DNA from: Candidatus Latescibacterota bacterium
Lineage (GTDB): Bacteria > Latescibacterota > UBA2968 > GCA-2709665
DNA length: 64,000 nt
Direction of reading: 5' to 3'
Assembly: GCA_963662665.2 (NCBI GenBank)
Contig: CAXXJS010000017.1
Span: 25,556-89,555 of the forward strand
Shown here: in pieces, positions 1 through 64,000 of the stretch
How positions within the stretch are numbered: position 1 is the first letter of the stretch
Layout: every line of letters begins with the position of its first letter
Program-made: the position numbers and the translations under genes
Notes under the pieces: model-generated
What the model was told of the DNA's origin: nothing
The model's input: only the letters and a program-made list of their open reading frames with translations
Database searches by the model: none

Positions 1-71
1 GGGGCAACGTCAAGGTGGAAAACGCGGCCGCCAAGATGAAGTTCACCTTCAAACGCGAACTGGATGATTAG
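1..71 (+). CDS. 3' end of a gene entering the window (unknown product)
   Basis: Frame from position 3 reads GNVKVENAAAKMKFTFKRELDD* with host-like codons, TAG at 69-71. Confidence 0.55.
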   Translation, partial: GNVKVENAAAKMKFTFKRELDD

Positions 72-85
72 CGTTCTTCAGTTGA

Positions 86-120
86 TGACAGTTCCCCCTT
101 CCTTCAGGAAGGGGGATAGG
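86..120. repeat. 35-nt palindromic intergenic repeat (copy A)
   Basis: Reverse complement CCTATCCCCCTTCC-TGAA-GGAAGGGGGAACTGTCA equals 49946-49980 except for the 4 loop bases. Confidence 0.85.
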
Positions 121-224
121 TCGCGCCCCATGGCGCATCTGCCCCTTCGCGCGAACGGTGGCGGAGAGGGGAGCTTTCCACCGCCCCGTAGAGCGCCTCG
201 CCTCTAACGCGTCCGGTGGCTGAG

Positions 225-399
225 TGGGGGCTTTTCCACGCGCTTCCGTCTGGCAGTGAAGTACCGTGGTACGGGATTCGTACGCAGGCCACCGACGCAG
301 ATAAATACCCTTGAGACGATTCGTGGAAAAGCAGCCCCGCGGCGTTTGAGCGGCGCCGTTCTTTTTGGTCCTTTTTCTTTGGCGAAAAAGAAAAAGGAC
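225..399 (+). repeat. ~175-nt structured interspersed element / candidate ncRNA (copy 1)
   Basis: Stem 230-240/322-332 (GCTTTTCCACG/CGTGGAAAAGC) and 13-bp stem 368-380/387-399; colinear with the reverse complement of 29283-29454. Confidence 0.8.
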
Positions 400-531
400 A
401 TTGAAATAGGGGAAGTCGGCGGGGTTGATAAATTCCATGCCTCTCCGAATCCAATGTCCCCAGGAACCGCAATTCCATTGCTCGAGTAACGCTGACAAAC
501 GCTGTTCACGGCCGCCATTCTGATTCCGGAG

Positions 532-2253
532 GTGAGTGCCATTAACCGCCAGGACGACGGAAATCGCCAGCGAAAGTCGCCGGACGACTTTCTGCAGGAC
601 TACGTGGATATGCAGCACACGTTCCGGTCGCTGTCCATTATCGACCAGATATTGATGTCCATGGACGAAAAGGACAAGCGGCGCCCCCTGCTCTACCATC
701 TCCGCCGCCAGCTTCAGGAAGACGAGATTACGTTCGAGGAGGCCAGGCGGACCATCGTGGAGATGGAGACCGCGCTGGAGAAGGTGACGGCGCCGGCCAA
801 CCGCGTGGGAACGCTTCTGGAGGCCCCCCGCGACGGGGTGGCCTATATCAGCGTGGGCGGCTCGGAATATTACGCGAACGTGGATTCCCGGCTGGACCAG
901 GAGGCGCTGAAGGTGGGCACGAGGGTGCTGGTCAACGACGCGTTTGCCATCGTCGGCGAACTGGGAATTTCGGTTGCCGGCCAGGTGGCGAAGATCTCCG
1001 ACGTGCTCGAAGACGGCCGGCTGCGCGTCGGCCAGGAGCCGGGCGGGCAGGTCACCGTGCTTTCCCGCTCCAGCGATTTGGCGCCGGTGTCTCTGAAGGC
1101 GGGCGACGACGTCCGCGTGGATCCGAATTTCCGCGTGGCGCTGGAACGGATGCCCGAAAAAGACGCGAAAGACTACTACCTCGAAGAGATTCCACATCTG
1201 CCCTGGGATAAGATCGGCGGCCAGGAGGAGGCCATCCAGGCCATTAAGGATACAATTGAGATGCCGGCGCTGCATCCGGACCTGTTTTCCAGGTTCCAGT
1301 ACAGCGTACCCAAGGGGTTCCTGTTGTACGGCCCGCCGGGCTGCGGCAAGACCCTGATCGGCAAGGCAACCGCCTACAACCTCGTCAAGCAGGCCCAGCA
1401 GGAGGCCGGTCTGAACCTGAAAGAATGTTTCATGAATATCAAAGGCCCGGAAATCCTGAACATGTGGCTGGGCGAGTCCGAACGCCAGGTTCGCGAGATT
1501 TTTTCCAGGGCCCGGGAGAAGCGGAAAGAGGGCTGCCTGCCGGTGGTATTCATCGACGAAGCGGAGTCGGTTCTCGGCACCCGCCGGGCCATGCGGTCGC
1601 ACAGCATTTCAAATACGGTGGTGCCGATGTTCTGTTCGGAAATGGACGGCATCGAGTCGCTGCAGGACGTGGTGATCATACTGGCGTCCAACCGGCCCGA
1701 CCTGATCGATCCCGCCATTTTGCGGCCGGGAAGAATCGACAGGAAAATAAAGGTGAAGCGCCCGGACCGGTACGGCGCGCTCGATATCCTCAAGATCTAC
1801 CTGACGCCCGACCTGCCGATCGATCGGAAGGCCCTGGAACAACACGACGGCGACGCGTCCGGAGCGGTGGAATTCCTCGTTGCGCGCACGGCGGAAGAGA
1901 TTTTTTCAAAGAGGGACCATACGCGATTTCTCGAAGTGACCCTCCGAAGCGGCCGGAAAGACGTTCTGCGCCGGGGGGATCTGGCCAGCGGGGCCATCAT
2001 GGAATCGATTGTGAGGCGCGCGAAAGAAATGGCCATCCGTCGCTCGATCTCGTCGGGCATTGAAGAGGGCATTTCCCAGGACGATCTCCTTCAGGCGGTC
2101 GAGACCGAGTACACGGAGAATGAGATTTTCCCGCCCACGGATAATACCGAAGACTGGTTGAAGCTGCTGGACTACGATCCGGAAAACGTCGTGCGGGCGT
2201 CGCCTGTTCGCCCGGGGCGGGAAGTGGACCGGCGTGCGAGTCGCACGGTATAG
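532..2253 (+). CDS. arc: Proteasome-associated AAA+ ATPase (ARC/Mpa family)
   Basis: N-terminal coiled coil and OB-like region, Walker A GPPGCGKT, NIKGPEILN, Walker B VFIDEAE, SRH ASNRPDLIDPAILRPGRID; first gene of proteasome operon. Confidence 0.93.
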   Translation: MSAINRQDDGNRQRKSPDDFLQDYVDMQHTFRSLSIIDQILMSMDEKDKRRPLLYHLRRQLQEDEITFEEARRTIVEMETALEKVTAPANRVGTLLEAPRDGVAYISVGGSEYYANVDSRLDQEALKVGTRVLVNDAFAIVGELGISVAGQVAKISDVLEDGRLRVGQEPGGQVTVLSRSSDLAPVSLKAGDDVRVDPNFRVALERMPEKDAKDYYLEEIPHLPWDKIGGQEEAIQAIKDTIEMPALHPDLFSRFQYSVPKGFLLYGPPGCGKTLIGKATAYNLVKQAQQEAGLNLKECFMNIKGPEILNMWLGESERQVREIFSRAREKRKEGCLPVVFIDEAESVLGTRRAMRSHSISNTVVPMFCSEMDGIESLQDVVIILASNRPDLIDPAILRPGRIDRKIKVKRPDRYGALDILKIYLTPDLPIDRKALEQHDGDASGAVEFLVARTAEEIFSKRDHTRFLEVTLRSGRKDVLRRGDLASGAIMESIVRRAKEMAIRRSISSGIEEGISQDDLLQAVETEYTENEIFPPTDNTEDWLKLLDYDPENVVRASPVRPGREVDRRASRTV

Positions 2254-2330
2254 GGTTCCGGCGCTATCCTTTCTGGCTTGGCGCCGCATCAGGTGGCAAG
2301 GTTTTTCCTCTACCGTCTCCCCGCCTCTCG

Positions 2331-2355
2331 AAAAGGACATTGAAATAGGGGAAGT
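2331..2355 (+). repeat. 25-nt direct repeat shared by arc and dop upstream regions
   Basis: AAAAGGACATTGAAATAGGGGAAGT is identical at 392-416 and 2331-2355. Confidence 0.85.
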
Positions 2356-2458
2356 TGGTGGGAGGTGTGAATCCAATTTCACACATTTTCACCCATATCC
2401 ACGCGAAGCGAAACGCGGTATCTGCCTTTCCCTTGAAATCAAGATCTGAGCATGAGTC

Positions 2459-3979
2459 ATGAATCGACTTTTCGGCCTGGAAACGGAGTACGGAATCACC
2501 ATTGACGGTGTGGGCGGCATCGACGTGGTGGAAGAGTCGATGCAGCTGATCCGTTGCTATCTCCAGGGTGAATTCACACCCCTGTGGGACTATCAGCTGG
2601 AAAACCCCCGTAAAGACGTGCGGGGGTTTGAAGTGAGTTCCCTGCTGAACGATACGGACGAGAAGGTCCACCTCCAGAAGGACCGTCAGCGAAAGGTGCC
2701 CCTGAAGGAATTGAAAAGCGACCTGATTATCTGTAACGGCGCCCGATTCTACAACGACCATACCCATCCTGAATATTCCACCGGCGAGTGCCTGAGCCTG
2801 TTCGAACTGGTCGCGCAGGACCGGGCGGGCGAGCGGATCGTGGATATCTGCGCACGACGGCGTACGGAGATGCTGCCCCGGGGCGAGGTCCGCATTTACA
2901 AGAACAACACCGACTTCGAAGGCCATAGCTACGGGTGTCACGAGAATTACCTGATGGACCGCGGGACGCCGTTCGACAGAATCGTGAAGGGCCTGCTGCC
3001 CTTTCTGGTTACGCGGCAGATATACGCGGGCGCCGGGAAGATGGGCGTGGAACGCGGCGACAGGGCGTCCATCTATCAACTCTCGCAGCGGTCCGAATTC
3101 TTCGAGGTGATCGCCAGTGTCGATACCATGCACAAGCGGCCGCTGATCAACACCCGCGACGAACCGCACGCCGACGCCGGCCGCTACCGCAGGCTGCACG
3201 TCATTCTTGGCGACGCAAACATGTCGGAATACGTCACGGCGCTGAAGGTCGGCGCCGCGGCCCTGGTGGTGGCGCTGGTGGAACAGGATGACCTGCCCGA
3301 CGTGGTCCTGAAGGATCCGATTTCGGCCCTGAATGACGTATCGCGCGACCAGAGTTATCAGTGGCTGGTGGAACTGGATCGCAAGACGGATCGGCTGGTT
3401 CCGGCCGTTGACGTCCAGCGGATGTACCTTGCCCGCGCGAAAGACCGGTTCGGAGGGCTGGACGTGGAGACGGACTGGGTCCTGAACGCCTGGGAGGAGA
3501 TCCTGGCGGACCTCGAACGGGACCCCATGGCAACGGTGGGCGTCTGCGACTGGGCAAGCAAGAAGTGGTTGCTGGATTGTTTTCGCGAGGCCGAGGGACT
3601 CTCCTGGGACAATCCGGACGATCTGGCCTGGCTTCAGAGCCAGGACCTGGAGTACCACAACGTGGACCGGGAGGCCGGTCTCTATTTTCTCCTGGAAGAC
3701 CAGGGCAAGATGGTCCGGCTCCTGGACGACGAGCGGATCGTGGAAGCGATGTCCGTTCCCCCCACCGACACACGGGCGTACTTCCGCGGGCGGTGCCTGG
3801 AGAAGTTCGGCCACGACGTCAAATCGGTCAACTGGGACCGGATCGTATTTTCATCGAACGGGAAACAGCGTTCCGTGGATATGAAGGATCTGGTTGATGG
3901 AGAGAAGGTCGCGTATTATAATAGGGTGTTGGATCGCTCGGATGAATTGGAGGAGTTCCTGAACGCACTCGAGGCCTGA
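2459..3979 (+). CDS. dop: Dop-like depupylase/deamidase (PafA2 family)
   Basis: FGLETEYG start, NGARFYNDHTHPEYS (Dop-type), KNNTDFEGHSYGCHENYL, INTRDEPHAD, RRLHVILGDAN. Confidence 0.88.
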   Translation: MNRLFGLETEYGITIDGVGGIDVVEESMQLIRCYLQGEFTPLWDYQLENPRKDVRGFEVSSLLNDTDEKVHLQKDRQRKVPLKELKSDLIICNGARFYNDHTHPEYSTGECLSLFELVAQDRAGERIVDICARRRTEMLPRGEVRIYKNNTDFEGHSYGCHENYLMDRGTPFDRIVKGLLPFLVTRQIYAGAGKMGVERGDRASIYQLSQRSEFFEVIASVDTMHKRPLINTRDEPHADAGRYRRLHVILGDANMSEYVTALKVGAAALVVALVEQDDLPDVVLKDPISALNDVSRDQSYQWLVELDRKTDRLVPAVDVQRMYLARAKDRFGGLDVETDWVLNAWEEILADLERDPMATVGVCDWASKKWLLDCFREAEGLSWDNPDDLAWLQSQDLEYHNVDREAGLYFLLEDQGKMVRLLDDERIVEAMSVPPTDTRAYFRGRCLEKFGHDVKSVNWDRIVFSSNGKQRSVDMKDLVDGEKVAYYNRVLDRSDELEEFLNALEA

Positions 3980-4137
3980 CCGTGGGTCGCTTCGCCGGTG
4001 CGTGTCGCGTGGCCGTTCGAGAGAACCTGCCTGCGTTCCTGAACGGATTCGAGGGTTCTGTCCCGGAAATAGATAGCCTGAATTCGGCGGATGAGCTGTG
4101 AAATATTCCCGGGACGGGACACAAGGAGGAGATGACA

Positions 4138-4329
4138 ATGAAGAAAGACCTGGCCGGTTTGGAACGGCGGACCCGGCGGACGGATCCGCCCGACGGAGGG
4201 CCGAACGAGGGGGACGACGGACCGTCCCGTCCGGACGTGGACCGACCCGATACCCGCGACCTGTTGCGCCGGATGCGCCGCGTAGACCCGAACCAGGCGC
4301 GACGCTACCGTCAGCGTACGGGCGAGTGA
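4138..4329 (+). CDS. ubact: Ubiquitin-like protein UBact (Pup analogue)
   Basis: Small charged, Pro-rich ORF between dop and prcB ending LLRRMRRVDPNQARRYRQRTGE (R[ST]G[EQ] terminus). AGGAGG at 4124-4129 favours ATG 4138 over 4132. Confidence 0.92.
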   Translation: MKKDLAGLERRTRRTDPPDGGPNEGDDGPSRPDVDRPDTRDLLRRMRRVDPNQARRYRQRTGE

Positions 4330-4333
4330 GCCT

Positions 4334-5152
4334 ATGGGTGCGGGCGGAGATTTTCTGGATCTGCTGAAAGCGGAAGGATACCGGCTGCCCGGCGCCGACC
4401 TGCGGGAAAGCGCGCCGGGCGGCGCGTCGCCCCTTCCGTTCCAGCCCACCGAGGGCACGACCATCCTGGCGCTTCGCTACCGGGACGGCGTCCTCATCGC
4501 GGGCGACCGGCGGGCTACGGCCGGCCATACGGTGCTTTATGACCGCGCCGACAAGGTCATCGATATAGACGCGTATTCCGTAATGGCCATTTCCGGATCG
4601 CCGGCGATGGCGTACGAAATCGCCCGCATTCTCGAACACACGTTTCAATATCACAGGCGCCGACAGTTACAGGAAATGAGCCTGGCGGCCAAGCTGAGGC
4701 GCCTTTCCCTCCTGATCCGCGACAATCTGCCGATGGCCCTGCAGGGCATCGGCCCGGTAATCCCCATTTTTGCCACGTACGATCGGCAGGACAGCCGCGG
4801 CAAGATCTTCTTTTACGACGTGCTGGGCGCGCAGTTCGAAAGCGCCGATTTTTCCACGACGGGATCGGGCGCGGCGGCCATCCGGGGCGCGATGTTTTAT
4901 AACAACCAGTGGGGCGAGCGCCCCTTTGCCGAACTGGACCGGAGCGAGAGCCTCGGAATGGCGTTGCGCCTGTTGCATACGGCCGCGGAATACGACGCCG
5001 CCACGGGAAGGTACGAGCGTAACTTCGGGGTGCTGCCCACGGTGAAGACAATTTCGGCTAAGGGACTGCAAACAGTGCCCGAGGAAGACCTGCGGGCGTC
5101 CTACGAGCATTATATCGCCCACGCCGACGGACCGGGAGACGCTGAAGAATGA
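4334..5152 (+). CDS. prcB: 20S proteasome beta subunit
   Basis: Propeptide then G|TTILAL nucleophile, AGDRRAT, TTGSG; Ntn-hydrolase pattern. Confidence 0.92.
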   Translation: MGAGGDFLDLLKAEGYRLPGADLRESAPGGASPLPFQPTEGTTILALRYRDGVLIAGDRRATAGHTVLYDRADKVIDIDAYSVMAISGSPAMAYEIARILEHTFQYHRRRQLQEMSLAAKLRRLSLLIRDNLPMALQGIGPVIPIFATYDRQDSRGKIFFYDVLGAQFESADFSTTGSGAAAIRGAMFYNNQWGERPFAELDRSESLGMALRLLHTAAEYDAATGRYERNFGVLPTVKTISAKGLQTVPEEDLRASYEHYIAHADGPGDAEE

Positions 5153-5928
5153 TGCTGGAAGAACCCTATCGCTGGGCGGAGGCGGTTGCCAACCGGCGGG
5201 AATATATCGAGGACCAGCTTCGGGGCGGCAGCCCGGTTGTGGGCCTGGCCTATCGGGACGGAGCGCTTCTGTTGACGCTGAGCCAGGGCCAGCAGAAAAT
5301 CTTCGAAGTGTACGACAGCATCGGCATGGGCGCCCTCGGACATCCCGCGGATATAGAGAAGTTGCGCCAGTCCGCCGTGGACCTGGCGTCCGTGATCGGG
5401 TTCAACTATTCGGAGCAGGACGTGAACCTGCAGCAGATCGTGCACTTCGGCCTGGCCCCCGCGGTGAAGCAGGCGTTCGACGAGGTTTTCCGATCGCCGT
5501 ATATCGTGCGAGTCCTGATGGTGGAGCTGGATGTATCGGAAAAGGGCGCCGTCTTCTATACGGTGGACTACGACGGCGCGTTCCAGAAACACGAGGGCCG
5601 CGGCGTTGTGGCAGAGGTTGCCGAAGCGGACGGGTTGATGCGGAGCTATCTGCCGGAAACCGGCCGCCTCAGCCTGCGAAACGCGTTGAAGGCCGCGCTG
5701 GAGGCCTGGGCGGCCGGACGTTTTGCTGGAGACCTGGACGAGATCCCCAGGGAGACGTCGGAGTTGGAACGGGCGGCCGCCGAGGCGGATCTGAAAGCTG
5801 TATTGAAGTCCGCGTTGAAATCGTCCACTGTCGAGGCCGTGGTGTTCAACCGGTCCGGGCCGGACAAACGCCGGTATCGCGTTGTTACGGATAGAGAGAT
5901 ACAGCCCGTGATCAGGCCGTATCGCTGA
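5149..5928 (+). CDS. prcA: 20S proteasome alpha subunit
   Basis: EEPYRW..ANRREYIEDQLRGGSPVV, KIFEVYD; ATGA overlap with prcB. Confidence 0.88.
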   Translation: MMLEEPYRWAEAVANRREYIEDQLRGGSPVVGLAYRDGALLLTLSQGQQKIFEVYDSIGMGALGHPADIEKLRQSAVDLASVIGFNYSEQDVNLQQIVHFGLAPAVKQAFDEVFRSPYIVRVLMVELDVSEKGAVFYTVDYDGAFQKHEGRGVVAEVAEADGLMRSYLPETGRLSLRNALKAALEAWAAGRFAGDLDEIPRETSELERAAAEADLKAVLKSALKSSTVEAVVFNRSGPDKRRYRVVTDREIQPVIRPYR

Positions 5929-6005
5929 GCGCGGCCCCGCCCCTGCCCGCGGGCGCGAACAGGGGGATGTGAATCCTTCAAGAGATAGACGTGTGAGGGC
6001 CCCCG

Positions 6006-7472
6006 ATGGAACGACGGATTTTCGGTCTGGAAACCGAATATGGATGCATGGCGCCGGAGCACGAGGGGTTCGTGAGCCCGGATGCCATTACGGTGAAGGT
6101 GAAGGACCATATTTTCCACACCGAGCGTAAGGGAATTGTAGATATCCATTATCGGGGCCGGGACGAACCGCCGGGAAACGGCGGTTTTTTGTTCAATTCC
6201 GGCAGGGTCTATATCGATATGGGGCATATCGAATATACCACGCCGGAATGCAAGAGTCTTTTCGACCTGGTGGCCTCCGACCGGGCGGGAGAACGGATTC
6301 TGCAGCGCTCGCTTCGTTCGCTGGGGCTGGCGAAGGAGGCTTCGTTCCTCAAGAACAATATCGACCACTATACCGGCGCCACCTTCGGCTGCCACGAGAA
6401 CTACCTGATCCGGCGAAACGTGCCGTTTTCCATGGTGGTGATTCCCGCGCTGCTCCCGTTTCTGGTTACGCGGCAGATTTACAGCGGCGCCGGCCGCGTG
6501 GGCAGCTACGACGACAGTTTCTACTACTATGGCCGGGACGACGTCGACGACGCCGGCCACGAGGATCCCGTCGCCTTTCAGATTTCGCAGCGCGCGGACC
6601 ACATTGTCACCGAAATCTACCAGTGGATCCAGTTTTCCCGTGCCATTATCAACACGCGAGACGAGCCGCTGGCCGACTACAACAAGTACCGCAGGCTGCA
6701 CCTGCTGATGGGCGACTCCAATATGTCGGAGTACGCCACCGCTCTGAAGGTGGGCGCCACCGCGATGGTGTTGAATCTGCTGGAGCAGAGGATCTTTCCA
6801 CAGGACGTGGGCCTGGGTGACCCTGTCTGGGCGTTGAAGGAGATTTCCAGGGATCCCACCCACAAATGGATCCTCGAACGCAAGAACGGCCGGCCGGTGT
6901 CGGCAATCGATATCCAGCGGCGCTACCTGGACCTGGCGAAGCGCCACCTGCGGGGGATGGACGAGGAGTCGGACTGGGTGCTGGTTGAATGGGAACAGAC
7001 GCTGAACGCCCTGGAGCGGGACCCGATGGTCCTGAAGGACCGGCTGGACTGGGTGGCCAAGAAGTGGATGCTGGAGATGTTCGTGCAGTCGGAAGGCGTG
7101 GATTGGAACGACCCGTGGCTCCAGAGCCTGGACCTTGAGTACCACAATATCGACCCCAACCAGGGATTTTACCTCGACCTCGAGCGCAAGGGGATGACAC
7201 GCCGAATATTGACCGAGGAGCAGATCGCCCGCGCGGGAGACGAACCGCCGGCCGATACGCGGGCCCGGGGCCGGTCCGACGTGATCAGGGCCCTGTCGGA
7301 GAACCGGATGCGGTATATCGTGGACTGGGACTCGGTCTATCTCGAAAACGAGAGCCACCTGAGTCTCCAGGATCCTTTCGATACCTACCGGGAAGCGGCG
7401 GCGGAGTTCATCCACGAGATCCGCTCGGCCTCGCCCTCTCCACGCCGCACCATGCGGCGCCGGCTGAAGTGA
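6006..7472 (+). CDS. pafA: PafA-like UBact-protein ligase
   Basis: RRIFGLETEYG, GRVYIDMGHIEYTTPEC (ligase-type), GCHENYL, ISQRADH, RAIINTRDEPLAD, DLEYH. Confidence 0.88.
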   Translation: MERRIFGLETEYGCMAPEHEGFVSPDAITVKVKDHIFHTERKGIVDIHYRGRDEPPGNGGFLFNSGRVYIDMGHIEYTTPECKSLFDLVASDRAGERILQRSLRSLGLAKEASFLKNNIDHYTGATFGCHENYLIRRNVPFSMVVIPALLPFLVTRQIYSGAGRVGSYDDSFYYYGRDDVDDAGHEDPVAFQISQRADHIVTEIYQWIQFSRAIINTRDEPLADYNKYRRLHLLMGDSNMSEYATALKVGATAMVLNLLEQRIFPQDVGLGDPVWALKEISRDPTHKWILERKNGRPVSAIDIQRRYLDLAKRHLRGMDEESDWVLVEWEQTLNALERDPMVLKDRLDWVAKKWMLEMFVQSEGVDWNDPWLQSLDLEYHNIDPNQGFYLDLERKGMTRRILTEEQIARAGDEPPADTRARGRSDVIRALSENRMRYIVDWDSVYLENESHLSLQDPFDTYREAAAEFIHEIRSASPSPRRTMRRRLK

Positions 7473-7522
7473 TTACCCGCGTATAGTCGTTGAAATGCGC
7501 TGCCACAGGCAACGTCGCACAC

Positions 7523-7570
7523 ACGGGATGCCCGAAAGGATACACACACCTTCGCGCATCCCGTTTTTCT
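7523..7570 (+). terminator. Possible intrinsic terminator of proteasome operon
   Basis: ACGGGATGC...GCATCCCGT stem followed by T-run, about 50 nt after pafA stop. Confidence 0.45.
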
Positions 7571-7650
7571 GTCGGGCAACGAGGCTCGACAGCGTGAAAT
7601 GTGCGGTTTTTCAGGACGCGTTTTGTGTAATTCCCAATTCAATTACTATC

Positions 7651-7680
7651 TTGACTAAATTTACTCAATAGAGTAAATTT
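7651..7680 (+). promoter_or_regulatory. Sigma70-type promoter with embedded perfect palindromic operator; predicted leaderless transcript
   Basis: TTGACT(7651-56)-17 nt-TAAATT(7674-79); AAATTTACTC-AATA-GAGTAAATTT at 7657-7680; ATG at 7686 with no SD. Confidence 0.8.
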
Positions 7681-7685
7681 GAAGC

Positions 7686-8939
7686 ATGCAATCTTTTCAA
7701 CGTATTCAGGTAAAGACTCTGATGGACAGGTTGGACGAGGCGCCCCACCAAATCATCGCTCTTTTCGGGCCACGCCAAACGGGCAAAACGACCATCGTGC
7801 GCCAGGCGCTGCGGCAGATTGACCTCGAGAGTCGCTATCTGTCCGTGGACGAACCCGACAGTTTCGAAAATCGCGTTCATTCAGATATTGTCGCATCAAC
7901 CTTCCCTTTCAGACAGGAGCGAGGTACCGAGTGGCTTGTGCGAAACTGGGAAGACGCCCGGCAGGAGGCCGAACGTTTCCAACGCGGTTTCGTGCTGGCG
8001 ATAGACGAAATTCAAAAGGTCCCGAATTGGTCAGACACCGTGAAGGGTCTGTGGGACGCGGACCGTGCCCGTAACTGTCCTCTGCACGTGGTGATCCTTG
8101 GCTCGGCGCCCCTGCTGATGCAATCGGGATTGAGCGAGAGCCTCGCCGGCCGCTTTGAGCCCATCGGTGTCTCTCACTGGTCGTTTTCGGAAACGGCCGA
8201 GGCATTCGATTTCGATCTGGCGAAATTTCTGTACTTCGGGGGCTATCCTGGGTCTGCACGATTCGCACGTAACCCGGATCGGTGGCGCAACTACATCCTG
8301 GGTGCACTAATTGAACCGAACGTCGAACGGGATATTCTCGCAATGACGCGGGTCGACAAGCCGGCACTTCTGAAACGCCTATTCGAAGTGGGCGCCGCAC
8401 AATCCGGTCAGATTCTCTCGTATACGAAAATGCTGGGCCAACTGCAAGATGCCGGCAACACCACCACCCTTGCACGTTACCTGGACCTGCTCTCCAGCGC
8501 CGGTCTGCTCGCGGGCTTGCCGAAGTACTCCAACCGGTTGTTTCGGCGCAGGGCTTCGAGCCCCAAGCTCAACGTGCTCAACACCGCTTTGATGACGGCT
8601 GGCTCAGGATACTCTTTTAATGAAGCGCAGGCCGACCGGTCATTCTGGGGGCGCATTGTAGAGAGTGCGGTCGGCGCCCATCTATATAATACATCGCGAC
8701 CGGACACCCGTCTCTACTACTGGCGGGATGGTTCACACGAAGTCGATTTCGTCCTGCAACGCGGACCTCGCATCATCGCCATCGAGGTCAAAAGCAGTAC
8801 AAGGAACCAGACTTTTCGTGGAATGCACATTTTCGAGCAGCAATTTCGTCCGTATCGGTCCCTGCTCGTCGGAGAAGGCGGTATCGGACTCCATGAGTTT
8901 CTGACTGTACCTGCCAGTCACTGGTTTGAGGAACAGTGA
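7686..8939 (+). CDS. AAA_14 / DUF4143 family ATPase with C-terminal nuclease-like motif
   Basis: GPRQTGKTT, IDEIQK, ILGSA, SESLAGRF, GGYP, YYWRD..EVDFVL...IEVK. Confidence 0.9.
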   Translation: MQSFQRIQVKTLMDRLDEAPHQIIALFGPRQTGKTTIVRQALRQIDLESRYLSVDEPDSFENRVHSDIVASTFPFRQERGTEWLVRNWEDARQEAERFQRGFVLAIDEIQKVPNWSDTVKGLWDADRARNCPLHVVILGSAPLLMQSGLSESLAGRFEPIGVSHWSFSETAEAFDFDLAKFLYFGGYPGSARFARNPDRWRNYILGALIEPNVERDILAMTRVDKPALLKRLFEVGAAQSGQILSYTKMLGQLQDAGNTTTLARYLDLLSSAGLLAGLPKYSNRLFRRRASSPKLNVLNTALMTAGSGYSFNEAQADRSFWGRIVESAVGAHLYNTSRPDTRLYYWRDGSHEVDFVLQRGPRIIAIEVKSSTRNQTFRGMHIFEQQFRPYRSLLVGEGGIGLHEFLTVPASHWFEEQ

Positions 8940-11900
8940 ACATGATCGTCCAACGCACTTGTACCGTAATACCGCTCGGGGATGAGAAAGGAAATCCGGT
9001 AAGGGACTCACGACCCCTGGCGGATTTTCGGGATACTCCCGCCTACGTGTTGCTGGGTGACCCCGGCTCGGGGAAGACCACTGCGTTCGGGACCGAAGAA
9101 AAGGCGCACGGAGACGATGCCTGTCTGATCTCCGCCCGGGACTTTCTCGCTCTGGACCTGGATATGCACCCCGAGTGGCGCAACACAACACTATTTATTG
9201 ACGGTCTTGACGAGGTTCGGGCCGGTTCCGCCGACGCACGTACACCCTTTGACGAAATCCGCAATCGTCTCGAAAGACTGGGACGCCCCCGTTTCCGATT
9301 GTCGTGCCGGGAAGCGGACTGGCTCGGGGACAACGATTGGAAGCGTCTGACAGCCGTTTCGCCCGGCTCAAGCGTCAAGGTTCTTCGCCTCGATCCCCTT
9401 ACCGAACTGAACATAGTGCAGATATTGGAAGGCAAGGGTGTCGAAGATCCCCAGGCCTTCATGGAAAACGCCCGGGAACGGAGGATTGACGGACTGCTCC
9501 AAAACCCGCTGACCCTTGAGTTGCTGGCCACTGTTATAACACGAAACGAACAATGGCCGGAGAGCCGCCAGGAAACCTTCGAGCTAGCCTGTTCGCACCT
9601 GGTGCGAGAGCACAATATAGAACACTTGGTTGCAAGTCGGCCGGCAAATACGAATCAGTTGTTGGACGCCGCGGGGCGTCTTTGCGCCATCCATCTGATT
9701 TCAGGTATAGAAGGGTACACGCAGGGCACCGGTGATCCGGACTCGGACTTCCCGGCTTTGGAGGAGATTCAATACGAAAACCCGGACGCGCTACAGTCCG
9801 TGCCGTCGACAAAGCTGTTCAAGGCGCACTCCGGTTCGTTTAGCCGTTTCGCCCCGATTCACAGGCATGTCGCTGAATTCCTTGCCGCGCGGTATCTGGG
9901 CGGGCTCATTGACAACGGGCTTCCCGCCCTGCGCGTCCTTTCTCTTATCACGGGAGAGGACGGGATCGTGGTGACCGGGCTGAGGGGGCTGTCCGCCTGG
10001 CTCGCGGCGCACTGTAAGAGCGCCCGAAGTGAGCTTATCATTCGGGATCCCGCAGGTGTCGGTCTCTACGGCGATATCCGTGGATTCTCACTAGACGAGA
10101 AAAGGATACTCTTAAACACATTAAACCGTGAGGTCTCCCATCTGGATTCCATTCCTTCGGTGTCTGCGTTCAGTCCTCTCGCGACTCCGATTCTGGAACC
10201 TGTATTCAGAGACATCCTTAGCAATTCAAGCCGCGAAACCGAACATCAGACGTACGTCGATTTCGTACTGCGGTTGCTGCGCGAGGGGTCCGCTATTCCG
10301 GGTCTTTCCGATCTCCTGGTTGATATCGTCCGCGACGAGACACGTTGGCCGGGCATCAATGTATTGGCACTTGATGCGTTTGTTCTCTGCGAGGCCAAAG
10401 AACCTCGAATTCTTAAGTCGCTGCTAAAGGATGTTGAGGCTGGTCATGTATCCGATCCGGACAATGAAATCCTCGGAACGCTTCTGTGGCGCCTTTACCC
10501 CAAAGAAATACCTCCCTCAGTGGTGTGGAAATACCTATTCGAAAATGCGAGTACCAGTGTAGCTGGCAGGTATCTGCGGTTCTGGGAGTATGATCTTATC
10601 GAAATCTCCTCCGATGCGCAGGTCGCCGAGCTTCTCGACAACCTTAGGCTTAGGCTTGCCGAATTGAACATCGAGCCGGCACGCGCCGAGCTTCCGTATT
10701 CATTCCCGCTTAAGCTGTTGTCCCGAGGTCTGAGCGTCCAAGGAGACAAACTGGACATCGACCGCCTGTACGACTGGCTGGACGCAGGTTTGTCCGGTAG
10801 TCACAATCGGGACGAAATCGTCGGTGACATACGGATATGGATCGATAAGCGGCCAGAGCTCCAGAAAGACATCATCCTTGAAGGACTGAAGCGTTGTCCA
10901 GAATCCGACGAATTCAGGTATCACGCCATGAAAGTACAAGAGCGTCTTTACGGCGCCGTCTTGTCACCCAATGTCGGTCTTTGGTATCTGGAGCAGGCTG
11001 TCCTTAACGCACAACTGAAACCGCAAGTTGCGAAACATCTTTTGGAGCTTGCCTGGCTGTGCCATTCTCAACAGAGCGGTAACGAGGGGCTGTCACTCGA
11101 ACATTTCGAGAAATATACAGGGAAATGTGAGTTACTGAAATCACCTCTCGCAGTGTTGCGTGCCCCCGACACCGTCCCGAGAGGCGACCGTGTGGCAGAC
11201 CAGGACAGGTACGGAGAGCGGTACATCGATCAGAGCAGGCGTCAGAATGAGGAGTGGCTGGATCATCTTAGCGCTAACGAGGAAGCCTTGCGCGAGAACA
11301 GGGCAGCTCCCGCCCTGCTCCACAAAATCGCAGAGGTGTATTTCGGCAACTTCCTCAATTTCAACGTCGAGAGTGCAACTGGTTCAATTGAAAAACACCT
11401 CCGGGGCGAACGTAGCTTGATCGAAGCCGCCCTACTGGGACTTCGTCTTACAATTGAAAGGGAGGATATCCCCGGCCTGAACGAGATTCTGGAACTGAGG
11501 GAGAAAGGACGAAAGCACTATCTCGAGTGGCCTTTCTTGGCGGGCCTCGCGGAAGCGGAGAGAACGACGCCAGTAGATTCGATTCTTTCAGATAGGGGCC
11601 GGATCTGTTCGGCAATCGCGTTCTATTATTGTACTCCCCACGGTGAATACCGGCCCGAATGGTATGCAAGGCTTCTTATGGAGCGTCCTGAAATCGTAGC
11701 CGATGTACAGGTCCGGTTTGCTTCCGCCGAGTTGCGTGGCAGTTGTCATCCGATTCCCAAGTTGTGGGAACTCGCACAAGACCAATGTCACGCCGCCGTC
11801 GCGAAGTTCGCCAGCGTTTCACTTCTGCGAGCCTTTCCGACCCGTTGCCACGACGCGCAGATTGAAGCGTTGGACAATCTCCTCTGGGCTGCAATTCAAC

Positions 11901-13024
11901 ACGCGGATAGAGCGACTTTGCAGAAGTTGGTCGAAAAGAAATTGTCCCGTTCGAGCATGAACGTGACCCAGCGCGTGCACTGGTTGGCGGCTGCGGCCAT
12001 CCTTTCTCCAGAGCCGCACATAGACCATTTGGAAGAATACGTACACGGTAAAGAAAAACGGATTCGACAACTAGCGGGGTTCTTTCCCAATGTATTTCCC
12101 CGCGCTGCATTCTCACTTGCCAACGTTGAGCTGGGAATCGGCGTATCGGAAGTCTTGGTTCGCCTTATTGGAGTTTATTTCGGACCACATCAGAGATGGC
12201 ATGACGTCGCCAATGAACGAATAGGCGGTTGGATTGGACCGGAAATGCAAGCCGCCTGGCTTGTGGACGGTCTGATTCAGCGACTCTCGTGTATGCCTGG
12301 CAAGTCGGCGAGCATCGCGCTGGATAAGCTTCTCGAGAATAGCACGCTTTCTGCCTGGCACGAAGTACTTTCTAGTGCGCGAGATTCACAGCGGGTCATT
12401 CGCAGAGACGCCTTCTATCGCCATCCCGATATCCAGGATGTTTGCCGGACTCTGGACAACTGCAGCCCGGCCAACGCGGCTGACCTTGCCGCGCTCCTGG
12501 TGGACAAATTGGACGAAATCGCCACGCAGATCCACGCCGGCAATACCAACGATTGGCGGCAGTACTGGAACGAGGATCCCTACGGACGACCATCCAAACC
12601 GAAACCAGAGAATTCATGCAGGGATGCACTGCTTTCGGATCTTAATCAATGCCTCCCGGGGGAAATCGACGCACAGCCGGAAGGACAGTATGCCAAGAAC
12701 AATCGAGCCGACATTCGCGTATCGTCAGGCCGGGATTTTCAAGTGCCGATTGAAATCAAAAAAAACGACCATGCAGATCTGTGGACTGCGATAAAGACGC
12801 AGTTGATCGCAAAATACACCCGAGACCCGGGCGCTTCCGGACACGGCATCTACGTGGTGTTCTGGTTCGGCAAGGCGTACACCCGGCTTCCTCCATCGGG
12901 AAGGCGGCCTGAGACTCCCGAAGAGCTACAGCAACAGCTCAAGGCGACGCTTTCAGAGGATGAAACTCACCGGATATCGGTGCGTGTAATTAACGTTAGC
13001 AAAGACCCTGCGGATTCGCCATAG
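8936..13024 (+). CDS. Large STAND/NACHT-type NTPase with C-terminal PD-(D/E)xK-like nuclease; candidate defence protein
   Basis: Walker A GDPGSGKT, Walker B LFIDGLDE, SCR sensor, NPLTLELL, HRHVAEFLAA, long helical region, C-terminal RADIRV...PIEIKK...QL..KY. Start GTG 8936 or ATG 8942. Confidence 0.82.
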   Translation: MNMIVQRTCTVIPLGDEKGNPVRDSRPLADFRDTPAYVLLGDPGSGKTTAFGTEEKAHGDDACLISARDFLALDLDMHPEWRNTTLFIDGLDEVRAGSADARTPFDEIRNRLERLGRPRFRLSCREADWLGDNDWKRLTAVSPGSSVKVLRLDPLTELNIVQILEGKGVEDPQAFMENARERRIDGLLQNPLTLELLATVITRNEQWPESRQETFELACSHLVREHNIEHLVASRPANTNQLLDAAGRLCAIHLISGIEGYTQGTGDPDSDFPALEEIQYENPDALQSVPSTKLFKAHSGSFSRFAPIHRHVAEFLAARYLGGLIDNGLPALRVLSLITGEDGIVVTGLRGLSAWLAAHCKSARSELIIRDPAGVGLYGDIRGFSLDEKRILLNTLNREVSHLDSIPSVSAFSPLATPILEPVFRDILSNSSRETEHQTYVDFVLRLLREGSAIPGLSDLLVDIVRDETRWPGINVLALDAFVLCEAKEPRILKSLLKDVEAGHVSDPDNEILGTLLWRLYPKEIPPSVVWKYLFENASTSVAGRYLRFWEYDLIEISSDAQVAELLDNLRLRLAELNIEPARAELPYSFPLKLLSRGLSVQGDKLDIDRLYDWLDAGLSGSHNRDEIVGDIRIWIDKRPELQKDIILEGLKRCPESDEFRYHAMKVQERLYGAVLSPNVGLWYLEQAVLNAQLKPQVAKHLLELAWLCHSQQSGNEGLSLEHFEKYTGKCELLKSPLAVLRAPDTVPRGDRVADQDRYGERYIDQSRRQNEEWLDHLSANEEALRENRAAPALLHKIAEVYFGNFLNFNVESATGSIEKHLRGERSLIEAALLGLRLTIEREDIPGLNEILELREKGRKHYLEWPFLAGLAEAERTTPVDSILSDRGRICSAIAFYYCTPHGEYRPEWYARLLMERPEIVADVQVRFASAELRGSCHPIPKLWELAQDQCHAAVAKFASVSLLRAFPTRCHDAQIEALDNLLWAAIQHADRATLQKLVEKKLSRSSMNVTQRVHWLAAAAILSPEPHIDHLEEYVHGKEKRIRQLAGFFPNVFPRAAFSLANVELGIGVSEVLVRLIGVYFGPHQRWHDVANERIGGWIGPEMQAAWLVDGLIQRLSCMPGKSASIALDKLLENSTLSAWHEVLSSARDSQRVIRRDAFYRHPDIQDVCRTLDNCSPANAADLAALLVDKLDEIATQIHAGNTNDWRQYWNEDPYGRPSKPKPENSCRDALLSDLNQCLPGEIDAQPEGQYAKNNRADIRVSSGRDFQVPIEIKKNDHADLWTAIKTQLIAKYTRDPGASGHGIYVVFWFGKAYTRLPPSGRRPETPEELQQQLKATLSEDETHRISVRVINVSKDPADSP

Positions 13025-13039
13025 AATTGGCAGGGAGGT

Positions 13040-13106
13040 TGGTGCGGGCGGCGGGGCTCGAACGAGTAAGCCTTCGGCCCTGGGAGACTCGATCTCGCTT
13101 TGCCGC
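13040..13106 (-). pseudogene. Decayed tRNA-Leu-like remnant / possible att site
   Basis: Minus strand ends GTTCGAGCCCCGCCGCCCGCACCA (T-loop, 3' T-stem, acceptor, CCA; 13040-13063). The 5' T-stem does not pair, and only traces of the variable and anticodon arms remain. Confidence 0.6.
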
Positions 13107-13244
13107 TGCCCCGTATCAAGTGACCATAAGAAATCTTATAATAACACAAGAAATTTTGTGATTGCGGCTTGCAGGCATATTTGCCGTGCCAACCGGGAGT
13201 ATTAGCGGTTCATTCCACCATACAACCATACAGGAGAGAAACCG

Positions 13245-13538
13245 ATGCCGGAGTCCATATTAGAAAGGCTGAATGAGGGTGTGGTGCTGGGGGATGGGGG
13301 GTACCTGCTCGCGCTGGAGAACCGGGGCTACGTCCAGGCCGGTCCTTTCACGCCGGAAGTAACCATCGAGAATCCCAACGCGCTTCTGGCGCTGCACGAG
13401 GAATTCCTGCACGCCGGGGCCGAAGTCCTCCAGGTGCTTACGTTTTACGCCAGCGAAAACAAACTCGCGCAGACCGGATACGCGGGCATGCTGGAAGCAA
13501 TCAACCGCGCGGCCGTCCGGATCGCCCGGGCCGGCGGG
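13245..13538 (+). pseudogene. Truncated homocysteine S-methyltransferase (BHMT/MetH N-terminal-like) fragment
   Basis: ILERL..GVVLGDGG, H.EFL.AGAEVLQ.LTFYAS, INRAAVRIAR; similarity stops after ~97 aa where the frame runs into the antisense of the PPTase gene. Strong SD AGGAG. Confidence 0.75.
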
Positions 13539-13539
13539 T

Positions 13540-14304
13540 TCAACCGGCCCGCCACTCCCAGCACGTCACCCGGTATCCCTGTCCCTTCAACGCCACGGCG
13601 CCAACGTAGCCGTCTCCGGGCTGCAGCGCCTGCAAAAACCACTCTGACGGCGCCGACGGATTGTCGGTGGCTTGCAGCAGCGCCGCGGGCGCACCGGGCG
13701 CCAGCGAAACTTCGAACCCATCCAGGGGGCAGGCAAGCCCGGTCCCCAATGCCTTTATATACGCCTCTTTACGGGTCCAGCAGTTGAAAAACGCCTCGTA
13801 CTGGACCTCCGGCGCCAGCGCCCGGATCACGTCCACTTCCCCCGGTGCGAAATAACGACCCGCCAGCCGCAGGTGCGCTTTCACGGCCCGGATGCGTTCC
13901 ACGTCCACCCCCACCTCCCGCGCGCGCACCACCGCCAGGACGGCGAGTTCGCCGGTATGGGATAGGTTGAAGCGCACCGCGTCTCCATCCGAACCCGTCT
14001 TAAGGAACGGTTTGCCCCGCGAGCCATACCCGAATTCCAGCCGCTCGGGCGCCAACCCCACGTACCCACCCAGGATCCTCCGGAGAGACGCCCTGCCGGC
14101 AATGAAACGCGCCCGGTGTCGGTCAAAGACAAACCGGGCGGCGCGGGCGTTCTCGTCGTCGGAAAGCACGTCCTGCATCTCTGGAACCTCTGAAGCCGGC
14201 CGGTCCAGACGCATGCGCCAGACCTGAATCTCACTATCCGATACGGCAGGAGGTTCCAACGTGGGGCGCCAGATTGCGGTTTCAGTCTTGTTGAAATGAC
14301 TCAC
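13540..14304 (-). CDS. Sfp/HetI-type 4'-phosphopantetheinyl transferase
   Basis: [32 protein letters not shown] start at 14304 overlaps the upstream stop (GTGA). Confidence 0.92.
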
Positions 14305-16289
14305 GTGGACGAACCGCCGTTCAACCGTTTCACAATTGCCTCCACGTCGTACACGCAACCCCCCCAGGTCCCTCCGCCCACGTTCTGCAGCGCCGCCCAC
14401 AGCCGTGTATCCTCCGGCAGGTCCGGGTCGGGCGCCAGGTCGGAGCGCGGGGCCCGGTCGGCCAGAATGCGGCGACCCTCGTCCGGGTCAAAACGGGTCC
14501 CGTCCGCGCCAACAAAGTGGATGCTCCCCGAAAGGCCATTCCGGTCGATCACGATTTCCACGACGTCTCCATCCTCCAACTTGCCGATCGGGCCGCCGGC
14601 CAGCGCCTCCGGGCCAACGTGACCGATGCACGCTCCCGTGGAGAACCCCGAGAAACGGGCGTCCGTCAGCACCGCCACTTGTTTTCCCCAGTCCAGGTAT
14701 TTGAGCGCGGTTGTGATCTGTGCAATTTCCTCCATCCCCGCGCCCATCGGGCCCCGCCCGATCAGTACCATCACGTCGCCCGGTTTAACGCCGCTCGGGC
14801 CGGGATCTTTCAGCGCGGCGGCAGCTGCCCGTTCGGTGGTGAACACCTTGACCGGGCCGGTCATCCGGTAGACGCCATCCGCGTCCACAACCGAAGGGTC
14901 GATCGCCGTGCTCTTGACCACGGACCCTTCCGGCGCGATATTTCCAGTGGGAAAACAGACGGTGCTGGTCAACCCTCGTTCCCGTGCGCGGTCGGCATCC
15001 ATAATCACGTTGTCCGGATCGATTCCGTCCTGAACGCGAAGCGCCTCCCGTAACCTCGATCGCCGCTCGGACCCCTCCCACCAGTCCAGGTTATCACCCA
15101 GCGTCCTTCCGGAAATCGTGAGCGCGTCAACTTCGAGCAACCCGAGTCTTCGCAGGTGCAGCATGACCTCCGGCGCCCCGCCCGCCAGAAACGCCCGGAT
15201 CGTTGGATGGAACTGGGGGCCGTTCGGCAGGACGTCCACCAGGCGCGGAACCTGGCGGTTCACGTGGTTCCAGTCGGCCACGGCAGGGCGCTTGCGCCCG
15301 GCCGCATAGGCCACCGCCGGTATATGCAACAGCAGGTTGGTGGATCCGCCGAAAGCGGCATGCGTTGCCATCGCATTGTGGACCGCGGCGTCCGTGATCA
15401 CGTCGGCCGTGGTGAGCCCTGAGACCTGCATCGCGAACACCGCACGGGCGGATCTGAGCGCCATGTCCAGCCAGACCGCCTGTCCCGACGGCGCCAGGGC
15501 TGAATGGGTCACCGCAAATCCGAGCGCTTCGGCCACCACCTGCGAAGTCGCCGCCGTGCCCAGAAACTGGCAGCCTCCCCCCGGCGACGCGCACGCCCGG
15601 CAACCCAGGTCCTGCACCTCTGAAAGCGTCATTTCACCGTGCGCCAGCCGGACGCCTGCGGACTGGATCTTGCCGGCGTCTTCACCGTCTTCCGGCGGAA
15701 GCGTCACGCCTCCCGGAACGATCGCCGTGGGCAGCGAATGCATCGCCGCAAGGGCGATCATCATCGCGGGCAATCCCTTATCGCATGTGGCAACGCCAAT
15801 GACCCCTTTTCGGGTGGGAAGCGAGCGGATCAGGCGCCGGAGCACCGTGGCCGCGTCGTTGCGGTACGCGAGGCTGTCCATCATGCCCGTCGTGCCCTGC
15901 GTACGTCCGTCGCAGGGGTCGGAGCAATACCCCGCAAAGGGAATTCCGCCCAGGCGATGAATCTCCAGGGCGGCCTCCCGCATCAGCAGCCCGACCTCCC
16001 AGTGCCCGGTATGATATCCCAGCGCAACGGGGCGGCCGTCCGGCTCCCGGATCCCCCCCATGGTACTCAGGATCAGGAACTCCGGCCGGCCCAGTTCCGC
16101 CGGATTCCACCCCATACCCGCGTTTTGGCTGTACCCGAAGATATCTCCGCTGGGCGATTCGATCACGCGTTCTTCGGTCAGCGAAATCAGACGGCCTTCG
16201 GGACCCGGCGCACGCGTGCGAATCTCGTATACGGATTCGTCTCCGGATTGCTGGATCGTTTGAAAGGATGGATTGCCTGCACCAGGCAT
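14301..16289 (-). CDS. YjhG/YagF family D-xylonate dehydratase (IlvD/Edd superfamily)
   Basis: [70 protein letters not shown]. Confidence 0.92.
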
Positions 16290-16319
16290 GAAAACTCCTC
16301 ACATCGCAGCCGTCGCCGG

Positions 16320-16470
16320 CCCTTCGACAGGCTCAGGGCGAGCGCTCAGGGGATGGGCTCGGCTACTGCGACTCCCACTCAAGTGGGGAGTGATTGAACC
16401 TTCAAACGGGCTCGCCCGATAACTGCCACCTGTTTGGTTGCGGCTAAAGCATAGCGAAACCGCGCCAGGT
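16320..16470. repeat. Cluster of REP-like palindromic repeats
   Basis: CCCTTCGACAGGCTCAGGGCGAGCG (16320-16344), hairpin GACTCCCACTCAAGTGGGGAGTGAT (16370-16394), TTTGGTTGCGG...CCGCGCCAGG (16433-16469). Confidence 0.55.
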
Positions 16471-16509
16471 ATTCTTGGGACGGGACATCTGTTCCGGATG
16501 GGACGTCGT

Positions 16510-17280
16510 TCATTCCAGCCCCATTCCCCGCAGGTTGCGCAGACTGATGCCCAGGGCTTCGAACGGGTCCCGCTGGCAGGTGTCCTGCTCCACGATGTAC
16601 CACCGGGTGCCCGCGGCCTCACAGGCATCCAGAATTGCCGGCCAGTTCAGGTTACCCTCGCCCACCTCGGCGTAAAGCTGCTCCCGGCCGCGCATCGCCA
16701 TATCCTTCACGTGAACAAGGTCCGCCCTGCCCGCGGCCTTGCGGATCCACGCGGCAGGATCTCCGCCTCCGTGCTGTATCCAATAGGTGTCGATCTCAAG
16801 CTGAAAAACCTCCGGATCGCTTTCTTCAAACAGGATCTGCAGTCCCGTGCGATCGCCGAATCGCTCCAGTTCAAAACTGTGGTTGTGATACCCGAACGTG
16901 AGGCCGGCCGCCGCAAGCTTTCCCGCCACCTCGGATGCTTCGAGGGCGAACCGTCTGTAACCGTCTCCGCCGGCTTCGCGATAATTCTGGGGAAGCCCCC
17001 CGATTGCCGGGTACCGGCATCCCCACAACAGATGCTCGTCGATGACAGCCTGTGTTTCATCCCTCATGCGTTCGAAGCTCGTGTGGGTGGCGCAGATCTC
17101 GAGGCCCTCGCCGTCCGCCAGGTTCTTGAGTTCCCGGGGGCTGATCTCCCCGAATGCCGACACCTGCATGGCGTCGTATCCCAGTGCTTTCACCTTTTTC
17201 AGACTGGCAGCGACGTCTGCGGGGGTTTGTGTGAATTCCCGCACTGTATACATCTGCGCAGCCAATACCGTACCGGCCAT
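16510..17280 (-). CDS. Sugar phosphate isomerase/epimerase (xylose-isomerase-like TIM barrel)
   Basis: QMYTVRE, YHNHSFE, EIDTYW, HVKD, GEGNLNW, VEQD. Confidence 0.9.
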   Translation of the reverse strand: MAGTVLAAQMYTVREFTQTPADVAASLKKVKALGYDAMQVSAFGEISPRELKNLADGEGLEICATHTSFERMRDETQAVIDEHLLWGCRYPAIGGLPQNYREAGGDGYRRFALEASEVAGKLAAAGLTFGYHNHSFELERFGDRTGLQILFEESDPEVFQLEIDTYWIQHGGGDPAAWIRKAAGRADLVHVKDMAMRGREQLYAEVGEGNLNWPAILDACEAAGTRWYIVEQDTCQRDPFEALGISLRNLRGMGLE

Positions 17281-17544
17281 CTTCCGCTCCTTTCAACAAT
17301 CGCGAATACATCCTGAATACGCTCGATACCAGGTAGAAAATACCACAGGACCGCCGAATTTACAAGCCGAGTTTTTCCGCCGGAAGCAGGATGCCGCTCG
17401 AAGATTGACGAAATAATTTTTAGCTGGTTTTTTTGCGAAACCACTGTATTTTAAGTTCGAAGTTTCCGCTCCCCGATCCGTCCCCCGTAGTGCGCGATCC
17501 CCCCTGTTTCAACCGAACCCCCTGCCTCGCAGAGGAGCCCGTTT

Positions 17545-19809
17545 ATGTCTGCATTGCAGTACGCGACAACCCGGCAGGAACGCCGTAACCGGACGCTGCT
17601 GGACGGTTCGCGATATCTGTCCGACGTCGTCACGTCCCAGGTCCTCCCGTTTCATATCGACGTCCGCCGTACCGATGCACTAACCGAAGGGCAAGTCAAT
17701 ACGCTTACCGCGCTTCAGATCGACGCCGCCCGCACCGCCGTTCGCTCCCTGGCGTCTCTGGCCGGAATCGGCGAAGCGGATCACCTGGGCGGCGGTATCG
17801 GCCTGATACCCCCGCTGCTGCTCACCCTTGCGATTGTCGACTTCGAACGCATCGAGTATACAATAGAACACGCCCACACCAGCATCGGATACTATGCGGC
17901 GCTTTCCGCCATGGGTTTTGTAAACCCCGAACACGTGGTTGCCGGCTTTCGCCGCGGCCTCGACCTTCCCGGCCATGTTTCCTGGCTGCCGGGCGGTACG
18001 CAGATGAACGGCGGCCGCCTGGGCGTGATGATTCCCGTTGCGGTTGGCAACGCGCTGGGCAAACGCGGCGCGTACGGCGACGGGTGCTGGGTGGTGGCCC
18101 ACTGCGGCGACGCCGGGTGGATATCGGGCCAGGCGCTCAACGGCTTCAACGCGGCGCACGTTCACGGGGCGCCCGTCACGTTCGTGATGGACCGGAACGG
18201 CATCCAGCTCTCGGGCAGCACCAAAAGCATTCTGGACAAAGATCCCCGTTCCATCGTCGCGGCCATGGGTGTCGAGGTCCTGGAAATCCCAACGCTGCTG
18301 GATCCCGCCGGTCTGTACAGGGGGTACCGGGAAGCGTACGCCCTGGCGCAGGAAGGCCGCCCCTGTATGATATATCCCGTGGGCTTCCGGTCCGGGAACG
18401 GCAAACGGATCGACCTGGCGCGTTTCGGCGAATACCACGGCATTCTCCAGGAGGTTAAAGCCTTCGCCGGCCGGCACGACGTGCCTCTGGATCACGAGAT
18501 CTGGGTCCCCGGATCGCTGATGAGTTATAGAGACGTGGAACCCATGCTTGAGTGTCTCTTCCTTGTGAACGATCTCCCCGGCGGCGCGGGCCATCACGAC
18601 GGGGGCATGAAGGGCCGAAACGAAGCCGACGTGCTCGCCAGTCCCATGTTCCGGGCCTCGCCCGTCCAGGAGGAAGCGCTTGAGAACCTGAAGTCGCAGC
18701 CGGCCCGCAGGGTTGAAACCCGCGCCCGACCGGCACCGGGAAGCCCGAACCTGGTTCTGCCCGACGGCGCGGTGGAGAGCGTCTCGCTGCCCGGACCGGG
18801 TGAGATGAAGAGCGCCCGCGACGGTTCGGAAGCCGGTTACGCGCTGGTGGCCGAAGCCTTTCCCGACCAGGTCTTCGTGGTCAGTTGCGACCTGGACGCC
18901 TCCACCAAACTGGCAAAGGCACGGAGCTACCTGGCACAAAACCATCAGTTCGAGATCAGCATCGAAGAACAGGCCGCTACCCTCATCGCCAACGGCCTGG
19001 CCACGAGTACGCGGAAACCGCAGCTGAACGTGGTGTCCACCTTCGCGGCGTTCTTCGAAGGTATTGCCCGCGAGGGCTTTGACATGTGGCAGTATCAGCG
19101 CAACCTGACGGGCGTGAACGAAGGCCTGAACGTGGCTTTCCATCTCTCACACGTCGGCGCGTGTACGGGCCGTGACCACTTCTCCGGCTGGGGCCTGGAC
19201 TGGATCAACGTGGGCCTCAGCTACCTTCCGTACCTGCACCGGTTCTACGCCCCGGCCGACGCACGGTCGGCCTTTCTCGCCGTGATCGACGTGGCCGCCA
19301 GCTATGGCGGGCACATCATCGGTATCCCGCGGGACAACCTGCCCGTACTCGAGAAGCAGGACGGCTCCGGCCCTCTCTGGGCGCAGGATGAGAAATGGCG
19401 AGCCGTCACACCCTACCGGTCGTATGCCAATGCCAGGCGCGCGATTCTGGCATTCGGCGCGCCGGCCTTCCTGGCTGCCGAGGCCGCGCACCGTCTGGAT
19501 CAACGGGGCGTTGGCGCAGACGTATACATCGTGAACGGACTGCCAGTGCCGAACGGATGCCTGGAATCGTTGATTTCACGATATCCGGAGGGTGTCGTCA
19601 CCATCGAAGACGGCAAGATCGGCACGCCCGAAACCGGCCTCAGGGGGTTTGCGGGGCTGGCGGCCACCGTGGCCGGATCCCGCGATATTGCCCATGCGCA
19701 CGTGGGCCTGACCGATCCGAAAACCGCCCCATCGGACGGGCATATGGAAACCTGGGCGCACTTCGGCATCACCACCGATGCGCTGGTCGATGCGGTCGCA
19801 GGTCTGTAA
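17545..19809 (+). CDS. Divergent transketolase-like TPP enzyme (single chain)
   Basis: DHLGG, EHAH, LPGH, TPP motif GDAG-x~26-N (MDRN), CDLDAST, ISIEEQ, STFAAF, GRDH, VVTIED. Confidence 0.8.
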   Translation: MSALQYATTRQERRNRTLLDGSRYLSDVVTSQVLPFHIDVRRTDALTEGQVNTLTALQIDAARTAVRSLASLAGIGEADHLGGGIGLIPPLLLTLAIVDFERIEYTIEHAHTSIGYYAALSAMGFVNPEHVVAGFRRGLDLPGHVSWLPGGTQMNGGRLGVMIPVAVGNALGKRGAYGDGCWVVAHCGDAGWISGQALNGFNAAHVHGAPVTFVMDRNGIQLSGSTKSILDKDPRSIVAAMGVEVLEIPTLLDPAGLYRGYREAYALAQEGRPCMIYPVGFRSGNGKRIDLARFGEYHGILQEVKAFAGRHDVPLDHEIWVPGSLMSYRDVEPMLECLFLVNDLPGGAGHHDGGMKGRNEADVLASPMFRASPVQEEALENLKSQPARRVETRARPAPGSPNLVLPDGAVESVSLPGPGEMKSARDGSEAGYALVAEAFPDQVFVVSCDLDASTKLAKARSYLAQNHQFEISIEEQAATLIANGLATSTRKPQLNVVSTFAAFFEGIAREGFDMWQYQRNLTGVNEGLNVAFHLSHVGACTGRDHFSGWGLDWINVGLSYLPYLHRFYAPADARSAFLAVIDVAASYGGHIIGIPRDNLPVLEKQDGSGPLWAQDEKWRAVTPYRSYANARRAILAFGAPAFLAAEAAHRLDQRGVGADVYIVNGLPVPNGCLESLISRYPEGVVTIEDGKIGTPETGLRGFAGLAATVAGSRDIAHAHVGLTDPKTAPSDGHMETWAHFGITTDALVDAVAGL

Positions 19810-20008
19810 GGAGGAACTGCAAGAATCGGGAAAGGGACTACGGAAGGAAGGTAAATCAAACGGTGACGGCCGTTGGACGGCCCCCGTATTTATACCGGCA
19901 GGTGAGAAAAAGATCTGATTCTGAGTGTGTGATCGCCTGCGCTCGGGCGCCTTGCGAGCCGGGCGACTCGGCGGCTGAATTCAGGCAACTTATTTCTGGG
20001 ACAGAACA

Positions 20009-21337
20009 CTAGAATATTCTGTAACTCAGCCCCATATTGAAACTCTGCCTGGAATCTTCCCCTCGAACAACGCGAAAGGATTCAGAGAGCGTCATATTGA
20101 ACTTGTTTTCAATATAAAAGCTGAGCGCAAAAGAAATATTCGAACTTAACTGGGCCTCGTCGTCTTGCCGTTTCTGCGCACGGATTATTTTCAGTGTCGT
20201 GAACCTGATCCTGTTCGTTACCTCGTAGATGAAATCCGTCCTCAGGCGCAGATGGTACCCCCTTCCAAAGGCACTTGAAAAAGGCGTATCGTAGCTGAAG
20301 TCGGTGTTGATCTGCGTGCTCCAGCTGATCGGGTGGGAATACCGCAGACCGATCAGCAGACCGGGCGGCCGCCGGTCCTGGTCCCTGTATGGATTCAACA
20401 TGTGAAACTGCACGCCGGTGGTAATATCCCAACCGTAGAATCTCTTGCTGATCTGCTCCTGGGTCAGCACTTCCTGTATCCGCACCAGGCCGAATCCGAT
20501 CTCGTCTCCCAGAACCCTCCGCGACTTCCTGATTTCCGCCAGCATGTCTTCGAACCAGTAGTTCTGATACCGGTCTCCATGCTGTTCCTTGTACTCGCGT
20601 TCCCTGTCTATGATGTGCGCCAGTTCAATCATCGTTTCCTTTGAGAAATGATCGCCGATGATGCCTTCCTCCAGAAAGAAATCCTCGATCCTCACGGCTT
20701 TTCGAAGCGCGGTCGCGTCAATAAAGCGTCCGTGCCCGAAGCCCAGCGTCATTTCGATATTCGGTCGATCGTATCCGGTATCGAAGTCGGATTCCGTGCC
20801 CCACGAATAGAAAAAGCTGCCTTCATGCCGGTGGTACTTCTTCACGTTCGTCTTCACCTGGGTCAGGGCGTCGCTCTCGATTTCCTTGTTGATGATATTT
20901 TTCCTGAACAGACCCTCACCAGTGGCGTCTACGGAGTAGGCATACGGAAGCGACTCGTAGAACTTCTTGTAGACAACGGTCATGTTTCCATTCTGAACAA
21001 CGGTCTCGTCACCCTGGGTTGCGTAGTTGAAGCTGAGCGCGTCGACGCGGAGGTTGTGCGCCCGGCTGACGGGTACCACGTAATCGGTAATGGACACGTT
21101 CTGGGCCGCAGCCGGTGAAACCGTCAGCAAAACGACCGCGGCGGGCCTTGCAAGCAGTATCCGCAGCAGAAAATGCAAATATCCGGGCAGAGCAAGGAGA
21201 TTGTGCGGCAGTCCCCGGCTTTGCGGATACACCCGGCCTGCGTTGTACGTTTCCGCGGAACCGAATCCCGGCCTGTGCGCCCGTTCCGTGAATGTCTTCA
21301 GGATCTGATCCCGCCTCACTCCTGTGTTGCCTGTCAT
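20009..21337 (-). CDS. Putative outer-membrane beta-barrel protein (start uncertain)
   Basis: Signal-like AAVVLLTVSPAAA|QNV, amphipathic strands rich in Y/F, C-terminal FNMGLSYRIF (BAM-type signal). Confidence 0.6.
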   Translation of the reverse strand: MTGNTGVRRDQILKTFTERAHRPGFGSAETYNAGRVYPQSRGLPHNLLALPGYLHFLLRILLARPAAVVLLTVSPAAAQNVSITDYVVPVSRAHNLRVDALSFNYATQGDETVVQNGNMTVVYKKFYESLPYAYSVDATGEGLFRKNIINKEIESDALTQVKTNVKKYHRHEGSFFYSWGTESDFDTGYDRPNIEMTLGFGHGRFIDATALRKAVRIEDFFLEEGIIGDHFSKETMIELAHIIDREREYKEQHGDRYQNYWFEDMLAEIRKSRRVLGDEIGFGLVRIQEVLTQEQISKRFYGWDITTGVQFHMLNPYRDQDRRPPGLLIGLRYSHPISWSTQINTDFSYDTPFSSAFGRGYHLRLRTDFIYEVTNRIRFTTLKIIRAQKRQDDEAQLSSNISFALSFYIENKFNMTLSESFRVVRGEDSRQSFNMGLSYRIF

Positions 21338-21351
21338 TGTTCGGTCCCCCT

Positions 21352-22107
21352 TTATTGGTCCGGGGCGTCTGCCCCGGAATCCATATCCGGTGAATCCGGT
21401 CGCTCCTTCAAGAATGAAATATCGTCGTAATCGGCTTTTACGTGCGCGTGTGTGTTATCCGAGTCCGTTAACACGGCAACGGCGCCGACGAGTCGGGGAT
21501 CGCTGCCGAAAAGGCGTTTGTAGTCTTCATAGGCGTTGACTTCCTCCCAGATCCATTCGCCCAACTTTCCTCTGCCGGATTCCAGGACGATCACTTTGGT
21601 ATTTTCACTGTGCGGGCTTTCCGTCTCCGTACCCTCCGGCAGCGACGCGCTCCAGACGTACTTCAGTGTTTTTGGGATATATCGGCCCTTGAAAACCAGC
21701 CGCACAGCCGCCGCGCTGTCGTTTGTCTTCTTGCGGGTCTCGTTACCGCCGGCCGGGAGGCTGTGCACCCGCCACCGCCACCTCAGCTTCTCGAAGACAC
21801 GGAGGTTGATTTTTACGGGGAGTCCCGCGTTCGTGGCCTTGCCGACGGTTTCGGCCCTCAGGAAATGGTCGCCGTCCTCTGCCTGAATCGTATAGTAGAG
21901 ATCCTCTTTCTTCCTTGTTTTCTTCTGGCGCCAGCCCACCCTCGCTTCCCAGTTCCCGGGAAACCGCCCGAGCTGATCGGGGTACTCGAATCGTTCCAGA
22001 ACGAGGATCGAATCTCCCGAAGGCGTATAGAAACCCGGGGGCGGGTCGCCTGCATATGCCGTGGATCCGATCAGTAATCCAAGGAAGATTTTATGGACGC
22101 GTCTCAT
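21352..22107 (-). CDS. DUF3047 family secreted protein
   Basis: Signal peptide; LRWRWRV..LP, DSAAAV, LKYVWS, W.WEEVN..EDYKRLFG, AVLTDSDNT..Y.DI. Confidence 0.8.
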   Translation of the reverse strand: MRRVHKIFLGLLIGSTAYAGDPPPGFYTPSGDSILVLERFEYPDQLGRFPGNWEARVGWRQKKTRKKEDLYYTIQAEDGDHFLRAETVGKATNAGLPVKINLRVFEKLRWRWRVHSLPAGGNETRKKTNDSAAAVRLVFKGRYIPKTLKYVWSASLPEGTETESPHSENTKVIVLESGRGKLGEWIWEEVNAYEDYKRLFGSDPRLVGAVAVLTDSDNTHAHVKADYDDISFLKERPDSPDMDSGADAPDQ

Positions 22108-22389
22108 AGGAAATTGGGCTGATTCCACTGCACGGAACGCCGCGGAACCGGCAAATCCCCGTCGAATTCGTGGTCGATCCGGGCCAACCGGTTGGTACCC
22201 GCCGCGTATTCCGAAAATATAGGAAATAGACTCTTCATGGTGTACAAAAAAGCCCGAAACAACTGCCGCCTGCCGGTATCCCGCCCTTCGCGCCAGGGGT
22301 CGCACGATAATGGCAAAGTAAACCGCCACGGAATCCGTTTCCGTGGCGGCGATAATACCCATATTCACCACAAAGCGTCCGCTTATGCG

Positions 22390-23547
22390 CTAAGTGCCGA
22401 ATTCCCGTGCAAACCGGACGAAATCGCCAAACCCGATGCGCCCGTCTCCGTCCAGGTCGAATCGATCCTCGAAATCCACGTCCCCGGCCTCGGAGCCGAA
22501 GGCCTTTGCGAAAATCAGAAAGTCACTGAAATCCACCTGCCCGCTGCCGTCGAAATCCGCTGATCTCCCCTGGACACTGACGCTCGCAACGGGCAGAATT
22601 CCTTCGCCATAGTTCCATCCCGTCCCCCAGGCCACCGACTTCGCCGCCGCGTCCACCGATCCGACGTGATACCACAAATCAAGACTGTTATACCCCTCAT
22701 GTACCTCCATAACGATTCCGTTGTCCAGCGCGACGTTGGGTGCGATGCCCCGGTCGAACCTTGTCGCGTCTCCCCATTCAACAATCCTGCGCGCCGCATC
22801 CAGGACGCCAACGTTATACCATAGACGCAGTCCGTCGATGGACTCATGCATCTCCACCACCACGCCATCATCCATATCTACGGAGGGCGTCTGTCCGCCG
22901 TCGTATTCCTGCGAGGCGCCCCATGCGATTGACATTGCCGTGGTGTCCACAATACCCACGGTGTACCAGAGACGATCGCCCTCTTCGGACTGGTGGACTT
23001 CCATAACCACGCCATCCGAAAGCGCTACCGACGGGAACCGCCCACCGTCGTACTTCTCCGAATCTCCCCAGACTATGGAATCGGCCGCGGTATCCACGAT
23101 GCCCACGTGGTACCAGAGATTCGTGCCGATATGAGACTGATGCACCTCCACGACGACCCTGCCGTCCAGCGCGACCATGGGAAACTTACCCGCGTCGTAC
23201 CTCGTCCCCTCGCCCCACAGGATGGCCTTTGTCCCCGTGTCGACCTCGCCCACCTTGTACCACAGATTCGTACCGACGTGAGACTGGTGGACCTCGACGA
23301 CAAGCCTTCCATCCACCGCGACGGAAGGGGCCTGACCGTCGTCGTGCGCCCCAACGTCACCCCAGTCGACCGTACGCGTTTCCGCGTCGATCACGCCAAC
23401 TCGGTACCGCAGTTCCGCCTCTTCTTCCTCCTGGTGCATCTCCACGACAACGTCGGCCGCCGGAATCGAAATCCACCGAAGGAACGTACACAGAAAGATC
23501 GTGAATCGAACGATTCGCATAACGTCTCGTTTCGCGAAATATATCAT
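22390..23547 (-). CDS. Secreted tandem-repeat (probable beta-propeller) protein with C-terminal dockerin/EF-hand pair
   Basis: About six to seven ~47-aa repeats (YD.G..P.VALD...VVEVHQS....LWY.VG.VD......WG), then DFDGSGQVDFSDF...DLDGDGRIGFGDF. Confidence 0.8.
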   Translation of the reverse strand: MIYFAKRDVMRIVRFTIFLCTFLRWISIPAADVVVEMHQEEEEAELRYRVGVIDAETRTVDWGDVGAHDDGQAPSVAVDGRLVVEVHQSHVGTNLWYKVGEVDTGTKAILWGEGTRYDAGKFPMVALDGRVVVEVHQSHIGTNLWYHVGIVDTAADSIVWGDSEKYDGGRFPSVALSDGVVMEVHQSEEGDRLWYTVGIVDTTAMSIAWGASQEYDGGQTPSVDMDDGVVVEMHESIDGLRLWYNVGVLDAARRIVEWGDATRFDRGIAPNVALDNGIVMEVHEGYNSLDLWYHVGSVDAAAKSVAWGTGWNYGEGILPVASVSVQGRSADFDGSGQVDFSDFLIFAKAFGSEAGDVDFEDRFDLDGDGRIGFGDFVRFAREFGT

Positions 23548-23608
23548 CCCGTGGCGATCAGCAGTGCCGTATGGATTGCCGACCCGCGGCCGGACGGAAA
23601 CCGGGCGC

Positions 23609-24364
23609 CTATTTGAGGCATAACCCGCCGTCCACTTTCAGAATCGTCCCCGTAATGTAATCCGCGGCGCCGGAACACAGAAACGTTGCCGCTTTTCCGA
23701 GGTCCTCGATGGTGGCCAGCCTGCCCCACGGCATGCCCCTGGCCGCCTCCCTGATCTGCTCGTTTGTGGCGAATTGCCGTTCCCCCGGCGTGTCGGTGTA
23801 ACCGGGTTCGATCACGTTCGCGCGGATACGATGGGGCGCCAGTTCGGCGGCGATGGTCCGGCACATCTGGTTGATGCCCGCTTTGGCCGTATTGTACGGC
23901 ATGGACGTGGGCATCGGTACGTGCGCCAGGACGGAACTGATGAACAGGATGCTGCCCCCGCCGCCCTGTTCCACCATCTGCCGGGCGCCGGCCTGGGCCG
24001 TGTGGAAACTGCCCCACAGACAGACCGCCCACGTCCGGCGCACCGCCTGCACCGACAGTTCCAGAAAGGGCTCGCGTTTGCTGTAATATGCATTGGCCAC
24101 CACGGTGTCCAGACGGCCGAAGCGGCTAACGGTTGCGTCGACCATCCGGTCTACAGCCGTCCGATCCGACACGTCGGCCTGAACGACAATCGCTTCCCGT
24201 CCCAGTTCGCGGACCTCGTTCGCGACGGATTCCGCATCTTCCGGATGCGAATGGTAGTTTACCGCGACGTCCGATCCGGCGCGGGCCATCTCCACTGCAC
24301 ATCCACGTCCGATGCCCCGGGAGGACCCGGTTACCAGCGCCACCTTACCTGTCATGTCAACCAT
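23609..24364 (-). CDS. Short-chain dehydrogenase/reductase
   Basis: TGSSRGIG, VANA, YNTAK, EPGYTDT, VDGG. Confidence 0.93.
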   Translation of the reverse strand: MVDMTGKVALVTGSSRGIGRGCAVEMARAGSDVAVNYHSHPEDAESVANEVRELGREAIVVQADVSDRTAVDRMVDATVSRFGRLDTVVANAYYSKREPFLELSVQAVRRTWAVCLWGSFHTAQAGARQMVEQGGGGSILFISSVLAHVPMPTSMPYNTAKAGINQMCRTIAAELAPHRIRANVIEPGYTDTPGERQFATNEQIREAARGMPWGRLATIEDLGKAATFLCSGAADYITGTILKVDGGLCLK

Positions 24365-24454
24365 AGGGAACCTTCCTGTTCTATATAGCCGGGAGTCCGG
24401 GATCCGGAGGAACGCCGGTACCCACCTTGATTCGTTGTATTCTTGGGATTGAGG

Positions 24455-27400
24455 CTAATCGTCATTCGAACGGCCGGATTCCCCCGCGCCGGCGCGAACG
24501 GGTTGGGCGTGCGTACTCCCCGTGGCAGGCTTCGCCTGCTGGTACCGCGCTTTCTGGCGGCGGGCTTCCCTGTGTGTTTCCCGATAGCGATCCGGAATGA
24601 CCAATTCGTCGCCGTGGTCGGGCGCGTGGGGCGAAACCTTCCAGAATTTGGGCAGAAACCTGTCCCATCGGGCGATAATGGCGCTCGCCCGGCGGCTGTT
24701 GGTTTTTTCGAGGTGCCGTCCGATCATCTTTTTCAGCAGGCCGACGTCGTCCGCATGGTCCACGCGCTCGATGGCGACGAGCTGCGGGTTGAACCGGTTC
24801 TCAAACGATCCCTCTTCGTCCAGCACGTACGCCGTACCGCCCGTCATTCCGGCGCCGAAGTTTCGTCCGGCGCTTCCCAGCACAACCACGACCCCGTCGG
24901 TCATGTACTCGCAGCCGTGGTCGCCAACACCCTCCACAACCGCGTTACCGCCGCTGTTACGCACGCAGAATCTCTCCCCCGCACATCCTGCGGCGTAGAG
25001 CACGCCGCCGGTGGCGCCGTACATGACCGTATTGCCAATGATAGCATTCCTGTGGCTTGGAAACCCGGCGTCGCCCGGCGGTCGGACAATGAGTTCTCCG
25101 CCGTGCATACTCTTGCCAACGTAGTCATTGGCCTCGCCCGTGAGGACCAGCCGGAGCCCGCGTATGCAGAATGCCCCGAAGCTCTGTCCCGCGCTGCCGC
25201 GAAAACGGCATTCTATCGTACTGTCGAGCCCCCGGTCTCCGTAGTGATACGCGATTTCGCCTGCCAGTTTGGCGCCAACCGCGCGCCTCGTGTTCCGAAC
25301 GTCGTAACTCAGCGTAATCGAGCTATTCTCCTTGATCGCGTCCATTGCGTCCTGAAGCAGCAGGTCGTCAATGGATGCATCGGGGCGGTCGTTACGCTCC
25401 CGGGTATGCAGTCTCGGCCTCGTGCCGGCCGGGTCCGGATCGGCCAACAGGTCGCTCAGGTCGATTCCCCGCCACCGGTGTTTCTCCAGGTCGTCCCTGG
25501 CTTCCAGAATCTCTGTCCGGCCGATCAGGCTATCCAGCGACCGGAATCCCAGCCCTGCCACGACCTCACGGATCTCACCGGCCAGGTTGGTAAAATAGCG
25601 GATCACGTTTTCCGGCGAGCCGTTGAATTTTTCCCTCAATTCCGGTTTTTGCGTAGCCACGCCAACCGGACAGGTATTCAGGTGACACTGGCGGGCCATC
25701 ACGCAACCCATGGATACGAGGGCCGCCGTACCGAAGCCATACTCCTCGGCCCCCAGCGCTGCCGCCACCACCACGTCCCTGGCCGTCTTCAAGCCGCCGT
25801 CCACGCGGAGCACCACCCGCCCGCGCAGATCGTTCATTACCAGCGTCTGCTGGACTTCCGCCAGACCCGGTTCCCAGGGTCCGCCCGAGTGTTTGATGGC
25901 GCCCAGGGGCGAGGCGCCGGTTCCGCCGTCGTGCCCGCTGACGTGGACCACGTCCGCGTACCCTTTGACAACGCCCGCCGCGATCGTGCCGATGCCTGCC
26001 ACCGAGACCAGTTTGACGCACACCTTTGCCCGGGGATTCACCCGTTTCAGGTCGTAAATCAGTTGAGCGATGTCTTCGATACTGTAAATGTCGTGATGAG
26101 GGGGCGGTGAAATCAGCGTGACGCCGGGGACGGAGTGCCGGATCAGCGCGATTTCCGCGGAAACCTTGTGCCCCGGTAACTGCCCGCCCTCACCCGGTTT
26201 CGATCCCTGCGCCATCTTGATTTCCAGTTCCTTGGCCGACGCCAGGTATTCGGGCGTAACGCCGAACCTGCCGGACGCCACCTGTTTGATGGCGCTGTTG
26301 GGCCAGTCCCCGTTGGGCAGCCGCCGGTACCGGGCCGGATCTTCCCCGCCCTCTCCGCTGTTGCTCTTGGCGCCAATGCGGTTCAACGCGATGGCGAGCG
26401 TTTCGTGGGCCTCCCGTGAAAGCGCCCCGTGCGACATCGCCGACGACACGAAACGCCGGCAGATGGCTTCAGCCGGCTCCACTTCGTCGAGCGGGACGGA
26501 GCGTCCTTCCCGAAAGGCCATCAGGTCCCTGAGCGAAGCCGCGGGCCGCCCTTCCACGAGGCGCGAATAAGCCCTGAAATCCTTGTAATTCCCGGTTTTG
26601 GCCACGCTGTGGATGGCCTTGAAAACCGGGGGATTGAAGGCGTGGTACTCGCCGTCTCGCCGGAACCGGTATATGCCCGCGTCCTTAATCCTGGGCGAAC
26701 CCTCGTGCTGGAACGCCAGCAGGTGTCTTTCGGCCGCATCCTCTGCAATTTCCGCGAGTCCGATCCCGCCAACCTGGGATACCGTACCCGAGAAATACCG
26801 GTCCACCACGTCCCGATGCAGGCCGACGGCGTCGAAAATCTGCGCGCCGCAGTAGCTGCTCAACGTGGATATGCCCATTTTGCAGATCACCTTGAGGATA
26901 CCCGCCTCCAACGCGTGACGATAGTTGTCCAGTGCTTTCGCGTAGGTGACGTCGCCTTCAAGCCTGCCGGTGCGGATCAGTTCGTACATGCCTTCGTAGG
27001 CCAGATAGGGATTCACGGCGCTGGCGCCGTATCCGATGAGAGCGGCAATTTGGTGAACTTCCCTCGGTTCGCCCGATTCCACGATCAGGCTTGCCTGCAT
27101 CCGCTTTCCTTCGCGGATGAGATGGTGATGTACGGCGCCCACGGCCAGCAGCATCGGGATGGGCGCATGGTTCGAATCCACGCCGCGGTCGCTCAGAACC
27201 AAAAGGGTCTTGCCGGACTCGACCGCGCGGACCGCCTGCCTGCACATTGTGTCCAGCGCGCCGTGCAGGCCCTCGACGCCCTCCGACGGAACGAACAGCG
27301 CGGGCAGCTTTTGGGCTTCGAATCCTGGCAGACCGGAGCTGGAAAGGCGCCGGAATTCAGAATCCAGCAGAACCGGAGAGGGGATGCGGACCAGCCGAGC

Positions 27401-29065
27401 GTGAGGCGCCTTCTCGCTGAAAAAATTCCGTCGACGCCCCAGAAGCATGTCCAGAGACATCACCAGTTCTTCCCGCAGGGGATCGATCGGCGGATTCGTG
27501 ACCTGGGCGAACCGCTGCGAAAAGAAATCATACAGAAGCCGGGGCCGCTCGGACAGGACGGCCAGAGGCGTATCGTCCCCCATGGATCCCACCGGTTCCT
27601 TTCCGTCGTTCGCCATGGGCACCAGGACGTACTCGATTCCGTCGGCGGTGTACCCGAATGCCACCTGCCGCCGCGCCAGGTCCGTCTGCTCTCCAACCGG
27701 CATCGGCTCGCCGCGGGTATCCGCGGGTTCGAAGGGGACCAGGTTGTCCCTCACCCATCGCTGGTACGGGCGGCGGACCGCAAAATGGGATTTTATCTCG
27801 TCGTTTTTCAGCAAGACGCCCGTGCGCGTATCCACCGCGATCATCTGTCCCGGCCCGAGGCGCCCCTTTTCGACCACGTGGCGGTCGTCCATCTCCAGCA
27901 TCCCGACCTCTGAACCCATAACGATCAGACCGCTATCCGTAATCTTGTAACGCGCGGGCCGCAACCCGTTTCTGTCCAACGTGGCGCCCACGACCGTGCC
28001 GTCGCTGAACGCGACGGCGGCGGGACCGTCCCAGGGTTCCATCAGGCATTCGTTATATTCGTAAAAGCCGCGCAGGTCTTCCGGCATGTCCGGTATTCCC
28101 CGGTACGCCTCGGGAATCAGCATCATCATGGCGTGCATCGGGTTCCGCCCGGCCACCACCAGCGTTTCGAAGACATTGTCGAGCATCGCGGAATCGCTGC
28201 GGGTCGCGTCTATAATGGGCTTGATCCGATCCAGGTGCCGTCCCCATGCCCGGGATTTGAGTTCCGCCTCGCGCGCCCGCATCCAGTTCACGTTCCCCTT
28301 CAGGGTGTTGATTTCGCCGTTGTGGGCGAGATACCGGAACGGCTGCGCCAGAAACCAGTCGGGCAGCGTGTTGGTGCTGTAGCGCTGATGAAAGACAGCC
28401 AGCGCGGTTTCGAAGTCCGGATTCTGCAGGTCCCTGTAGAACCGGGCAAGCTGCGCGGCCACCATCATTCCCTTGTAAACGATGGTCCGGTTGGACAGCG
28501 AGCAGATATAGCAACCCTCTATTCCGTGCCGACGTACGGATCGCTCCACCTGACGTCGAACCAGATACAGCGCCCGCTCGAACTCCGCGTCGGACATCCG
28601 CTTTCCCCGGGCGATCAGCACCTGCTGAATATCGGGCATCAACTCGGCTGCCCGGTCGCCGAGGACCGTACGATCCACCGGAACCGTCCGCCATCCAATC
28701 AGCAGGAGCCCGTAATGGTCCGTCGCTTCGTCGACGATGATCCGATACCGGTCGTTCGTTACGGTGTCCTGAGACAGGAACAGCATGCCGATGGCCAGGT
28801 CTTCCGCGCGGGGCGCCCTGTACCCCAGCCGTTCCGCCTCCCTCACGATCAGTCGCGCGGGAATCTGGGTGAGTACCCCCGCGCCGTCGCCGGTTTTCGC
28901 GTCCGCATCCATCGCGCCGCGATGGGTCAGATTGGCCAGCCCAAGCACGGCCTGACGCATGATTTCACCGTTGCGGTTGCCTCTGATATCCGCAACAAAA
29001 CCAACGCCGCAGGCATCGTGCTCGAATTCGGGCCGGTACAGCCCGTTTGTTGGGGTTACTTCCAT
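24455..29065 (-). CDS. gltB: Glutamate synthase large subunit
   Basis: HDACGVGF, HQRYSTNT, WDGPA, FAQVTNPPID, KQVASGRFGV, SPPPHHDIYSIED, GCVMARQCHLNTCPVG, GDHGCEYMT. Confidence 0.97.
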   Translation of the reverse strand: MEVTPTNGLYRPEFEHDACGVGFVADIRGNRNGEIMRQAVLGLANLTHRGAMDADAKTGDGAGVLTQIPARLIVREAERLGYRAPRAEDLAIGMLFLSQDTVTNDRYRIIVDEATDHYGLLLIGWRTVPVDRTVLGDRAAELMPDIQQVLIARGKRMSDAEFERALYLVRRQVERSVRRHGIEGCYICSLSNRTIVYKGMMVAAQLARFYRDLQNPDFETALAVFHQRYSTNTLPDWFLAQPFRYLAHNGEINTLKGNVNWMRAREAELKSRAWGRHLDRIKPIIDATRSDSAMLDNVFETLVVAGRNPMHAMMMLIPEAYRGIPDMPEDLRGFYEYNECLMEPWDGPAAVAFSDGTVVGATLDRNGLRPARYKITDSGLIVMGSEVGMLEMDDRHVVEKGRLGPGQMIAVDTRTGVLLKNDEIKSHFAVRRPYQRWVRDNLVPFEPADTRGEPMPVGEQTDLARRQVAFGYTADGIEYVLVPMANDGKEPVGSMGDDTPLAVLSERPRLLYDFFSQRFAQVTNPPIDPLREELVMSLDMLLGRRRNFFSEKAPHARLVRIPSPVLLDSEFRRLSSSGLPGFEAQKLPALFVPSEGVEGLHGALDTMCRQAVRAVESGKTLLVLSDRGVDSNHAPIPMLLAVGAVHHHLIREGKRMQASLIVESGEPREVHQIAALIGYGASAVNPYLAYEGMYELIRTGRLEGDVTYAKALDNYRHALEAGILKVICKMGISTLSSYCGAQIFDAVGLHRDVVDRYFSGTVSQVGGIGLAEIAEDAAERHLLAFQHEGSPRIKDAGIYRFRRDGEYHAFNPPVFKAIHSVAKTGNYKDFRAYSRLVEGRPAASLRDLMAFREGRSVPLDEVEPAEAICRRFVSSAMSHGALSREAHETLAIALNRIGAKSNSGEGGEDPARYRRLPNGDWPNSAIKQVASGRFGVTPEYLASAKELEIKMAQGSKPGEGGQLPGHKVSAEIALIRHSVPGVTLISPPPHHDIYSIEDIAQLIYDLKRVNPRAKVCVKLVSVAGIGTIAAGVVKGYADVVHVSGHDGGTGASPLGAIKHSGGPWEPGLAEVQQTLVMNDLRGRVVLRVDGGLKTARDVVVAAALGAEEYGFGTAALVSMGCVMARQCHLNTCPVGVATQKPELREKFNGSPENVIRYFTNLAGEIREVVAGLGFRSLDSLIGRTEILEARDDLEKHRWRGIDLSDLLADPDPAGTRPRLHTRERNDRPDASIDDLLLQDAMDAIKENSSITLSYDVRNTRRAVGAKLAGEIAYHYGDRGLDSTIECRFRGSAGQSFGAFCIRGLRLVLTGEANDYVGKSMHGGELIVRPPGDAGFPSHRNAIIGNTVMYGATGGVLYAAGCAGERFCVRNSGGNAVVEGVGDHGCEYMTDGVVVVLGSAGRNFGAGMTGGTAYVLDEEGSFENRFNPQLVAIERVDHADDVGLLKKMIGRHLEKTNSRRASAIIARWDRFLPKFWKVSPHAPDHGDELVIPDRYRETHREARRQKARYQQAKPATGSTHAQPVRAGAGESGRSNDD

Positions 29066-29235
29066 GATGAATGTTTTCTTCCTTCCTTGCAGAATGAAAT
29101 GTACGGTTTAGCGATAGCTGAGTTTTAAATCCGGCGAAATGTTATTCCCCCGGAAGTCACGGTCCGGTCCATCCCGCCTCGCTGCGTCTTTCACATTGGC
29201 CTGTCGGCGGAAAACCCACTCAAAAATTGCTTTCC

Positions 29236-29251
29236 TGCAAGAGACAGGCCT
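29236..29251 (-). promoter_or_regulatory. Possible sigma54 -24/-12 promoter for gltB
   Basis: Minus strand AGGCCTGTCTCTTGCA has GG-N10-GC spacing with TTGCA, but only a partial match to TGGCACG. Confidence 0.3.
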
Positions 29252-29282
29252 TACGTCATCAATCACCTTTCTTTTTCTCTTC

Positions 29283-29454
29283 GTCCTTTTTCTTATCCGC
29301 GGAAGAAAAAGGACCAAAAAGAAGCGCGCCGCTCGGCGCGGGGCCGGTTTTTCCACGAATCACGAAACTGGTGAATACAAACGCGTCTGTCCTGCGGGCG
29401 ATCAAGCACCCACAAGGCGACTGTGGTGGACGGATCAACGTGGAAAAACCCCCA
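29283..29454 (-). repeat. ~175-nt structured interspersed element / candidate ncRNA (copy 2)
   Basis: Stems 29283-294/29303-314 and 29347-357/29439-449; colinear with 225-399. Confidence 0.8.
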
Positions 29455-29557
29455 ACCCCACGATCGTACGGGTAATTGTACACGCGAGGTTCGATACAAC
29501 GACAATGTGTCACCTTAAGGCGCGGATTCAACGTCCACCTGCGTCCATATTGTATGT

Positions 29558-29627
29558 GTAGGGGCGACCCTTGTGGTCGCCCGCCTTTCCGCTGCCCGCC
29601 ACCGGCCGGTTCGCGAACTGCCCCTAC
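29558..29627. repeat. GTAG-type REP doublet (REPIN-like)
   Basis: GTAGGGGCGACCCTTGTGGTCGCCC on plus and GTAGGGGCAGTTCGCGAACCGGCC on minus strand, in inverted orientation. Confidence 0.75.
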
Positions 29628-29738
29628 AAAAACCCAGGGTTTCGTGAATTGACGTCACGGTACCTTATCGCTGCCCGACGGGGCTCGGTGGGGTCGTCTA
29701 CCGTCTCACCTGGCACGGCCTTCCGGTGTTTCAATTGC

Positions 29739-29772
29739 AAAATGCCAGGATCGGTCGGATCCTGGCATTTTC
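29739..29772 (-). terminator. Intrinsic (bidirectional-looking) terminator after ferredoxin
   Basis: AAAATGCCAGGATC-loop-GATCCTGGCATTTT perfect stem. Confidence 0.75.
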
Positions 29773-29809
29773 CTCACGTCGATTGAACGAGCGAAGAGGT
29801 TGGAACGCC

Positions 29810-30073
29810 TTACTCGAACGCTTTCGCATTAATTTCGATGTATTCCTTCCATTCTTCGGGTGTGTCGTCCTCCTCAAAAATCGCCTCAACCGGACATTCG
29901 GGTTCGCAGGCCCCGCAGTCGATACACTCGTCCGGATGGATGTAGAGCATCTGACGCTGCTCGTCTTCCGGCAGATTCGTTGCATCGGGCTCGTAAATAC
30001 AGTCGACAGGGCAGACCTCCACACACGCCCTGTCCATCACGTCCAGGCATGGTTCGGCGATAATGTACGTCAT
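29810..30073 (-). CDS. FdxA-type (7Fe-like) ferredoxin
   Basis: [41 protein letters not shown]. Confidence 0.93.
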
Positions 30074-30229
30074 TCTTCTCACCCCTTTCCTTAAATCAGT
30101 CTACACGCCGCTCATCTTAAAACATTGAACTCAGGTACGTGAGACGGGAATTCCCGAAAAAACACGCAATTCGGAAAGTCTCGCGAAGTCCGCCTTCAGG
30201 CAACGCCATCCAGCGCAAATCTCATTCGA

Positions 30230-30257
30230 AATATAGAACTTTATTGCCGTTTGTCAA
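30230..30257 (-). promoter_or_regulatory. Sigma70-type promoter for ferredoxin
   Basis: TTGACA-16 nt-TATATT on minus strand. Confidence 0.55.
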
Positions 30258-30268
30258 GCGTCAAAAGG

Positions 30269-30850
30269 TCAATTATCCCCATGGAGATGCCGCAATAAAT
30301 CAGCGACGCCTTGCCGGCAGCCTGAATGGACTTTGAGGGTGAAGCGCTGTCCGGGGCTTGAATCGCGATCAACGTCGTAGTCGGCGCCGTCAAACAGCTT
30401 ATTCAGCACGGGGTCCAGGTCCGCCTTAACTGCGGTATGCGTTGTCTCTGAATTGGGGGCCAACAACCGGTCGTTCAACGCGATCAGCACTTCATCTGTT
30501 CTGAATTTCGCGCGTCCTGCCAATATGGAATCCCGTTCGAGCTTGTTGCAGGCTCCCAGCGCCGAAACGAAAGCCCCCTCCAGCCGGTCCGCAAAATCGC
30601 CGTGGGACGGTTGCTTTCGGTCGTAGAGGAGCCCCGTTTTACCGTCGGTGCGATCGATACTGTAGTTGGCCTGGTGTCCAACCAGCAGGGTGACCGGCCC
30701 CCTGTGTACGTGGCTGTAATCGGCCACGTCGATGAGTACCTCCTCCCGGGTCTCCGGAATCCAGGTATTGAAGACCCGGAACCAGGTATCGGGCGCCACG
30801 TCCTGCCCGCGCTCGAGGTAGAATTTGATCTGAATTCTATACGCGTTCAT
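30269..30850 (-). CDS. Hypothetical protein downstream of the reductase
   Basis: Globular-looking 193-aa ORF (F..WI...LIDVADYSHVH.GP..LLVGH) starting 24 nt after the reductase stop. Confidence 0.75.
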   Translation of the reverse strand: MNAYRIQIKFYLERGQDVAPDTWFRVFNTWIPETREEVLIDVADYSHVHRGPVTLLVGHQANYSIDRTDGKTGLLYDRKQPSHGDFADRLEGAFVSALGACNKLERDSILAGRAKFRTDEVLIALNDRLLAPNSETTHTAVKADLDPVLNKLFDGADYDVDRDSSPGQRFTLKVHSGCRQGVADLLRHLHGDN

Positions 30851-30874
30851 AGGTCGGAAGCACAGTTCAGAACA

Positions 30875-33131
30875 CTAACTGCTGACTACGTTCATCCGCC
30901 CGTAGCATGCATACGCCGCTTCGATAAAGAGCTGCGTTTCCTCGATGAAACGGTGCGCCAGGTCTTCATTGTAGGATTCGACGTTGCGCCTCTGGGCGTG
31001 AAAGAGATAATTGGCGAACTTGCCGCGGGTAACGGGATTGTCGTGCAACAATCCTGTATCGACGATCCGGGTGCGGAACTCCGATACGATGGTATCCGGA
31101 TCTTCCGGAACATCCAGGAATTGCGATTTTACCAATGCCTTGGCGGCGTGAACCATTGCGCTGTACGCCTGTTTATAGGCCGTTTCATATTGGCCGTTGT
31201 CCAGAAGCACCTGGGCTTCGAAGGCCTCGCGCTCGCAACTGGAAAGCTCGAACTGGACCAGCGGCACCACCTCGCCCGCGCACTCGCCCTTGCCCATATC
31301 TCCGGTTGTGAACACCCGGCTGTCGCCCCAATCCATATAGTACGACGAGTCGATCTCATAAGGCGGCACGTTTGTAAGGTCGTCGAGCATACGTTTCACT
31401 TCCACCTTGCCGATCCTGCGGATATACTCCTGGAAACTTTCGTCCCCCGGTTCGCCCCTGGATATAGCTCTGGCTGATACGCGCAACCACGTCGGGGATC
31501 CGCTTGGAAGGGACAGCCCCCATTGCCAGCCCGAAGGACGCGGCGTTACCGGTCCACTGACCCCCCAGAACCACCTGAAAATGCGGCACCGTGTAACCAC
31601 TCACCTTGCGGCTGATCCCATAGAATCCCAGATCCGCGACGTGATGCTGCCCGCATGAGTTGAAGCAACCGCTGATTTTGATTCGGAGCCCTTCAACGGC
31701 GGCATCCATTTCCAGGCCCTTCTCGGCCAGACGCGTGCGCAGTTCGCCGGCCAGACCGCGGGACGAGGCGATGCCCAGCTTGCACGTATCCGTCCCCGGG
31801 CACGCCGTCACGTCTACGATCGTCCCGGCCCCGGGTTCATTCAACCCGATCCTGGCGAGCGCGTTGTAGAGTTCGGGAAGGTCGTTCTCGCTCACCCAGC
31901 GGAACACGATGTTCTGCTCCACGGTGGCACGGATCGTATCGTTCACGAAACGCCTTGAAATATCGGCGAGCGCCCGCGTCTGGTTGGACGTGAGGTCCCC
32001 AAGCGGCAGCGTTACCGTAACCACGGCGTAGCCGTCCTGGCGTTGCCGATACACGTTGGTTCGCACCCACTCATCGAAGCCGTCGGCAACGGCGGCGCCG
32101 TTCAGGGGCTGTGCGATCTTCAGCGGTTTTTCGTCGTAGGCGTGAAGGTCCGAGAGAAACGACGTCCACTCCGGGTCGTCGGGCATCACCTTCCGCTCCT
32201 CGTCCACCAGGCGCTTGAACTCCTCGAGACCCAGTTTTGCGATCAGGAACTTAAGCCGTGCCCGCGCACGGTTCCGCTTCTCGCCGAGGCGGGCGAACAC
32301 GCGCGAGATGGCCTGCGACACGGGTAGAAGCTCCTCTTCCGGCAGGAATTCGTCGAACAGCTTCGCCTGGTGCGGTACGGCGCCCAGCCCGCCGCCAACG
32401 TAGAACCTGAACCCGCGTTTCTCGCTGCCATCCACCATCTTTGTAACCGCTACGGCGCCGATATCGTGCATATTTGCAAGCCCGCAGGCCTCGTGTTCGC
32501 ATCCGGAAAAGGCGATTTTGAACTTCCGGCCGAAGTCCTGCGCGTCTTTGTGCCCCAGCAGAAATCCGGAGCAGGCACGCGCATAGGGCGTTACGTCGAA
32601 TTTCTCGGTCCGGCACACCCCCGAAAGAGGGCAGGCCGTGACGTTCCGCACCGTATTGCCGCAGGCTTCCCGGGTTGTGATGCCCACCGATGCCAGGCGG
32701 TACATCATTGCCGGCGTATCATCGATGTGTACGTAATGCAACTGGACGTCCTGGCGTGTGGTAATGTGCAGGATCGCGTCCGAATACTCCTCCGCCACGT
32801 CGGCCAGCACATCCAGCTGATCCGCGGTCAGTCCCCCGAAGGGAATCTTGATCCGCTGCATTCCAGGCGCGTCCCACACGGTATCCGGCCCCTTCACCAG
32901 GTCCCCGCTCGGGAATTCCAGTACCTGCGTATTGTTCCCGTCGAACCGTTTGCCGTTATCGTAACGCTGCCCGTAAACCCCCCGGCGCAACCTGGTCTCG
33001 GCAAAAACGGTATCTTCTATCTTGCCCTGTTTCCGCAGTTCGATCTGCGTGGCGAATATATCCACTTCCCGGCCCAGTTCAGGGGGTATGCGATCCGCGA
33101 GCGCTTCTTTCCAGGTTGTCGATTCAGACAT
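30875..33131 (-). CDS. Siroheme nitrite/sulfite reductase with C-terminal HEPN-like extension, split by a frameshift near 31446
   Basis: RRGVYGQR, MQRIKIP, HITTRQDVQLH, ACGNTVRNVTAC, RKFKIAFSGC, CPGTDTC, SGCFNSCGQH. ORFs 31356-33131 and 30875-31600 join as YIQGRTGDESFQEY if one base of the C5 run at 31444-31448 is removed. Confidence 0.88.
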
Positions 33132-33332
33132 GGCAACGTCTCCCGGTTCCGGATTACAGAGGCGACGGTATCAATCAGGCGGGTAATCTATTGAACTCAC
33201 CCTGCGAAGTCAACGAAATAATCCCGAAACGGCAGCCGTTCCGATCGGGAAGAATGGGCTTTTCGGAGATATTCTTGAGTATTTTGATCAACAATATAAT
33301 AAATAACAAAACAAACGGGAATGCTGTCAATC

Positions 33333-33362
33333 AAAAACGAGAGACGAAAGTCTCTCGTTTTT
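33333..33362 (-). terminator. Intrinsic terminator after moaA
   Basis: AAAAACGAGAGAC-GAAA-GTCTCTCGTTTTT 13-bp stem with T-runs on both strands. Confidence 0.75.
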
Positions 33363-33385
33363 CAAGTGAATTGGTGGACGGGAAA

Positions 33386-33433
33386 CCTATCCCGCCTGCC
33401 TGGCGGCAGGCACCCTTTCCTGACGGAAAGGGT
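33386..33433. repeat. Composite palindromic repeat related to 86-120/49946-49980
   Basis: CCTATCCC, then a GCCTGCC-TGGC-GGCAGGC hairpin, then a CACCCTTTCC-TGAC-GGAAAGGGTG hairpin. Confidence 0.6.
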
Positions 33434-33547
33434 GAAGCGGATTGCGCGATGGGAATTCGGTTGCCCCCTTCGGGGGAGAAAAGCGAAAGGCGGGTAGGTC
33501 CGCGGTCGCGGAGGCGCCTGCCTTTCGGTTGTTTCCCGGACAGAACG

Positions 33548-34570
33548 CTAACCCCCGATCTGGTACATTTCCACCTTGGAAAATGACGGCATTTCGGCCG
33601 TCTCGGACGTACGCATTTCCGAGTACCGATCCTCGCGCTCATTCCAGATTTCCGAGATCGTGGCCAGAAGCTCGTCGTCGCCCGCCCCGTCCCGCAGGGG
33701 TCCTCTGAGATCCACGCCCGTCCCGGCAAACAGACAGGTATAGACCTTTCCGTCGGTGGACAGCCTCGCACGCGTACAGTCGCCGCAGAACGGTTGCGTG
33801 ACGGAGGCGATCACGCCGATCTCCCCGCTCCCGTCCAGGTATCGGAACCGTCGCGCGACCTCACCCGGGTAGTTCGGCGCAATGGCGGCTACCGGCATTT
33901 CTTCATGGATGCGCTGCACGATCTCGGCCGCGGGAACCACCTGATCCAGGCGCCATCCATTCCGGTTGCCCACGTCCATATACTCGATAAACCGGACGAT
34001 ATGCCCGGTGCCCTGGAAATGCCGGGCGAGATCCACGATGGTATGGTCGTTCACCCCGCGCTGAATCACCGCGTTGATCTTCAGCGGGGAAAACCCCGCC
34101 GCTTCAGCGGCACGGATCCCCTCCAGTATCTGCGATACGTGATAGCCTCTCCCGTTCAACAGTTCGAATGCGTCCTCGTCCAGGGAATCCAGGCTGACCG
34201 TAATCCTGTGCAACCCCGCTGCCTTGAGTTCTCCGGCCTTTTGCGGCAGCAGGTAGCCATTGGTCGTGAGCGTGAGGTCTTCAATGCCGTCAACCGCCGC
34301 AAGGCGCCGGATCAGCGCTTCGATTTCCCTCCGGAGCAGCGGCTCACCGCCGGTGACACGGACCTTGCGCACACCCAGGCCCACGAACAGCCACACCAGC
34401 CGTTCCGTCTCCTCGAACGTCAGGATTTCGGTTCTGGGCAGGAAGGCGTAGTTTTCCCCGAAGACCTCGGCCGGCATGCAGTACGGACACCTGAAATTGC
34501 ACCGGTCCGTTACCGAAATCCGGAGGTCTCGCAGCGGTCTGCCGAGTCTGTCTGTCGCAACGTCCGCCAT
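33548..34570 (-). CDS. moaA: GTP 3',8-cyclase MoaA
   Basis: LRISVTDRCNFRCPYC, TGGEPL, FCGDCTRARL, C-terminal IGG. Confidence 0.97.
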   Translation of the reverse strand: MADVATDRLGRPLRDLRISVTDRCNFRCPYCMPAEVFGENYAFLPRTEILTFEETERLVWLFVGLGVRKVRVTGGEPLLRREIEALIRRLAAVDGIEDLTLTTNGYLLPQKAGELKAAGLHRITVSLDSLDEDAFELLNGRGYHVSQILEGIRAAEAAGFSPLKINAVIQRGVNDHTIVDLARHFQGTGHIVRFIEYMDVGNRNGWRLDQVVPAAEIVQRIHEEMPVAAIAPNYPGEVARRFRYLDGSGEIGVIASVTQPFCGDCTRARLSTDGKVYTCLFAGTGVDLRGPLRDGAGDDELLATISEIWNEREDRYSEMRTSETAEMPSFSKVEMYQIGG

Positions 34571-34591
34571 AACAGGAATCTCGTCTGCCCT

Positions 34592-35173
34592 CTAAAACGA
34601 CTCCGCCCGCGTAACGGCTGTCTCAAACTGTCTCTTATCCACAATCGCCCCGCGCAGGCGCGCCTCGTACAGGAATGCGCCATCCAGATTGGCGCCCCGC
34701 AAATCTGTTCCCCGGAAATCCGTCGCGCCCACCACCGCCGCTTCCAGATTGGCGTTCCTGAAACTCGTGGGACGCCCCGATGGATTCGGGAAGGACGCGT
34801 GTACCACACCCAGGCGGGCGCGCTTGAGACTCGCGCGGGTGAAGTTCGCGCCTCCGAGTACCGCGCCCGATAAAAACGCGTCGTCCATCACCGCGCCCGA
34901 CAGGTTCGCGCCCAGGAGATCGGCGGCCACCAGATACGCCCCCCTCATTTTCGCTCCGCTGAGGTCGGCGCCCTTCATGCTCGCGTTGTGAAACCTCGTT
35001 TCCAGGAGTGTTGCGTCCGTGAACCTGGCGTTGTCCAGATTCGCGCCGGTAAAATCTATACCGGAGAGATCCTCTCCTGCAAGATCAACGCCCGCCAGAT
35101 CTTCTCCCGCCAGATTCCCGGTTGATTTCGCTCTGGCGATCAGCACTTCCTTGTCCAGGAACGCGGCGTCCAT
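34592..35173 (-). CDS. Pentapeptide repeat protein
   Basis: Tandem A(D/N)LxG repeats. Confidence 0.9.
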   Translation of the reverse strand: MDAAFLDKEVLIARAKSTGNLAGEDLAGVDLAGEDLSGIDFTGANLDNARFTDATLLETRFHNASMKGADLSGAKMRGAYLVAADLLGANLSGAVMDDAFLSGAVLGGANFTRASLKRARLGVVHASFPNPSGRPTSFRNANLEAAVVGATDFRGTDLRGANLDGAFLYEARLRGAIVDKRQFETAVTRAESF

Positions 35174-35216
35174 CCGTTACCCCTCTCTGCCGTCGGCTGC
35201 TTCGGGTTCTTGTCGA

Positions 35217-35244
35217 AATATACCAAACTTCCCCGGGGGGTCAA
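35217..35244 (-). promoter_or_regulatory. Sigma70-type promoter for pentapeptide-moaA
   Basis: TTGACC-16 nt-TATATT with extended TGn. Confidence 0.5.
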
Positions 35245-35364
35245 CCCATATCACAGGAGTCCGAAACTGGAGACCTCCGGACCGTTATGCACGGCAACAC
35301 CGCTTTGAACCCACTGTCTTGCGCGGCACACGCGCATCGCGAACGGCATGGGTCCGATACGCGA

Positions 35365-36645
35365 TCAATCCACCGCAATCGTTTCCTTGCGGTCCGGTCC
35401 CACGGACACCATGGCAATTGGCGTGCGGCTCAACTCCTGAATTCTGTCCAGATACCGCCTCGCGTTTTCCGGAAGGTCCTCCCACCGTCTCACGTCGCTG
35501 GTGGGCGCCGTCCACCCCGGCATCGTTTCGTACACGGGCCGGCATTCCGCAAGTACCTTCACGTCGCTCGGGAAGTGTTCCAGCCGCTTTCCACGGCAGG
35601 TATAGTGCGTGCAGATCCGGATCTCTTCCAGAGGATCCAGAATGTCCAGACGGGTCACCGCGATTCCGGACAGTCCGTTCACCCTCGCGGCAAACCTCAG
35701 AATGACGGCATCCAGCCAGCCGCACCGCCTCGGCCGGCCCGTGGTCGCCCCGTACTCGTGCCCGATCTCCCGGATCCGGTCTCCCATGGCGCCGGTCAGT
35801 TCGGTGGGAAACGGACCATTGCCAACTCGCGTCGTATATGCCTTCACCACCCCCACGACCTCGGAAATCCGGGTGGGTCCGATACCGGCGCCCGTGCAAG
35901 CGCCGCCGGCCGTGGTGTTCGAAGACGTCACAAAAGGATAGGTCCCATGATCGATATCCAGCAACGTGCCCTGGGAACCTTCGAACAGGACGTCCTTTCC
36001 GGCGTCGATCATATCGTTGAGGTAGACGGACGTATCCGTAACGAATGGCTCCAGGCGCTCGCCGAATGCTATGTAGGCCTCGATGATGGGCGCCGCGTCC
36101 AGCCCGTCCTCCCCGTACACGTTCCTGAGTATCTCGTTTTTCTGCCGGACGTTTTCCCGCACCTTGCCGGGCAGTGCGTCCGCATCGAAGAGGTCTCCCA
36201 CGCGAATGCCCGAGGACCGGTTGACTTTGTCCTGGTAGCAGGGTCCGATGCCCCGCAGCGTGGTCCCGATCGCGTCCGCCCCGATCCTTGCCTCGCTGGC
36301 CTGTTCGACGCGTTTGTGATACGGCATAACCAGGTGGGTATTCGGACTCACGAACAGCCGGTTGGCAATGGAGATGCCCTTCGACTCCAGTTCTTCCACC
36401 TCCTGGAACAGGGCCTCGGGATCCATCACCACCCCGTTGCCGATCACACAGGTCTTGTCGGGATGCACAATTCCGGCGGGAATGAGATGAAACACGAACT
36501 CCAGATCCCCCGCCTTGATGGTATGCCCCGCATTGGCGCCCCCCTGGAACCGCACCACGACGTCCGAGTCCGCCGTCATGTAATCCACAACCTTGGCCTT
36601 GCCTTCATCTCCCCACTGGGCGCCCAGCACAACGCGCACGGACAT
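35365..36645 (-). CDS. purA: Adenylosuccinate synthetase
   Basis: QWGDEGK, GGANAGHT, IGTT.RGIGP, TTGRPRRCGWLD. Confidence 0.98.
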   Translation of the reverse strand: MSVRVVLGAQWGDEGKAKVVDYMTADSDVVVRFQGGANAGHTIKAGDLEFVFHLIPAGIVHPDKTCVIGNGVVMDPEALFQEVEELESKGISIANRLFVSPNTHLVMPYHKRVEQASEARIGADAIGTTLRGIGPCYQDKVNRSSGIRVGDLFDADALPGKVRENVRQKNEILRNVYGEDGLDAAPIIEAYIAFGERLEPFVTDTSVYLNDMIDAGKDVLFEGSQGTLLDIDHGTYPFVTSSNTTAGGACTGAGIGPTRISEVVGVVKAYTTRVGNGPFPTELTGAMGDRIREIGHEYGATTGRPRRCGWLDAVILRFAARVNGLSGIAVTRLDILDPLEEIRICTHYTCRGKRLEHFPSDVKVLAECRPVYETMPGWTAPTSDVRRWEDLPENARRYLDRIQELSRTPIAMVSVGPDRKETIAVD

Positions 36646-36664
36646 GATCTATCTCCTCGAATAC

Positions 36665-36695
36665 AGCTGTCAGCAATCAGCTCTCAGCTAAAAGC
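36665..36695. repeat. Heptamer tandem repeat (AGCnnTC)n
   Basis: AGCTGTC AGCAATC AGCTCTC AGCTAAA AGC; second array at 38361-38390. Confidence 0.65.
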
Positions 36696-36754
36696 AAAAA
36701 CCGGGTCGGGCGGTGTGGCCCTCTCCCGTATCACGGCTTGCGGCTACCCGATTC

Positions 36755-38341
36755 TTAAAACTTCGCCTTTCGTGCCCACAGAAACTGAGGCGAACCCGCG
36801 ATACGATTCAGCACGGCGTCCGATGCCGGTGAATCGAGGCTGATTACCATGATGGCCTGTCCGCCCCTGTTGTCTCGCCCCAGCGCCATATCGGCGATAT
36901 TCAGTTTCTCCTCGGCCAGCAGCGAGCCGATCCAGCCCACCACGCCGGGAACGTCCCGGTTGCAGCAGATCAGCACGTCGCCTTCCAGTTTGGCCTTCAC
37001 CTCGAACCTGTCGATACGCACCACCCGGGCGTCGCTGCTGCCGAATACGGTAGCCGAAATCGATGTTTTACCCGCCGACGTTTCGTAATGCACCGTCATC
37101 AGATTGGTATAGTCCTTGTGGGCGCTGCTGCGTGTCTCGTCTATCTTCACCCCGCGCTTTTGCGCAAAGAGATGCGCGTTCACGTAGGTTACGAGTTCAT
37201 CCGTCAGATTCGTAATGGCCCCCTTCAGGACCGCTGCCGTCATCGGCGACGTTGCAAATTCCAGCATATCTCCGTGATACTCGATCGCAATTCGACGCAG
37301 ACTGCCCCGGCTCAACTGTGCCTGCAGCGCACCCACCTTCTCGGCCAGCAACAGATACGGACGGACGTCCTCGTAAAGCGACGGATCCACCGAAGGCATA
37401 TTCACCGCGCGCTGGGCCGGCCTGTCCATCAGGACCTCCAGGACGTCCTGCGCGATCTGGCGGGCCACGCGCTCCTGCGCCTCCAGGGTTGAAGCGGCCA
37501 GATGCGGCGTGCAGATCACCTCGCGCCGCCGCAGGAGTGGATGATCCCTTGGCGGCGGTTCTTCCTCGTACACGTCCAGCGCCGCTCCCGCGGCCCTGCC
37601 CGATTCGATCGCTTTCAGAAGCGCCGCCTCGTCGATCAGCCCGCCCCGCGCGCAGTTGAGAACGCGTACCCCGGGTTTGCATTTATCCAGCGACGCCGCC
37701 GAAATCAGATGCCGAGTGGTCTCCATCAGCGGCGTATGGAGCGTAATATAGTCCGACGCCGCGTATATCTCTTCCAGAGAAACCAGCCTCACCTGGAATC
37801 TGGACGCCATTTCGTCGGAGAGAAAGGGGTCGTAACCCAGGGTCGTCATCCCCAGAGCCCTGGCCAGACGGGCGACGTGCTGTCCCACCCGGCCCACGCC
37901 GATAATCCCCAGCACCTTCCCGTTCAACTCCACGCCGGTATAGGACTTCCGCTCCCACGCCCCGCGCTTCAGCGAAGCGGTCGCCTGCGGAATATTGCGG
38001 CTCAGCGCCAGCAGCATCCCCACCGTATGCTCGGCCGTTGCGGTCGTATTGCCTCCGGGAGAGTGTACCACCACTACGCCCCGCTCCGTCGCGGCGCCGA
38101 CGTCGATATTGTCTACTCCGACTCCCGCGCGGCCCACCACGCGCAGCCGCCGCGCCTCATCCAGCAACGCCCGGTCCACCCGGGTTTCGCTTCGAATAAT
38201 CATCCCGTCATAGGCGCGGATTTCACGCGCCAGCGCCTTCGCCGAAAGGCCCGTCCGGACGTCCACCCGGACGTCCGGGGCATCCGCGAATACGTCTTGC
38301 CAGCCACGAGACAACGTATCTGCGATCAGAACCCGCTTCAT
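36755..38341 (-). CDS. serA: D-3-phosphoglycerate dehydrogenase
   Basis: RAGVGVDNID, GVGRVG, NCARGGL, TPHLAAST, C-terminal ACT domain (N.DVPGVVG). Confidence 0.96.
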   Translation of the reverse strand: MKRVLIADTLSRGWQDVFADAPDVRVDVRTGLSAKALAREIRAYDGMIIRSETRVDRALLDEARRLRVVGRAGVGVDNIDVGAATERGVVVVHSPGGNTTATAEHTVGMLLALSRNIPQATASLKRGAWERKSYTGVELNGKVLGIIGVGRVGQHVARLARALGMTTLGYDPFLSDEMASRFQVRLVSLEEIYAASDYITLHTPLMETTRHLISAASLDKCKPGVRVLNCARGGLIDEAALLKAIESGRAAGAALDVYEEEPPPRDHPLLRRREVICTPHLAASTLEAQERVARQIAQDVLEVLMDRPAQRAVNMPSVDPSLYEDVRPYLLLAEKVGALQAQLSRGSLRRIAIEYHGDMLEFATSPMTAAVLKGAITNLTDELVTYVNAHLFAQKRGVKIDETRSSAHKDYTNLMTVHYETSAGKTSISATVFGSSDARVVRIDRFEVKAKLEGDVLICCNRDVPGVVGWIGSLLAEEKLNIADMALGRDNRGGQAIMVISLDSPASDAVLNRIAGSPQFLWARKAKF

Positions 38342-38365
38342 AGTTCACAGTCTGAAAAGAAGCTG

Positions 38366-39547
38366 TCAGCGATCAGCTTCAGCCGTCAGCGCGTACTGCG
38401 CGGCCTTCACACCCGCTCCCGCGTCGAACGTCCATCCGGTCTCCCGCAGACCGCATTCCAACGCCGACACCGCCTCCAGAATACCTGCATCGTCCACGTG
38501 TCCCAGGTTGGATACCCGCACCATACGGCCCCTGTAATCTCCCAGTCCGCCGCCGACCACAACGCCGCGTTCGTGTCGCATAAATTCCATTAACGCGAGG
38601 CCATCCACCTTTTCGGGCAGGACAATCGCGGTCAACGCGTTCGAAGGCGCCCGAGCGAAACAGGTCAGTCCAAGCCCCGCCGCCGATTGCCTCACCGCCT
38701 GCGCATGCCGGGCATGCCGCGCCCAGACCCGCGGGATGCCCTCCTCGCAGAGCATCTGTAGCGCCGCCCGAAGACCCTCAAGGAGCGTCACCGGCAGCGT
38801 GGCCGGCGCCCGACCCTCGGCAAGCGACGTCCTGTATTTTCCCAGATCCCAGTAGTACTTCGGAAGCAGGCAACGCTCGCGCGCTTTCCAGACCCGCGGT
38901 CCCACCGCCGCGAATCCCATCCCGGGAGGCAGCATCAGCCCCTTCTGGGAAGCCGTTACCGCCAGGTCCACGTTCCAGGTCTCAAGCGGCAGCGGGTGGG
39001 CCACCAGGCTTGAGACTCCGTCCACGACGAACAGAGCGTCCGTTTCCTCCACGACCGCGCCAATCGAGGCGACGTCGTGCAAAACGCCGGTGGACGTCTC
39101 GCTGTGTGTGGCGAATACGACCCGTATCCCCGGATCGTCCCGCAGGACATCGGCCACCACCCCTGGGTCCACCGCATCGCCCCACGGAAATCCCCGTTCA
39201 ACCACCTCTACCCCGTAAGCCCGGCAGAGGTCCGTCCACCGCGCACCGAACTGTCCCGCCTGCACAACCAGCGCGCGGTCTCCGGCGCCCAGGGTATTGG
39301 CTACCGCGGCCTCCATCACGCCGGTGCCCGAGCAGGCCAGGACGAACACGTCATAAGACGTGGGAAAGACATCTTTGAGCCCTGCGACCGCCTCGCGCAA
39401 CAGCGCCGGAAAGTCCGGACCCCGGTGGTAGACCGGGGGACCGGCCATTGCGGCCTGCACCCTTTCGGGAATGGGCGTTGGACCCGGTGTAAAGAGCCGT
39501 TGCGGCCTCATTTCAGTGCCCGTGAGGCAAACCGTTTTGTTCGACAC
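38366..39547 (-). CDS. Class V PLP aminotransferase (alanine-glyoxylate/serine type)
   Basis: FTPGPT, SGTGVMEAA, HSETSTG, VDGVSS, SQKGLMLPPG; adjacent to serA, so possibly the serC substitute. Confidence 0.9.
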   Translation of the reverse strand: MSNKTVCLTGTEMRPQRLFTPGPTPIPERVQAAMAGPPVYHRGPDFPALLREAVAGLKDVFPTSYDVFVLACSGTGVMEAAVANTLGAGDRALVVQAGQFGARWTDLCRAYGVEVVERGFPWGDAVDPGVVADVLRDDPGIRVVFATHSETSTGVLHDVASIGAVVEETDALFVVDGVSSLVAHPLPLETWNVDLAVTASQKGLMLPPGMGFAAVGPRVWKARERCLLPKYYWDLGKYRTSLAEGRAPATLPVTLLEGLRAALQMLCEEGIPRVWARHARHAQAVRQSAAGLGLTCFARAPSNALTAIVLPEKVDGLALMEFMRHERGVVVGGGLGDYRGRMVRVSNLGHVDDAGILEAVSALECGLRETGWTFDAGAGVKAAQYALTAEADR

Positions 39548-39555
39548 GCGTGGGT

Positions 39556-40143
39556 TTACCGTTCGATGACGTCACGAATCCACTTCCAGACGGCAAGTCG
39601 ACCCTGGCCCGACGCCGCGGAGAAAGACACGAAATCGAACTCGCCCAGTTGGGAAAGCAGGTTCCGCGTCCGGTCCAGCCGGGACTTTTTCCGACTTCCC
39701 GGGAGCTTATCCGCCTTTGTGGCAACCACCAGGAACGGCCGACCGAACTGCATGAGCCATCCGGCCATCTCCACGTCGCGCGCCGTTGGATCGTGGCGGG
39801 CGTCCATAAGATGCAGGATGCCTCGCAATGACGTCCGCGACTCCAGATACCCGTTGATCAGATCCGCCCACTGGCGACGTTCCTGATGCCCTCGTTTTGC
39901 GTAACCGTACCCTGGCAGGTCCACGAAATGCAACGCCTCGTTGACCCGGAAGTAGTTCAGGGTACGCGTTTTCCCGGGTGTTTTGCTGGTGAGGGCCAGT
40001 TGTCTGCGGTTCAACAACCGGTTCAGCAGGGAGGATTTCCCCACGTTCGAACGGCCTGCAAACGCAATTTCCGGAAGCCCTTCCTCAGGAAGACCGTCCG
40101 GATGGACCACACTGGTGACAAAATCGGCCGAACGGATCTGCAT
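39556..40143 (-). CDS. engB: Ribosome biogenesis GTPase YihA/YsxC
   Basis: GRSNVGKSS, SKTPGKT, DLPGYG, TKADK; follows clpX. Confidence 0.95.
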   Translation of the reverse strand: MQIRSADFVTSVVHPDGLPEEGLPEIAFAGRSNVGKSSLLNRLLNRRQLALTSKTPGKTRTLNYFRVNEALHFVDLPGYGYAKRGHQERRQWADLINGYLESRTSLRGILHLMDARHDPTARDVEMAGWLMQFGRPFLVVATKADKLPGSRKKSRLDRTRNLLSQLGEFDFVSFSAASGQGRLAVWKWIRDVIER

Positions 40144-40237
40144 AACGGGCAACCGGGGTCGTAAATATCCGTAGACACATAGAAAACCGGGGCAATGCAC
40201 CCCGGTTCCGAAGGCGACTGAAAGGATGGAGCCGAGC

Positions 40238-41479
40238 CTATGCGCTCTTTTTTCCTTCGATGTGAAGTTGGGGTTTGGATCGGCCGGCCACCATCTCTTT
40301 CGTGACCACAACCCGCTCCCGCTCCGGATTGGCGGGGATGTCGTACATCAGATCGATCATGACGTCCTCCAGAACGGATCGTAATCCCCTGGCGCCCGTG
40401 CCTTTCCGGACGGTTCGACGTACAACCTCGTTCAGGGCGGCGTCTTCGAATTCCAGGTCGGCGCCATCCATTTCGAAGAGTTTCTTGTACTGTTTGGTTA
40501 TCGCGTTCTTCGGCTCGGTCAGTATCTTGTACAGGGCCCGCTCATCGAGGTCGCTGAGGGAGCATGTAATGGGCAGCCTGCCGACCAGTTCCGGAATGAG
40601 GCCGTATCTGATGAGGTCCTCGGGCTCCACCTCCGCGAACAGCTCGCCCGCGTTCCGTTTTTCCCCGGGGCTGTCCTTCGCGCCAAACCCGATGGTCTTT
40701 TTGCCGATCCGGTTGCTGATGATTTCTTCGAGGCCGTTGAATGCCCCGCCGCAGATAAACAGAATATTCCGCGTATTCACCTGGATCAGGGGCTGCTCGG
40801 GGTGTTTGCGGCCGCCCTTGGGAGGTATGCTGGCCACGGTGCCTTCCAGAATTTTCAGCAGGGCCTGCTGCACGCCTTCCCCGGATACGTCGCGGGTAAT
40901 TGAGGGATTGGCCGATTTCCTCGAAACCTTATCCACCTCGTCCAGGTAGAGAATGCCCATCTCAGCCTGCGCCACGTCGTAGTCGGCCGCCTGCAACAGA
41001 CGGACCAGGATGTTCTCCACGTCTTCGCCCACGTATCCCGCTTCAGTCAGAATCGTTGCGTCCGCGATGGAAAACGGAACGTCCAGGATCCGCGCGAGCG
41101 TCTGGGCGAGCAGGGTTTTCCCTGTGCCGGTGGGACCGACCAGCAGAATATTGCTCTTTTCGAGTTCGACGTCGTCCGTAACGACCCGGGAACGGATGCG
41201 TTTATAGTGATTGTATACGGCCACGGAAAGTGTACGCTTGGCCGCCTCCTGCCCGATCACATAGTCGTCGAGCCTTTTCTTGATTGTCGCCGGTTTGGGA
41301 AGCTTCTGGCGGGACGAAACCGGCTTCTGCCGGGAGTCCTCCTGCAGCACTTCGTTGCACAGCTTGACGCAATCGCTGCAAATGTGTACCGACGTTCCCG
41401 TAATGATCTTATCGACCTGATCGTTACCCTTGTCGCAAAAAGAGCACCGGACCTCTTCCCGTGAAGTTCGTCGTTTCAT
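40238..41479 (-). CDS. clpX: ATP-dependent Clp protease ATP-binding subunit
   Basis: CSFC zinc finger, [29 protein letters not shown] and IGF loops. Confidence 0.98.
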
Positions 41480-41540
41480 AAGTCACCCGTGGTGCCGCGA
41501 AGGCCGGTTTCCTGCGATTTCGTCGCCGCGCCTGCGCGTT

Positions 41541-42155
41541 TTACTCATCGTCGTCGATCACGAGACTTTCGTCTTTGCTGGGCACCAGCACCTCGTCGAT
41601 CAGACCGTACTTAAGGGCTTCGGCGGCCGACATGAAGAAATCCCGATCGGCATCTTTAGCAACGCGCTCGATCGGTTGCCCGGTCTGTTCCGACAGAATC
41701 TCGTTGAGCCTGTCGCGCCACTGGAGAATCTCTTTGGCGTGGCGTTCCACGTCGGAAGCCTGGCCGCCCGCGCCGCCCATGGGTTGATGGACCAGGATAC
41801 GGGAATTCGGCAGGGCCCGCCGCTGCCCCTTCGTGCCTCCCGCAAGAAGTACGGCGGCCATGCTGAACGCCTGGCCGACGCAAACCGTTTCGACTTCGTT
41901 GGGTACGTATTGCATGGTATCGTAAATGGCCAGCCCCGCCGTTATGCTGCCCCCGGGCGAATTGATGTACAGCCGAATCGTCTTATCCGGTGATTCCGAA
42001 CTGCAAAACAGCATCTGTGCGATTACCAGGTTCGCAATGGTGTCGTTTACCGGAAACCCGATAAAGATAATATTGTCCCTGAGAAGACGCGAGAAAATAT
42101 CGTAGGACCGTTCGCCGCGCCCCGTCTGCTCCAATACCATGGGTACAAGTGCCAT
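41541..42155 (-). CDS. clpP: Clp protease proteolytic subunit
   Basis: [25 protein letters not shown]. Confidence 0.98.
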
Positions 42156-42195
42156 AAGTTTCTATTCTCCCTCACTTTCCGATCCCGGATCCATA

Positions 42196-43503
42196 TCACG
42201 GGCCATCCGGCTTTGCCTCCACGTCCTCAATTTCCGCATGTTGAATCAGGAAGTCGAACGTTTTTTCCGTCAGCAGGTTCGATTCGATTCTCTCGATCTG
42301 ATCCGACCGCTTCAGTATCTGGCGGAGCTGCTTGGGTTCCGTATTGTATTGACGCGCCATGCCGTCCAGGTGACGGTCCATTTCCGCCTCTTCCACAACC
42401 AGACCTTCCTGTTTCTGAATGGCCTCCAATAGTAAATGACGCTTCAACCCGCGAATGGTGCCCTCCCTGCTGTCCCGGCGAAACGCTTCTTCATCGATAT
42501 CGTGATCGTGTCCCTCGTGTTCCTTCTTGTGGTCTTCAAACAGGCTGTTCAGAGCGTTCTCGACCATAATCTCAGGCAGATCAAAATCGTTGCTTCGAAT
42601 CAGTTCGTCTACAATGTGGCCTTCGAGGTAGCGCCGGGAGCCGAAATCGGCCTGCGCCTGCAGGTCCGTCCGGATCTGGGTCCTGAGTTCGTCCAGCGAT
42701 CCGAACTGGCCCTGGTCCCTGGCGAATTCGTCGTCCAGTTCCGGCAGCTTGCGTTCCCTGACCTCCGTGGCGGAAACCATCATGCGGACCTCCCGGCCCT
42801 CCTGATGTTGTGAGCCGTGAGCGTGACCTTCGTGTTCGGCTTCCTCCGTATGGATCAGCCGAATCTGCCGGGTTTCGCCCGAGGAAATGCCCACCAGCTG
42901 GTTGTCGAGGTCGTGATTGGCATTCCTGCCGCCAATATGAATCGGGCGTTCTTCCTGTTTTCGGCCGATAATCGGCAACCCGTTCTCATCCAGTTCCTGA
43001 AGGTCCGCAACGACAACGTCTCCCAATTCGGCAGGCCTGTCGACTTCCTGCTCCGTGGCGTTCTGCTCCCGCACGCGCTGGAGCTGCTCCTCTACGTCGG
43101 CGTCGGCCACGTCGAATACGGGTCGAGTGGTTTTCATGCCCTTGTAGTCCTGAACGGCGATCTCCGGTTTTATATCAACCGAAGCCGTGAATTTGAGCGG
43201 GTGGCCCTCCTCGAAGTTCACGTCTTCGATGGTGGCTTCGGAGATCGGAGTCAACCCCTCCGATCTGCTGGCGTCGCGGTAATACTCCTGGATCACCTCC
43301 TGCAGGACCTCGCCCTGAATCATCTTTCCAAACCGCTTCTTGACCAGGTTTACAGGTATCTTGCCCTTTCGAAAACCGGGTAAATTCAATGATTTACTGT
43401 AATTTTTATACGCGGTCTCGAACCGTCGACGCACGTCTTCGCCAGGCACCTCGACTTCGAGCTTCCGGCGCCACGTGTCCGACTCTGAAACGGTCACCTT
43501 CAT
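42196..43503 (-). CDS. tig: Trigger factor
   Basis: PGFRKGK ribosome-binding motif, LPELDDEFA; tig-clpP-clpX synteny. Confidence 0.96.
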   Translation of the reverse strand: MKVTVSESDTWRRKLEVEVPGEDVRRRFETAYKNYSKSLNLPGFRKGKIPVNLVKKRFGKMIQGEVLQEVIQEYYRDASRSEGLTPISEATIEDVNFEEGHPLKFTASVDIKPEIAVQDYKGMKTTRPVFDVADADVEEQLQRVREQNATEQEVDRPAELGDVVVADLQELDENGLPIIGRKQEERPIHIGGRNANHDLDNQLVGISSGETRQIRLIHTEEAEHEGHAHGSQHQEGREVRMMVSATEVRERKLPELDDEFARDQGQFGSLDELRTQIRTDLQAQADFGSRRYLEGHIVDELIRSNDFDLPEIMVENALNSLFEDHKKEHEGHDHDIDEEAFRRDSREGTIRGLKRHLLLEAIQKQEGLVVEEAEMDRHLDGMARQYNTEPKQLRQILKRSDQIERIESNLLTEKTFDFLIQHAEIEDVEAKPDGP

Positions 43504-43568
43504 GACGATCGGTATCCTTCCAATGCGCCGTTGCCTTCACCGTAACTTTCAGAACGATCCAAGCGCAA

Positions 43569-43597
43569 ATGATACATAAATGCAGCGGAATTGTCAA
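43569..43597 (-). promoter_or_regulatory. Sigma70-type promoter of tig-clpP-clpX
   Basis: TTGACA-17 nt-TATCAT. Confidence 0.7.
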
Positions 43598-43740
43598 TCC
43601 GTTTGCCGCAACTCCGGCGCAGCGCGAAGACCGCCGGGGATGTTAAAAAAGCTTCTTGGCGACGGGAACTGACGCCGGCCTCAAAAAAAATCCGGACACT
43701 ACTCCTGCCCGGATCCGTTCGACGTCTGTGAGCCGTACGC

Positions 43741-45678
43741 TCAGGAGGTCACCGACTCCCGTACGTCGGGCGCGGCAATGATCTTCCGAATGGCGTCCTC
43801 TTCGGAGCCACAGCATCCATTGTCCTCGTGGCTGCCGTTTATAACCGGAAGTTCGAGTTCGCCGGTTTCAGTTTCCCGGACCCTCAGCGTGTGGTCCGTC
43901 TCCGGCAATGGCATGTCGCGGTTGCCCGCATAGATGGGATGCCTGCCCATGGTTTTGAACCAGTCGGACGTGGTGGCGGTCATATGCATATTCTCTATAA
44001 TCTGACGCCAGCCGATCCCCGTGTTATACGCGCAGAATGAGATCTCCCCTTCCTGGGTGCCGTACGGGATCACGCACATTTCCGTCCGGCGGAAATCGTA
44101 GGTCCACAGATCCTGGAACCACATCCCGCCAACCCACATAATACGCCACTGCCTGTCGGCGGGCCTCGGACCGCCGCTGATGGATCCGCCCACCCTGCGG
44201 TCCAGAATCCGCGCAAGATCCGGAAGTCCGAACCCGGCCGGCGCTTTCTTTTCGTTGAAATTCCGAAGCAGCGACATGCCCACCTGGAACTTGATCCATT
44301 TGGGGTCCCGCGCGGTATCCGTCATCACTTCGATGTCCTTCATAAACTGTTCCTGGTTGAAGAACTCGGTGATGGGTGCCCACTGCCTGGTCTTCTCGTT
44401 CACGATTATATGGGCCGCGGAACCGCAGTTGGGATGACAGGAGCAGGTCTGACCCCCGAATTCGACGTCCTGCCCGCGCAGGTGGTCGGCAAGCGTGGTA
44501 AACAACGTCCCCGATCCCAGCGGGTACCAGTCCCGGTGGGCGTCGATTTTCCCCCCGGACCACGTCTGCAGATCGTGAGCGAGGTGGGAAATGGTATACC
44601 GCTGCCGGTGGCGCATCTCGTCGGAGATTTCTTCGTCCCGTCCGGTAAACGAAACGGGCTGGAAGGAAATCGAACCGACCTTGTCGCTGTTATCGATGCA
44701 GAATTGGAGAATGGGCCCGACCTGTTCGTTGTTGATGGTGTTCAGGACCGTCGTGACCGGCGTGATATCGATTCCGGCGCGGGAGAGGTTCTCCATTGCC
44801 AGCAGCTTGGCGTCGAACAGGTTGGAAATGTGACGATGCTGGTTGGCCGCATTCGTTACACCGTCGAATTGCAGATAGGCCATGTCGAAACCGGCCGCCT
44901 TCGCTTCGAAAGCGAATTCCGGTTCTTCGGCAAAGCGTATCCCGTTGGTTGCGGCCTGCACACACCAGTATCCGACCTCTTTGGCGTACCGGCACGCATC
45001 CAGGAAATGCGGCGAAATCGTGGGTTCTCCGCCAGAGAACTGTACTGACATCTGCCGTCGTGGCTTGAAGGAGATCGATGCGTCCAGGATCCGTTTCACG
45101 TCGTCCATTGTGAGTTCGTGGACGTAACCCACCTGGTTCGCGTCCATGAAACAGGGATTACACATCATATTGCAGCGGTTGGTCAGGTCGATCGTGAGCA
45201 CGGCTCCCCGCCCGTACTTGATGCTGGACGTTCCGTGCCGGTGCACGTGCGCGTCCCCCCAGGTGCTGTAATCGCGCCCGGGAAAACGCCCCTCGATCAG
45301 GCGTGTAAACTCCGGATCGATTGACAATACGTCTTCAAACGGGCCGTGGACCGAGCACGTTTTGCGCATCAGAATACAACCGTTTTCCTCGAGGATCTGC
45401 GCTTTGATTTCTCCGGGATTGCCGTGTACCAGTTCTCCGATGTCCCGCGTGCCTTCAATGATGGCCGTCCGCACCTCCTTCACGCAATCCGGGCAAAGCG
45501 AATCGGTCTCGCGCGGAAACCCCAGCGTGGGCATCGATCGCTGATAACTCTTCAAAAGAGGCGCCGAAGCCCAGGCAGGTTGGAATGGTTGACCCTCGGG
45601 GAGCCTTGTATTCACGCTCTGGAAGGCATTCCAGGCGACGTTTGCAGCCCCTGAAACGACGCGGTCACGAAAACTCAT
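43741..45678 (-). CDS. Radical SAM enzyme, tetraether synthase (Tes/GDGT-MAS, MJ0619)-like family
   Basis: N-terminal SLCPDC...KTCSVHG metal site, DLTNRCNMMCNPCF, QFSGGEPT, YLQFDG, FQPVSFTGR, CSCHPNCG, FQDLWTYD.RR..C.I.Y....ISFCAYN. Confidence 0.85.
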   Translation of the reverse strand: MSFRDRVVSGAANVAWNAFQSVNTRLPEGQPFQPAWASAPLLKSYQRSMPTLGFPRETDSLCPDCVKEVRTAIIEGTRDIGELVHGNPGEIKAQILEENGCILMRKTCSVHGPFEDVLSIDPEFTRLIEGRFPGRDYSTWGDAHVHRHGTSSIKYGRGAVLTIDLTNRCNMMCNPCFMDANQVGYVHELTMDDVKRILDASISFKPRRQMSVQFSGGEPTISPHFLDACRYAKEVGYWCVQAATNGIRFAEEPEFAFEAKAAGFDMAYLQFDGVTNAANQHRHISNLFDAKLLAMENLSRAGIDITPVTTVLNTINNEQVGPILQFCIDNSDKVGSISFQPVSFTGRDEEISDEMRHRQRYTISHLAHDLQTWSGGKIDAHRDWYPLGSGTLFTTLADHLRGQDVEFGGQTCSCHPNCGSAAHIIVNEKTRQWAPITEFFNQEQFMKDIEVMTDTARDPKWIKFQVGMSLLRNFNEKKAPAGFGLPDLARILDRRVGGSISGGPRPADRQWRIMWVGGMWFQDLWTYDFRRTEMCVIPYGTQEGEISFCAYNTGIGWRQIIENMHMTATTSDWFKTMGRHPIYAGNRDMPLPETDHTLRVRETETGELELPVINGSHEDNGCCGSEEDAIRKIIAAPDVRESVTS

Positions 45679-45788
45679 CTGCAGATCCCTTCATTAATAT
45701 ACCACAATGACCCGGTTGCCACATTGTGTAACGTAAGCTTTCGGCGGAACAATGAATTAATAAGATTCATAAGGCCTAAGGCAAAGAG

Positions 45789-45816
45789 AATATAAACAAA
45801 AATAACGTATCGTCAA
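45789..45816 (-). promoter_or_regulatory. Sigma70-type promoter for the Tes-like gene
   Basis: TTGACG-16 nt-TATATT; downstream palindrome ATGAAT-N7-ATTCAT at 45752-45770. Confidence 0.5.
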
Positions 45817-45834
45817 GCGCTACCTGTCCATCAG

Positions 45835-46614
45835 TTACACTCGCTGTAGCACAATTCGTTTCATATTTTCTCCGAAGATCCTCGCGCGCTGCCGAGGGGT
45901 AATCGCGGCTCCCAGTACCTTGCCCACCCCCGCCTCCATTGCGACGTCGGTTGCAAACAGCACGCGGCCCGCCCCAAGCTGGCTCACCGCCATCTCAATG
46001 AAGCCGTCGTCGTTCAGGCTCCCGCTGGTATCCACGTAGACATTCGATACCTCCCGGAGCGTTTTGATCGCCCACTCCCAGTCGCCAACGATCGGATGCC
46101 CCTCTATAACGACGGCTTCCGGATAGAGTCGCGCGAGCCGCGCAAAATCCCCGCTGTCCGAGCGATACGTCTGCCATGACCTGCCGGACACCGGCGTCTG
46201 CTTTCCCCCGTGGTGCAGAATCGGCACGCCCAGATCGATGCAACGTTCCACGATCGGCAACACCAGGGGATCCCAGCACTTGCATTGATTATAGAGCTTT
46301 ACGCCCATCATTCCGTATTTCAGAATACACCGGTCGATTTCATCACGCGCCGCGCGTTGAAACCGGGGATCCAGAAACACGTACCCCAGAATGCGTCCTG
46401 GAAACCGCCGCATGGCGTACAGGACGCTATCGTTCACCTCGCGCATGCCGTCAGGGCGGCGGGTATCCAACCCCTGAATCGGTATCGAACAGCAAAGCTG
46501 ATCGATTTCCAGCCGATCGGCGGCATCGATCACCACCCGGTCGTCGGTCCATTTGCCACGCCATCCCACGGATGCCAGATTACCGGCGACGTGCATATGT
46601 GCGTCGATCCGCAT
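45835..46614 (-). CDS. Amidohydrolase family protein (Amidohydro_2)
   Basis: IDAHMH, GVKLY, PILHH, VYVDTSG, FATD, IFGEN. Confidence 0.88.
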   Translation of the reverse strand: MRIDAHMHVAGNLASVGWRGKWTDDRVVIDAADRLEIDQLCCSIPIQGLDTRRPDGMREVNDSVLYAMRRFPGRILGYVFLDPRFQRAARDEIDRCILKYGMMGVKLYNQCKCWDPLVLPIVERCIDLGVPILHHGGKQTPVSGRSWQTYRSDSGDFARLARLYPEAVVIEGHPIVGDWEWAIKTLREVSNVYVDTSGSLNDDGFIEMAVSQLGAGRVLFATDVAMEAGVGKVLGAAITPRQRARIFGENMKRIVLQRV

Positions 46615-46652
46615 ATCCACAGCTCCTATCGAGCAGTCCCTGTTCCAAAAAC

Positions 46653-46681
46653 TTGACGCTCCTGTTCCCAATACCTATTAT
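46653..46681 (+). promoter_or_regulatory. Sigma70-type promoter
   Basis: TTGACG-17 nt-TATTAT upstream of the acetamidase-like gene. Confidence 0.65.
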
Positions 46682-46836
46682 GCCTCTTCAGGATTGGTTT
46701 ATCAAGCGGTTTCAGCGCGTTTACAGTTTCATCCGGGTCAGATCGATACCCCGGCGAGGCGACCCGGAACACCAGGACGGTGGTGCGAAACGGCGGTTTA
46801 AAATGCGTCGCCGCACTCCGGAACAGGAGATTTCTT

Positions 46837-47739
46837 ATGCGCCGCTTTACCCGAGAACCCTATCTGACAGGGTCCGAAGCGTCCGAACGGGGCCAGGTTC
46901 GCGGTACGATCGAACTCGGCGAAACGCTCGTTATCGAAACACCCGGCGGCGCCGATGGCGACCTCAAACCCGGCGTCATTCCGGAAACCACGACACCGCG
47001 CGGCTCCCGTCAGGGCGGTCCGTTTCTGATTGACGGTATCGAACCCGGCGATTGGGTTTCGATTGAAGTCATCGATATTGAGGTAGGTCCCTACGGCTAT
47101 TACAACAACGGCGGACCGTTTCGAGGCAGTCTGCGTTCCGTCGCTCCTGTAAAAGACGGGCTCCTGCACTTTCCGCCCGACTTCGTGGTCCCGGTCCGTC
47201 CGATGATCGGCGTGGTCCAGCTGGCGCCCGTCTCCCAGGACACGGGTCCCTGGAACCACGGGGGCAACATGGACTTCAATTCCATTTGTGCCGGCAACAT
47301 CGTGCACATCCGTTCCCAGCGGTACGGCGGGCACTTCTACGTGGGCGACGGCCACGCCCGCATGGGCGACGGTGAACTTACCGGAACCGGCGTGGAAATC
47401 GACTCCGCGCTCACACTGCGCTTCGACCGCTCGCCGGGCTTTCCAACGGGCGGCCCGGTGGTGGAAACCCCGGACGAGATCCTCACCAGCGGTATGGGCG
47501 CGAACTGGGAGGAAGCGCTGAAAATCGCCTGGACCGACATGGTCGGTCTCATCGCCGACCGTTACGACACCACCGTGGAACACGCCAACCTGATTGTGGG
47601 TACGATTGGCGACGCTCGGCCGGGGTACGCGGCCGGGCAGCTGAATACCCGGGGTTTCAGGAGAGAAAACGCGTACGTCACCTGCCAGATCGGCATCACG
47701 AAAGACCTGAACAGGACCGGGCGCCCCTTCCAGCCTTGA
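46837..47739 (+). CDS. Acetamidase/formamidase family protein
   Basis: GP..I.G.EPGD, PMIGVV, HGGNMD, GDGHARMGDGE..GTGVE. Confidence 0.88.
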   Translation: MRRFTREPYLTGSEASERGQVRGTIELGETLVIETPGGADGDLKPGVIPETTTPRGSRQGGPFLIDGIEPGDWVSIEVIDIEVGPYGYYNNGGPFRGSLRSVAPVKDGLLHFPPDFVVPVRPMIGVVQLAPVSQDTGPWNHGGNMDFNSICAGNIVHIRSQRYGGHFYVGDGHARMGDGELTGTGVEIDSALTLRFDRSPGFPTGGPVVETPDEILTSGMGANWEEALKIAWTDMVGLIADRYDTTVEHANLIVGTIGDARPGYAAGQLNTRGFRRENAYVTCQIGITKDLNRTGRPFQP

Positions 47740-47772
47740 AGCTGCGTATCTTCGACATTCAGAGGGCATCTT

Positions 47773-49938
47773 ATGTTCCATCACGACGAATTCCCCGATA
47801 AACTCGTCCACATTTCGGACGCTTCTTTCTTCGAAGCCGTGAATTTCGACCTCCCCGGACTTCACGAGGTCCGGCGCGCCGCGGATTCGAACCGCTACGA
47901 TGAGGCATTCGACGCATGGTGGGGGCATTTCCTCTCCCGGAGCAACCCGGTCAACCCCTTTGCGGGTTCGGCGGAGCAACTCACGCCCAGGGTTGCCGCC
48001 AACTCCGATCTGGCGGACACCATTCTCGACGGGGGAAGCCGGCAATTCGGCCAGGTCGAAATCGACTTCTCACGCCCGGTTGAATTCAACGCCTGGTTCG
48101 GTGATCAGTCCAAATACGGCTTCCATTATCTGGGCTGGATGGATTGCCTGACCAGGGCCGCGCTGGACACGCGCGATGAGCGGTACATCGAAGCTTACCT
48201 CGAAATCTTCCGACAGTGGTACGCCGTCAGACACGAAATCACGGGCGCCCGCCGGATGCATCCGGTCTTCTACGAACTCGGTCTCTCCGTAAGGAGCCAC
48301 AGGTTCCTGAACTTCCTTTACGTTGTCAAGCTTCTGGAAATGGGCCACCAGCTATCTCCTGACCACGTCCGCCTGCTCTTCAAGTCGCTTCTCGGTGCGG
48401 CCCGCTGGTTGACGTTGGAGCAGAACGCAAAAGGCTACCGGACCGGAAACTGGCAGGTCCACGGCATCTCGGCTTTGCTCCTCATTGGTTTTCTGTTTCC
48501 GGAATTCCATGAATCCGAAGCCTTCCGTACCGTCGGCGCGCGGTACCTCGAGCAGCACATGGAGAAGGACTATTACGAAGACGGCGGCCACAGCGAACGC
48601 TGCTATTCCTATGGAAGCGGCTGCCTGCGCCACCTGGAAGAAGCCACTCTTCTGGCTGAGGCCAACCCCGGCCTCCTCCCGCCGGTCACCCTGGATTGGC
48701 GGGAGCGCACGTCATGCGCCTACGCCTGGTTCCTCAAGATGGCCGGCCCGGGAGGCGAAATGCCCGGCATCAACGACGGCGGCTTCATGGACGGGACGGC
48801 ACTGCTGAAGCAGGCAGGCGCTTTCACCGGCGACGCCTCGTATCTCTGGCCTATCCGGCACAGACTGGACGGGACCGATCCGGAGCCCCGTAAACCCGCT
48901 TTCGAGAGCCTGCGCCTGGAATCCAGCGAATTCTGCGTGATGCGCTCCGGTTGGGAGCCGGAGGACACCTTCATGCTCGTCAACCACGGGCAATGGCCGG
49001 GCGGCCACAGCCATATGGGCATTCTGGACGTCAACCTCTATGCCCGCGGTATCCCCCTTGTCGCCGAAGTCTCCCGTTTCGGGCCGTACGATGCCCCGTG
49101 GGATATGTACTTCCGCTCCGAACAGGCGCACAATCACGTTGTGATTGAAGGCGCCCCTTCCGCCCGGCCCGATTTCCGCGGCGAACAGATCCGGTTCGGC
49201 AGCACGCCGTCCCGCGATTTCTTTTCCGGCCGGCACCGCGCGTACGAAGCCAGCGCCGGGGTTGTGATCGAACGCAGAATCCTGTTTTTCAAACCATGGG
49301 GCTTTCTCGTGTCGGACGCCGTCGCGTGTACCCATCGCAGGAGAAGCGCGCTATGGTATCTGCACAGCGTCTTTCCCTTCGCTACAAACGGTACCGCCGC
49401 CTTTGCGGAAGGCGACGATGCCGGACTCCTCGTTGCGCCCGCGAACCCCAGGCAGCTCAAATATGCGTTCAACGGCATCGACTATCTGGAGGAAATGGTG
49501 AAGGAAATACCCGTTTACTCCGGCGATCCGCCCTCCGCGCCGTGGCCGGATCGCTATTTCCTCGCACTTCGAGGTTGGGGAGTTGAGCAGCCCATCACCC
49601 CATTCGACGTTCTCCTTATGCCATATAAGGGCGCGCGCCCCGAGGCAACGGTCACGACGCTCGAGTGTGAGGTCGACGGCAGCGCCGAATCTCCGGTTCT
49701 GCCGCGCGCGCTGCAAATTACCGCCGCGGACCACCACCATCTCGTGTTTCACGGCGCTCCCGGTGTCACCATCGCCGCTCACGACGTTTCTTTCTCGGGA
49801 CATACAGCCGCCATCGAATACCGGAACGGCCGTCCCGTGAAAGCCTTCGTTCACCAGGGCAGCCACCTGACGGTAGCCGGGCAACACATCGCCATCTCAG
49901 ATTCGCCAACCCGGGAAATTGATCTGGACGGGACCTGA
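47773..49938 (+). CDS. Heparinase II/III-like polysaccharide lyase
   Basis: GNWQ, DGGHSER..Y, PGINDG, VMRSGW, GHSH, AHNHVVI; alpha-toroid plus beta-sandwich pattern. Confidence 0.82.
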   Translation: MFHHDEFPDKLVHISDASFFEAVNFDLPGLHEVRRAADSNRYDEAFDAWWGHFLSRSNPVNPFAGSAEQLTPRVAANSDLADTILDGGSRQFGQVEIDFSRPVEFNAWFGDQSKYGFHYLGWMDCLTRAALDTRDERYIEAYLEIFRQWYAVRHEITGARRMHPVFYELGLSVRSHRFLNFLYVVKLLEMGHQLSPDHVRLLFKSLLGAARWLTLEQNAKGYRTGNWQVHGISALLLIGFLFPEFHESEAFRTVGARYLEQHMEKDYYEDGGHSERCYSYGSGCLRHLEEATLLAEANPGLLPPVTLDWRERTSCAYAWFLKMAGPGGEMPGINDGGFMDGTALLKQAGAFTGDASYLWPIRHRLDGTDPEPRKPAFESLRLESSEFCVMRSGWEPEDTFMLVNHGQWPGGHSHMGILDVNLYARGIPLVAEVSRFGPYDAPWDMYFRSEQAHNHVVIEGAPSARPDFRGEQIRFGSTPSRDFFSGRHRAYEASAGVVIERRILFFKPWGFLVSDAVACTHRRRSALWYLHSVFPFATNGTAAFAEGDDAGLLVAPANPRQLKYAFNGIDYLEEMVKEIPVYSGDPPSAPWPDRYFLALRGWGVEQPITPFDVLLMPYKGARPEATVTTLECEVDGSAESPVLPRALQITAADHHHLVFHGAPGVTIAAHDVSFSGHTAAIEYRNGRPVKAFVHQGSHLTVAGQHIAISDSPTREIDLDGT

Positions 49939-49945
49939 CCTACCC

Positions 49946-50045
49946 CCTATCCCCCTTCCCAGGGGAAGGGGGAACTGTCACCTCTTGAAGGGGTTTCCTT
50001 CTGCTCCCCCTCTCCCTGTGGGAGAGGGGGTTGGGGGGTGAGGGG
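49946..50045. repeat. Paired palindromic intergenic repeats (copy B plus CCCCTCTCCC-type hairpin)
   Basis: 49946-49980 matches 86-120 inverted; CCCCCTCTCCC-TGT-GGGAGAGGGGG then TTGGGGGTGAGG. Confidence 0.8.
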
Positions 50046-50175
50046 CTTGCGCAGGGGAGAGGTCCCGCGCCGTCGTTGCCGACGTGATGGCGTTGGCATC
50101 GGCGAAATCCGGGGCCACAACGTGGATAAATGGTTCCACGTCATCTTTCAGAGGGCTTGACGGGAAATATCAACG

Positions 50176-51663
50176 ATGAGAAAACAACGCACGATCTACT
50201 TCAACGACGCCCGCCACTACTACCTCTTCGTCTTCGAACCGCCGATGCGTCTGGAAGACGCCCGGGTGCCCGTAGACGAAGTCGCCGGCACGGCGGTGGA
50301 CACCTTCGTGTACGGCGTCTCCCGTGCTGACGGTCTCTTTTATCCCTCCAGGATCGGCCTGATGTTCGGTGACGATCTGCGACCATTCCAACATGTCCAT
50401 GAATGGCGCGCCTGGGAGAACATGCAGAGCCTCATCGCCCGGGGGCTCGACCCTCTGACCGTTCTGGTCGACCGCGCCCACGAGAAGGGGATGGACTTCA
50501 TCGCCAGCCTGCGGATGGGCGCATACGGCGGCATGTCCCCGGAACACGCGCTCAACACCGGCGGCCGGGGTTTTTCCCACCCCGAAGTTCGCGACCATCA
50601 GTTGGCCGTACTGAAGGAACTCGCCACTGAATACGCCGTGGAAGGCGTGGAACTGGACTTCGCCGCCTCCCCCGGCGGAAGTCCCTTCTGGCTGAGGCCG
50701 GAAGACGCGGCCGAATACACGCCGGTGATGACGGATTTCGTAAGAGAGACCGCTGAGATCGTCCGCGGTCGTCCGGGCGGTCCCGCCCTGATCGGCGCCC
50801 GCGTCTACCCCACCGAAGAACTGAACCTGAAGACCGGCCTTGACGTGCGGACCTGGCTTCGGGAAGGGTTGGTCGATTTCGTGGTTCCGATGCTCTATCT
50901 CGATTTCGTACTGGACGCCAATATGCCGGTCGGCTGGCTCGTGCAAGCCGCCCACGACGACGATATTTCCGTCTACGGTATGCTTCAGCCCTACCGCAGC
51001 GACGAGAGCCGGCGGTTCGATACGGCCGACAACGCGACCGTTTCCATGATGCGTGCGGCTGCGGCGAATTTTCTGGAACTGGACGTCGACGGCCTGTACA
51101 CCTGGTTTCTTCCCTGGCCCGTGGACGAAGCCGGCCGCAGCCTCCTCACGCAACTGGGCGATGCCGACCTCGTCCGGGAAGGCGACAAACACTACTTCCT
51201 GCGCCGCCGATGCGACGCGGCGGCCGAATACGACTACGGCGCCTTTCTGCCCCTGGAGTTCGCATCAGCGGACCCGGAGATCCATCGTCAGATCCCCTTC
51301 TCCATCGCCGACGACCCTGAAAATGACCGTATACGGCGCATCCGCCTCCGGATGGGCATCAGCAATCTCGTCTCTGCCGACCGGCTCGAGATCCGGTTGA
51401 ACGGCGCCCGGCTGGACAACGGGTCCTGTCGTCGTTCGCCGATCCGTTCCCGGGACCCGTACGCGGGACAACTGCTGGAATTCGACCTGGAAGACGTACG
51501 TCCCCGGAAGGGCCGGAACGTACTCGAAATATCCCTGCAGGAACGGCCTCCCGGATTCGAAGGAGGGATCGTGATTGAAGACGTGGATATTTTCGTCGAA
51601 TACGGGACCTTTCCGACACCCCATCCGGGTACCGTTCCAAAACCCTTAAGCGACTTGACGTAG
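50176..51663 (+). CDS. Glycoside-hydrolase-like TIM barrel protein (GHL10/DUF187-like)
   Basis: IYFNDA, AHEKGMDFIASLRM, FSHPEVRDH, Y.VEGVELDF, DVRTWLREGLVD. Confidence 0.7.
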   Translation: MRKQRTIYFNDARHYYLFVFEPPMRLEDARVPVDEVAGTAVDTFVYGVSRADGLFYPSRIGLMFGDDLRPFQHVHEWRAWENMQSLIARGLDPLTVLVDRAHEKGMDFIASLRMGAYGGMSPEHALNTGGRGFSHPEVRDHQLAVLKELATEYAVEGVELDFAASPGGSPFWLRPEDAAEYTPVMTDFVRETAEIVRGRPGGPALIGARVYPTEELNLKTGLDVRTWLREGLVDFVVPMLYLDFVLDANMPVGWLVQAAHDDDISVYGMLQPYRSDESRRFDTADNATVSMMRAAAANFLELDVDGLYTWFLPWPVDEAGRSLLTQLGDADLVREGDKHYFLRRRCDAAAEYDYGAFLPLEFASADPEIHRQIPFSIADDPENDRIRRIRLRMGISNLVSADRLEIRLNGARLDNGSCRRSPIRSRDPYAGQLLEFDLEDVRPRKGRNVLEISLQERPPGFEGGIVIEDVDIFVEYGTFPTPHPGTVPKPLSDLT

Positions 51664-51676
51664 GGATCGTACGGCG

Positions 51677-53260
51677 TCAATACCGAACGACCACTTCCAC
51701 GTCCGTCAGGACGAGGTCGCACGCCAGCTGGGGATGGCGTTCGATCAGCCCCACCCCGACGGCATGCTTCCCCCGGGCGATTTCCGAAGGGCGAAGTCGG
51801 AAGCAAAGCCATGCCGCGCGGCTCACGTCGGAAATACGGCGGATGCCGGGCGGGGGCTGGAAGGCGCCGCCCGGAGGATTGGTGTTGTCCATTACGCAAT
51901 AGCGGATTTCAGGTCCGTTCAGTTCCTGTCCGTCCCAGAAGACGCAGACCTTGTCGCCAACCACCCACTGATCCAGCCGGACCCGGAGTTCCAGGTGTGA
52001 CGCGCCGTCTCTTTCGACGTCGTCGGCAATGTCCAGGGTGATGGCCGGCTTTTCGCCCGCTATGGTTTTCTTAAGCGCCACGGGCACCTCGCCCAGGATC
52101 CGGTCGATGCGGTAGGCGCCGCGCCAGGGGCCCTCCTTCTGGATGAACCGGTGTGTGGCGGCGTAGATCTTGTCGGTGCGGCGAAGTGTATCGACAGAGC
52201 CGATCTGTGAGAGTAACTCCCGCTTCGAGTCCCGGTTGGCGTGCCAATTGAACACATAGATGCCGTCGGCGCCGGCGCGATGGTGGCGGGAGGCAATCGC
52301 CCGGGTGCGCATTCGATCTTTGATTTCAGGCGCTTCCGGGCCCACGAACGGGTCGGGCAGCCCGCTGTCGAATCCAGCGTAGACGGCGATCCCCCTGTCC
52401 CGGCACATCTCCACAAACGCGGCCACCTCAGGAGACGCGTCGGTTACCGCGCCGCCTCCCAGAATCAGGACGTCCACCAGCCCCTCCTCGATCCACACCG
52501 GAATATCGTAGCCAATGCGGCGGCACATCTCCTGTGAACCCGCCACGCGCGCCGCCAGATAGAACGGCCTTCCGCGCCGTTTCGCGACTTCGTCCGTGAG
52601 TTGCCGAACCTGTCTCTGGAGGTCGGTCAGCACGTACCGCAGCCGGTAGGCCTCGTCTTCCGGAAGGTGAAACGCGTGGCGCTGCCAGTCCAGTTCCACG
52701 CCGTCCCAGTCGTACCGCGTAACAGTCTCCTCGATATGGGTATACCGGTGCTCGCGGACTTCGGGGACTGCCATATTCCACGAGAGCGCGAACCACTCCG
52801 ACGTCCGATCGCCCAGCACCCACTCCGGGTGTTCCCGCCGCATCCGCGTCAGCTCGCTGTGGTGGAGCGCAGGGAGGTCTTCCACCTGCGCACCGTCGAA
52901 ATGGTTATCGTTCATGCGCACGGATGCGTAGACGGCCATGCCCAGGTCGCGGCCGTGTTCGATCAGCGAGACATGCGGGTCCTCACCCCGCTCGAGCATC
53001 CGGCGGATGTTTTCGGTGTGGGTATAGGCCGAGACGTTCTCGTACTTTCGCCCGTGGACGTCGCCCAGCATTTCCAGCGCGGAATCCGGCCAGCGGGCGG
53101 CGTGCTCGCCGATGCACCAGAACAGCGCCCCCACTTGCGTCTCCTCGATGGGCGCGTAGGTCTTCTCGAGAAACGCCTTCATCGACTGAGGCACCTCGGA
53201 ATATCCGTGCGGCGCCCCGTCCCAGTTGTAGATGATTCCGTAGTCGAAAGGTCCGGACAT
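51677..53260 (-). CDS. Glycoside-hydrolase-like TIM barrel protein (GHL10/DUF187-like), paralogue
   Basis: IYNWDG, ASVRMNDNH, HPEW, PEVREH, YDWDGVELDW, WIEEGLVD, GADGIYVFN. Confidence 0.7.
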   Translation of the reverse strand: MSGPFDYGIIYNWDGAPHGYSEVPQSMKAFLEKTYAPIEETQVGALFWCIGEHAARWPDSALEMLGDVHGRKYENVSAYTHTENIRRMLERGEDPHVSLIEHGRDLGMAVYASVRMNDNHFDGAQVEDLPALHHSELTRMRREHPEWVLGDRTSEWFALSWNMAVPEVREHRYTHIEETVTRYDWDGVELDWQRHAFHLPEDEAYRLRYVLTDLQRQVRQLTDEVAKRRGRPFYLAARVAGSQEMCRRIGYDIPVWIEEGLVDVLILGGGAVTDASPEVAAFVEMCRDRGIAVYAGFDSGLPDPFVGPEAPEIKDRMRTRAIASRHHRAGADGIYVFNWHANRDSKRELLSQIGSVDTLRRTDKIYAATHRFIQKEGPWRGAYRIDRILGEVPVALKKTIAGEKPAITLDIADDVERDGASHLELRVRLDQWVVGDKVCVFWDGQELNGPEIRYCVMDNTNPPGGAFQPPPGIRRISDVSRAAWLCFRLRPSEIARGKHAVGVGLIERHPQLACDLVLTDVEVVVRY

Positions 53261-53400
53261 AGGTTCCTCCTGTACGCTTGATGGACTCGTTCGAATTAGC
53301 GTTTGACAATAGTCGCGATGCTTCTATTTTACGGCTGCGCCAGTCAGATTTCCAGAGATTTTCCGCGTACATCCCGACGCATTTTCCATCCCTGATGCCA

Positions 53401-54183
53401 ATGAAATCCGCATTCTGCACAAACGCCTTCGGCAATACCCAGGCCGATCAGGAAGAAGCCATCCCCTACCTGGCTGAACTGGGTTACGACGGCATTGAAC
53501 TCTGGCAACAGTACCTCTGCCACGCTGACCTGGGATGGGTCCGTTCAATTACGGCCGATCACGGCCTTGAGATCGTGCAGATCTGCCCCTACTTCGACTT
53601 CACCACCAGCCGGGCAACCTGGGACCGCAGCATCCTGGATGCCGAGACCTTCATTGGCTACGCGGTCGAACTCGGCTGTCCCTTTGTGCGCACCTACACC
53701 GGCAACGTGGGGAGCGGGGACGCCACCGCCGGGCAATGGGACGCCTGTGTCAGGGGTCTGCAGAAAATCTGTGAAATGGGCGCCGTCCACAATGTCGTCT
53801 TTCCCCTGGAAACTCACCAGGTGATTCACCATGGGCCCAATCTTACCGACACGAGTCCGAGTACGCTCAAACTGCTCGAAGACGTGGGTATGGAGAACCT
53901 GGCGGTAAACCTTCAGACACCTCTTGTCGGCGAAACTGTCTTCGAGACCGCCGGACAACTCGGCGAACACGTTATTCACCTGCACGCCCACAACTGGGTG
54001 GGCGCGTGGCCGGACCTCACGTTTCTGGACGCCGGCGACGTGGACTTCGCCGCATTTCTCCGCGTTCTCCAATCCAAAGGCTTCGACGGATATATTTCAA
54101 TCGAACACGGAAGCCATCATCCGCCGTACGAGACGGCTGCGCATGAAATCGCTTATCTGAAGCAACTCATTGACGGAGAATGA
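53401..54183 (+). CDS. Sugar phosphate isomerase/epimerase family
   Basis: LAELGYDGIELW, LETH, HLHAHN, GDVDF, GFDGYISIEH. Confidence 0.85.
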   Translation: MKSAFCTNAFGNTQADQEEAIPYLAELGYDGIELWQQYLCHADLGWVRSITADHGLEIVQICPYFDFTTSRATWDRSILDAETFIGYAVELGCPFVRTYTGNVGSGDATAGQWDACVRGLQKICEMGAVHNVVFPLETHQVIHHGPNLTDTSPSTLKLLEDVGMENLAVNLQTPLVGETVFETAGQLGEHVIHLHAHNWVGAWPDLTFLDAGDVDFAAFLRVLQSKGFDGYISIEHGSHHPPYETAAHEIAYLKQLIDGE

Positions 54184-54265
54184 CACACGAACTCGATCCG
54201 GCCGGCAGAATTCACGGACACGCAGCAGGAGTCAGACAAGCTCGAATCGACAACCGGAGCCAGCG

Positions 54266-57200
54266 ATGCCGCAGCGGAGAATGTCCCTGAAAAACCTCAG
54301 GCAACCCAAACCCCTTTACCCTGACACCGTCCTGGTGGAACACGGGCGCGCCGCCTCTGCCATCGTAACCCCGTCGGACGACCGGTACGTCGCCGTTGCC
54401 GAAGCCATCCGGAGAAAAGTCCGTGACGTTTCGGGCGCCACACTGCCCGTCATCCCTCATTCCGCCGCAGCCGTAACGCCCCGAAGACACCTCATCCTGC
54501 TGGGCAATGTAAATACCAACCGGGCCGTCTTCCGGCTTTACGGATACAGCTATACCCCGGCGGACGACCACTATCCCGGCTACGGCGGCCATCTGCTCCA
54601 CACCATCCACGATCCCTGGGGAAACGGCAGAAACGCCGTCGGCCTTTTTGGCAGCGATTTGTCAGGGGTCGAAGCCGCCGCAGGCCTCCTGCTCGAACGT
54701 CTCAAAGCGGGACCTACCCTCGCCCTCGGTCCCTTGTTCGATGTAAAGTGGGGTCCGGATGCCCTTCAGGACGCCGGGATCCCCGAAGAACCGGACGTCG
54801 ACGCCGAGATGGCGGAGGCCGAAGAAGACCTCAAACGGGGAAGCCATACCGGGTTGTGGGGCCGGATCGGACAGAGGGGCCTGCTCTACGGGCTTACCGG
54901 AAACGACGTCTACGCTGAAATCTACAAACGGCTGGTCTTTCGGATGTACGACCACGTCCTGTCCGACCCGGACAATTACGGCAGCGTATGGGGTTTCGAC
55001 GCGGACTTTGCGCTGCAGTACGTCATACCGGGCTGGGACCTCGTGGAAGAGAGTCCGGCCATATCCGATGAAGACCGTCTACGGATCACCCGAATCCTGT
55101 TCGAATTCATCACGGATTGCGTATCGCACGTGGGTGACGTCGAGAACGAGCGGGTCCGCCATAACCACGCAACGTATGCCGCGCTGGGCCTGCACTATGC
55201 CGGCGCGTATTTCAAAAAATACTATAGAGCCACCCAGGCCTACCGGTGGCTGGCGCTGTCGGAAGGGTGCTTCAGGGTACAGGTCAACGCGTTCAAGCCG
55301 TATGAGGACTGCGGCCACTACCAGTGGCGCACCCATTTCCACGCGATGCGCTACACGCTCAGTTCGGGCGACACGACGTTCTTCGATACCGGTAATGCGC
55401 AGCGCGCGGGCGACTACGCCATCCTGACAACGGACAACCTGGGCTGCGCCGTGCCCAATGGAGACACGGCCTCCCCGTTCGGCACGTGGACGGAAGTGCC
55501 CTATCTGCGAGCCATGGTCTGCGTGACCGGAGACGGTCGCTACCAGTGGATGCTCGACAAAAAGAAAGCCATGGCTTCGCGGTCCCACCCGTACGAACAC
55601 AGCCGCGACGTGGAACCGGTGGAGCCCACGGACCTCGAGGGGGCGCAGGTCTACCCCGTGGATCCCGGGTATTACGATTCAACAAACGGCAGCGACCACC
55701 TGCCCCTGGACAAGACCTTCGACAAGGTCGTCTTCCGGGACGGGTTCGCTCCTGAAAATCAGTATTTGTTTCTGGACGGACTGTCCAACGGCGGTCACAA
55801 GCATTACGACGGAAACTCGATCTGCCGCCTCACTCAGAACAGCCGCATCTGGCTGGCAGACTGCGACTACATCAAATCGCTGCCCAAGTTCCACAACGGC
55901 GTCCTCATCTTCAAGGATGGACAATCCGCCGAAATCCCGCCTTTTGCGGAACTTGAGCGATTTCAGGCGAACAAGAATACCGGTTTCTCCCAGACGACCC
56001 TTCGCTCATACAGCGGCGTGGACTGGCGCCGCAATATCTTGTGGAACCGGGGGGCCTTTTTCCTGGTCATCGACGAGATGGAGGCCCTGGGAGAAGCGGA
56101 ATACAGTTTCCGCGCGGTCTGGCAGACGCTGGGCGACGTGCAACGCAGCCACGGCGGCATTGCGGTGGAACAGAACGGCGAGCGGTTCTTCATCCACGGG
56201 CTGCAGGGTCCGGTACTCCGGCTCGAGGATGACGCGGTTACCGGAAAAAACTGGGAACGCTACAGTCACGCCGAACCCGTAATACGCATACTCCAGCAGA
56301 TCGTTGACGTTCATTTGAAAAAAAACGAGGCCTATCGATTCTTCAACCTGCTTTATTGCGGCCCCATGAAGCTGGAAATGACGCAGGTCCTCGAGACCGC
56401 CGTACGCATCGACGGCGGACCGGAAACGGTTTTTGCCGGCGTCGGTGAGACCCGAACGGCGACCGGGCTCCCATCCGGCCCCAGCGTTGCGGCCGCCCAG
56501 TTTCAGATTTCTCCACGTGACTTTGTCATTGTCGACGGTACGGAAGTTTCCTGGGAAGATACCTCATTCAGGAGCGATCGTCCCGTATCCCTCGAATACG
56601 ATCTGTCCGCGGCGCAGGGAACCCTCGTCACCTCCGGTCCGACGACGATCACGCTGTCCGCTGGAAAGGGGACGGAGGTCGAAGTGGACGGCAAGCCGAT
56701 CGACGCCGACTTTTCAAACGGCGCCGTGACGTTCCGGGCGCCCGAGGGACGGCACGGTCTCGCATTGATGCCCCCGGCCCTCTCGGGACTCCGCCGCGCC
56801 GCAGCCGCAAAGATCACACCGCAATTCGCGTCCCGCTTCCGGACGTCGCGCAGGAGAGGCCGCATTCCGGATCTCCCCGTGCTATGGTCTAAACGGGAGG
56901 ATGACGCTCTGCTGTCCGTGCAGTCCGCGGACCTGGACGGCGACGGCAAGGACGAAATTGCCGCGGGCGGCCGCACCGGGTCCATCCACACCTATAAGGA
57001 CGGCGCCTCGCTCTGGCGCTACCCCACCGGCGGCGTTGTCCGCTCCGTTTGTGCAGCGGACCTGGAAAACGACGGCCGGCCGGAAATCATCGCCGGATCG
57101 GAAGACACCCGTGTGTACGTCATCGACGCGAAGGGGGCGTTGAAGTGGGACTTCAAGATTCCATTCTACTTCCAGGATCCCATCGTGCGGTCCGTTTTCA

Positions 57201-57952
57201 CCGGCGATATCAACGGCGACGGCAACCTCGAAGTCATCGCCGCCGTGGAATCGTGGCGCTATCACGCCCTCACACACGACGGTAATGAACTCTGGCGCCA
57301 GATGACCGTCCGCCCGTCGTCCACCGGCTGCGCCGCCGACCTGGACGGCGACGGCCGGGAGGAAGTTGTCGCAGGGACCGACTACCATCGCTGGCACTGC
57401 ATCGACGGTAGCGGCGAAATCCGGTGGTCCTATCATCCAGCCACGGGCCCGCGCGCCAACGGCGCCGCGGCTGGCGACGTGGACGGTGACGGTCTGATGG
57501 AAGTCGCCTTCGCGGGCGCGGACACCCACGTCCACCTTCTCAAGGCCGATGGCACGCTTATCTCGCAATTCAACACGGGAGATGAAGTCACCCGCGTACT
57601 GATGTTCGACGTTGACGGCGACGGCCTGGACGAAATTGTCGCATCTTCCATGAGTTTCAACGTCTACGTGGTCAGGGGCGACGGCAGGACGCTGCACTGG
57701 CGCGCCGACCTCGGCGAAGTCGTCCGCTGCATCGCCGCCGCGGACTTCAACGGCGACGGAAAACCCGAAATCGCCGCGGGCGTCGAGGATGGTACCGTGT
57801 ACCTCCTCGCCAACGCGGACGGACGTCCCCTCGGCCGCTTTCAGGCCGGCGGACCTATCCTGGACATTGTCCCCGCGGACGTCGACGGCGATGGCATTCC
57901 GGAAATCGTGGTCTGCGCGGAGGACGGCTTTCTGCATGTATTCAAGGCGTAA
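54266..57952 (+). CDS. Multidomain heparinase-like lyase with C-terminal FG-GAP/beta-propeller repeats
   Basis: N-terminal SGATLPV/LILLGN domain, HNHAT, GHKHYDGNSI, FHNGV, then about seven D(L/V/I/F)(D/N/E)GDG..E repeats. Start 54266 or 54281. Confidence 0.72.
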   Translation: MPQRRMSLKNLRQPKPLYPDTVLVEHGRAASAIVTPSDDRYVAVAEAIRRKVRDVSGATLPVIPHSAAAVTPRRHLILLGNVNTNRAVFRLYGYSYTPADDHYPGYGGHLLHTIHDPWGNGRNAVGLFGSDLSGVEAAAGLLLERLKAGPTLALGPLFDVKWGPDALQDAGIPEEPDVDAEMAEAEEDLKRGSHTGLWGRIGQRGLLYGLTGNDVYAEIYKRLVFRMYDHVLSDPDNYGSVWGFDADFALQYVIPGWDLVEESPAISDEDRLRITRILFEFITDCVSHVGDVENERVRHNHATYAALGLHYAGAYFKKYYRATQAYRWLALSEGCFRVQVNAFKPYEDCGHYQWRTHFHAMRYTLSSGDTTFFDTGNAQRAGDYAILTTDNLGCAVPNGDTASPFGTWTEVPYLRAMVCVTGDGRYQWMLDKKKAMASRSHPYEHSRDVEPVEPTDLEGAQVYPVDPGYYDSTNGSDHLPLDKTFDKVVFRDGFAPENQYLFLDGLSNGGHKHYDGNSICRLTQNSRIWLADCDYIKSLPKFHNGVLIFKDGQSAEIPPFAELERFQANKNTGFSQTTLRSYSGVDWRRNILWNRGAFFLVIDEMEALGEAEYSFRAVWQTLGDVQRSHGGIAVEQNGERFFIHGLQGPVLRLEDDAVTGKNWERYSHAEPVIRILQQIVDVHLKKNEAYRFFNLLYCGPMKLEMTQVLETAVRIDGGPETVFAGVGETRTATGLPSGPSVAAAQFQISPRDFVIVDGTEVSWEDTSFRSDRPVSLEYDLSAAQGTLVTSGPTTITLSAGKGTEVEVDGKPIDADFSNGAVTFRAPEGRHGLALMPPALSGLRRAAAAKITPQFASRFRTSRRRGRIPDLPVLWSKREDDALLSVQSADLDGDGKDEIAAGGRTGSIHTYKDGASLWRYPTGGVVRSVCAADLENDGRPEIIAGSEDTRVYVIDAKGALKWDFKIPFYFQDPIVRSVFTGDINGDGNLEVIAAVESWRYHALTHDGNELWRQMTVRPSSTGCAADLDGDGREEVVAGTDYHRWHCIDGSGEIRWSYHPATGPRANGAAAGDVDGDGLMEVAFAGADTHVHLLKADGTLISQFNTGDEVTRVLMFDVDGDGLDEIVASSMSFNVYVVRGDGRTLHWRADLGEVVRCIAAADFNGDGKPEIAAGVEDGTVYLLANADGRPLGRFQAGGPILDIVPADVDGDGIPEIVVCAEDGFLHVFKA

Positions 57953-58027
57953 CGGAACCTGCCGATCGCCGCTCGCGGCAACGGGCGCGTCGATCGCCGC
58001 GCGGCTCTGAATTCACCTCACGCCGGC

Positions 58028-58693
58028 TCAATCCTCGCTGAGGATGCCCCGGACCATTTCCTCCAGATGGTCCGTCCGGCCGAACGTCACGTCCCTGAGG
58101 ATGCCCTTCCGGTCGACCAGGATGGTGGACGGGGTCCCGCGAAGGGCGAACTTTTCGAACGTCTCCGCCGAATATTCCTTCGTCCTCAGGTAGTCCTTCA
58201 CCCGCTGTATGATCTCCACCCTGTAGTTCTCGGGCCGAGAGTCGAAGTCGGGTATCTGCGGATAGATCAGGTCCATTATCGCATCGCGGCCGGGTTCGCC
58301 GGACGTCCTCGTCAAGCTGTCTATACCGAGCGGAAACGGGATTGTGTAGGGCAACCTGTCTCCCTCCCGCAACTGTCCGCTCATTTCAATCGCTTTTCTG
58401 GTCTCCCCGATCACCTGGCCGGTCTCGGCCAGGAGCCTGAGGTTGTCCAGCGTGTTTTTGTCGAAGTCCTCAAAGGCTGTGGCCAGTCCAATGACGCGCA
58501 CCCCGTTGCCCTTGTATTTGTTGTGTACACGGATCGCTTCGGGAATGGCATACAGGAAGCATCCGGGACAATTGACCTGGAAGACTTCGAGCACCACAAT
58601 GTGATCCCGCTCGCGGTCGAAGTTGGTGGGGGCGCCCTGCACCCAGCTCGAGACGCCGAAGTTGGGCGCCGTCTGTCCTGTTTTTGCAGTCAT
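58028..58693 (-). CDS. Thioredoxin-fold redoxin (TlpA/AhpC-like)
   Basis: FQVNCPGC, GLATAFE, RGTPSTILVDRKG. Confidence 0.85.
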   Translation of the reverse strand: MTAKTGQTAPNFGVSSWVQGAPTNFDRERDHIVVLEVFQVNCPGCFLYAIPEAIRVHNKYKGNGVRVIGLATAFEDFDKNTLDNLRLLAETGQVIGETRKAIEMSGQLREGDRLPYTIPFPLGIDSLTRTSGEPGRDAIMDLIYPQIPDFDSRPENYRVEIIQRVKDYLRTKEYSAETFEKFALRGTPSTILVDRKGILRDVTFGRTDHLEEMVRGILSED

Positions 58694-58895
58694 TCTTCGT
58701 GGACTCCTTTCACCATTGAACGTATAAGGGTTAAGTCAACGGGCAAATTCCGCCCACGGCGGGCAGTCGAGAACCCTCTTGCGCAGAAAGCCGCCCGGCG
58801 TGAATATTATGAGGTCCCGCGGGTTCACCCGCCCGGGCCGGTAGCGTCGTACACGTTGATTCACCCCGGTCATCCTCACGCCAAAGGAAATCACC

Positions 58896-60110
58896 ATGAA
58901 AATCACCGACGTCGAAATCATCCCGATCTACCCGAAAATCGCAGCACGGAATGCCGATCAGAAGACTCGCTTCATCAACCTGAACCACCGAACCATTTTC
59001 AAGATCACAACGGACAACGGCATCGTCGGGTACGGCGACGCGCGCTGTGAAGCGCCCGACAGATCGACCGTGGACCACGTTGTCGGACACGACCCGTTCG
59101 ACTTCATCAACGCCAATCTGAATTCGGGCCTGATGGGGGCGCTGTACGACGCCATGGGCAAGCATCTGGAGATTCCCGCGTACAAACTCATGGGCCAGAA
59201 GATACGCGACCGGGTACCCGTGGCCGCGTGGACCCGGCCCGCGTCGCCGGAAGACCTGGCCAAAGACGTCCAGCGGGCGGTTGGCGAAGGATACATGATC
59301 TTCAAGATCCATACGTGCGCCTATTACGACGTCATTGAACAGACCCGGGCCGTGGAGGAGGTGGCGCCGCCGGCATTCAAGATGCACTACGATTTCAATC
59401 ACAACCGGCCGGTTGCCGCCGTCCTGCGAATCCTGAAGGAATTGGAAGGCTCGCCCGTGGTCGGGATGATCGAGGACCCCCTCGTCCTGTCCGACGTGGA
59501 AGGGTGGCGCCTGCTGCGGCAGAAGACCAACTTCCCGCTGCTGATGCACGTCCCGCAACTCGGCGGCGGGCAGGAAATCATCAGGGGTTGCGCCGACGCG
59601 TATATGATCGGCGAAGGCGGAATCGGGCCCACCATCGTGCGCGGATTTGCCGCGGCCCTGGCCAATGTCTCATCGGTCATCCAGCTCACGGGCGGCACGC
59701 TGACCAAGGCGATGGCGCTGCATATGGGCGCCGTGATTCCAAACGTCGCCCATTGTACGAACCTGGACGACCAGTACGATCAGGACGTTGTCAAACAGCG
59801 GATCGAGGTGGCGGCCGGATCGTCTCCCATACCGGAGGGACCCGGCCTCGGCATCGAGGTCGACGAAGGCGCCCTGGCCGAATGCGCGGCCAACAAACCC
59901 ACGGTTATCCCAAACACGATCGGCATTCTGCACCTGCCCGGCGGGAACAGACTATACACGAAAGGGTTTCCCAACGTGCCCCGCCTCACGGGATTTCCCG
60001 AAGGCAATACCCGGGGCATCCGCCTGGAAGTGTGGGAAGACGACGGCACCGGGGCGTTTCAGGAGACACTGGCGCGCATTGAACAGAACGGTCCGTTCAT
60101 GGAGAATTAG
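58896..60110 (+). CDS. Mandelate racemase/muconate lactonizing (enolase superfamily) protein
   Basis: MKITDVE, TDNGIVGYG, ALYDAMGK...P.YKLMG, KIH, DFN, IEDP, GPGLGIEVD. Confidence 0.88.
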   Translation: MKITDVEIIPIYPKIAARNADQKTRFINLNHRTIFKITTDNGIVGYGDARCEAPDRSTVDHVVGHDPFDFINANLNSGLMGALYDAMGKHLEIPAYKLMGQKIRDRVPVAAWTRPASPEDLAKDVQRAVGEGYMIFKIHTCAYYDVIEQTRAVEEVAPPAFKMHYDFNHNRPVAAVLRILKELEGSPVVGMIEDPLVLSDVEGWRLLRQKTNFPLLMHVPQLGGGQEIIRGCADAYMIGEGGIGPTIVRGFAAALANVSSVIQLTGGTLTKAMALHMGAVIPNVAHCTNLDDQYDQDVVKQRIEVAAGSSPIPEGPGLGIEVDEGALAECAANKPTVIPNTIGILHLPGGNRLYTKGFPNVPRLTGFPEGNTRGIRLEVWEDDGTGAFQETLARIEQNGPFMEN

Positions 60111-60167
60111 ACGTTAAGCCAAAGCATTGCGTTGTGCCTCGCTGAATCGTATCGAACAGGAGTTGTC

Positions 60168-62882
60168 ATGCCGCTTCTCAACGTCGAACGCGCGCGTGAA
60201 AACGTGCGCCGCCATACCTGGGCGCAGGCCATCGTCGAAGGCTGGAAGAAAGAGGTCGACTACCTCATCCGCCAGGACCGGGAATTCGTCGAAGCGATGA
60301 TGCCGGAACTCACGCCGTGGCCGGAGTACGGCCAGAACTGTCCCGCCTGCGTGGACCGTCTCTCATCCATGGGCGAAACCGGTATCTACGACTGGGACCC
60401 GACCGATCCGGACCGGCTTGTCTGCAGGTACTGCAACACCGAGTACCCCAACGCCGATTATCCGGAGACCGGCAGCGTTACCGCACCAGGAATGAACCAG
60501 ACCTTCACCTTCTATCTCACCGATGCGGAACGCGCACACCCGGAAGACCGGTCGGGCAAACACGCGTTCAAATGGGTCCGCACGCCCGTGCACACAAGCT
60601 GGACCGGCGTCATCCGTGCGAAGAAAAGCCGCTGGTGCTTCGAAAAGATGCTGCCTCTGGCCAAGCTGTACGCGCTCACCGGCGACGTTCGCTACGCGCA
60701 GTGGAGCGCGTGGATCATGGACTGCATGGCGCGGCGGTATCCCAACTGGCTGTTCCACTCCTACGACGGCACGGTTGCGGACTGTCCGCCGGCAGAGGCC
60801 GCGGCATCCATGGGCAAATACCCCCCCGCCGGCCGGTTCCCCGCAGAAACCATCATCACTGCCTTTGACGGCCGCCACCGGGTGGGTGACCACGCCGTAC
60901 TCAACAACGGCTTCTGGGGGGCCGGACGCATCGGGTGCAGCGGGTCCGACGGGCGGTACATTCTCTCGGTCACGCTGGCCTACGAAGTGGTTGGGAGCGC
61001 CCGGCATGCGGACGGTTCACCCGTCGTCACGCCTGAAATGGACCGGCGTATCGTGGACGACCTGATACTGGCCGGCTGCGCAGACACCGAAAACTGGAAT
61101 GACATCAACAACAAATGCGGTCCCGGAAGGGCGCTCAGCGCCGCGGTGGGTATTCTGTTCGGGAAACCGGAGAGCGTCCGTCGCGCCATCGAGGGTTTTG
61201 AGGCCCTTATGGAAGATGCCTTCCATTTTGACGGCTTCTGTACGGAGTCACCGAGTTATTCCAGCATGCATCTCAATCAGTTGCAGGATATACCCGAACT
61301 GCTGAACGGATACTCGGACCCCGACGGATACGATCCGAAAACCGGCGCCGCAATAAGGAGCCTGGATCCGTTTCAACACTTCGACCGCTACCGTCTGGCG
61401 CTGGAGAGCATGGTCCGCATGCTGGACCCGAACCTGGAGGAGCCGGTCATCGGAGACTCAAGGGAAGGCCGGAGCATCGAACCCATTTACGCCGAGATTC
61501 TGGCCGCCCACTACGGCAGCCGCTACGCCGGTCTGCTGGAGAAGTCTCAGGGGGCGCCGCTGTCGGAAAGAGGAGAGGAATATGCCCTCTGGCACCGGGA
61601 CCCCGATCTGAGGGTGGACGATGAAACCGGCCTGCCGCTGCATAGCGAGTGGTTTCCCGGCTGGCACGTTGGCGTTCTGCGTGCGGGGAATCCAGCGGGG
61701 CATACCGCGTTTTATCTCAACGGCTACGCGTACGGCGGCCATCGCCACCGGGATACCCTGGGCATTATCTATATCGCGCATGGCCGGGAGATGGCGGCCG
61801 ACAGGGGATATATCTGGGATGACCCCAGGAATGCCTGGACCGGCAGCACGCTCGCCCACAACATCGTCACCGTGGACGGCCGGAACCAGGCCGGCGACAA
61901 CAAGCCCGCCGCACTGGAACTGTTCGGTACTGGCGCGGGCGTTGAAGTCGTGCAGGCATCCGCCGCGCCTTACGAGCAGTGCGATCTGTACCGTCGCACA
62001 TGTGTGCTGGTACAGGTCCCCGGCGATCAGACCTATGTCGTCGACCTCTTCCGGGTGCGCGGCGGCAGCCTCCACCAGTACGGCTTCCACAGCAACGGCC
62101 GCCTGACCGGCATTTCCGGCGCCGACCTGAAACCCGCGGACGAACCCATCGAATGGCTGGCCAACGTCCGCACCGACCGTCCTCAAGGCCCATTCAGGGC
62201 TACGTGGGAACACCACGACGTGCGATTGGACCTCACCCTCTTAAACCCCATCCATCGTCTGCTTCTCGCGGACGCGCCGGGGTGGCGGTCGGACCTGGGG
62301 GAGGAACTCAACGCCCCTCCGGTACAACAGATAATGGCGGAACGCAGCGGCGACAGGCAACTGACCAGCCAATATGCGGCGGTGATTTCACCCTTCGTGG
62401 ATCGTTCGCCCGTCCAGTGTTCCCGCCTTCTCGTGGACGATCCGGACACAGGCGCGATGGCAGTTGCCGTCCGTCGCCAGGGATGTACGGACTTCATCCT
62501 TTCCGCGCCGGAGGGCGGCGTCCATCACATCGGGCCGCTATCCGTCACAGGCCGGTTCGCCTTCGCATCCGTGGATAACGTCGGCCGCGTACTTCGCGCC
62601 TATCTGCTGCGCGGTACCGAAATTCGCTGCAACGGGCACGCACTGACCGTCGACAGGGTGGAGGTCTCCCTCGAGGTCGACCGCGTCTGTGACCGCACCT
62701 ACCACCTCCGCAGCGCCGTGCCCGACCCCGATACCCTTCCGGGCACGTATCTGCTGGGCGGCGATACCGGGTACGAAATCGAGGACGCCACGGGAGCATC
62801 CATTACCGTACGCGACTACCCCGCCACCGAATGCGATACCGTCACGCTGCTCAAGTCCGCCGAGTACGTAAAGGAAGACTGA
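60168..62882 (+). CDS. Heparinase II/III-like protein with N-terminal CxxC..CxxC insert
   Basis: CPAC...CRYC, LAKLYALTGD..YA, DGFCTESPSY, GHRHRDTLG, D.GY, AHNIVTVDG, VDLFRV.GG. Confidence 0.78.
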   Translation: MPLLNVERARENVRRHTWAQAIVEGWKKEVDYLIRQDREFVEAMMPELTPWPEYGQNCPACVDRLSSMGETGIYDWDPTDPDRLVCRYCNTEYPNADYPETGSVTAPGMNQTFTFYLTDAERAHPEDRSGKHAFKWVRTPVHTSWTGVIRAKKSRWCFEKMLPLAKLYALTGDVRYAQWSAWIMDCMARRYPNWLFHSYDGTVADCPPAEAAASMGKYPPAGRFPAETIITAFDGRHRVGDHAVLNNGFWGAGRIGCSGSDGRYILSVTLAYEVVGSARHADGSPVVTPEMDRRIVDDLILAGCADTENWNDINNKCGPGRALSAAVGILFGKPESVRRAIEGFEALMEDAFHFDGFCTESPSYSSMHLNQLQDIPELLNGYSDPDGYDPKTGAAIRSLDPFQHFDRYRLALESMVRMLDPNLEEPVIGDSREGRSIEPIYAEILAAHYGSRYAGLLEKSQGAPLSERGEEYALWHRDPDLRVDDETGLPLHSEWFPGWHVGVLRAGNPAGHTAFYLNGYAYGGHRHRDTLGIIYIAHGREMAADRGYIWDDPRNAWTGSTLAHNIVTVDGRNQAGDNKPAALELFGTGAGVEVVQASAAPYEQCDLYRRTCVLVQVPGDQTYVVDLFRVRGGSLHQYGFHSNGRLTGISGADLKPADEPIEWLANVRTDRPQGPFRATWEHHDVRLDLTLLNPIHRLLLADAPGWRSDLGEELNAPPVQQIMAERSGDRQLTSQYAAVISPFVDRSPVQCSRLLVDDPDTGAMAVAVRRQGCTDFILSAPEGGVHHIGPLSVTGRFAFASVDNVGRVLRAYLLRGTEIRCNGHALTVDRVEVSLEVDRVCDRTYHLRSAVPDPDTLPGTYLLGGDTGYEIEDATGASITVRDYPATECDTVTLLKSAEYVKED

Positions 62883-63005
62883 CGCCAGCGCTGTGACCTC
62901 TCCCCCCGCCCCGTGCGGTTTCATTTCGTGCCGGTGGCATAAAGGAAGAACCAATCGGGCAAGGATGTCTTCTCACGGCTCCCGTCTTCCCTCTCCCCGC
63001 CTTTA

Positions 63006-63869
63006 TTACAGATTTACAAACCGTGACAACGCCCGCTTCTGTCCGGCCACGTCCAGAATTCTGCGGATGATCAGGCTCTCTTTGCGGTCGATCGCGGGTT
63101 TTCCGGATTCGAACAGATCCAGTATGGCATCCGCGGTGTTCAGAAAGATGCGGCCGGAGTCGACCTGGAAGTGGCGTGTGGCCGTGGTAGTGGTCACCGT
63201 AGCCGCAAACGGAGTGCTCGACCCTGTATACACGTTCACAACCGCGGTGCGTCCTCCCGTGTAATCCAGCAACAGCTGCGATTGTTTTCCGGCGCCACGG
63301 CGCATTACCCGTTGCACGCCCGGACCCATACAGCTGACGGCCAATTCCAGTGGATGGATCGCGTATTCGCCGAAGGACCTGCCGCCGCCCCAGGTCACCA
63401 TATGCCGGACCTGCCTGCGCCCGACTTCCTCTACGTAGACCTGTGCTTCGGTATAGCGAAGAGCGGAGGTGGTTTGCATGGGTACCCGATTCGTGTCCGC
63501 CAGCGCGAAGATACGCCTGGCCGTATGCAGGTCCGGGGCAAAGGTCTTGTCCACGTACGTGGGCTTACCGAAAGGAAATACCTGTTGGCACAACTCGACG
63601 TGCGTCTCCGGGGTCGAAGGCGCAAGTACCATGAAGCAGTCCACCGCCTCGTTCAACCCGGCCGCGTCGGAGAACCAGGGAACGCCGTTCACCTCGGCCC
63701 ACTTCCTTCCGGCTCGCGGCCGCAATCCGGTGCATCCCGCCACCACAAAACCGCGGTGCTTCAGTTCATTCCGAAGAAGCTTCAGGTACACGTTGGAATG
63801 AAAGTTTTCCAGGTTGTCATCCACGAACCCGATCCGCGTTTGTCCTTCGGTCATTCGTCTTTTCTCCAT
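63006..63869 (-). CDS. Gfo/Idh/MocA-like oxidoreductase
   Basis: RIGFVD, H..L....F..GKPTYVDKTFA, TSALRY, YAIH. Confidence 0.78.
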   Translation of the reverse strand: MEKRRMTEGQTRIGFVDDNLENFHSNVYLKLLRNELKHRGFVVAGCTGLRPRAGRKWAEVNGVPWFSDAAGLNEAVDCFMVLAPSTPETHVELCQQVFPFGKPTYVDKTFAPDLHTARRIFALADTNRVPMQTTSALRYTEAQVYVEEVGRRQVRHMVTWGGGRSFGEYAIHPLELAVSCMGPGVQRVMRRGAGKQSQLLLDYTGGRTAVVNVYTGSSTPFAATVTTTTATRHFQVDSGRIFLNTADAILDLFESGKPAIDRKESLIIRRILDVAGQKRALSRFVNL

Positions 63870-64000
63870 TCTAAGGCCACGCGGGCGCGGCGGCCACCTG
63901 TACGATACCGCCTCGATCGACGGATTGGTGCAACGCGTCCAGGACAGCCGTTGCGCGCCATCCGTCCAGCGCCGTGACGAAAGGCGTCCGATCCTCGATC

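What the first reader, a model, noticed from the sequence alone, without database searches (positions are those of the whole stretch)
225..399. ~175-nt structured non-coding element, two diverged copies with a compensatory base pair, each in sense upstream of a major operon
Seen: 225-399 (+) and 29283-29454 (-) share ordered blocks TGGGGG.TTTTCCACG, TCCGTC, CGCAGG.CA..GACGC, GATTCGTGGAAAA, CCCCGCG, GAGCGGCGC, TTCTTTTTGGTCCTTTTTCTT, AAGAAAAAGGAC, while the loops differ. The long-range stem is GCTTTTCCACG/CGTGGAAAAGC in copy 1 and GTTTTTCCACG/CGTGGAAAAAC in copy 2 (C-G to T-A covariation). The 3' hairpin keeps 12-13 bp with different loops, and its T-run lies before the stem, so it is not a normal terminator. 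Copy 1 precedes arc and copy 2 precedes gltB, both in sense. Inference: structure is under selection, so this is either an unrecognised ncRNA/leader or a non-autonomous mobile element folded as ssDNA/RNA. I cannot assign it to a known family.
Basis: partly seen in the sequence, partly recalled or inferred. Interest (0 to 1): 0.7.

Follow-up and report, generated by a model that had tools for sequence, protein, structure and literature searches.

The report
Triplex-capped mobile intergenic DNA repeat
The two segments are copies of a gene-less repeat that comes and goes between related bacteria; it is predicted to fold, likely as single-stranded DNA, into a stem holding a fixed-length variable loop and a triple-helix knot, and it is likely spread by recombination rather than acting as a gene switch.

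Summary
The two segments are 2 of 16 copies in this genome, with 46-77 in four relatives. Upstream of arc only 2 of 15 genus genomes carry one; upstream of gltB, 6 of 15. Orientation to downstream genes is near chance. Its linker mirrors the 3' hairpin as a pyrimidine triple helix requires. The long stem closes an 81-nt loop of fixed length and about 50% identity, with no pairing, coding or self-guide signal. GNA triloops beside the knot in relatives point to single-stranded DNA. Copies are mosaic, and whole repeat arrays are 95-99% alike between two species whose flanking genes are mostly 75-93% alike. No partner enzyme was found; one single-contig carrier has no RT, DUF559 or Y1 hit. There is no Rfam match, but two TwoAYGGAY loci end in a knot of the same design. 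The scan reported this family before, on other DNA and once in this genome. Verdict: a new variant of non-autonomous intergenic repeats; function untested.

The parts
94..116 (+). BoxC/TMECO-like pyrimidine-purine hairpin; a separate small repeat at the 5' side of the array
   Evidence: Sequence; same module upstream of several copies and around DUF559 genes; label by comparison with PMC4666352 passages
151..208 (+). First G-rich leader plus a short upstream module of the mosaic array
   Evidence: Leader motif found at C17 25705, followed by a different module
209..229 (+). G-rich leader in front of the long stem; the same motif precedes other modules and one empty site
230..332 (+). Copy 1: long stem P1 (230-240 with 322-332) closing an 81-nt loop (241-321); the loop has conserved motifs at about 245-249 and 286-291 and copy-specific sequence between them
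   Evidence: coordinates read by hand
337..353 (+). Copy 1: small hairpin P2
   Evidence: 3 of 4 pairs with changes on both sides
354..399 (+). Copy 1: knot. Pseudoknot stem 354-357 with 381-384; hairpin 368-380 with 387-399; predicted third strand 359-366 lying parallel on purines 388-395
   Evidence: the triple helix is predicted from sequence only
400..430 (+). Purine-rich tail (G-type)
2331..2358 (+). Remnant: last bases of a knot plus tail between arc and dop; 27 of 28 bases match copy 1
   Evidence: G011, G007 hold a full copy and G003, G005, G006, G008 at least its start at this site
29283..29328 (-). Copy 2: knot, with a compensated pseudoknot pair relative to copy 1
29347..29449 (-). 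Copy 2: long stem P1 and loop
29450..29627 (-). Copy 2: leader, an upstream module resembling the start of the loop, and a pair of REP-like palindromes (29558-29627)
   Evidence: 97-99% identical to the same site in G006; REP label recalled

Best explanation
This is a non-coding repeat of Latescibacterota-type genomes that is gained and lost at intergenic sites, is predicted to fold on one strand, likely as single-stranded DNA, into a stem with a fixed-length loop plus a triple-helix pseudoknot, and is likely spread by recombination rather than by an enzyme encoded beside it. SHOWN: many dispersed copies; presence differs between relatives at the same site; four covarying helices; fixed spacing of the loop motifs; mosaic copies; array-sized tracts nearly identical between two species; no linked enzyme gene. 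INFERRED: (1) The strand written here is the one that folds. (2) The molecule is DNA exposed as a single strand during replication, repair or uptake. (3) The knot, and in most lineages a GNA mini-hairpin beside it, caps and protects the 3' end. (4) The stem presents the loop motifs at a set distance to an unknown protein, which explains length constraint without sequence constraint. (5) Near-identical stems and knots act as recombination handles, so loops, tails and whole arrays are swapped between copies and species; new sites are probably seeded with help from nicking enzymes of neighbouring repeats (DUF559 or Y1 type) when these are present.
For: Copies: 16 here; 54, 68, 77 and 46 pattern matches in G007, G013, G011, G015, none for the reversed control; covariance-model hits in 42 of 101 phylum genomes. 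Turnover: 21 of 22 syntenic G011 sites and 10 of 15 G006 sites are empty in G000 (11 scored, one is a damaged copy). Structure: 99.3% of 2424 cells paired, 10 pairs and 139 cells changed on both sides, 0 of 500 shuffles, slid controls 45-58%. In other genera the stem is wholly replaced yet complementary, and the three triplex tracts change together. Outer tract letters not fixed by the search pattern also match in 5 viral loci. DNA and strand: P1 has 1470 Watson-Crick, 16 G-T and 7 A-C cells of 1560. The small hairpin behind the knot has GNA loops in 25 of 27 cases, and 49 of 49 in the sister family (duplicates not removed), against 7.9% background. Only GNA loops form DNA mini-hairpins, and an RNA counterpart melted far lower (PMC13037366 passages). 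Recombination: left loop half versus tail rho -0.06, versus knot -0.01; 4 of 24 pairs share the right half but not the left. Five G000/G006 shared sites carry 95-99% tracts over the array, against 15% of 432 background windows at 97% or more. No partner; G008 has 27 scored hits but no RT, DUF559 or Y1 match.
Against: No fold was tested at the bench. Rows were picked by motif patterns, so invariant letters and the perfect third-strand count (992 of 992) are partly circular. G-T over A-C (16:7) is weak. The window's two copies lack the GNA hairpin. The mirror motif could also form a purine-type triplex on the opposite strand. Low correlations are partly saturation. Shared sites are biased towards recent transfers, background tracts exist, and one of the five sites (C11) lies in a region 89-98% alike throughout; at least two shared sites (L343, L355) carry a different loop. 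Recombination explains exchange better than first entry into an empty site. Only one clean filled/empty pair was found. A mild sense bias remains in tandem regions (50:30; 10:1 in this genome).
Confidence: 0.5

Rival explanations
1. A multicopy structured RNA, or a 3'-protecting RNA module: the knot is a U-A-U triple-helix pseudoknot as in telomerase or ENE elements, and the loop binds a protein, as proposed for TwoAYGGAY sponges.
For: H-type topology with loop 1 in the major groove of stem 2 is the textbook RNA triplex geometry (recalled). RNA folding z -2.6 and -2.9. Contigs from four RNA libraries cover the knot region. Two TwoAYGGAY loci end in the same design.
Against: Wobble pairs are only about 1%; GNA triloops; fast gain and loss; near-random orientation. 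The RNA contigs are from relatives, may hold DNA and cannot show level, strand or ends.
Confidence: 0.25
2. A classical non-autonomous transposon moved in trans by a dedicated enzyme (rolling-circle or single-strand type) that recognises the knot as one end and often carries upstream modules along.
For: Two recent duplications end 14 and 20 nt behind the knot but extend 262 and 120 or more nt upstream. Other repeats sit on the 5' side. One DUF559 gene has a copy next to it (L312).
Against: No gene recurs next to 166 knots (clusters inspected by eye) or among 53 of 77 ORFs scanned near distant knots. Y1 was not found in 7 and DUF559 not in 3 of the 15 genus genomes; TnpB 0 of 5, IS110 1 of 5. 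No target-site duplication: leader versus own tail 10.5, other tails 10.3, shuffled 9.7 matches of 18.
Confidence: 0.18
3. A cis-regulatory leader of arc, gltB and other operons.
For: 13 of 16 copies here are in sense to the downstream gene.
Against: Missing at these sites in most relatives, neighbours unrelated, 46 of 129 copies do not point into a gene start.
Confidence: 0.04
4. The loop is a guide, a reverse-transcription template or a small ORF.
For: Fixed length with variable sequence between short motifs recalls UG27 units (bioRxiv 10.64898/2026.09.22.753630, sections 9-10). One frame has 15 stops against 41 +/- 5 under column shuffling.
Against: No pairing inside the loop; no excess match elsewhere in the genome (14.1/12.8 against 13.8/13.3 nt); no plasmid or phage match for copy 1. 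Synonymous fraction 0.19-0.34 in all six frames, lengths differ by single bases, and 37 of 93 copies have a stop in that frame. Changes are ordinary transitions, not adenine-specific. G008 and G015 have no RT hit.
Confidence: 0.03

Closest known systems
Extended TwoAYGGAY elements of Pseudomonadota (Rfam RF01731; bioRxiv 10.64898/2026.09.22.753630, passages and sections 8-10 read; figures and supplements not seen)
   Same: Multicopy and intergenic, copy number highly variable, long basal stem plus a 3' pseudoknot, tied to REP arrays, no known mover. Two RF01731 loci fetched here end in a knot of the same mirror-tract design.
   Different: No RF01731 match and no AYGGAY hairpins; the stem closes an unpaired fixed-length loop instead. 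The preprint text has no 'triplex' (0 occurrences) and treats the elements as RNA.
BoxC / PIT / TMECO intrastrand triplex repeats (PMC4666352, passages read)
   Same: Intergenic, three mirror-related tracts, variable between strains, unrelated neighbours, read as single-strand DNA folds.
   Different: TMECO is a 34-36-nt G/C-rich purine-motif (class II) triplex without a pseudoknot. This knot is A/T-rich, pyrimidine-type on the likely strand, knotted, and part of a 175-nt unit. BoxC-like hairpins occur beside it as separate modules.
REP / BIME / REPIN mosaics with RAYT transposases (recalled; no paper read here)
   Same: Non-autonomous extragenic repeats in mosaic arrays; REP-like palindromes flank many copies.
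   Different: Not a short palindrome doublet; no flanked RAYT; Y1 genes not found in this genome.
H-type triple-helix pseudoknots: telomerase core, SAM-II, ENE (recalled)
   Same: Loop 1 pyrimidines parallel to the purine strand of stem 2.
   Different: Those are single-copy functional RNAs; here the motif caps a volatile repeat, and no expression is shown.
Single-strand initiation signals with mini-hairpins, ssiA and N4 promoters (PMC13037366 section 4.2 read)
   Same: A folded single DNA strand with a GNA mini-hairpin that a polymerase or primase could read.
   Different: Not on plasmids or phages in the collections searched; no priming shown; the window's copies lack the mini-hairpin.

Membership tests
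Any Rfam family | Score at or above the gathering threshold | tested here: not met
   0 hits in the window; best E 0.5 for copy 1
TwoAYGGAY (extended) | Two hairpins with AYGGAY loops | tested here: not met
   No RF01731 hit; no pairing inside the loop
TwoAYGGAY (extended) | Long basal stem plus 3' pseudoknot | tested here: met
   same knot design behind RF01731 hits in L325 and L333. The preprint's extended model itself was not available.
BoxC/TMECO | [quoted passage not shown] | tested here: not met
   The knot is A/T-rich and knotted; BoxC-like hairpins are separate neighbours
BoxC/TMECO | Intrastrand triplex shown by CD or NMR | not testable with these tools
   Sequence prediction only
REP/REPIN with RAYT | Cognate Y1 transposase flanked by the repeat | tested here: not met
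   No Y1 in G000; none of 10 Y1 loci in four relatives carries the element
MITE | Terminal inverted repeats and target-site duplication | tested here: not met
   The stem is internal and the knot lies outside it; duplication test negative
IS200/IS605 omega-RNA or IS110 bridge RNA | Cognate TnpB or IS110 recombinase in carriers | tested here: not met
   TnpB 0 of 5, IS110 1 of 5 genomes; IscB not searched
Retron / UG27 / DGR RNA | Linked reverse transcriptase; adenine-specific change for DGR | tested here: not met
   The three RT genes here look like group II intron ORFs on contigs without a copy; two G007 introns sit upstream of a copy; spectrum is transition-dominated
Cis-regulatory leader | Conserved position 5' of functionally related genes | tested here: not met
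Expressed non-coding RNA | Discrete strand-specific transcript | tested here: inconclusive
   Only contigs of relatives were available

The most novel reading that the evidence does not exclude
A cross-phylum class of enzyme-free selfish DNA. A triplex-pseudoknot cap, shared with TwoAYGGAY elements, protects an incoming single strand; a stem-held ruler loop recruits a host protein; and the element homes between species into the same intergenic site by host recombination. TwoAYGGAY 'RNAs' would then be DNA elements.
Probability: 0.2. Interest if true: 0.85.

Novelty: new variant of a known kind. Interest (0 to 1): 0.55.

Why it matters
How gene-less bacterial repeats such as BoxC and TwoAYGGAY spread, and whether intrastrand triplexes are selected in cells, are open questions. 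This family offers three-way sequence change across genera, a 46-nt knot that can be made and probed directly as DNA and as RNA, and natural filled, empty and swapped sites. If arrays do move between species through these handles, they are a route of gene flow between species whose genes differ by about 12%.

Tried and rejected
Rfam: nothing. ORFs across the copies: no Pfam hit. Coding, adenine-specific mutagenesis and loop pairing: rejected. Periodicity of loop conservation: no clear 3-nt or 10.5-nt peak. Loop as guide to its own genome: null. Exact knot pattern in viral contigs 0; copy 1 against plasmids and phages 0. Integron-like or att-like recombination at leader/tail repeats: suggested by one pair but not supported by the control; that pair may be a deletion between G-runs. 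Group II introns beside two G007 copies are read as independent insertions. RNA runs X1-X4 hold relatives only and give no level, strand or ends. Literature: searches returned no paper; two searches listed none that describes this element (listings only). Script failures and slips: (pattern too narrow), first part (6 copies only; redone), (3' hairpin entered one column off; corrected). Outputs were cut; counts rest. Left open: sister-family counts without duplicates, and how often the two families form inverted pairs.

Full report
OBSERVATION. Both segments are as described, upstream of an Arc-type ATPase and of gltB. They match no Rfam family. A two-sequence profile finds 15 near-full copies and one lacking the 3' end in this genome. 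BLAST finds the element in 24 of 61 genomes, including 14 of 14 genus relatives. A knot pattern gives 46-77 matches in four of five genomes tested and none for the reversed control. A covariance model hits 42 of 101 phylum genomes: 8 of 8 in the family, 23 of 26 in the sister family, 0 of 30 in family f3. Named records with the exact pattern are nearly all labelled Latescibacterota or Gemmatimonadota MAGs.

ANATOMY. In order: G-rich leader, stem P1, 81-nt loop, hairpin P2, knot, purine-rich tail. Mutual information showed P1, the 3' hairpin and a pair between the four bases behind P2 and the hairpin loop, that is an H-type pseudoknot. On 76 copies (the two window copies plus 74 of 82 chosen for loops under 80% alike), 99.3% of 2424 cells pair. 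Ten pairs and 139 cells change on both sides, no shuffle of 500 reaches this, and slid structures give 45-58%. Relatedness can inflate the shuffle test, and rows were selected by motifs. The 8-nt pyrimidine linker is the exact parallel match of the hairpin's purine strand, as a T-A-T / C-G-C triple helix needs. In other genera P1 is wholly different but complementary, and linker, hairpin arm and purine arm change together. In five viral loci, letters outside the search pattern also obey the rule. The triplex is a prediction.

THE LOOP. In 130 distinct parsed copies the variable part is 68-72 nt (70 in 86, 71 in 35), with mean identity 0.52 in the modal class. It shows no internal pairing signal and no coding signal (synonymous fraction 0.19-0.34 in all frames). 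One frame is short of stops (15 against 41), but single-base length classes and stops in 37 of 93 copies argue against an ORF. The motif spacings (35-36 and 27 nt in 20 of 24 copies) persist in distant genera. A sister family seen in inverted orientation shows similar loop motifs by eye. The loop matches nothing else in the genome beyond chance.

NOT A LEADER. Upstream of arc, G000 and G009 carry a copy and 13 genomes do not; upstream of gltB, 6 of 15 do, with four different loop types. A relative's contig in the RNA runs has 111 letters in place of window 72-510. With a self-trained gene caller, 83 of 129 copies point into a gene start against 60% expected; tandem regions give 50 sense and 30 antisense. 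Of 30 G011 loci (of 69 matches), 22 were syntenic and 21 empty in G000. Of 25 G006 loci, 15 were syntenic and 10 empty after correcting one damaged copy.

DNA OR RNA. Wobble pairs are rare: 16 G-T and 7 A-C in 1560 P1 cells. Where a small hairpin follows the knot (27 of 220 knots), 25 have a GNA loop. In the sister family all 49 matches do, with three different middle bases (duplicates not removed); the genomic background is 7.9%. A review states that only GNA loops formed DNA mini-hairpins, that these resist 3' exonuclease, and that an RNA counterpart melted at 39 C (PMC13037366 passages). Such hairpins occur in ssiA and N4 promoters (section 4.2). This favours the written strand as single-stranded DNA but does not exclude RNA. 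The window's copies have a purine tail instead. Public RNA data were uninformative.

HOW IT MOVES. No enzyme gene is linked. RT, Y1 and DUF559 are patchy among carriers, and G008, a single contig, has none of the three. TnpB was found in 0 of 5 genomes and IS110 in 1 of 5. There is no target-site duplication. Copies are mosaic: near-identical loops sit with different tails and leaders, and loop halves reassort. Two recent duplications end 14-20 nt behind the knot and reach 120-262 nt upstream. At five sites shared by G000 and G006 (gltB, C26, C65, C53, C11), several hundred bases of repeat array are 95-99% alike. Flanking windows are mostly 75-93% at four of these sites, and C11 is less clear. 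Background windows reach 97% in 15% of 432 cases, and shared sites are biased towards recent transfer, so this suggests array-centred exchange between species without proving it. One G000 site lacks just the element within flanks 95-99% like G006, so turnover is fast.

MECHANISM. I commit to a single-stranded DNA fold spread mainly by recombination, with the knot as protective end, the stem and loop as a spaced binding site, and neighbouring nicking systems as occasional helpers (0.5). Rivals: structured RNA (0.25), dedicated transposase in trans (0.18), leader (0.04), guide or ORF (0.03).

KNOWN RELATIVES. It works like REP/BIME and BoxC mosaics but fails their defining tests. The nearest printed description is the extended TwoAYGGAY element (bioRxiv 10.64898/2026.09.22.753630; passages and sections 8-10 read; supplements closed and figures not held, so its model could not be compared). 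Two of 18 viral loci fetched with related knot patterns carry RF01731 directly in front of such a knot, which ties the families by their 3' end. TMECO differs in class and size (PMC4666352 passages). Searches found no description of this element. Earlier notes of this scan describe the same or similar families; they are leads, not support.

VERDICT. Real, structured and mobile, not a leader; a new variant of a known kind; interest 0.55.

Noticed in passing
window 2331-2358: Tail remnant of the element between arc and dop, fused to another small repeat; several relatives hold a full copy here.
   Followed up: partly
window 532-7472: Pup-proteasome locus outside Actinobacteria: Arc-like ATPase, Dop-like, 20S beta and alpha, PafA-like, all below NCBIfam cut-offs; an unlisted short ORF near 4140-4330 may be the Pup-like modifier.
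   Followed up: no
window 43741-45678 (-): Radical SAM protein whose best hit is tetraether lipid synthase Tes (303 bits, cut-off 450) in a bacterium.
   Followed up: no
L079:1956-2134, L112:903-1083, L022: Sister family with similar loop motifs, a shorter triplex tract and a GNA mini-hairpin, seen inverted upstream of the element.
   Followed up: partly
L085, L082, L052, L405: A 31-37-nt palindromic insert recurs in or just behind hairpin P2 (44 matches in the eight commonest forms, duplicates included).
   Followed up: no
L307, L311, L312, L316-L320: Small DUF559 genes sit in tandem arrays of BoxC-like hairpins, some with partial copies of the gene's own ends.
   Followed up: partly
L193 (G007) versus L198 (G013): Near-identical over at least 900 nt on both sides of a copy: recent exchange of a larger segment between species.
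   Followed up: no
L256, L260, L273, L280, L282, L293: Unrelated metagenome elements with two knots back to back, the 3' one matching the window's knot pattern.
   Followed up: no
L365 (G006) versus G000 C11: A BoxC-containing block has replaced the right half of the loop and P1's 3' arm in an otherwise near-identical copy.
   Followed up: partly
window 33380-33500, 36660-36700, 49935-50050, 62890-63005: Further small repeats of the BoxC-like and other array-module types without the element.
   Followed up: no
G000 C16, C24, C61: Three near-identical 463-aa reverse transcriptase ORFs with group II intron-like ends.
   Followed up: partly
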